The notes beneath the pieces were generated by a model. That model saw only the letters and a program-made list of their open reading frames with translations, made no database searches and had not been told where the DNA came from. Of a stretch of 64,000 bases of DNA, positions 1 through 64,000 are shown piece by piece (the stretch's first letter is position 1; each line of letters starts with the position of its first letter). This stretch comes from Eledone cirrhosa (Eukaryota): NCBI GenBank assembly GCA_964016885.1, contig OZ024750.1:15004001-15068000 (forward strand), given 5' to 3'. The position numbers and the translations under genes are program-made.

Positions 1-342
1 CTCGGAACAACGCAAAGCAAACTTCTCCATGCCTATAAGCGCAACAATAACAGTTGGAGAGAGAGCAATGCAATCATTTTATCCACCTCCGGCATCTTAC
101 TAAGATTGCAAATTTAATCCCACGGAAATTTAAAAGCGGGCTATATAGGGATGACAGACTTAGTGGGATCGAACACGGAACAACGTGGTTGCTAAGCGAA
201 CTTCTTCAAGCCTATAGGCGCAGCAATAACTGCTGGAGAGAGAAATGCAATCAGTTTATCCGCCTTTGGCATCTTACTAAGATTGCAAATTTAATCCCAC
301 GGAAATTTAAAATCAGGCAATATAGGGATGAAAGACTTAAGC
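1..342 (+). mobile_element. Penelope-like reverse transcriptase fragment, tandemly duplicated (period about 177 bp)
   Basis: Translation KIANLIPRKFKSGLYRDDRL resembles the GLYRDDGL catalytic motif of PLE RTs; the block CTTACTAAGATTGCAAATTTAATCCCACGGAAATTT occurs at 96 and 273. Confidence 0.6.
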
Positions 343-909
343 ATTTAACCAAGCGCTGGTATTTAGGCTAACGCCTTACTCTCTTTTCTTTGATATAAAA
401 TAACTATGTTTGCTATTTATTCTCGCCTCATTTACTATACTATCTAATTATTTGTTTATAATTGCCAAATTGCAATTCTGGTAATTTCTTTGTTCTCATT
501 TTCTCATGATAGCAATTATAATCTATTTATTATTGAAGTACTTTTTGCATTGTTGTTGTGTCAGATAATCTATTGTTCTGGTACAACATCATCATTATTA
601 TTATTATTATTATTATTAGTATTATCATCATCATCATCATTATTGTTGTTGTTGATGTTGTACATTTATTTATTTTACTATTGAAACGTCAACACATATT
701 AACCTCCTTCCGCAGGTAAGTCAAAATTTATAGGCGTTTAAACCCGTTTTGGGGTTCTGGAGACTGAATTTTGTTTTTCTGCGTCTTAAGGAAACCGCTT
801 TTATAGGGTGCCAGGTGACCTTATTCATTTCTGCTCCCCCCCACCTTTGATGAATTTTCTTTTGTTCGAATTTTGAGTTTCATATTTTTTGTTAAAAGTG
901 ATTTACACG

Positions 910-988
910 AAACCACTCGGTCCGGAATTCAAACTCACAACTTTACAATCGTAAGCCCAGGATCTTAACCACTACGCCATGTAACTTC
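910..988 (-). mobile_element. tRNA-derived SINE head fragment (related copy at 2951-3021)
   Basis: Reverse complement shows A-box TGGCGTAGTGG and B-box-like GTTTGAATTCC. Confidence 0.6.
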
Positions 989-1732
989 CTGTACTAAATC
1001 ATAATCTTACTAAACGGTAGGAATCATTGCTTCCCCCCGCCACCTTCAAGCTTTAAAGTGAGTCGTATTGACCCGCATTGTTACGGTGCTTGATTGAAAG
1101 ACAACACAGCATTGGAAGTAGCCAAATAAAGAGATTATATTGAAGACTGTGATTACTTGTCGTCACACTCCATATAATCTGAAATAGACCGAATTATGCA
1201 CGAAAGCAATATGGCTCTGTGCAACTGACAAGTATTTCGTTTTGGGTTAAAACTTCTGTTATGTGAGCTGCTTGGAAAATTATAGTCTTTAACATTTGCT
1301 TTAGATAATCGATATAAAATCTTCAATGAAACACTCACGATCCAATACATAATAGAACTTGCCAACTACAGAGTATTGAACGAATTTGTTAGTTTGGGAT
1401 ATGAAGAGTTGATAAACTAGATTACGTCATATATGGAAGAGAGTTTTTTGTGACTTACTATTCTAAGTTCATAATACCAGCGTTTCGGCGTTCATATATG
1501 AGTATTAGTTTTTAAGTACCAGTATAAGATGAAATGATGTCTAATTGCTTCATGTATATATATATATATATATATAACAATATATAGTAAGAAACACAGT
1601 AAACCGTGTGTCTAAAATTACAAGGGTTGAAAAACCACATATGCTTGAAATATTTAACCAAGAAACAGACAGGATGACAAAATGAAAATAAAAATATATT
1701 ATCATAATACAAACTGCCTCAATAACCATTAT

Positions 1733-1814
1733 ATCTCTCGGACAGATTATCCCTAATCTGTTTCGCCCTGAGTGTGTTTGTAACAGATAATCCTGGGCTT
1801 CATCAGCGAGAGAT
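1733..1814 (-). ncRNA. Type I hammerhead ribozyme (family B, mirror copy)
   Basis: Reverse complement of 2221-2302. Confidence 0.92.
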
Positions 1815-2220
1815 TGCAATTAAATGTCACAAACACTATTTGCCAACGTTCACACAGAAAGATGAATTTATCACCTCGTGCGCCGCCAGTCAAACGTGGT
1901 AAGCGCGTATTGAACAGAAATAACAGTCCAACACGCACAACTTAATAGCTCATCCTGTAAGAGAGCCGCTGTGTTTCTTACTATATATTGTTAATCGGCT
2001 CAGTATTTATTTGTACTTTATACTTAGAGCTTAATGGTTACAGGGTTCTAATTCATATATATATTTCGGCTCTCTTACAGGATGAGCTATTAAGTTGTGC
2101 GTGTTGGACTGTTATTTCTGTTCAATACGCGCTTACCACGTTTGACTGGCGGCGCACGAGGTGATAAATTCATCTTTCTGTGTGAACGTTGGCAAATAGT
2201 GTTTGTGACATTTAATTGCA

Positions 2221-2302
2221 ATCTCTCGCTGATGAAGCCCAGGATTATCTGTTACAAACACACTCAGGGCGAAACAGATTAGGGATAATCTGTCCGAGAG
2301 AT
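2221..2302 (+). ncRNA. Type I hammerhead ribozyme (family B)
   Basis: ATCTCTCG-CTGATGA-a-GCCC...GGGC-GAAA-CAGATTA-ggga-TAATCTG-TC-CGAGAGAT; three paired stems, full core, predicted cleavage after GUC at 2294. Confidence 0.93.
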
Positions 2303-2518
2303 ATAATGGTTATTGAGGCGGTTTGTATTATGATAATATATTTTTATTTTCATTTTGTCATCCTGTCTGTTTCTTGGTTAAATATTTCAAGCATATGTGG
2401 TTTTTCAACCCTTGTAATTTTAGACACACGGTTTACTGTGTTTCTTACTATATATTGTTAATCGGCTCAGTATTTATTTGTACTTTATACTTAGAGCTTA
2501 ATGGTTACAGGGTTCTAA

Positions 2519-2596
<78 letters not shown>

Positions 2597-3922
2597 TGAC
2601 CCGAATTACTTGGTCGTTTCTATGGCTGTGCTGATAATGGTTTAACCATCGTTTCAGTGTGTTTGGCCTTTTAACGTATGTTGTAGCTCTGGTTCGTTTG
2701 AATCTATTGAGCGCTTGCCACACATCTCGGAAGTTGTTTTTCGCTAATTTCCAATAGCCAAAATACGATTGTCGCTAATTTATATTTATATTTATATATA
2801 TATATATATATATATATTTCCGAAGAAAAAGCAAAGGAAAAAGAGTGCTCTATGTATAAAAAGAGCTATTTAATTAGAAAGTGAACAACTCAATATATAA
2901 CTACCCCATTACTACGTACGTGTAGTTCGTTCATCAGAAAAGTGTCTTTCAACGCCGGGAATAGAACTCACAAACTTACGATTGTGAGCCGAATATCTTA
3001 AGCACAAAACCACGCGCCTTCACTGCATGATAATTATTAGTTTATTCACAACTGTGAGTAAATTCCGGTTAAACATGAACTAATTGCTTTAATACTTGCA
3101 TCATTCTATAATAATATTTATGTAAATATATTGGCGCTCAAGTTCGGTTATTAATAAGTGGTAATATAATTCATTAGGCTGTTTGGATGCTTCTGAAAAC
3201 TTCCTGATTTAGAAGTGGATATATGAATGTATATTTAATATGGGAGTGTCTTAGAAGCAAATATTTAACATCAACACATCTTAGAACATTGAGATATGTC
3301 AGTAATAAGAGAAAACGTACGAACTAACGAGCGAGGATACACGTGGTCGGTTGATGTGCATAAAGTGATATCAAAATTTCCCTCAGAATATACCCCAGTG
3401 TATATCTATGACTACATTATCTAACATGTCATTCGTATTATGAACGACATCTGCAATTATGTATTTCTAGAGTGACTGTATCTGAAAAAGACTTCGACAG
3501 GAATACTATTACATATGTCTTCTCAATCAGGTTGAATAAACGTTAGACACCATGGCGACGTCGACGACCACTGCTGAGTTCAAATCCCACCGGGACTAGA
3601 TTTGACAAATTTCGTGGTACTTATAATTTTCTCCTTGTACAATTCTTACAGTTTGTGACAACAATTGGGGGCCTTTCACTCCCAGGTGAAAAAAAAAAGG
3701 TGCTATTTGGATGGCCGTTGACTCTCCTGAGTTCCTCCGCTCTTTGTCCGGGTCTTGTATTTCATCCCGCAGGGTGTCCAAATACCAACCTCTTCATCAA
3801 GCCAACTTGGTGGGGTTGCTGGTTTAGTCGCCGACGACCCCACTATGAGACAGGTTGTACTGGGTTACATGTTACCAGTAGCATTCGTATGTATGTATAT
3901 ATATATATATATATGCGCGCGC

Positions 3923-3997
<75 letters not shown>

Positions 3998-4084
3998 CAT
4001 ACATATATATATATATATATACATACATATATATATATATATATACATACATATATATATATATATACATACATATATATATAT

Positions 4085-4117
<33 letters not shown>

Positions 4118-4245
4118 CATACATATATATATATATATATATCATAAATCATGTCCTTAGAATTATTAGATAAAATATATACTATTTCCTCTTCTAATTA
4201 GCATGATTAACCATATATATCTATAACTTTATGTATGTGTAAACC

Positions 4246-4360
<115 letters not shown>

Positions 4361-5429
4361 TTATTTATTATAGCTTACTTGAAAGATGGCGGCCCGCTTG
4401 AAGAGAAAGCCCCGTGGGATAGTGTGGCTGTCGCAGCGGTAGTTTCAGGCCATTCTCCGCTATAATGCCTTTCCATTTTGTGAGTGCGGCGCGGCTAAGA
4501 CCCCTACTTTAACTAAGATGTAGTATCTGCTCCCTTCTCTCATTCTTTTATTGCTTGATTCATTTAAAAAAATTATTTTTCTTCTAATCATTTCTTTTCT
4601 TTTTGTTCCCTTTAATAGTGTGTTTTGTTTTTGTATAAACAGCTTTGTAAAATAAAATAACTACTACAAGTTATTTAAATACTTGTATTTATTGTATTTA
4701 TTGTTTTAGAACAATAACAAGTACTTCATCAAATATTTTATAAATACCTAAGCCTAATTCGCTGAGCTTGCCCGGGTAGCCTATTGTTTAACATTTTATT
4801 AATAGTATCACATTTTTATGTGGCTCATTGTCTATATGAATATTTCAATGAAGCAGCATGAATAAAGCCTATCATTTTTCATTCTGGAAAGTTCTACATA
4901 GAACATGATATCTGATACGAGTGTAATTTCAACAGACAATGTTACACATGATAGAAAATAATTCTTGATATAACTGACAAAATATTGATGCTATTATGAA
5001 AGGAATTTTATCATCATATTCAGCATACTGGAAATATACAAGAAACATTGAAACCAAGTGAAACAACTTTTGTGTTGTGTAATCGAAGGCATATGTAACT
5101 AACTGGTGTGTTTGTATCCACTGTAAGCTGTTGCTACATCTGCTAGATAGATATTTTAATTAGCTTAGAATAGTACTTATCTGCATTTAGAATCGACCAG
5201 CCTATGTTTCCTGGGTGTTAAATTGGGATGTATAAGTATGCGATATATTCCTGTCCAGTATTACTTGCATACTCTCTTTCCCATCCGAACTATGCGCTGT
5301 TTAATTTCATAAATGAAAATGTGATGGCAGTGATTTTCCCTTTCATGAAGAACACAATACCCTGTTTGAAGATACGTTCATTTGTTAACGACAGTAACAG
5401 TTGACTGATAAAATGACAAGCCAATCAAT

Positions 5430-5822
5430 CATATTGGTGGCCTCCCCACAGCCCCGGCGGACAGAATGGAGAAGGCGTTTCCCCGGAGGACTACAATTAC
5501 CGAATGTTGAAGCTGGTGCACTGCTGCACCAGCTCATGCACTTAATTTAGACTCCTACCTTCCATCATTCGTGAATACAGCTTTAGAGGCAGCCTTTACT
5601 CGCCTCATCATAGCTACATCACTGGGTTGTGAGCATTTGCTTGGGAGTTATAGGCATCACCCATCCCTTGTTACAGGCGCCATCCCCTCTAGTGGTTTAT
5701 CGCTGTTGGTCTGGGATTGCTTATTCGTACGGCAGCTGCCCGCTTATATCGCAACTAACCATCATATCTGGTGGACGTATCGCTATGCGCCACACGCAGC
5801 CCGTTCTGTAGCAAAATAGTTC
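5430..5822. mobile_element. Decayed CRE-clade non-LTR retrotransposon endonuclease region, internally inverted
   Basis: Plus strand VNTALEAAF...HHPSLVT...SLLVWDC keeps the spacing of the CRE N..RPDG.T...LVWD motif; minus strand near 5455-5515 reads QHSVIVVLRGNAFSIL, like the CRE C-terminal QRLS.A.QRGNA.SIL. Confidence 0.5.
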
Positions 5823-6029
5823 TACCGATAAATTTCATTCCTTGATAGTATTTTATACTGGAAAGTGCCAAAAGGATTCGTTATAGATCTACAATTTAGT
5901 TATTGAAACAATTCCATTGCATCACGCGCTCGTAGGCACACACACACACATACACACACACACATGCAAACACGCACACACATACACACATACACACATA
6001 CACACGCATAAACAAACACACGCGCGAGA

Positions 6030-6208
6030 TGTTAACATGAATGGACCTGTTATTTTTATCTAAAGACATTTTTTTCCAATTCCAGCCCGCCCGTCCCTTC
6101 AATCTATTTTATTGCTCATTCTTTCTGTTCCTGCTATTTCAAGCATTAACCTAATATATTCCCTCCATATACTGTACCGCTTGTGTTGTTATTTCTCTTT
6201 ACCTTTTA
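6030..6208 (+). mobile_element. Family F repeat copy lacking the hammerhead
   Basis: Homologous to the reverse complement of 22738-22946 except for the ribozyme segment. Confidence 0.7.
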
Positions 6209-6308
6209 CATACATACATACACACATACATACATACATATATATTCTGAAGTTGGTGAGACAAAAAGTTGTGTAAGACACGAGGATATAGAGAGCACTC
6301 CCCCCCCA

Positions 6309-6363
<55 letters not shown>

Positions 6364-6586
6364 CTTTATTCTTAACTCTGATGCCGAGAATCATTTGGTT
6401 TCCTAAATAGAATATTAGTCTAATGACTCCATTTATCCCATAAACGTGGTTTTGTCTTTCCACATAATGACGTATTATCTTCGCTTTTTTCCGTTCATTG
6501 CCAAGGAACGTCTTCACGAACCAAAGTATCGTCTTCCTGTTTTCCTTCGATTGCAACTTTTTTTCGAAATATTTACTTCTGCGTTC

Positions 6587-6763
6587 ACAGATTGATTTTT
6601 TTAGTTTCAGAAAATCCCGTTAAGGGTGAAAGCAGCGATTTTTGCTTAAACTTTAATCTATTATTTTGATAAATATTTGCTCTAGGGTTCTTATATATTT
6701 GATATATATTTATCCTTATCGAGCCCTCTTTGGATTTTAGTCTTCAAATTTATTATTATTACT
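6587..6763 (+). mobile_element. Family E hammerhead-like repeat ending in (TA)n (other copies 15470-15533, 28052-28170, 53250-53347)
   Basis: Shared sequence ATCCCGTTAAGGGTGAAAGCAGCGATTYTTTGCTTAAA in four loci, each next to (TA)n. Confidence 0.75.
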
Positions 6764-6783
6764 ATATATATATATATATAGGT

Positions 6784-6842
<59 letters not shown>

Positions 6843-6845
<3 letters not shown>

Positions 6846-7542
6846 TCTAGGGTGGGTAAAATTCCCGAGGTCCATGGACGAGTTCTCTCCAGTGGTCTCT
6901 GTCCCTCATTATCGCTGCCATGTCCTGCGTCTCCAACAAACCAGTGTCTGTCCTTAGGGCATCAACATACGTTAACCTTGGTCTTCCACTTCCAGTGTGT
7001 CCATGTAGGGGCTCCCACAGAAGCACTGAGTATAATGTCAACTCTGGATGTCGGTGAGCATGTCCAGCTAACCTCAGTTTCCTCTGTGTCACTTTTGAGC
7101 AGACTTTTGGGAAGCTCCCATACAACTCTGAGTTTTTCATCCTCAGTGTATACTGATTAATGTTCAGAGCCATCCTCACCATTCTCGTGTAGCACCCATC
7201 CACCATCTGAGTGAGTTTCTTGGTCAGTGTCCAAGTCTCAGACCCGTACAGCAGCACAGACTCCACTACAGCAGATTTTCACGTCTTTACGAAGGTCCGA
7301 CTTCCAAACCGATCTCAAGCTGTGGCACGCCGCCCAGGCTTTGCTCTTCCTCTCAACCAAATCATCTTCCGTATTCCCAATCTTTGCTCCCAAATACAGG
7401 AAGTCCTCAACCAATTCTAGCGGCTTCCCGTCTACAGTAGTGATCCCCTCTGGCTTCTCAACATTCTCTACCAGATATTTTGTTTTAGTCTCATTTATTC
7501 TCAGTCCCACACTCATCGACACAGTCTCAACCTTCTGCATCA
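6843..7542 (-). mobile_element. RTE-clade LINE, 5'-truncated 3' end with a frameshift
   Basis: GLRINETKTKY...VEDFLYLG, then ESVLLYGSETWTLT...RLAGHAHRH...LWEP...GRPRLTYVD...RDRDHWR, typical RTE RT C-terminus. Confidence 0.92.
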
Positions 7543-7555
7543 AACCCCCCCCCCC

Positions 7556-7643
<88 letters not shown>

Positions 7644-7777
7644 GCAGAGGTTATATTTAATTTGTTGGGATTCAACAAGCTTAAACATTTTTATAACTGA
7701 TATAAAGCACTCAACAATTTAGTGGAGTAAATATACAATATATTAACAAATGGAAACTACATTTATAAAACCATATT

Positions 7778-7843
7778 TATTTTATTATACATATTTCAAG
7801 GGCCACCCAGGCAAATTATGGTGCGCTTTCATCATATAAAATA
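7778..7843 (-). ncRNA. Minimal hammerhead (family C) with C3 mutated
   Basis: TATTTTAT-aTGATGA-stem II-GAAA-TATGTA-TA-ATAAAATA, inside a repeat shared with 11490-11640. Confidence 0.65.
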
Positions 7844-8045
7844 CAATACAGATTAGTTTTATAAATAAATATTGACATACCCTGAAAAAAAAGACAACCT
7901 TAACGGTTGGAGCTTTCTGGAAATATGGTTTTATAAATATAGTTTCCATTTGTTAATATATTGTATATATATATATATATATATATTATTATATATATAT
8001 ATATATTTACCCGTCCTATATATATATATATATATATTTACCCGT

Positions 8046-8089
<44 letters not shown>

Positions 8090-8092
<3 letters not shown>

Positions 8093-8263
8093 CGGAGGAA
8101 ATGTGGTAAGGAACCAGGTGGACCATAACGCACCAAAGTACTCAATACTTAGGGTAGTAGAGTGGGTAATAGGAACGAGTAGGACCCCGACGGCTGAGCT
8201 CAAGCCGTTTCATTAGCCGTCGAAACGGCTTGAGCTCAGTCGTCGGGGTCCTACTCGTTCCTA
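8090..8263 (-). mobile_element. Family A PLE-type terminal repeat with inverted 5' arm, in (TA)n
   Basis: Same repeat at 13563, 22301, 29679, 46508, 50878 and 53556; carries hammerhead 3' half GAAA-CGGCT..AGCCG-TC. Confidence 0.85.
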
Positions 8264-8370
8264 TATATATATATATATATATATGTAGGAGGTGAGTTTT
8301 ATTGTAGTACAATAAAGCAATGCAGATATCGGATAAGAAGCACTCTACAGTTTGTAGGACTGGAGTATGC

Positions 8371-8706
8371 ATAATATAAGATCAAAAGATGGTTAAAGGA
8401 GTTCCATGTATTTTATTATGCGCATTTCAAAAACAAACATCATCATGCAATAATATTTGTGTTTTCATCAGATAAAACAGGAGAACATGATATGAAGGCT
8501 AAAAAACACTTGTGGATAGTGCAGTTTTAAATCAACATATGTTGATTTAAAACTGCACTATCCACAAGTGTTTTTTAGCCTTCATATCATGTTCTCCTGT
8601 TTTATCTGATGAAAACACAAATATTATTGCATGATGATGTTTGTTTTTGAAATGCGCATAATAAAATACATGGAACTCCTTTAACCATCTTTTGATCTTA
8701 TATTAT
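8371..8706. repeat. 336-bp perfect palindrome formed by a hammerhead-bearing repeat (family D)
   Basis: 168-bp arms mirrored about CATATG (centre 8538/8539). Confidence 0.95.
8600..8666 (+). ncRNA. Minimal hammerhead with palindromic stem III (mirror copy 8411-8477 on minus)
   Basis: TTTTAT-CTGATGA-AAACA..TGTTTTT-GAAA-TGCGCA-TA-ATAAAA. Confidence 0.82.
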
Positions 8707-9040
8707 ATATATATATATATATATCTATCTAGGGTGGGTAAATATATATATATATATATATTTACCCGCCTATGTGTGTGAGTATGCATGCAGAGGAATT
8801 TGAGACACGAGAAAGAAAAAGGGAAGCTAAGAGATAATTCATTTCTAGTATATTATAATCACTTTGCACAGAAAAATAATATTGTTTCGATTTTTAAGTG
8901 ATGAGTGAATTATGAAAAATATGGTTAAGCCTTTTGTCACTTTAGCTGTAAATCCTTTCTATCGATTGTTGTAAAACACCGTGAGAAACGGCTAGTGGAC
9001 GGTATTTGCTTATAATCTATTTATCTATCTTCGCATACAC

Positions 9041-10100
<1,060 letters not shown>

Positions 10101-10260
10101 ACATATATAAGAACCCGTTTCCATACATAAATACATAATGATCAACTTGTCGTCTGCTTGTTCCTATTCATGTAATCTATATGTAAGGGTGGATGTATAT
10201 AGACATATACGTATGTATATATATTTAAAGCTACTTGTCTATGTATACATACACATACAA

Positions 10261-10336
<76 letters not shown>

Positions 10337-10618
10337 CCTAGTGTTGATGTATGTGTGTACATATGGGTATATATGTATGTATATGTGTGTATGTGCGCAC
10401 GAATGCCGGTGATTGTGTATGCCCGTTGGTCGTTCTGTATTTTCTCATATTAGTCGTTATTTTGCCTATAAATACATATTTATATATGTTTATCTATTCA
10501 AGCATCAACCCACACGTACTGAACCGTGCACAGACACGCACACACGCACCCACTTACACATACACACGGTTAAACACAAACACACACACACTCACACACA
10601 CTCTGTCACGCGCAGATA

Positions 10619-10672
<54 letters not shown>

Positions 10673-10814
10673 AATATGTGTAGAAGTAAACACAGTAAAC
10701 CCGTGTCTAAAATTACTCGGGTAGATTACACCACAAATGTTATATATCATTCAACCTGAATCATATCGGATTTCTTACAAGATTTCTCATACATACCATA
10801 TCAATAACCATTTC

Positions 10815-10906
10815 ATCTCCCGGACAAACTAAAGATTTAATCTGTTTCGCCCTGAATGAATCGTGTTTGTAACAAGTAATCCGTAGGCATTTCGTCAGCG
10901 AGAGAT
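10815..10906 (-). ncRNA. Type I hammerhead, diverged family B relative, within repeat 10672-10975
   Basis: ATCTCTCG-CTGACGA-..GCCT...GGGC-GAAA-CAGATTAAA-tc-TTTAGTTTG-TC-CGGGAGAT; substitutions relative to 2221-2302 keep pairing through G-U. Confidence 0.85.
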
Positions 10907-11162
10907 AAGACTAAATGTTACATAACACCTATAACAATAAACTCACTAAAGTTTACACCTCGTGCGTTGAAAGTCATATTTATATATATATATATGCATA
11001 TATATATATATATATATGTAGATAAATCTACCAAGAGTTTACGGTAGTGAATATGCATGCCAATTCTAACACATATATGTCCTAGAAACGATCGTTAAAT
11101 AATGAACTTTTTTTGTTTAATATAAGGAACTGTTTCATTGTTTTATTCATTATTTTTTTTAT

Positions 11163-11208
<46 letters not shown>

Positions 11209-11283
11209 AAGGAGTGATGCAAAAAGAGAGTGCTTATATATATGTATACACACACACACGCACACACACATATATATACAATG

Positions 11284-11314
<31 letters not shown>

Positions 11315-11327
11315 ACATATATGTGTG

Positions 11328-11382
<55 letters not shown>

Positions 11383-11383
11383 G

Positions 11384-11472
<89 letters not shown>

Positions 11473-11528
11473 TATATATATATATACGATATATTAACAA
11501 ATTGAAACTATATTTATAAAACCATATT

Positions 11529-11593
11529 TATTTCATTATACATATTTCAAGGACACCAAGTTAAATTATGGTGTGCTTCCATCAGATAAAATA
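11529..11593 (-). ncRNA. Minimal hammerhead (family C) with A9 mutated
   Basis: TATTTTAT-CTGATGg-AAGCACACCA..TGGTGTCCTT-GAAA-TATGTA-TA-ATGAAATA. Confidence 0.68.
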
Positions 11594-11874
11594 TAATATA
11601 GAGCAGTTTTATAAATAGATATTGACATACCCTTAAAAAATGCGACCATTTCTGTTGGAAGCTCCCGGATAGTCATTTAGGAATAGACTTTGTCTATAAG
11701 CCAACTTGGTGAAAGCAACAAACATGTAAAGAAATATGTCAGTTCCGTTGTTGTTCGCCAAGTTGGTGATATATATTTTTGTTGTTTATTTCTGCTGAGA
11801 TATGTCACATATTTCCCTGAACACTTCCTTGAGAATATCAGGCAGGATAGCTCTATAACGATTTGACTGAAAAG

Positions 11875-11950
<76 letters not shown>

Positions 11951-12037
11951 TATATATATATATATAATAGTAGAACACTGGTGGGTTATGTCCGCAGTAG
12001 TAGAGCACTCAGTCCATGGGACGAGTTTGGTAGAATT

Positions 12038-12135
12038 AGTTCCACTACAGTTAGTTCACCATTTTAGACCGAGCTGAGGATCCGAATAAGGTGAAACATT
12101 TGACCTCGGTATGGTGAACTAACTGTTGTGGAACT
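12038..12135 (+). ncRNA. Hammerhead-like fold with long extended stem I and GAC at the cleavage triplet
   Basis: TAGTTCCACTACAGTTAGTTCACCA pairs with TGGTGAACTAACTGTTGTGGAACTA and encloses ACCGAG-CTGAGGA-TCC..GG-t-GAAA-CATTTG-AC-CTCGGT. Confidence 0.7.
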
Positions 12136-12241
<106 letters not shown>

Positions 12242-12332
12242 TGTGTGTGTGTGTGTATGTTTGTAGGTATGTGTGTCTGTATATATATATGTATATATGT
12301 ATATATATATATGTATATATGTATATATATAC

Positions 12333-12406
<74 letters not shown>

Positions 12407-12460
12407 TGTGTGTGTGTGTGTGTATGTTTGTAGGTATGTGTGTCTGTATATGTATATATG

Positions 12461-12562
<102 letters not shown>

Positions 12563-13562
12563 TATAAAGAGAGAGAGAGAGAGAGAGTGTGTGTCTGTAT
12601 GTTTGTAGGTATGTGCTTCTGTATATATATATATATATACATCCCATGCACATTTGCACATATATATATATATTATACTATACTATATTATATTGTAGCT
12701 AAGTAACTTTGCCTAGTTTTTAGCTGAATGGCATGTATGCAATGGTACATCAATAGACGTATATTTCTAATGCTAATCCAATTTCCCTGAAACTTCCGAC
12801 TCATCTTATGGTTTACATGGCTGACATAAATAATGTACTATTTCTTTATTGACGTTTATTAGCTATATTTTACATTTGTGATTATTCTTTGATATTATAG
12901 ATAATGGATTTTAAGGTCTTCTTCAAAGATAATAATATAGACGTTTTCAGGTTCTGTATTACCCAGTGGGGAATTTTTCTTTCGCCTCATTAATAATAAT
13001 TTTAGTTATACATTTGCGATTAAACGAACGACGCAGTTTAAGCTTAATGGCAAATATTTTCCCAAACCTATTATTTAAATCTTACGTGGGTTATACAGAG
13101 ACTGAATTAACCTGCATTAGCATGTGTGATGACAGTTTTAAAGTAGTTATTCAAATTACAAATATCCTTTTAGGTACGAGGAATCATGTAAATAACAGTC
13201 TTATCCTGTAATGTGATACTTGAAAAAGTTTGATATCGACTGGTATATTACTCCTCTTCTCAGGAAAGCCTTCACAGTGCACTCTAGGTGTGAGTGTATT
13301 TATACTGAAGCAAGTGGACAAGTTCATGTATATCGGAGCCGTTTTCACGAGTTATGAAAGGCACAATAATATAATAAGGCCAGCACAAGGCTAGCAATTA
13401 CCCAGTACATTACTAGTACTTTATTTTATCGACTCCGTAAGGATGAAAGGCAAAGTTAAACCTAGGCGGAATGAGAAGACGTTGTATATCATTGAATCCA
13501 CCATATTTCACATGAATGAAATTTATAATATACAATTCAAAATACCATTATATATATATATA

Positions 13563-13757
13563 TAGGAACAAGTAAGACCCCGACGGCTGAGCTCAAGCCG
13601 TTTCGACGGCTAATTCTGGACGTCCAGAATTAGCCGTCGAAACGGCTTGAGCTCAGCCGTCGGGGTCTTACTTGTTCCTATTACCCACTCTACTACCCTA
13701 AGTATTGAGTACTTTGGTGCGTTATGGTCCACCTGGTTCCTTACCACATTTCCTTCG

Positions 13758-13760
<3 letters not shown>
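13563..13760 (+). mobile_element. Family A repeat with 118-bp perfect palindrome (13563-13680)
   Basis: Arms mirrored about GACGTC at 13619-13624; (TA)n on both sides. Confidence 0.9.
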
Positions 13761-13805
<45 letters not shown>

Positions 13806-13840
13806 ATAATGGGTGTGTAGGTAAGGAGTTCGCTCTGCAA

Positions 13841-13892
<52 letters not shown>

Positions 13893-14006
13893 TCACTCTT
13901 AGTACGGCTGATATTTAAATATAAGTATGTATACGTACATACATATATGTATACAGACGTACAGTAGTATGTATATACATACATGCACACACATATATAT
14001 ATATAT

Positions 14007-14390
14007 GTACGTATGGGTTCACCGAACATTTATTATAATTCTCGGTTTGTTTGTAAACAAACAGCCCGAATTATGAGCCGTACAGTGTTCGGCAACCATC
14101 GTTGCCATTTTGTTCAATTATCGCTTTCAGTACGCCCGGCCGACTAACTCACTCGATATGTAAATTAGGCTGCTCAGCCGTTAATATGCATAAGGAAAGT
14201 ATATACTTTCAAACGTTCAATTGACTGACAGGAAGGTATACGGTGCTGATGACAGCTAATAAGCTAGAAACTAGTTCATCGTTCCTTTGTCAGTGTTGAA
14301 CAAAATGGCAACTATGGTTGCCGAACACTGTACGGGCTGTTTGTTTACAAACAAACCGAGCATTATAATAAATGTTCGGTAAACCCATAC

Positions 14391-14394
<4 letters not shown>
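14007..14394 (+). mobile_element. Hammerhead-bearing repeat with inverted copy of its 3' end (family J), in (TA)n
   Basis: Inverted arms 14007-14117 and 14296-14394 surround a hammerhead. Confidence 0.75.
14224..14294 (+). ncRNA. Minimal hammerhead with palindromic stem III ACUAGU
   Basis: ACGGTG-CTGATGA-cAGCT-aata-AGCTa-GAAA-CTAG-TT-CATCGT; stem I extends through GGAA/TTCC and ACTGACA/TGTCAGT. Confidence 0.87.
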
Positions 14395-14447
<53 letters not shown>

Positions 14448-14489
14448 CATGTATGTATATATATACATATATGTATGTACGTATACATA

Positions 14490-14549
<60 letters not shown>

Positions 14550-14949
14550 TACATACATATTCACATATTTTTCGTGCAGCTGCTTATCTGTTCTTTGAAT
14601 GGTTTCGTGTTTATTTCGAAGATGTTTAATTCTGGCTGTTTTGTCGAGAAATATTAAGCAACCATTTCCTGTTGTTTAATACCCAGTTAATTCCTCTTTT
14701 AGATAAAACTAAGTCAGATGATGTGAGGGATACAAGAATCAGTTCAGTCTTCCTTTTGAGACTTACAAGTTCACTTACAAAATATCTGTTCTGGCAGTGA
14801 TAAATTTTTTACGCTACACCGAATAGCTAAAAATCTCTCATAGCTTTCTTCACTGTCTTTCACGATAACTTCCTTCGGATTGTTTTATGCACTAATATTA
14901 CACGAGTATACAAAACACACTTTCTTACATACATACATACAAACGTACA

Positions 14950-15240
14950 TGATGGCTGCCCCCTCGTTATCGAGTATGGCCATTGCACGATATACCATTA
15001 TTAATAATAATTAATTAATTCTATCGTGCAATGCCTGTGCGTGAAGATACTTTTTTAAAGTGAGGAAAAACTGTGCACTGAGCCAATCCCACTCTCTGAG
15101 CGACAGTAGCTATAACCCGAAAAGAAGAAAAGATCAACATCATCGGTAACTACTGAGCCACAGGTTTTATATCGGAGTTATACCAGTTTCCCGAGTTACC
15201 TTCTCCTAGAAGAATGCCCTGACAAAGGCTAGGGGTCCTT
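14950..15240 (-). mobile_element. SINE or LINE remnant with RTE-type 3' stem-loop tail
   Basis: Reverse complement ends GGCCATACTCGATAACGAGGGGGCAGCC followed by (TGTA)n-like sequence. Confidence 0.45.
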
Positions 15241-15270
15241 ACATACATATACACATACATACATAAAACA

Positions 15271-15301
<31 letters not shown>

Positions 15302-15539
15302 GTACATACATATATACATACATACACAAAAACACGTGTGCCATTGAACCGTTACGCGAACAAATGCTTCTTAATATTAGGACTACGTGACAAGCTTATA
15401 ATACCACTAGAAAGAGCAGCCAAACGACCGTCTGACACAGCTCAACAAATCATATATATATATATATTTTTTTTCAGAAGATCCCGTTAAGGGTGAAAGC
15501 AGCGATTCTTTGCTTAAAGTTTTTAATCTGTTCTCATAA

Positions 15540-15600
<61 letters not shown>

Positions 15601-16399
15601 ACTTCTATAGGAAATCACCAGGAATGCTTTCCTACTATGTATTGAGTACCTTACTTACTGTGGTTACCCCGATTGACCCCAACACACACACACACATATA
15701 TTTGTATGTGTGTGTATACGTGAGTCTATCTGTGTATGTATAATTGTATAATGTATATATGTATGTAAAAAGACTTGGTTGGCTTACGAAGCACGGGAAA
15801 TTTGATAAGTATAATATTTGTTAACAACAGATAATTGTTCAATAAATCGGGTAAAGTAACCCTGGGGGTGGGAAAAGCGGAATTGAATCCCGCATATACC
15901 ATTAGTTATTGTATTTTTAGAAGATTTAAGTGTAAAGAAGATTTGGTTGACTTACGAGGCAAAGGAACATTTGAAATTCGAAATTTGAAAATATAATCAC
16001 TACAATACTTCATCCAATTTACTTCATCCAATTTACTTAACTTTTATTGACTTAATCAGTCTGACTGTATATTTTCAATCTTCTAATTATTATGAAAATA
16101 TATCTGCAAAGTATAGGCGCCCGTATAACCTCTTCTAATAGACTCGACATTATTTATAAATCACTATATTTAGACGATATAGGAAAAGTGTCGTAGAGCA
16201 ACTTAAAGTGTAATTTATCAATACTTCAATTCTGAAGAGAATTTGTAAATGGTTGAGTTAATAGGTTACCAGACATCCAGATATCAGCAGCTTGCATATT
16301 CTTATGCGCCCGCACTGCAAATATTCCCAAGACAGAGTTACTCTTAACAGCCAAACCCAGCTATCCATAAATACGTACTACAGCTATAGAAGTCATTTT

Positions 16400-16467
<68 letters not shown>

Positions 16468-17789
16468 CTGTAATCTCATCTACTCATTGAGCTCATCATA
16501 GCCAATATGTATGCAACTATTTCATTCCAATTCACATATACAGCTAAACATTTGAGGGGCGCGAGTAAGCGTGCATAACCGTGATTTCCTTAACGAGAGG
16601 GGAATAGAAAAAAGTTGATGATATATGATACATACTTCTGATAGCAGAATATAAATTAATTTGCTATATATATCGCATTAGAAAACGTGCGTGTGTATAT
16701 ATATGATAAATACACTATTATTTGCGCAATAATATTAAAATTATAATTATGTCGTTTTTATTTGTTTTTATATATATATTATATCTATTTATTTTGTTAT
16801 TGTTGGTAGTTCTTCTCTTTAATTTAGAAGTTCGGGCTACTTACTGAAGCGACAAAACAACAGAATGAGAAAACTGATGAAGACAGCTAAATGAGAATAA
16901 AGCAGTAATGCAAAACAAAAATAATTCCAAATTCCAAAGTAAAATATAAAGAATTTAGATGACGCAGACAAAGGAAAACAAAAGAAAAGATAGATGGAAA
17001 GAGGTTAGAGAAAGAGAAAGAGAGAGTGAGAGAGTGAATGAGAGAGATAGTCAGTGAGTGAGTGAAAGGGAGTGAGTGAGAGAAAGAGAGAGTGAGTGAG
17101 AGAGAGTGAGAGAGAGTGAGTGAGTGAAAGAGAGAGTGAGAGCGTGAGAGAGAGAGAGTGGGAGAGTGCGAGAGAGAGAGTGAGAGAGTGAGAGAGAGAG
17201 AGTGACAGAGAGAGAGAGAGGGAGTGATAGAGAGGGAGAGAGAGAGAGAGAGAGAAGCAGGAGATTCTTAAATTGATTTATATTCATAACAATAGTTACC
17301 CCCCCCCCCCCCCCCCCCAACCCACCCACCCAAAAAAGATGTGTTATTAAAAATAACTGAGATAAAAATATACGCTATGAGTAAAGAAAGCGGAAGAAAA
17401 AATTAAATTAATTTGTGCGAGTCTGGATAATTAAAACAGAAAGAGTAAATATAGAGGATAAAGGAGAAGGTGAATTATGTATATAAAGAGAACGAGGAAA
17501 AGAGTAAATAAAGAAGGAAGAAACTAATTGATGCTAGAATTTTTTTTTTAATGTATTTATGTCAAGACGAGTATAACGCGTTGAGATAGATAGGAAACCT
17601 TTGCCAAATTTAGCGAAGCTATATTTAGTTTAAGAGTGCGAAAGAGTGGAATTATGAGAAAAAGACGTAGAAGTTATTGAAGATATTGCAACCTTACCGA
17701 AAAAATAACATTTATCATGAAAGTTGAAGAAAAACTAGTCCAAAACATCGAGAAAAATACTGATTATGCTTAATATACATTTTTCAAAT

Positions 17790-18050
17790 CATATTCATAA
17801 GTCTGACTCCCACATTAAATGTTTTCGATTTAACACCATTTATCCAAACACAAATACTCGGGCATTCATATAGAGGCATCAGGGCAGCAAGAAGCTGACC
17901 ATCAATTCCATACTCCTGCAGAACCTTCCACAGCAGGTTCAGAAAAACGGGGTCATATACCTTTTCGAGATCTACAAAACAAGAATATACCTCTTGGTAA
18001 TACTCCCACGATTTCTCGAAGACCTGCTGCAAGGTATATACTGTGTCAAC
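17790..18050 (-). mobile_element. RTE-clade RT fragment
   Basis: YTLQQVFEKSWEY..VYSCFVDLEKVYD..LWKVLQEYGIDG..LY..V.INGVKSKTFNVGV. Confidence 0.9.
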
Positions 18051-18139
18051 ATTTCTTTTACTTTTAAAAATCTGAAATATATCTAGAACGAGTTCATTCA
18101 ATGACATATATTAACTGCAACGACAAATTACAAAGATAT

Positions 18140-18336
18140 ACAGACCTGTCAACTCTCCCCGACCGATGGGGAGATCTCCCATCCACTTTGGGGTGGGTGA
18201 GAGATGTCTTCTCTTGTAAAAATGGGTATAGCTTTCATTATGTAAAATCTCCCCATTTTGCCTCATTTCTTTCCTTTTTTGGGCACATTTGTTCATGGTA
18301 CTCCCCGCTTGGGGTTTTAGAGGTTGGCAGGAATCC
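18140..18336. mobile_element. Possible non-autonomous DNA transposon remnant
   Basis: Imperfect terminal inverted repeats CCTGTCAACTCT / AGAGGTTGGCAGG. Confidence 0.35.
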
Positions 18337-19549
18337 CTGAGAATCTAATTTGTCACCCACCACTCGGTTCAGGGGAAGATTATCACTTCACTATATTGAT
18401 ATTAAAATTTATTCTTTATATACAGTGAATTGGTTTGATGAAAAACGTTTCAGTGTAAAGATGATGAAAAGAAAACGCTTCCAGGATGTAAATCTATCTA
18501 GTGTTTGCTTTTCATTTATCTCACAGTATGAAACTTGAATATTAGCAAGCCATCTGATAAATATTAGGAAATATATCAACCGAAACTTGCAAAAAAAAAA
18601 AAGAAAAAAAATTACTAGAGAAAAAAACTAAAAGGAAGTAATTAAAAAATAGCAAATATTTGAGAATTTTGCGCCCACAGACAAAATGTAGATTACAAGA
18701 CATTTGATTGATATTCAATACCTGTGAAATCATAATAGCTTTTGGTGAAGTCATAATGATAAAGATAATTTGATTTCATCAGTAACATGTTTAAATAGAA
18801 ATGAAATCTTTGAAATAAAAAAGCAAATATCAATATAGATAATATAAAAACAACGAATAAATGTGTTTCTCGTGGCTGCAAAGAGAAACTTCTATATAGT
18901 TCACATTACTATATCAATGTTGATACAATTTGAAGATATCCAAAAGCTTAAAATAGAAAATGTTACACGTTATTATTAGATGACGTTAAAGACTTCATTC
19001 GACGAAATAAGAATTAAAAGCATCACGGTAGTAGTCCGTGTTTGAGATGTTTATACTGATATTTATCGAAGAATAAATATGTCACCTTTCTCTCATTCAC
19101 AGGTTTTCCTGGATACTGTTTTGAATTATTTATAAAATCTATTGGTAATACGAAGTGAACAATACATGATAAGAATATCATCCAGTAAAACTTTTAAATT
19201 TACATAAATATTCCTACATTTTGAAACAAAATATTTTTGAACTGGTCGATGAATTGGCAGAGTCGTTAGAACAAAGGATAGATTGCTTGTAGCATACGTT
19301 CCGGCTCCCTGCACTTTGAGTTCAAATACCTCCGAAGTTACCTACACTTTTCCTTCTTTCGACATCGATAAATTTAGTAGCCATTGATTTCCGTGGTCAA
19401 TATTCCTTTCATATCTCTTTCTCTCTCAACTTTATACCCACTTTCTCTGAAAGAAAATGACTCTTCAGACCTAGAGAAGGATAGGCTACACCAAGTATAA
19501 ATAGATTTAAAATACGCCGCATGTCACCACGATGTAAGTCTATAGAAAC

Positions 19550-20012
19550 ATAATGGTTTCTAATTTAGGCACGAGGCCAAAAATTTTGATGATGGGGAAA
19601 GTCACTTAAATCGATCCCAGTGCGTTACTGGTACTTGGTACTTTATTTTAACAACCCCGTAAGGAAGAAAGGCAAAGCTAACCTCGGTGGGATTTGAACT
19701 CACAACCCAAAAGGTCATAATTCTATGCCACAAAGCATGTTGTCCGACGCTCTACCGATACTGTCAATCCACTGCCCTATTCGAGAGAAACATAATGGTT
19801 TCTTATATAGGCACAAGGCCAGCAATTTTGGGGGAGGGGAAAATCGATTAAATCGCCCCAGTGTGTGATTGGTACTTTATTTTATCGAACCTCTTAAGGA
19901 TGAAAGGCAAAGTTGACCTTGGTGAGATTTGAACGCAGATTATAAAGGGCCGTAGCTCTATACTGCAAAGCATGGCGTCCGACCCTCTACCGATACTGCC
20001 AATCCACTGCCA
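19550..20012 (-). mobile_element. Two tandem tRNA-derived SINE copies (Meta-domain-like central region)
   Basis: B-box GTTCAAATCC and central GCCTTTCATCCTTNNGGGGTCGATAAAATAAAGTACCAG on the minus strand. Confidence 0.85.
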
Positions 20013-21426
20013 TATTCGACAGAAACATAATAACAAGGCATCTGTATGCAATAATAATGGTTTTTAGTATAGAAATTGTATAGGTATTGGTCAACTAATG
20101 ACCTTATTAATTGACTAATACGCTATTTTCTAGAGCCCCTGAAGGATACAAAAAATAAGGTCTACCTCAGTGGAGTTTGAAATATTTGTATGCAATACTA
20201 AAGATCTCTTCGTGCGTGATAACATATTTTGGAACGGGAGTATAATAAATGTTTTTTACCTCAACACTGCAGTAATTATTAAATATGTATTATTCGGCGC
20301 TTTATAGATACTGCTATACACACCTTTTAGTTTGTAATAAATACAAGGGATTATGTATGTAGAAAATGGTAACGCGCATAATGATAAACATAATAAATGT
20401 ACAATTGCAGATAATATCCTTGGAATGGGGTATTTTAATGGATATTGATGATCGGAGGGAATGTCAACTACACATTTTAGTATGTGAAGATTGCCTTCAG
20501 TGTTTAAGATTTCCAACTACAAAATTTGAATTGCTGACTTATCGATACAAATCTTTGAGCTATCTATAAAAATTGAGATAGTGTATGAACAGTATAAAGT
20601 TTTCATCGGAAAAAAGAACTGCAGTGGAAACTACGAAAAAAAAAAAACAGGTTCTTCCGAACCCATCCAATAAACCTCGAGATATATAGAAACTAATATC
20701 TATATTACATTGCAAGTCGTATATCACTTAAATTGTTCTGCATGTTTATAACACATGCTGATTAAATAGTTGGAAACATTGGAGACTTAAAGAAGCACAT
20801 AACACATCTAATATCTTACTTCACAGCACTGTCATTAGAAAACAAATACAAGATTCTATTATACTCAATACCATAAACTTACCGTAAACATATTACACAA
20901 ATATTAGTAATTGCATGCACAATATCCACAGCATTTCCCTCACATACAGAAGATATAGTAAAGAAACCTAATTGATTCATTATGTATTATTTCGCGCTGC
21001 ATAGGCCCCCAACCTTCCTATTAGAAATCGCAATAAACTACAATGAACACGAAACAGCGCAATCTACTAAACCACATGCTGCTCACAAAGCTTATCGTTA
21101 GAAAAGCATCATAGCGAAGCAAAGAGACTGAAATGAAAACACACCTGATCATGCGAGGATCACAGCTTGCAGCCCTTACAGTCTTTGCTACTACAAATAA
21201 AATGACCACAAGCACCAGAATAGATATTAAATTCTAGAACATTGTCATTACACTATCCTTAAAAGCTTATTCATACATAATAAATGCATTGAAACTGCAA
21301 GCTGTCACGCTCTGATCGGGTCTAGTTTGTCCACCTTTAGCCTGATCACCAGGTGTACAGAAATAGGTTGTGAGCATTTAATTATACTATTTAGGATTGA
21401 TCACTGTATGATGGAGTGTATAGTGC

Positions 21427-21543
<117 letters not shown>

Positions 21544-21688
21544 CTCTTTTACCTGTTTCAGCCATCCGGCTGAGGCCATGCTGGGGCACCGCCCTTGTAT
21601 ATATAACGATATATATAACGATATATATACACACATATATGTAATATATATATATATTTATATACATACATATACATATATACATACA

Positions 21689-21736
<48 letters not shown>

Positions 21737-22138
21737 AGACAGTAAGGTGTGATTTGAAAGAAATATTGAACTGCTTTTACGAGCAGATACTTTTGCAAGC
21801 TAGAAGTCTGTCTCGTTGCGTCACACATACATACGTACATAAACACATACATACATAGACACAATACAATAGAATTCTGTACACCCAATATTGAACAACG
21901 CTCAAAACACCAATGAATAGATTCAAGTTAAAGAGAACGCTAAATGAAATAAATTGAAAGAAAAATAGTTTAGATTATTTGATAGCAATATGTAAATATA
22001 CAAAAATTGAAACCTAACACAATGCTTCTTTTATATATCAAAATAAATGTTATACAAGTTGTAAGATGTTGAATAACAATATATGTTTTTGCAGTGTCCG
22101 TTTTGTAGTTTCTGAATACAATACAAACGCACACTGAC

Positions 22139-22194
<56 letters not shown>

Positions 22195-22242
22195 TACTCA
22201 TTCTCCTCCACTCCTCCCTATATACATGCACACATGCACGCA

Positions 22243-22274
<32 letters not shown>

Positions 22275-22300
22275 CATACATACATATATATAAATATATA

Positions 22301-22423
22301 TAACGAAGGAAATGAGGTAAGGAACCAGATGGACCATAACGCACCAAAGTACTCAATACTTAGGGTAGTAGAGTGGGTAATAGGAACAAGTATGACCCCG
22401 ACAGCAGAGCTCAAGCCGTTTCG
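22301..22423 (-). mobile_element. Family A repeat, single arm truncated just 5' of GAAA
   Basis: Homology to 13625-13760; (TA)n on both sides. Confidence 0.85.
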
Positions 22424-22543
<120 letters not shown>

Positions 22544-22818
22544 GTATGTATATATATATATATATACAAAACCTCACATATACACTTTTATATGATAGTT
22601 TTACTTATATTGCAAACTTATTGATTCGTATTGTAAACTATAGTCTCATTTTATTCGGATATTTCATTACTTTCTATCACTTCCTGTAACCAACGTCCGG
22701 GCAACTAGGCACAGTTATATATATATATATATGTATGTAAAAGGTAAACAGAACCAAAAGCAACACAGTATATGGAAGGAAATGTATTAGGTTAACGCTT
22801 GAAATGGCAGGAAAAGGG

Positions 22819-22854
22819 TCTTAACGTTTCGGACGCTAGTCCTTCATCGGAAGA
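22819..22854 (-). ncRNA. Minimal hammerhead with CCGAUGA core (family F; decayed second copy about 23010-23045)
   Basis: TCTT-CCGATGA-a-GGAC-tagc-GTCC-GAAA-CG-TT-AAGA. Confidence 0.75.
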
Positions 22855-23331
22855 AAGAATGAGAAATAAGATAGATTGAAGGGACAGGCGGGTTGGAATT
22901 GGAAAAAAATGTCTTTAGATAAAAATAACAGGTTCATTCATGTTGACAACAAACAGCACAGTACACGGAAGAAATATATTAGTTTAACGCTTTAAATAGC
23001 AGAAAGAAAGTCTTAACGTTTCGGACACTAGTTCTTCAACAGGATATAGAATTAGAAATAGAAGATAAATAGAAAGTAAAGAGTGAAGAGAGGAAGGAAT
23101 GGGGGAAAATAAGAAAAAAATGGGGAGAAAAAAAACACACGTGCGTATTCAGCCGACCATCTTGATACACACACACACACGCACAACCCCCTCCCCCCAC
23201 ATATATATATAAATATGGAAAAAGTACGACAAAGAAAAACGAAACTAAGGAATGAAAGAAAGACGCTTGGAAATATTGAATAACTTCTGACTGCTTAGCT
23301 GACCGGATGTTGGTTAGTGGAAGTAACATAT

Positions 23332-24680
23332 AATAATTGCTTCTACTTTTGGCACAAGGCTAGTAATTATCCCAGTGCATTACTGGTACATTATTTTACT
23401 TTGTTATAGATTTACTCAACAGTAAAATGATCCTTTTAAAAATAATTCTGAAATATTTGAAATTATAATTAATAATGGCGTCTGATTTAGGTACAAGGCC
23501 AGTAATTTTTGGGGAGGGGAAAGTCGATTAGATCGAGCCTAGTACGTTACTGGTGCTTTATTTTATCGACCCCATAAAGATGAAAGGCAAAGTTAACCTC
23601 GGCGGGATTTGAACTCAGACCGTAAAGGGGTGTAAATCTATGCTGCAGAGCATGGCTTCCGACCCTCTACCGATACTACCAATCCACCACCCTGAAGTAT
23701 CATATAATAATGAAATATCCGAATAAAATAAGACTATAGTTTCCAATGTCAGTAAACGAATACGAATCAATATAAATTAAACTATCTTATAAAAGCTAGA
23801 AAGATCCCAGCATAGAAGTCAGATATGAGTAAATGAAACAATTATAGTTGCTTGGTCTACGGTACTTATAACATTTTTGTTTGCTATTCCGTAACTCCTA
23901 ATGGCGTCGTAGAGGCACTGGAGTATCATATGGCATTTCTTGGACATTTTAAAGCTTGGTGGAACCCACCTCTCTCCAGGTCTGAACACAGCAGATGTCC
24001 TATGGAGAAGGATAGAAAGTGAAGGACAGAAAGTCACGTAACTCCTGATAGAGTCTTAGGCGCGCTGTATTGACATACGGCGATCCTTGGGCATTTTAAA
24101 AACCTGGTGGAACTCATCCCTCTCCAGCCTGAGTATAGCAGATTTCTTCCAGAGAAAGAGAGAAAGAAGAAATGAGAGATATAGAGAAAGAAATCGACAC
24201 CATTACTAGACTGGTATTTTTTTTTTATCGACCTCGAGAGTAGAAAGCCAAAATGAATACCGCAAAGTATTCTATCCGGCGTTCTAGCGACTCTGCCAAT
24301 TCGCTGCCTTCAGTTATTACATTAATCAAACCTTTAATTCATTTAATAAAATCTTTAGCAGCGGCTTTCCAATTACTCAAGATATTTACTGAAAATAATT
24401 AACTAGTCAAATCGATAGAAATTCGCTAGATGTGACTATTTGAAAGAATATCATTTAACGTTTCTATGCTACATCGATTTCTAATTTTAGGTACAAGGCC
24501 AGCAAATTTCGGGGAAGGGTGAAGTTGATTAAATTAACCCCAGTATTTGACTGGTACTTTATACCCACCTCCCAACAGAATAATGGAAGGCCAAGTTGAC
24601 CTCAGCGGAATATGTTAAGTCAGAACAAATACCACAATGAGATTTTATCCGCGGCTCTACCAATTCTGCCAATTCACCCA
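23332..24680 (-). mobile_element. Cluster of SINE copies and fragments (best copy 23473-23692)
   Basis: Same SINE consensus as 19550-20012; an older duplicated repeat lies at 23895-24160. Confidence 0.75.
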
Positions 24681-26659
24681 TTTGCTCATAATAGTGAGAG
24701 ATGGGGAGAGCGGGAGAGACGGAGGCAGTGACAGTGGGAGTTTGGTTCCTTTGTGTTCAGACCTGAACTCATCATGAAAAACCATTAAAATTAGACTAGA
24801 TGATTAGACATGTATTTCAGATGTCATTATTTTAAACGAACATGTTGGCTATCGTAACTAATTAATACTCACATAATATAATTTTCAACATAATATAATT
24901 AGCTCTAAAATAGCCAAGAAATAGGGAATTTCAGGCAAATTCCCAAGGAAAAATGTGATTTGTGCACACAACTATGTTTAACAAAGAATCGAGTTGTTGT
25001 CATTCAGTGAACAAAGATTGTTGTCTTGTAAAGCTATTCACTATTCTGATAGTGACAGTCAAGATTTGGATGTAAAATCCAAGGTGATAAGTGATGTATG
25101 TCACAAAAGCACATCAGATGCATATAGATTTACTTACTTTAAATTCCAACAGTTTATCGAAGTACAAATGCCAGAAAAAATTACGTGAAACGAATCGGAA
25201 TTTTGTTTTTATCCCTTCAATCGTATTCCTAATGTCTATTTTAAAGATTGCTTAATAAAACTATTATGCTAAACGTATAATAAAGATAATAGTTAAACGT
25301 TTTTGACCATTAAAAAATAAGTCTCACCAGTGAAAATAAAGCACTTTATTTTCAATGGAATAAATGAATGTCATTAAAAAGCAGATATTACTCCTATGAT
25401 ACTGAATTATTGACAACATAGAAAAGTTATCAGAATATTAGACAGGTTAAATAACAAAAGAATATAGGAAATTATGATTTTACAACGCTACACAGAAACA
25501 AATATCATGAATAAACTGACATAGGAGATAAAAATTATTGTAATTTTCTCTTCTCACATGTGCGAGAATATTATAAAAATAATAATAGAGTGATGTTAGA
25601 CATAATAATCATCAATCTGAGGCAGAAAAGAGGGTCTCTCTGATGGGATCTGTTATGTTTTCTCTCAGATGTCTAGTATCATTTTGTGTGGAAAATCATT
25701 GCAGTTAATTCATTCGAAACAAAAATATAATTTTAGCCAAATATATTATGACAAATTTAAGATTGAAAATCACGTTTCAGTGAATGTAAAATGACAAAAT
25801 CTATAAATTATTCAATATATGGTATAATCTATGGTTCCGTTGGGATAAAATTATAATTTTCTATTGATAAATTTATCCTAGAAATATAATGTTGAAATTT
25901 AATGGAGAAGGAAAAAACTAATATAACATCACAAATATATTTAAATGTAGATTCATCGGAGTTCTATCAGCAATAAATGCTAGACACCAAGTAATTCATA
26001 AAAACATATCCATCGAAAAGAATTAGAATTAAATATCAGTTTATATTTAGATATAAATATCAATATTACAATACAAAAAAACAACAACTTCATAGGTTGT
26101 ATGACAAAAGAAATATTTACAATTCGTTACCTCGTGAGAAATATAATATAACAAGCAAAATATTCGACACCACAATGCACACTGAATTGGCAAAACCCTA
26201 ATGTTATTAATAATCTTAAAATGTATGCATAGTTTTATTCAGGGAATAAAATATTTTAACAAAATAAATCCCAATAAAACCATATAAACAACAAAATATT
26301 TATTGCAAAAGGAGAAACAAATTTAAAAAGTTAGAAATGTAATTTGTTTAATAGAGTAACGCAAAACAGACATGTACACACAAGTCCGCACACATTGTCA
26401 CTCTCAAACAGAAATAAGAAGAGGCATTGGATTGGTAGATTGGTAGAACATTGGATAAAATGCTATGCCTGCAGGTATTTAATTGTAAAGCCTATTACAT
26501 TCTGAGATCAAATCTCGGATGTATCAAATTTATCTCTCATCTTTTCTGGAGTACATAAAATAAAGTATATTCCAGTTCTGTTTTCTATATAATATATTTT
26601 TCCTCCAAGAAAATACGTTCACTTGTATCTATGCTAGCGTCAATGTATTACAAATAAAA

Positions 26660-26945
26660 GTTTATACGGAAACTTGCCCAAGGTAACAACTATAATTGCT
26701 CAAAGACGGTTACAATTTGCAGGACATTGCCGGAGAAGTAAGCAGGAAGTTATACACAAGCTACTATTGTGGGAACTAACTCACGAGAGACATAGTAGAG
26801 GAAGACCTGCTTGAATATTGATCGATCAACTCTCAGACGATACAAACTCAGCAAGGAACAGTTGCCAGGAGCAATGGCAAACCGAGAATTACGGAAAGAC
26901 TTTGTCAGGAATGTTTGACTTTAGTCGTAATAGTGATGATGAAGA
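26660..26945 (+). mobile_element. RTE LINE 3' fragment
   Basis: LYGNLPKVTTIIAQRRLQFAGHCRRSKQEVIHKLLLWE...SRGRPA; (GAT)n-like tail. Confidence 0.85.
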
Positions 26946-45087: not shown

Positions 45088-45466
45088 ATCATCGTCGTTG
45101 TTGTTGTTGTTGTTGTTGTTGTTGCTACTGATGGTGGTGGTGATGAGGATGGTGGTGATAGTGGTGTTGGTAATAATAATTGTTTCTACTTTTTGGCACA
45201 AGGCCAGCAAATTACCCAGTACATTACTGGTACTTTATTTTACCGACCCCCGTAAGGATGAAAGGCAAAGTTAACCTCGGCGGGTTTTGAACTCAGATCG
45301 TAAAGGGACGTAACTCTTTACGTCAAAGCATGGCGTCCGACCCTCTACCGATACTGCCAATCCACCACGTTGCTAATAATAATGATGATAATGATGCTGA
45401 TGGTGGTGATGATGATAATGGTGGTGCTGGTGGTAATGATAATGATGATAATGGTGGTGCTGGTGG

Positions 45467-45504
<38 letters not shown>

Positions 45505-45616
45505 GTGGTAGTGGTAATAATAATGAAGATAATGATGATGGTGGTGGTGGTGGCGGTGTTGATAATGATGATGATGAGGATGGTGGTGGTGGTGGTGGTG
45601 GTGGTGGTGGTGGTGG

Positions 45617-45671
<55 letters not shown>

Positions 45672-45760
45672 AATGATGGTGGTGGTGTCGATGATGATGA
45701 TGATGATGATGGCGATGACGATGATGATGATCAACATCATCATCATCGTCATAACAATGA
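45088..45760. repeat. Trinucleotide array (GTT/GAT/GGT)n interrupted by a minus-strand SINE (45175-45368)
   Basis: Direct inspection. Confidence 0.92.
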
Positions 45761-45880
45761 AGTTTATTACCATAGGTCTCATTTCCCAAACAGTTCTATT
45801 TTTATCATATATTTATTATGTCAAGGCATCTTGGCCTGCCGCTATTATATTTTATATTTAAGTATAAAATAAAAAGCAAA

Positions 45881-46383
45881 TACACACAGAAAGACATGTT
45901 ATACACACAGAAAGACATGTTATACACACAGACAGACATGTTATACACACAGAAAGACATGTTATACACACAGAAAGACATGTTATACACACAGACAGAC
46001 ATGTTATACACACAGGCAGACATGTTATACACACAGACAGACATGTTATACACACAGAAAGACATGTTATACACACAGACAGACATGTTATACACACAGG
46101 CAGACATGTTATACACACAGAAAGACATGTTATACACACAGACAGACATGTTATACACACAGACAGACATGTTATACACACAGGCAGACATGTTATACAC
46201 ACAGACAGACATGTTATACACACAGAAAGACATGTTATACACACAGACAGACATGTTATACACACAGGCAGACATGTTATACACACAGAAAGACATGTTA
46301 TACACACAGACAGACATGTTATACACACAGAAAGACATGTTATACACACAGACAGACATGTTATACACACAGGCAGACATGTT
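45881..46383. repeat. 21-bp minisatellite, about 24 units (TACACACAG[AA/AC/GC]AGACATGTTA)
   Basis: Exact 21-bp period with three unit variants. Confidence 0.97.
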
Positions 46384-46507
46384 CATTGTATGTTCTGGAT
46401 CTACTTGTACGACAAATTCGAAAAGCTTCATTCTTTTTAATCTAATTCGGGGGCTCACCAGTAGGCGTGTATAACATCCTATATACATATATATATATAT
46501 ATATATA

Positions 46508-46709
46508 TAGGAACAAGTAGGACCCCGACGGCTACGCTCAAGCCGTTTCGACTGGGCTAATTCTGAGTCCAGAATTAGCCGTCGAAACGGCTTGAGCTCA
46601 GCCGTCGGGGTCCTACTTGTTCCTATTACCCACTCTACACTCTACTACCCTAAGTATTGAGTACTTTGGTGCGTTATGGTCCATCTGGTTCCTTACCACA
46701 TTTCCTTCG

Positions 46710-46712
<3 letters not shown>
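46508..46712 (+). mobile_element. Family A repeat with inverted arm joined in loop II
   Basis: Homology to 13563-13760. Confidence 0.88.
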
Positions 46713-46770
<58 letters not shown>

Positions 46771-46962
46771 CATTAAGTGTGCAATTTCTAGAAATTTGTA
46801 GAAAAAAGAGACATTTCTACAAATTTCATACTTGACAACCCAATATATATAAATATATATATACTGTATATATATAAAAACACACACGCAAACACACACA
46901 CACACATATACACACACAAGCACACACATACATACACACACGTACACACACATATATATATA

Positions 46963-47059
46963 TTCAATTCAATTCAGGGCCTTTGAACTCATACCGGAGG
47001 AACCCCTCCCTGATTGACCTCCACCGTTTTCTGTTTTGGGGTTTTGGCCATGTCAGGGG
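46963..47059 (-). mobile_element. Very short LINE 3' end with (TTGAA)n tail
   Basis: [14 protein letters not shown] resembles the DR..WR terminus of RTE-group elements. Confidence 0.5.
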
Positions 47060-47076
47060 TATATATATATTATATA

Positions 47077-47135
<59 letters not shown>

Positions 47136-47204
47136 ATGTGTGTGTGTGTGTATTTATATATATATATATATATACACAATAAAGTATGTGTGTGTATGTG
47201 TGTG

Positions 47205-47241
<37 letters not shown>

Positions 47242-47253
47242 TTAATATAGATG

Positions 47254-47304
47254 AGATTCTACAGGACTAGAACTGTTTCATTCATTAGAAATCATCAGGA
47301 ATCT
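47254..47304 (-). ncRNA. Complete type I hammerhead (family G) in head-to-head repeat 47238-47423
   Basis: AGATTC-CTGATGA-tTTC-taat-GAAt-GAAA-CAG-ttctagtc-CTG-TA-GAATCT. Confidence 0.87.
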
Positions 47305-47446
47305 AATGAATGAAACAGTTCTAGTCCTGTAGAATCTCATCTATATTAAAACTGTTATACTCTGCTATGTATTGAGTACCTTACTTACTGTGGTTACCTC
47401 CGATTCAACCCGGAATAACGTACTATATATATATATATATATATAC

Positions 47447-47512
<66 letters not shown>

Positions 47513-49344
47513 GAATATTTTGTATACGATACAACATAAAGAGTCACAGCAAAACTTCTTTCGCTGCTGTTGTATAGTCACATGAAACCTCAAATTACGT
47601 TCCTGCAAATATAAAATGTCCTACAGTTGGTAATGATCACTATACATTAAAACTATTTCAAACTAGTTTTCGACACTAAAAGTGGGATATAAAACAAAAG
47701 TCTTTCAGATACTAATATGTGACACCTTATAACCCTTTTGAAATTAAGTTGACAGATCCTATGTGAATATTATCAGATGCTTATGGTATAGTATAAAAGT
47801 TACAAAAAGGCATTTCCATTAACGATGATTTCTCTCTGGGAATAGAATGTAATAAATTATAGGAACAATGAAATGTTCTTAAAGGCATTGATAATAAATG
47901 TTATAGAAGTTAAGTGGAAATCAAAATCTAGTCCCATACATGGTCTGTTAAGAACATAGGTGAGTACTTAGTAACAGTTTAATATAACATTTTAGTGTAT
48001 TTCAAATTAAAAACTCTCGGTGAACTAATATCAATAAGAGTGATATGGTCATTTTAATAAACGATTAAATTATATAGAGCTTTAAACTTTTGAGGTTTGC
48101 TACTCAGAACAATATCTCTTCTTACGGTTAGAAAATATTCCCAACAGATAAGTGCATTACAGATTTTCCATCAAATTAATAAACGTAGATTTAATACAAA
48201 ATATCCTGTAAATCCGGCATCATCCGAATTCCATTGTTATCCAAACACACACACACACTTATACACATAAGCACTCTCCCCCCTTTTCTGTATATGCACA
48301 TTATATAGCTTGAATAAGAAGTCATATGCTGTGCTGTTCTTCATCAACATAACTATCAGTTTTTATTGATTTATCGATTTCGAAAATCTTCGTAAATTTA
48401 CTGTGCTCTTCCTGTCAAATCAACCATATAAAATTGAAAAACAAAATACACAATAAAAGATGTATAAATATTGTAATATATCTTGCATTTTTAGAAACAG
48501 CATGGTGAAGTGGATTTTTTCTTTAGTCAGAGACGAGTTAGAGTCTATAATACTTCCATTTCCCTTGTACCAGGAAATGCTAGGAAGGAATAATTATGTC
48601 TGACATTGGCCCAAATTAATGCTTAATTAGCATTCCTGTTGGTTAATGTTTGAATAAAAATAACGAAAGGCGCCAATTTTAGATGAATATTCCCACGATA
48701 CAGAAAAATTGAGCAACATTCTTAGTAATGATATGGGAGTTAAAATGCCAGGTGTTTGGTTATGTCTGAAATGTTGAGAAAGTAAAAATGTAATAAAAAA
48801 TTATAAAATCATTAATGTTTTTATTATTTTATTTGGAAGTTACTATTCTAGAACATTTATCCTCGAGCAAGAATATTGTTCACTTTTTCAAACCTGAAAG
48901 CCATATAAAGCAGGAATAAATAATGTTATTAGCCTTCCGGCTTAACAAGCATAACGAAAGTGGATTAGATCTCAGCTTTATTTTTTACTTTGCTGATGAA
49001 ATAGAATGATAGCGTATATTAGTCAATCATTTCTAACATTGGCACAAAACCACTATTTTTTGTTTAGTAACGTAGAGAAAATAATCAATGCTATTGATCT
49101 AAGGATTTAACTGATATTTCTTTCATCCACCCTAGAAAAAAAAATAAAATAAAGCCAAATAAATGCATAATTTGAGCTTAGAACTTAAATGGTCATAACG
49201 AAAGACTACAGATAATGTTAATGTCTTTATTATGAAGTAATTAATAATTATATTTTTAAATATTAATACAGATCTTTAACAGATGGCTGCGATCAATTGA
49301 ATCACTTCCATGTACTATTAATTTTGATATTGTCTCTGATCTTT

Positions 49345-50000
49345 TCTATTCTGTGCTGGATGTTCGTGTTAAGAGATGACCTGAGATGACAACTGATCAC
49401 AATCTAGTTATCTGCAACTTGAGACTACCTAAAGCCAAGGAAGCCTACACAACTGTCAAGTCGAGGTCGACCTACAGAAAAAGTGGGAAGCTTTGACGGA
49501 TAAGAAAATCAGGAGCTGGTATCCAGAATATGGACTGTTTAGCTCGGCAGTTTATGCTTCAGATGTTAAATGCTGCAAGTGAAAATATTGGTTGGCGCCG
49601 GATGGCAGGAGGACCTCTTGATTCAACGAAGAGGCCATCCGAGAAAACAGGCCTTCCTTCTTGCACTTGTGGTACAAGCAGGCGCGAAACGTCGCAGTAG
49701 AGATATACAGGCATCCAAAGTAAAGGTATGAGAGGATTTTGGGGTTAAGCTGAAATCCGACTGTAGATCAGCAAATAAAGAATTCTGGCAAATCATCCAA
49801 CGACTTCGTAATAAGAAGTTCCATTCTATACCTGCTATCAGAAACGCATCTGGGGTTCTTCTCTCTTCAGGGATGGATAGAATACTTTACTTATCACCTA
49901 AACCCGGTTGCAACAACAACTTTTGATGTACACGATGATAACCTCTTGGCGGCTGAGGTCACAAGAGCAATTAAAGAGCTCAAGTGTGCTAAGGCTTCTG
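49345..50000 (+). mobile_element. Highly decayed RTE-like LINE fragment (end of endonuclease into linker)
   Basis: SVLDVRVKR...TDHNLVICNL motif; later EFWQIIQRLR and AEVTRAIKELKCAKA. Confidence 0.7.
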
Positions 50001-50696
50001 AGGAATATATATATCTATAAACCTTCATTTCAATCCTCGTTTACTTATGACTAAAACAAAATCTAATCTAATCAGTCTAATTACATAATGGAGAAAACTA
50101 GATTTGAGTTCCATAAAAATGTCAAGTTTTACTACCATCAAGATCAGTATAACGAGAAAACGTCTTTGAGACCGAACCCTTCTCTTGACGTAACAAAATT
50201 AAAGATATGGTGTTTATATTGGTGTAAGTATTAAAAGAAGAATCAAGTTTACAAAGAGGATTCACGATGAAGTGGTAAATAACATTAGGCAGCAATGAAT
50301 ATAGAAATGCCTTATTGAATTAACCACCTCAATTTATATTTTCTTCCGCATATACTTATCTGTACCTTTTAATCAATAACTAAAATTAAAAAGATATACT
50401 CTCAAAAGCTGAATTATATTTAGGAACGTAAACGAAAGTTAGTCTGACATATTAAAATTCAACACACCAAACATTCTCGTATGAAAGCTAATAATTCCTT
50501 AAATTAGTGGGTTTTCAGGAAGAGAGGAAAAGAGGATCGTAGGAGCATGGCGGCGACGGAGGTGGTGGTGAGCGATATTTTAGCAGCAGTGAGAGTTTGT
50601 AATATGAGACTTTCCCTCATTGTCTTTCTGTTCAGTCACTTTCTAATCTCTCTCTCTCTCTCCCTCTCTCTGACTGTCTATCTGTTTGTCTGTCTG

Positions 50697-50767
<71 letters not shown>

Positions 50768-50815
50768 TTCTCTCACACACACATATACACATATGTCGGC
50801 GTACATAAATACATG

Positions 50816-50877
<62 letters not shown>

Positions 50878-50880
<3 letters not shown>

Positions 50881-51057
50881 CGAAGGAAATGTGGTAAGGA
50901 ACCAGGTGGACCATAACGCACCAAAGTACTCAATACTTAGGGTAGTAGAGTGGGTAATAGGAACGAGTAGGACCCCGACGGCTGAGCTCAAGCCGTTGGA
51001 CGGTTTTAGTCCAGAATTAGCCGTCGAAACGGCTTGAGCTCAGCCGTCGGGGTCCTA
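50878..51057 (-). mobile_element. Family A repeat with inverted arm retaining the probable native stem II
   Basis: GACGGTT-ttagtccagaatt-AGCCGTC-GAAA-CGGCT..AGCCG-TC on the short arm. Confidence 0.87.
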
Positions 51058-51077
51058 TATATATATATATATATATA

Positions 51078-51362
51078 GGGAGACCCCTTCGGTCACGAAT
51101 GACCATGGGTTTTGCATCTGGAAAATTCCTCTCCGAGGCACAAGCCCAAGTAAAATGTTTTTGTGGAAGACCAACAGTCGTCCTTGAAAACCAGTCTCCC
51201 CTCTCCACTAGACCGATGTTGTTCAAGCAAAAGTCAATACAGCTTAACACCAGTGACGTCGCAACTCATCTCTCCAGCTGAGTAAACTGGAGTAACGTGA
51301 AATAAAGTGGCTTGCCCAAGAACACAGCGCATCGACCGAATCCGAGAATCAAACTTACAACG
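51078..51362 (-). mobile_element. CORE-type SINE with RTE-like 3' tail
   Basis: Reverse complement has CORE-like TGTGTTCTTGGGCAAGCCACTTTATTTCAC..CTCCAGTTTACTCAGCTG and ends CATGGTCATTCGTGACCGAAGGGGTCTCCC. Confidence 0.7.
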
Positions 51363-51677
51363 TCACCCATTATGAATCTCTCTTTCTCTCTTTCCCTCTC
51401 TCTCTCTCTCACTCTGTCTCTCTCTCTCTTATATATAAGAGAGAATGCGAGAGAATGCGTCACCCATTATGAATCTCTCTTTCTCTCTCTCTCTCCCCCT
51501 CTCTCTCTCTCACTCTGTCTCTCTCTCTCTTATATATATAAGAGAGAATGCGAGAGAATGCGTCACTCATTATGAATCTCTCTTTCTCTCTCTCTCTCTC
51601 CCCCTCTCTCTCTCTCACTCTGTCTCTCTCTCTCTTATATATAAGAGAGAATGCGAGAGAATGCGTCACCCATTATG

Positions 51678-51728
<51 letters not shown>

Positions 51729-51986
51729 GTCTCTCTCTCTCTTATATATATAAGAGAGAATGCGAGAGAATGCGTCACCCATTATGAATCTCTCTTTCTC
51801 TCTCTCTCTCCCCCTCTCTCTCTCACTCTGTCTCTCTCTCTCTTATATATAAGAGAGAATGCGAGAGAATGCGTCACCCATTATGAATCTCTCTTTCTCT
51901 CTCTCTCTCTCCCCCTCTCTCTCTCACTCTGTCTCTCTCTCTCTTATATATAAGAGAGAATGCGAGAGAATGCGTCACCCATTATG

Positions 51987-52029
<43 letters not shown>

Positions 52030-52697
52030 GTCTCTCTCTCTCTTATATATATAAGAGAGAATGCGAGAGAATGCGTCACTCATTATGAATCTCTCTTTCT
52101 CTCTCTCTCTCCCTCTCTCTCTCTCTCACTCTGTCTCTCTCTCTCTTATATATAAGAGAGAATGCGAGAGAATGCGTCACCCATTATGAATCTCTCTTTC
52201 TCTCTCTCTCCCTCTCTCTCTCACTCTGTCTCTCTCTCTCTTATATATAAGAGAGAATGCGAGAGAATGCGTCACCCATTATGAATCTCTCTTTCTCTCT
52301 CTCTCTCTCCCTCTCGCTCTCTCTCACTCTGTCTCTCTCTCTCTTATATATAAGAGAGAATGCGAGAGAATGCGTCACCCATTATGAATCTCTCTTTCTC
52401 TCTCTCTCTCTCCCTCTCGCTCTCTCTCACTCTGTCTCTCTCTCTCTTATATATAAGAGAGAATGCGAGAGAATGCGTCACCCATTATGAATCTCTCTTT
52501 CTCTCTCTCTCTCTCCCTCTCGCTCTCTCTCACTCTGTCTCTCTCTCTCTTATATATAAGAGAGAATGCGAGAGAATGCGTCACCCATTATGAATCTCTC
52601 TTTCTCTCTCTCTCTCTCCCTCTCTCCCTCTCTCACTCTGTCTCTCTCTCTCTTATATATATAAGAGAGAATGCGAGAGAACGCGTCACCCATTATG

Positions 52698-52745
<48 letters not shown>

Positions 52746-52898
52746 ATATATAAGAGAGAATGCGAGAGAATGCGTCACCCATTATGAATCTCTCTTTCTC
52801 TCTCTCTCTCTCCCTCTCTCTCTCTCACTCTGTCTCTCTCTCTCTTATATATAAGAGATAATGCGAGAGAATGCGAGAGAATGCGAGAGAATGCGAGA
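51361..52898. repeat. Minisatellite, about 15 units of about 100 bp
   Basis: Unit CGTCACCCATTATGAA-(CT)n-CACTCTGT-(CT)n-TATATATAAGAGAGAATGCGAGAGAATG. Confidence 0.97.
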
Positions 52899-53201
52899 TG
52901 TCCAGAAGGCGGTCCACGAACGGGGTTCGACACTGAAAGCAAGATCCAGTCTTCCGACGGTGACCGAGTCTCGTAGGGAAAGCGGCATCAGCCGCCGTCT
53001 AGTTCGGTATCCTAAGCCGGTTAACGCGGTTTTGATGCGTCCGGAGAACCATCCGCCGAACCTAAGGGACGGGCATGCCAGTGCGGCGTCACGTGATTGA
53101 CGAACAGGAAGAAACGCAAATCGGAAGCCTGCCGCCGCCTGGAGAAATGTCCATCCGTGTCACGATCTCACTAGGCCCGGGGGGACTGGTGAGGGAGACA
53201 T

Positions 53202-53235
<34 letters not shown>

Positions 53236-53257
53236 TGAAATATCCAGTTCTGCGTTT

Positions 53258-53333
53258 ACAGATTGACTTTGTTAGTTTCAGAAGATCCCGTTAAGGGTGA
53301 AAGCAGCGATTCTTTGCTTAAACTTTAATCTGT
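53258..53333 (+). ncRNA. Hammerhead-like fold with CAGAAGA core (family E)
   Basis: ACAGATTGA-(7-nt bulge)-AGTTT-CAGAAGA-tCCC-gttaa-GGGt-GAAA-GCA..TGC-TT-AAACT-TTAATCTGT. Confidence 0.72.
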
Positions 53334-53340
53334 TATTTTA

Positions 53341-53429
<89 letters not shown>

Positions 53430-53494
53430 CATATATATTCTTTTATTCTTTTACTAATTTCAATTATAAGAATCCGGCTTTGGTGGGGCACCTG

Positions 53495-53555
<61 letters not shown>

Positions 53556-53559
<4 letters not shown>

Positions 53560-54102
53560 AACCAGTAAGACCCCGACAGCTGAGCTCAAGCCGTTTCGAC
53601 GGCTAATTCTGAATTAGCCGTCGAAACGGCTTGAGCTCAGCTGTCGGGGTCTTACTGGTTCCTATTACCCACTCTACTACCTCAAGTATTGAGTACTTTG
53701 GTGCGTTATGGTCCACCTGGTTCCTTACCACATTTCCTTCGTTATCTAGCTCCTACTCCCGTAGTAGAGCACTTTCCGACCCTACCACGCCGTATCCAGA
53801 CTTTTCTGCTAAGCTCAATTCATTTCACCCGCACCATGCGAAAACACAACATTGACTTCTCTACCAAGAACATCCCAATCCCACCGAAAAAACTTTACCT
53901 TCGGATGCTCACGCAAAAAATTGATCTATTTGCGAAAAGACTTAGATGGAGAACTTTTTTCTATGACAGAATTAGCCGTCGAAACGGCTTGAGCTCAGCT
54001 GTCGGGGTCTTACTGGTTCCTATTACCCACTCTACTACCTCAAGTATTGAGTACTTTGGTGCGTTATGGTCCACCTGGTTCCTTACCACATTTCCTTCGT
54101 TA
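53556..54102 (+). mobile_element. Compact Penelope-like unit: inverted arm, family A repeat, 5' UTR and ORF start, second family A repeat
   Basis: Direct repeats about 53611-53744 and 53967-54102; (TA)n on both sides. Confidence 0.88.
53836..53967 (+). pseudogene. Truncated N-terminus of a Penelope-like element ORF
   Basis: MRKHNIDFSTKNIPIPPKKLYLRMLTQKIDLFAKRLRWRTFFYD resembles the S.KNIPIP...Y...L..K...F.KR.RW..FF N-terminal motif of PLE proteins. Confidence 0.75.
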
Positions 54103-54984
54103 TATATATATATATATATACACATATATATATATATATATGTACGTGTATATTATAATATTAATTATGCATGTATCTATATATCATAATCCTTTCTATT
54201 CCATACCGTACATTCCTGACTACGAATTCAATACACTTGTGAATTATATCTACACGTTCTCATTTCTTCATATATCCCATGTGCTTTCACCATTAAAGTG
54301 AAACAAAGTGATCTGCTTTATTAATTTATCGTATGTTTAGGTTTGTAAAATGAGCTTACATTAACTGGAAATTGGCCCGTGAAGCCGTAAAAGACTAAGA
54401 GATAAAAAAAAAAATTTCTCAAGTCGGCTTAAAAATGTACCAGATGTCACTTGAGAAGCGATCATATCTTTTTAGTAAGCTACTTTATCCTTCGGTAATG
54501 ATATAACTTATATCTACGTAATATCAACTACTTTGATATGAAGTGTTTGTATATTTATATACCAGATGTTTCCCCAGGTGTAGTTAAGGAAGATTTTGGT
54601 TATTAAAGTATTTTATAACGACTGTAATATACAGAATAAAATAGTGCATGTTATCTGTTCGGATTATATTTGAGAGTAAGAAAAATCAAGTGTTTTAAAA
54701 TAACATGCTTTATACCAAACGTTTAATAAAACGCGTCGAAATACTAAACCTTAACTAGATACTCCTTATGTAATTTTCAAACGATTTAAAACTATATTTA
54801 TATTCAGTTATATTTTATATCAGTTTCTTGATCTTATATTTTACCGCGAATATTTTTATCTGAATAATAATATTTTAGAGTAAGTTGATAGGGTTGCTAA
54901 ATTTTTTTCGAAGATTCGAGTCATTGTCGCAGTTATTTTAAAATTCATTTAACTATTTTTGGTAATCAATAGACATACCTTTGT

Positions 54985-55313
54985 CTTGTGGATCCAGCCG
55001 GATCAGTTGGAGATAGTTGCTTCTGACAGGACCTACTACGGGCATGTGATTAGAATGCCTTAGGAAAGAATCGCTGGGCAGATTTTACGGTCGAAACCAA
55101 CCAGTAGGAGACCTAGCGGTAGACGCCGTACAAGATATTTGGATAACGTCCATGAGCTCGGTTTGTCTCCATTGAGAATCTAGTCAGATCAATTGGAGAT
55201 AGTTGCTGGTGACAGGACTTGCTGGAAGGAGTGTTTGAGGACCCCACGTCTTTCCTAGGAATAAGTTGAAAAAGAAGAAGAAGAAGAAGAAGAAGAAGAA
55301 GAAGAAGAAGAAG

Positions 55314-55342
<29 letters not shown>
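54985..55342 (+). mobile_element. RTE LINE 3' fragment with (GAA)n tail
   Basis: YYGHVIRMP*ERIAGQILRSKPTSRRPSGRRRTRYLD. Confidence 0.85.
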
Positions 55343-55345
<3 letters not shown>

Positions 55346-55873
55346 TTGTCTGTATACTTATGTATGCTTAATCCAACCCTTCTAAATCAATAATCGACAA
55401 TTGCTATTCTTGAGCTCTTTGAGAAACTGAAATATGATTTCTGACCTGGATTTTAGAAATCTAATAACCTTGCCTACATATTTCGTTAATTATGTGGCAA
55501 CCTATACATAGTTGATTACAACATATGATTATACGAATGTGGTTGAACACGTGTGTTTGATGAATGCGTTAAAGCATACTTCAACATTAACAAAGACGTA
55601 AATATTAATGTTATGTTTCGATTATTGGTTGCGGTTCAAACTACTAATGCGCTCAGTTATCGAATGTTAAACTTAAACATGCTTAAATCACGATACTGCT
55701 AGTAGATTGCAGCAAGGCAACCTTAAAGTTTATGAATAGTAACAGTATATTGAAAAAATAAAAGTATTTAAGAGTATTACTACATATCACTTGCTTAGTT
55801 ACTTATTTATGTACATACACACACTCACGCACACATACACACACAGAGATAGAGATTCACACACACACACACA

Positions 55874-55925
<52 letters not shown>

Positions 55926-56249
55926 TTCAAACACACATACAGACAGTGATCCTCCCACACACGCACACGCACACAAATACACATACACACAGAGACAGAG
56001 AGGCACATACACTCATACACGCACACATACACACATACACACACAAACAGAGATTCACACACACACACACACACACGCACACACACACATACCTATACAT
56101 GTACTGAGTTCTTATCACACCACCGGATTCAACAGCAGTATATGGTATTTCAGTGCTTTTAGTGGGAAAATTCACTCTGTTTCAAGCATTCTTTCTAAGT
56201 CCCCTTTCTTTCTAAGTCCCCTTTCTTTCCAACAGTCTCTGAGATCCTG

Positions 56250-56737
56250 TATCAAATCCCACCGAGGCTGGCTTTGCCTTTCATCTTAACTTGGTCGATA
56301 AAATAAATCACCAGTAATACATTGGGTCGATTTAGTCGACTTCCCATCCTCCAAAATTGTTGACCCTGTGCCTAAATTAGAAATAAAATCGCGCCGAGGT
56401 TGACTTTGCCTTTCATCCTTACGAGGTCGATAAAATAAAGTACCAGTAATGCACTGGGTAATTTTCTGGCCTTGTGCCAAAAGTAGAAACAATTATTAAT
56501 AATTGTATTGTATTAATAATTGTATTGTAACGGTGGATTGGCAGTATCGGTAGAGGGTCGGACGCCATGCTTTCCAGCATAGTTACGTCCCTTTACGATC
56601 TGAGTTCAAATCCCGCCGAGGTTGACTTTGCCTTTTATCCTTACGGGGTCGATAAAATAAAGTACCAGTAATGTACTAGATAATTGCTGGCCTTGTTCCA
56701 AAAGTAGAAACAATTATTAATAATTGTATATATATTT

Positions 56738-56769
<32 letters not shown>

Positions 56770-56885
56770 GTATGTATTTACTGGGGCGATTAAAAAAAAA
56801 TCACCAGTAATACACTGGGGTCGATTTAATCGACTTTCCCATAGTGCCGAAATTGTTGGCCTGGTGTCTAAATCAGAAAACATTA
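56250..56885 (+). mobile_element. Cluster of four SINE copies or fragments
   Basis: SINE consensus; best copy 56532-56720. Confidence 0.85.
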
Positions 56886-57429
56886 TCTGAGGCGAGACGA
56901 TGATGATCAGAAACCGTATTAAGTTATTACCTTTGCTTTATAACTTAAATTAACCATACTTTAATCAGCTGAGTGTGAAATGCATTGTTAATCATCTACT
57001 TGACCTTCTCCACAGATATTCATTTAATTGTCATTCGGCTGAGTGTTATTTATCCACTTTATATTTCTTTGGTGTTTTTGCAATTTCATATCAAAATAGA
57101 TTAGAGGAAGTACGAAATAAGCCATACTCTCTCCGTTTTAATTTATTGATCTGAAGCAGCTGGATTTAATAATGGTAGTGCTACTTCTAGTCATTAATTG
57201 GTCATCTATGTCTAATTATATTTGTCAAATAAGGCTATAAAAACGTGGAGAAGGAGGCCTACATAAAGTAGAGTATATATATATATATATTAAGTAAGAA
57301 TATTTTCGAAACAGCGAGCGAGTTTGAAATTATAAATGTAAGCTATCGCCGTATTTTGACTAAAGAAATTTATTTAGCCTGATAGTGGGGTTAAGAACCC
57401 TCGGAGAAAATGGAAAAACAGATGAGTAT

Positions 57430-57497
57430 TGACGTACATGGAAGTCGAACCCATATCTTTGGTTATCCAGACCACTGTGCTACCATTACACCAACAC
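57430..57497 (-). pseudogene. tRNA-like remnant (probably a SINE head)
   Basis: TGGTGTAATGGTAGCAC...GGGTTCGACTTCC boxes; acceptor stem does not pair. Confidence 0.5.
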
Positions 57498-57689
57498 ATC
57501 ACTCGTCTTTTTCCATTCAAATTAGAAGCTCTAGAACTTAGAGCGTCGAGTAAAATACTTTTCCAACATAATACGAGACAGCAAGTTTATTTATATTTTT
57601 GTCATAAAAATACCGTTAATGTCAGACAAAAGGTTTTAGATCAGACATTCATCTGTATAATAGGTGGATATAATTTATATGAGAAACCG

Positions 57690-57842
57690 ATTTGCAGCAT
57701 AGAGTTACGGTCCTTTATGATCTGAGTTCAAATCCCGCCGAGGTTAACTTTGCCTTTCATTCTTACGGGGGTTGATAAAATAAAGCACCAGTAATGCACT
57801 GGGATAATTGCTGGCGTTGTGCCAAAAGAAGAAACAATTATT
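57690..57842 (+). mobile_element. 5'-truncated SINE
   Basis: SINE consensus. Confidence 0.85.
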
Positions 57843-58289
57843 TAGCCTTCTAATTCTTCTAATCGTGTTTATTAAGTCTACGATGGCTAGATTGGTGTTT
57901 CTTCTATTACTGTTGTAAGCAACAGTAGTTATAAATGTAAAAAAAAAAAAAAAGTAATAAGATCGATAACAACAATCATCGTAAGGGCGTTAACAACAAC
58001 GATGACATTAAGAGCAGTGAAAACAGCGCCATTTACAGTAACCAGAACCAACAACAACAAGAAGCCTAACTAGATTATTACCTATCAAGATTCTTGACTT
58101 GATGTGGCTGACTTCCATGCTATGATAGTAATTAGGTGCAACATCAACGTTAACGACGATAACAACGAAAGTAGAAATAGCATCTTACCTTCTACCATCA
58201 CACTTTTTATTACTATATCTTCGACAAACATCTACAATTACAGACGCCAGTATATATGTGCATGATCTGGGATCGGCATGGAAGCAAGA

Positions 58290-58620
58290 TATCTTGCAGA
58301 ATGATCGCAGGTCACTAAGTATACAGGAGGTTGCCATCAACGTGATCAGAATTTCCTGGAAGAGCACCTACGCCCGTTTTTGTTAACTATAATGCGTTCG
58401 CATCTGGTTGTCTGTCGGCTGCAGGAGATGAAGTTACAGTGCAGTTTTTGGAAACGTCTGGATCTCGAAGTAAGAATTATCTTTCTGACCCCGGAAGTTA
58501 ACCTTGAGTTGCTGGATGCTAGCCATATCGAAGGAGGTGTCTTTAGACTAGTCGTCGCCTATACCCTCACCAAAGCAGAGCAGTTGGAGTTCTCGAACTT
58601 TCCAAATTCGTTTTGCTAAA
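58290..58620 (+). mobile_element. Decayed L1/Tx1-type AP endonuclease fragment
   Basis: LSIQE...LDLEVRIIFL(D)PE..LLD....GVFRLVVAY...EQLEF. Confidence 0.65.
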
Positions 58621-59978
58621 TTGAAAATGTATATTCTGACTATCAGACAATCGCATAGATAACTTCCTAGTAGTCATTTATCAAATACATATAATTAGGC
58701 CTTATTGTATTTACAAGTCTTGTCGTCATATATATATAGTCTACTTCTCGGTAATACTACAGTTAATCTTGTGAATATCCAATAGACGCTGTTCGCTCAC
58801 TTCAAACCGTTTTATATTGACTGTAACAATTGCCAAAATCTTTGTTTTTTCTTATTTTGTGGTCTATGAAACTACCTCCTTATAGCAAACACTATCTTTG
58901 AAGTAGCAGGTAATTACACTCTTCATCTTTAGTGTTTCGAGTAGAGTTATTTATCATTCCCAATTATATAAAAAACAAAAAAAATTAACAAACAACAGCA
59001 ACAGCCACAATATAGCTTGTATTGTTTTAGAGAAACATTTGCGAAACAAGCTATATCCTTAAATTATTGCCCAAAACCTCTGTTTTGACACAAATTGAAT
59101 GTAATAACCGTGTTTTCCTGTTTATGGGAATTAAGTTACTCCCAAAGCAGATTGTTTGTGTCTTTAAACATCTTGTCTCTATGGATTTGATCTAAAGCAA
59201 CACATAAGGAAAACGACCAACTGTAGCCAACTGAACAGACTTGAATGTGTTAAATATATGATAGAAAGAGATAAAGAAATTAAATTATCAGATTTACGAT
59301 ACAAATATATGAACTACAAATATTGGCCTTACAATAAAATTTAATTAAGTGTTTACAGTTAAAATTTGTTAGTTCCTAATGAACGTTTAGATATCCCATT
59401 GGAGAGATTCTTGGAGCAAGTTTTCTCTATTTGTAAATAATTTAACAGAAAGAATACAGAAAGAAGTGAGATAACCTAATTTCTTATTGCCTCAAGTCAA
59501 TTATATTTTATAGAAAGATAACACTCAGATAAAGAGTGTTGAAGTCCTAGTTTTTAGTGTTAAATCAAATACAATACGCAATGTTTAAATCCAGAATATT
59601 TATGCAATGCTTACACTGGTTTTAAATGAGATGCAGATATAAAAACTCAACAAGTGAAGAATCTACGTAATAACATTATTCAATATTTCAATAAAACTAT
59701 CTATTATTTATTGCAGTGCAGAAGTTATGACGTGTTCAGATGTTCCATGTTTAATTGATTAAAGAAAAGACAAATAGACAGTAGATTGTTCTTGGTATGA
59801 TTTAATGTGAAAATACTACATACACCATATTAATTTAAACGTCATACATCCAAAAATTAGACCCCCCCCCACACACACAAATATATATGTATGTATGTAT
59901 GTTCGTACGAACGTACGTATGTAACTATGAATGTATGCATGTATGTACGTACATATGTATTATATATGTATGCATGTA

Positions 59979-60016
<38 letters not shown>

Positions 60017-60064
60017 GTATATATATATATATATTTATACGTACGTATGTATGTATGTATGTAT

Positions 60065-60148
<84 letters not shown>

Positions 60149-60614
60149 GTAAGTATTTATGTATATATTCATGCATTAATTGCATTTCCTATCATTAATA
60201 TATGAAATATAAATTGTATATCCTATATATATATATCCTATGAAAGCTAAAATACTAGTTCTCAATATTAGATGCATTTAAAATCAGTTGCCTGATTTTA
60301 ACATAGAAAACATGAATTGCTTGGCAAAATCAATATATCTAAGGCAAACACAAGGGAGAAGAAATAATCAGGTTTTCATTCCATAGATTAAATTATCTTC
60401 AGAATAATGAAAATATTGAGAAAAGATAACACTAATGTAGTATTTATGAACTTTAAGAAACTCACATTCCTTCGGCTTATTCCTATAAAACACAATACAA
60501 TCAGACGTATATTTCTATAAAAAACATTTCATATACATAAAATATTACAATTCTACATAACAATTTTTTAGGATAAGAACTGCATTTCACATGGCATCTA
60601 TTATGTTAAAATAT

Positions 60615-61020
60615 GTGATGGATTGGCAGTATCGGTAGAACGTCAGACACCATGCTTTGCATAGAGGTATGGCCTTTATGTTCTGAGTTCAAATCCCGCC
60701 GTGTTAGCTTTGCCTTTCATCCTTACGAAGCTGATACAATAAAGTACCAGTAACGCACTGGAATCAATTTAATCGACTTTCCCCTCCCCCAAAATTGCTC
60801 GCCGTGTGCATATATAAGAAACCATTATGCTAAAAGATATGGTGGATTGGCAGTATCGGTAGAGCACCAGACAACATGCTTTGCAGCATAGAGGTATAGC
60901 CCTTTACGTTCTGAGTTCAAATCCCGATAAAATATAGCACCAGTAATGCACTGGGGTCGATTTAATCGACTTTCCCCTCTCCACAAAGTGCTGACCTTGT
61001 GTCTATAGTAGAAATCATTA
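60615..61020 (+). mobile_element. Two tandem SINE copies
   Basis: SINE consensus twice, head to tail. Confidence 0.88.
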
Positions 61021-62682
61021 TGTTAAGAAATATTCAAGGCAACTGATCAAAAATATAATGTGGTTGCCTCCGAATTTGTCAAAATACGCAGTAAACCTCA
61101 ACAATCATTCTCATTGATCCTAGATTAAGATACTTAAACAATGATTCACGTTGAAACATTCTTCATCCTTTTAAACCATTTTAATTAATTAATTCATTTA
61201 TTATGTGAGCTGTTGTCAACTTTCGTGACAAACGCTCACACAACACTAGTTATAATAAGCCAACGTGACAGAGTCTACATTCAATATAAAACCGCTAGAA
61301 ATACCAGCCAAGTCATCTATAAATCACGCCATACTGCATAAAAAAAGAAGGATATGTTGGTTAATGTCATCATGGTGCATTCCTATTCTAGTACCTTAGT
61401 AGCGCGGACAAGCGTTTTATATATTTTCTAAGTCCAGTTGCTTGGTCTTAGTATCATAGGCCTTCTATTCCTGCCTGTACGTGATTTTATCACAGATATA
61501 TATTTATAATTTTTTATGTTTGTCTAACCTATTTATCTGTACGTGTTTCGTACGTAGTATTCGCCTGAACGATACCTTCCTAATTTAGGAGTATCGTCGT
61601 GGTAGGACTCTAAGCTACAATTTCCCGACTATTTACTTATAAAAAATTCATGAGTTTAGAGTTAGAGAAGTGGGAGGAAGATCGGTCATTATTTAAAATA
61701 AAAGAATATGCATATATCTTTCGCCGAAGTATATCAGTGAAGAATGTAAGCATTTAAAGAGAAACCGAAATATCAGACTCTGTCACACTGTTTTGTTATT
61801 TTTCCAATTTGAAACCTAGTTATCCCATGATTTGCCCTTTGGTTACCATCCACGACAAAATACTATATAGACTAAGTAAATAGATGAATAAATAAATGCT
61901 GTATAGTTCTACATATCAATTCAGGAAACTAAACAATAGAGCATTTCTCATTTACGAAGAAAGCTAACACTATATATTCTACGCATAAATCTTGTCTTGC
62001 CTGGCAAACACTCATATGATGACATTCATTTAACAGACAATAAATCTATCTGTAGAGAGTCACGATAAAAATAACCAAGCTACGGTAACTGCAATTACTA
62101 TGCTGCTCAGAAGAGCATGTACATGATATAGAGGTTGGTGATCATATTATAATCTTAAAAAACTGACAACCAGGAGAACATAAATTAAATTCTGATTACA
62201 GATCGGTTCGGGTTACATCCCCAGTTAGGTTGAATATATTTATGTGAACTTTTTCTGACATTAAGCTTGCAACACTTGAAAAGGTTTGAAAGTGAAACAA
62301 GTCAGAAGAATCAACTGAGTGAAATGATATAACCCGTAAAACAATATCTGTTGGAATAGATAGAAACATCAAAAAGTAAATAGTGTTAATGACAATAACA
62401 GTATATTTCAAGATTGTGAACCTGATTAGGAATCCACTGAACTACGATGTAGCTTTTATAAGATAACATGGGTAAAGAAGTATGTAGCAGCAGGAATTAG
62501 ATGGAAATTCATTATAACATTGCATGTTTTATACACATACACGCACGGCTTCAACCCCGGTTTTTGATTATGAAAAATAGTGTATCAAGTTGGGCATAAG
62601 AGTCCCTTGAGACTAACGTATAGACCACCTTGTGTGTGGGAGTCGAACTCATAATGCCGTATATGAATATGAAACAACCAGT

Positions 62683-62717
<35 letters not shown>

Positions 62718-62856
62718 TTAGCGAGAGTCACATTTCGGCGAGTAGAAATTAGCGAAACGCAACTTCCGGTTTGTGTTGGTAAGCGTTCAATGGATACGAA
62801 GATACCAGAGCAATAAACATTATTGTAATTGCTGGCCTTGTGCCTAAAGTAGAAAC

Positions 62857-63038
<182 letters not shown>

Positions 63039-63095
63039 GTATATGTATATACTGTATATATATATGTATATATATACATATATATATATATATGT

Positions 63096-63231
<136 letters not shown>

Positions 63232-63299
63232 GTATATGTATTTAGGTTTGTTGGTTCACCACTGGATAGAACTGTTCATATATATATATATACACACAT

Positions 63300-63347
<48 letters not shown>

Positions 63348-63350
63348 GCG

Positions 63351-63428
<78 letters not shown>

Positions 63429-63711
63429 AAGATCGGAATTAAGAGTATTCCGCAGTTCACTGTAATAATAATAATAGTATTAGCTCAAAGAAGAATAGAG
63501 AATTTTCTTCTGAGCTCAAATGCAAATATATTACACAAAGAGAAGTGTGTTACACAGTGAGATGTGTGTAAAGAATTATTACAACTAAGTTTTACCGTTA
63601 CTGTATAGAGAACAATATCGACAGGTTTAGCAATTAAATAGAAAAAAACTAAGTCAGAATCAAATCTCTGAATTAGAGTTTTAAATTGCCAACCTTATAA
63701 CTATAAGTTTG

Positions 63712-63780
63712 CTGATAGGAATCTCTCTTCGTTTCACCACTGATATGTGCAGTATAACAGGCCACAGGATCCTCAGTCAG
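63712..63780 (-). ncRNA. Hammerhead fold within inverted arms 63622-63678 and 63783-63831
   Basis: CTGA-CTGAGGA-TCC...GGt-GAAA-cGAA-gagaga-TTCc-TA-TCAG; one mismatch at the base of stem III. Confidence 0.65.
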
Positions 63781-63838
63781 GATCTAATTCAGAGATTTGA
63801 TTCTGAGTTTTTCTATTTAATTGCTAAACCTGTAGATA

Positions 63839-63895
<57 letters not shown>

Positions 63896-63969
63896 GTGTA
63901 TATATATATATATATATGACCAGTTCTATCCAGTGGTGAACATACAAACTTAAATAAATAAATAAATAA

Positions 63970-64000
<31 letters not shown>

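What the first reader, a model, noticed from the sequence alone, without database searches (positions are those of the whole stretch)
53556..54102. Compact repeat-ORF start-repeat unit linking family A to a Penelope-like protein
Seen: the family A repeat continues past its usual 3' end into about 90 nt of UTR and an ATG (53836) encoding a KNIPIP/RLRW-type N-terminus. It then jumps directly into loop II of a second repeat copy. The two copies share private variants (CAGCTGTC, TACCTCAAG). Inference: this identifies family A as a PLE pseudo-LTR and shows either a template jump or a roughly 358-nt monomer of a tandem, retrozyme-like non-autonomous element.
Basis: partly seen in the sequence, partly recalled or inferred. 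Interest (0 to 1): 0.72.

Follow-up and report, generated by a model that had tools for sequence, protein, structure and literature searches.

The report
Misjumped copy of Hydra-clade Penelope retrotransposon
This 550-base insertion is a short, rearranged piece of a young Penelope-type jumping gene, likely made when its copying enzyme ran off the front end of the RNA and restarted in the wrong place; it is not a spreading mini-element, but dozens of similar slips in this genome suggest how such elements likely rebuild their end repeats and occasionally give birth to ribozyme-carrying parasites.

Summary
Family A is the end repeat (pLTR) of a young Hydra-clade Penelope-like element: a 3531-bp unit with a 717-aa telomerase-like RT/GIY-YIG ORF and a type I hammerhead with a U3-A8 core. 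The window insertion is an inverted short arm, then repeat + 5'UTR + 45 codons, then repeat, set in (TA)n. It is not a propagating 358-nt retrozyme: it lacks the hammerhead 5' half, and its exact junction occurs twice, on different subfamily backgrounds. It is one of at least 30 loci with differing ORF-start-to-repeat junctions. Short copies (38,820 anchor matches) mostly stop at one boundary in hammerhead loop II, beside TATA/initiator-like motifs; full-length arms never stop there (0 of 63). Best model, inferred: target-primed copying starts near the RNA 5' end and runs off it. It then usually fuses to the opposite arm, sometimes continues correctly into the element's 3' end, and rarely mis-jumps, as here. 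A 7 x 299-bp array with a whole hammerhead elsewhere looks like a retrozyme born this way. Earlier scan notes found Hydra elements and the two-end rule on other DNA of this genome. No RNA evidence was available.

The parts
53498..53557 (.). (TA)n target tract, left flank
   Evidence: sequence
53555..53611 (-). inverted short arm (element -135..-79); its 3' end sits at the short priming site
53611..53744 (+). pLTR copy 1 (element -133..0): only the 3' half of the hammerhead (GAAA at 53623, predicted cut after 53645) plus the 79-nt tail
53671..53696 (+). predicted bulged hairpin just behind the short 3' end
53745..53835 (+). 91-nt 5' UTR of the parent, with a second predicted bulged hairpin at 53749-53770
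53836..53970 (+). first 45 codons of the 717-aa Hydra-clade RT/GIY-YIG ORF; the frame stays open across the joint but has no homology beyond it
53967..53970 (+). 4-nt microhomology joint, ORF +226 to repeat -135
53967..54102 (+). pLTR copy 2 (element -135..0), ending at the long priming site
54103..54142 (.). (TA)n target tract, right flank
   Evidence: sequence

Best explanation
[quoted passage not shown] Shown: the parent structure; two fixed 3' ends (-79 and 0) used one per side; a shared 5' boundary at -145..-131 in hammerhead loop II; scattered joints in the ORF start. Inferred: the boundary is the transcription start (TATA-like motif at -168, initiator-like motif with its A at -139). Inferred: both strands of a cut (TA)n tract prime near the RNA's 5' end, so each cDNA runs off after 55-140 nt, like a retroviral strong-stop product. 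Inferred: on the commonest template (an RNA lacking its far end) the two cDNAs are simply fused head to head, giving family A. Inferred: on a complete template (linear with a terminal repeat, or a hammerhead-cut circle) copying continues into the 3' UTR and rebuilds pLTRs and tandems. Inferred for this copy: the long-site cDNA reached -135, jumped by 4 bases of homology to +226, ran to the 5' end again at -133, and was fused to the short-site cDNA. The product lacks the TATA-like motif and the ribozyme 5' half and is likely a dead end.
For: Parent: four near-identical 3531-bp tandem units; 717-aa ORF; predicted fold (pLDDT 86) best matches telomerase RTs; Hydra motifs. Two ends: 22,881 and 10,333 exact end+TA matches; of 70 long arms, the inverted partner had the short end in 37 and the long end in 1 (5 other, 20 none, 7 sense pieces). 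5' boundary: of those 70 arms, 32 stop at -145..-131, 5 pass it and 33 end earlier; 20 of 30 short arms stop at -141..-133. Template dichotomy: of 63 long-arm rows, 0 stop at -145..-128 upstream, 55 pass and 8 end earlier; of 16 mini units, none passes -142 and 7 stop at -142..-128 (Fisher p = 8e-20). Jump signature: 30 loci with joints at +105..+227 among 417 anchors, against 2 of 164 in the next 150 nt (p = 0.004) and 2 in +415..+915. 10 of the 23 boundary-type joints carry 1-22 extra bases; the rest overlap by 0-5 nt. Two loci join the boundary to -159 and -153, near-miss landings at the unit's 3' end. Precedent: internal initiation at two sites on both strands (PMC11167929); non-templated addition drives R2 template jumping (PMC8857657, abstract only).
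Against: No RNA data, so the start site, the ribozyme activity and the short templates are all inferred. The TATA/initiator match is judged from recalled consensus, and the 29-nt spacing was not tested against a background. The 5' boundary is 12-14 nt wide. The long-arm sample is young subfamily while the short-arm sample is mixed, so the p-value overstates the contrast. 5' ends are not enriched at the predicted hammerhead cut (2 of 70). 3'-UTR landings were not surveyed, and one occurs in the random sample (L251), so the ORF start is not the only landing zone. A 4-nt overlap is also what DNA end-joining leaves. Arms of one insertion share variants (10 of 11, expected 6.1), which fits one RNA but also fold-back copying.
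Confidence: 0.7

Rival explanations
1. A full-length copy inserted here and later lost about 3.17 kb by microhomology-mediated DNA deletion.
For: 4-nt overlap, expected at about 1.7% of random joints in this zone; the same joint recurs at C1:268.76 Mb.
Against: Full-length arms never begin at -145..-128 (0 of 63), yet this copy begins at -133. 23 of the 30 joints have their right end at the -133..-146 boundary, and 10 of these carry extra bases. DNA deletion has no reason to respect that boundary.
Confidence: 0.1
2. The loop II boundary is a structural stall of the RT, not the RNA 5' end, and the inverted arm is made by fold-back self-priming, as proposed in PMC3846280; the joint is a template switch at that stall.
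For: A small hairpin is predicted at -155..-135; the two arms share variants.
Against: The hairpin is weak (-3.4 kcal/mol). Long arms pass the same sequence without stopping. Either end type can sit on either arm, and both arms can exceed one unit (L102), which fits two primings.
Confidence: 0.14
3. The 358-nt unit is a propagating retrozyme-like non-autonomous element.
For: The exact joint occurs at a second locus. Tandem mini-arrays of this family do exist: 7 x 299 bp, about 6 x 274 bp, 2 x 257 bp and 2 x 226 bp.
Against: No hammerhead 5' half. The second copy differs at two sites, each variant also found in full-length-type loci, so it came from another source lineage. No 358-nt array was found, and the joint is in one arm only.
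Confidence: 0.04

Closest known systems
Hydra clade of Penelope-like elements, e.g. Hydra-1_Obim (Craig et al. 2021, PMC8557442; seen: abstract, passages, section 11, supplement passages)
   Same: Single RT + C-terminal GIY-YIG ORF, RWK-type motif (RWR here), DKT, CxCx5C, C-terminal CxxC and CxH, (TA)n target, hammerhead, inverted 5'-truncated arm, one-sided tail.
   Different: Unit 3.5 kb (the paper says generally under 3 kb); U3-A8 core with a large loop II; tail of 79 nt rather than 30-40 nt; short end-products outnumber ORF copies by about 100-240 to 1.
Poseidon element PAc of Anolis (Frangieh et al. 2024, PMC11167929; parts 1-2 of 4 read)
   Same: Two internal RT start sites that define the tail; both target strands extended; AT-rich target; needs RNA downstream of the start sites.
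   Different: The PAc sites lie inside the ORF; here they lie in the 5' UTR, 79 nt apart. In the parts read, no step after the RT reaches the 5' end is described.
Animal non-LTR retrozymes (PMC7229834, passages; bioRxiv 10.64898/2026.07.22.740005, part 1 of 5 and passages)
   Same: About 300-nt non-coding units related to PLE pLTRs; the 7 x 299-bp array L087 fits the definition at sequence level.
   Different: The window unit has half a hammerhead and no array. The preprint proposes birth from a solo terminal repeat plus unequal crossover; the arrays here have RT-type joints to the ORF start.
D. virilis Penelope pLTR promoter (Schostak et al. 2008, PMC2377424; passages)
   Same: The transcript starts inside the upstream pLTR; a partial tandem is needed.
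   Different: [quoted passage not shown]

Membership tests
Penelope-like element (parent) | Telomerase-like RT in a single ORF | tested here: met
   717-aa ORF; YRDD at 348; top Foldseek hits are TERTs, E 4e-8. Pfam and PDB sequence searches found nothing.
Penelope-like element (parent) | C-terminal GIY-YIG endonuclease | tested here: met
   VIY at 591 and YIGLT at 606, conserved in alignment A1; matches the Hydra EN rows of Fig. S7 by eye. Motif level only: no Pfam hit on this protein.
Penelope-like element (parent) | Tandem/partial-tandem pLTRs, inverted 5' arm, one-sided tail | tested here: met
Hydra clade | RWK, DKT, CxCx5C, C-terminal CxxC and CxH; no CCHH | tested here: met
   RWR 37, DKT 117, CxCx5C 572, CxxC 670, CxH 698; no conserved CCHH cysteines inside the EN core by eye; definition.
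Hydra clade | (TA)n insertion | tested here: met
   Nearly all parsed ends abut (TA)n.
Hydra clade | Phylogenetic placement with named Hydra proteins | not tested
   Only compared by eye with Hydra-1_Obim and Hydra-1_Ajap; no tree.
Type I hammerhead (parent pLTR) | Three stems around a conserved core | tested here: met
   The MFE fold is the three-way junction (z -0.42, not unusually stable); the U3-A8 variant is described in PMC4209133; Rfam did not detect the window's half copies.
Type I hammerhead (parent pLTR) | Self-cleavage | not testable with these tools
   No enrichment of copy ends at the predicted cut (2 of 70).
Non-LTR retrozyme (window unit) | Complete hammerhead in each unit | tested here: not met
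   5' half absent.
Non-LTR retrozyme (window unit) | At least two consecutive complete units; dispersed family | tested here: not met
   1.4 units; the exact joint at 2 places on different backgrounds.
Non-LTR retrozyme (window unit) | Circular RNA expressed | not testable with these tools
   No RNA holder listed.
Non-LTR retrozyme (L087 array, elsewhere) | Tandem units each with a complete hammerhead | tested here: met
   7 x 299 bp, 0-1 differences among the six compared in full; its MFE fold is not the active form; seen at one locus only.

The most novel reading that the evidence does not exclude
Hydra-clade PLEs place their promoter inside hammerhead loop II and replicate through a retrovirus-like strong-stop cDNA that is transferred to the RNA's 3' end, which regenerates the pLTR. 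Failed transfers give tens of thousands of palindromic stubs, mis-transfers give mini units like this one, and mis-transfers that keep the whole ribozyme (L087, L174) are retrozymes at birth.
Probability: 0.35. Interest if true: 0.75.

Novelty: new member of a known kind. Interest (0 to 1): 0.47.

Why it matters
The element and its odd insertion shapes are of known kinds, and this copy is probably dead. The value lies in the population of copies. [quoted passage not shown] Here a young family with an intact ORF gives exact coordinates for both priming sites, a candidate start site and many jump joints, so the missing step can be tested directly. It also shows a plausible route from an autonomous PLE to a retrozyme array; the papers read infer that relationship from co-occurrence and phylogeny. 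Seven literature searches returned no paper describing a strong-stop transfer for PLEs; the library lacks most subscription papers.

Tried and rejected
Rfam scan of the window: only a tRNA-like hit. Pfam on the ORF and on alignment A1, and the PDB sequence search: no relevant hit. The repeat finder was swamped by microsatellites. RNA runs: no RNA holder listed. Contigs of four runs (one study, at most two samples): none listed bridges the joint, which proves nothing; summed depth was about 100-fold higher on the repeat than on the UTR/ORF in X2-X4, consistent with the counts but not a copy number. Splicing as the cause of the joint: rejected, no placement within the 4-nt overlap gives GT..AG (read). 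Hammerhead cut as a source of template 5' ends: suggested by L080, L145 and L110 but not enriched in the random sample. A single hotspot at +226: rejected; joints scatter over +62..+227, though 7 lie at +216..+227. Naiad clade: rejected, the EN is C-terminal. Script faults: the partner label was wrong (ends read by eye; redone); one variant pattern failed (redone); one search's Fisher test used 31 loci instead of 30 (redone); one search mislabelled three long rows as mini (L152, L115, L147; left out of both the 63 and the 16), counts one array twice (L034/L151), has one start at an N gap (L100), and missed L251. Six of seven 'sense jump' rows are internal indels or subfamily differences. The supplements of the bioRxiv preprint were not seen and may bear on the origin of retrozymes.

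Full report
Conventions. Element coordinates: 0 is the last base of the usual long 3' end, the ATG is +92, and the unit is 3531 bp. 'Arm' means one sense-oriented piece ending at a (TA)n tract.

1. Observation. The window reads (TA)n, an inverted arm -135..-79 (53555-53611), then -133..+226 (53611-53970), then -135..0 (53967-54102), then (TA)n. The repeat copies are identical over 135 nt at a spacing of 358, and the joint overlaps by 4 nt.

2. The parent. A search of the own genome with the joint region gave 40 scored matches of 1110 candidates, including tandem copies 3531 bp apart. The array at C1:437.2 Mb has units differing by 0-1 base in three full comparisons and a 717-aa ORF. The protein has 2049 relatives among 7996 candidates scored, mostly 39-43% identical. 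Its predicted fold (pLDDT 86) matches telomerase RTs best. It carries the motifs that Craig et al. give for the Hydra clade (PMC8557442 section 11; positions) and resembles Hydra-1_Obim by eye. Pfam and PDB sequence searches were blank. Upstream of the ORF, the parent folds into a type I hammerhead with a U3-A8 core and a large loop II; this core variant is described in PMC4209133. The window copies hold only its 3' half.

3. Family A. A 17-mer at -133 has 38,820 exact matches, against 417 and 164 for two ORF anchors. Ends fall at 0 (22,881 exact end+TA matches) or -79 (10,333). In 70 long arms taken from the first 100 listed places on C1 (the first 30 plus 40 of the rest), the inverted partner had the short end 37 times and the long end once; 5 were other, 20 had none, and 7 were sense pieces. 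This is the known one-sided tail (PMC8557442), explained in vitro by two internal start sites (PMC11167929). Earlier scan notes report the same rule for other families of this genome. The 5' ends pile up in loop II: 32 of 70 long arms stop at -145..-131, 5 pass and 33 end earlier; 20 of 30 short arms stop at -141..-133; 67 of 83 anchor-selected arms stop at -145..-133. A TATA-like motif starts at -168 and an initiator-like motif has its A at -139 (consensus recalled, not tested).

4. The joint class. A gapped pattern found 43 matches at 30 loci with a joint between +105 and +227 (parsed). The next 150 nt gave 2 loci and +415..+915 gave 2. Further joints at +62, +63, +96, +98, +137, +145 and +215 appeared among the first 100 of 153 places with the young UTR motif. 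Of the 30 loci, 23 resume at the loop II boundary, have the joint in one arm only, and in 10 cases carry 1-22 extra bases. The window belongs here. Seven resume further upstream, and five of these have the joint in both arms. The window's exact joint occurs twice. The second copy (L039) starts at +103 and differs at two sites whose variants also occur among full-length-type loci, while the window copy is identical over 360 nt to a copy on C6. The two are best read as independent uses of the same 4-nt overlap, which occurs at only two places in the first 330 nt.

5. Two template pools. Of 63 long-arm rows, none has its 5' end at -145..-128 of the upstream repeat; 55 pass it and 8 end earlier. 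Of 16 mini units, none passes -142 (three mislabelled rows left out, one array counted twice). A stall built into the sequence would act on both groups, so the simplest reading is that most templates end at the boundary, while a minority allow copying to continue. Genomic data cannot tell a linear RNA with a terminal repeat from a hammerhead-cut circle. Two joints from the boundary to -159 and -153 (L087, L174) look like near-miss transfers to the 3' end and favour transfer. The lack of ends at the predicted cut (2 of 70) gives the ribozyme no shown role. One boundary-to-3'-UTR jump (L251) appeared in the random sample, so the landing map is incomplete.

6. Mechanism. Shown: anatomy, two ends, boundary, scattered joints, dichotomy. 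Inferred: promoter in loop II; priming of both target strands near the RNA 5' end; run-off; then fusion, correct continuation or mis-jump. For this copy the inferred order is: prime at 0, copy to -135, jump to +226, copy to -133, fuse with the -79 arm. Why landings cluster at or before +227 is open. Short 5' RNA fragments held by the protein are the likeliest cause, by analogy with the downstream RNA that PAc needs. The rivals are later DNA deletion (0.10), structural stall with fold-back (0.14; self-priming proposed in PMC3846280) and a propagating retrozyme (0.04).

7. Comparison and novelty. The parent is a new member of the Hydra clade by motif tests; no tree was built. The window unit fails the retrozyme definition (PMC7229834; preprint), while L087 meets it at sequence level. 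PMC2377424 names pLTR regeneration as unexplained. Searches returned no account of a strong-stop transfer in PLEs, and two look-ups in the scan's own notes, by sequence and by words, were blank. Papers seen: PMC11167929 parts 1-2 of 4; PMC8557442 abstract, passages, section 11 and supplement passages; PMC4209133 part 1 of 4 and passages; 10.64898/2026.07.22.740005 part 1 of 5 and passages; PMC3846280, PMC7229834 and PMC2377424 passages; PMC8857657 abstract.

8. Verdict. A real but probably dead rearranged copy of a known kind of element. Interest is moderate (0.47) because the family's copies make an open step of PLE replication, and the birth of retrozymes, directly testable.

Noticed in passing
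L087 (G000:C2:356.03 Mb): Seven 299-bp tandem units made of repeat, UTR and ORF start with a complete hammerhead whose loop II is shortened by 18 nt: a retrozyme-like array at a single locus.
   Followed up: partly
L156, L174, L178, L182, L237: Mini units whose joint starts upstream of the boundary (-160 to -208) and appears in both inverted arms, so the joint likely existed in the RNA template (a circle or a transcribed mini unit).
   Followed up: partly
window 8086-8264, 13562-13764, 22297-22423, 29678-29816, 46507-46716, 50874-51057: Six more family A stubs in (TA)n; five are short-arm/long-arm palindromes and none passes -142.
   Followed up: yes
L251 and L318: Both have a piece ending at the same 3'-UTR position (-806) close to a boundary-ended arm; possibly a recurrent RNA 3' end.
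   Followed up: no
L189, L254: Older copies read C at hammerhead core position 3 with A at position 8, a mismatch between the canonical and U3-A8 forms.
   Followed up: no
window 53237-53350 (also 6566-6676, 15472-15548, 28046-28113): A second (TA)n-associated repeat family just upstream, with a hammerhead-like hairpin and GAAA by eye.
   Followed up: partly
window 1575-2460: A 394-nt perfect inverted repeat next to (TA)n, unrelated to family A; probably another fold-back insertion.
   Followed up: no
window 52895-53200: A GC-rich 300-nt island between microsatellites, single-copy in the window, not identified.
   Followed up: no
window 57430-57500 (-): tRNA-like Rfam hit, 45 bits; could be a SINE head.
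   Followed up: no
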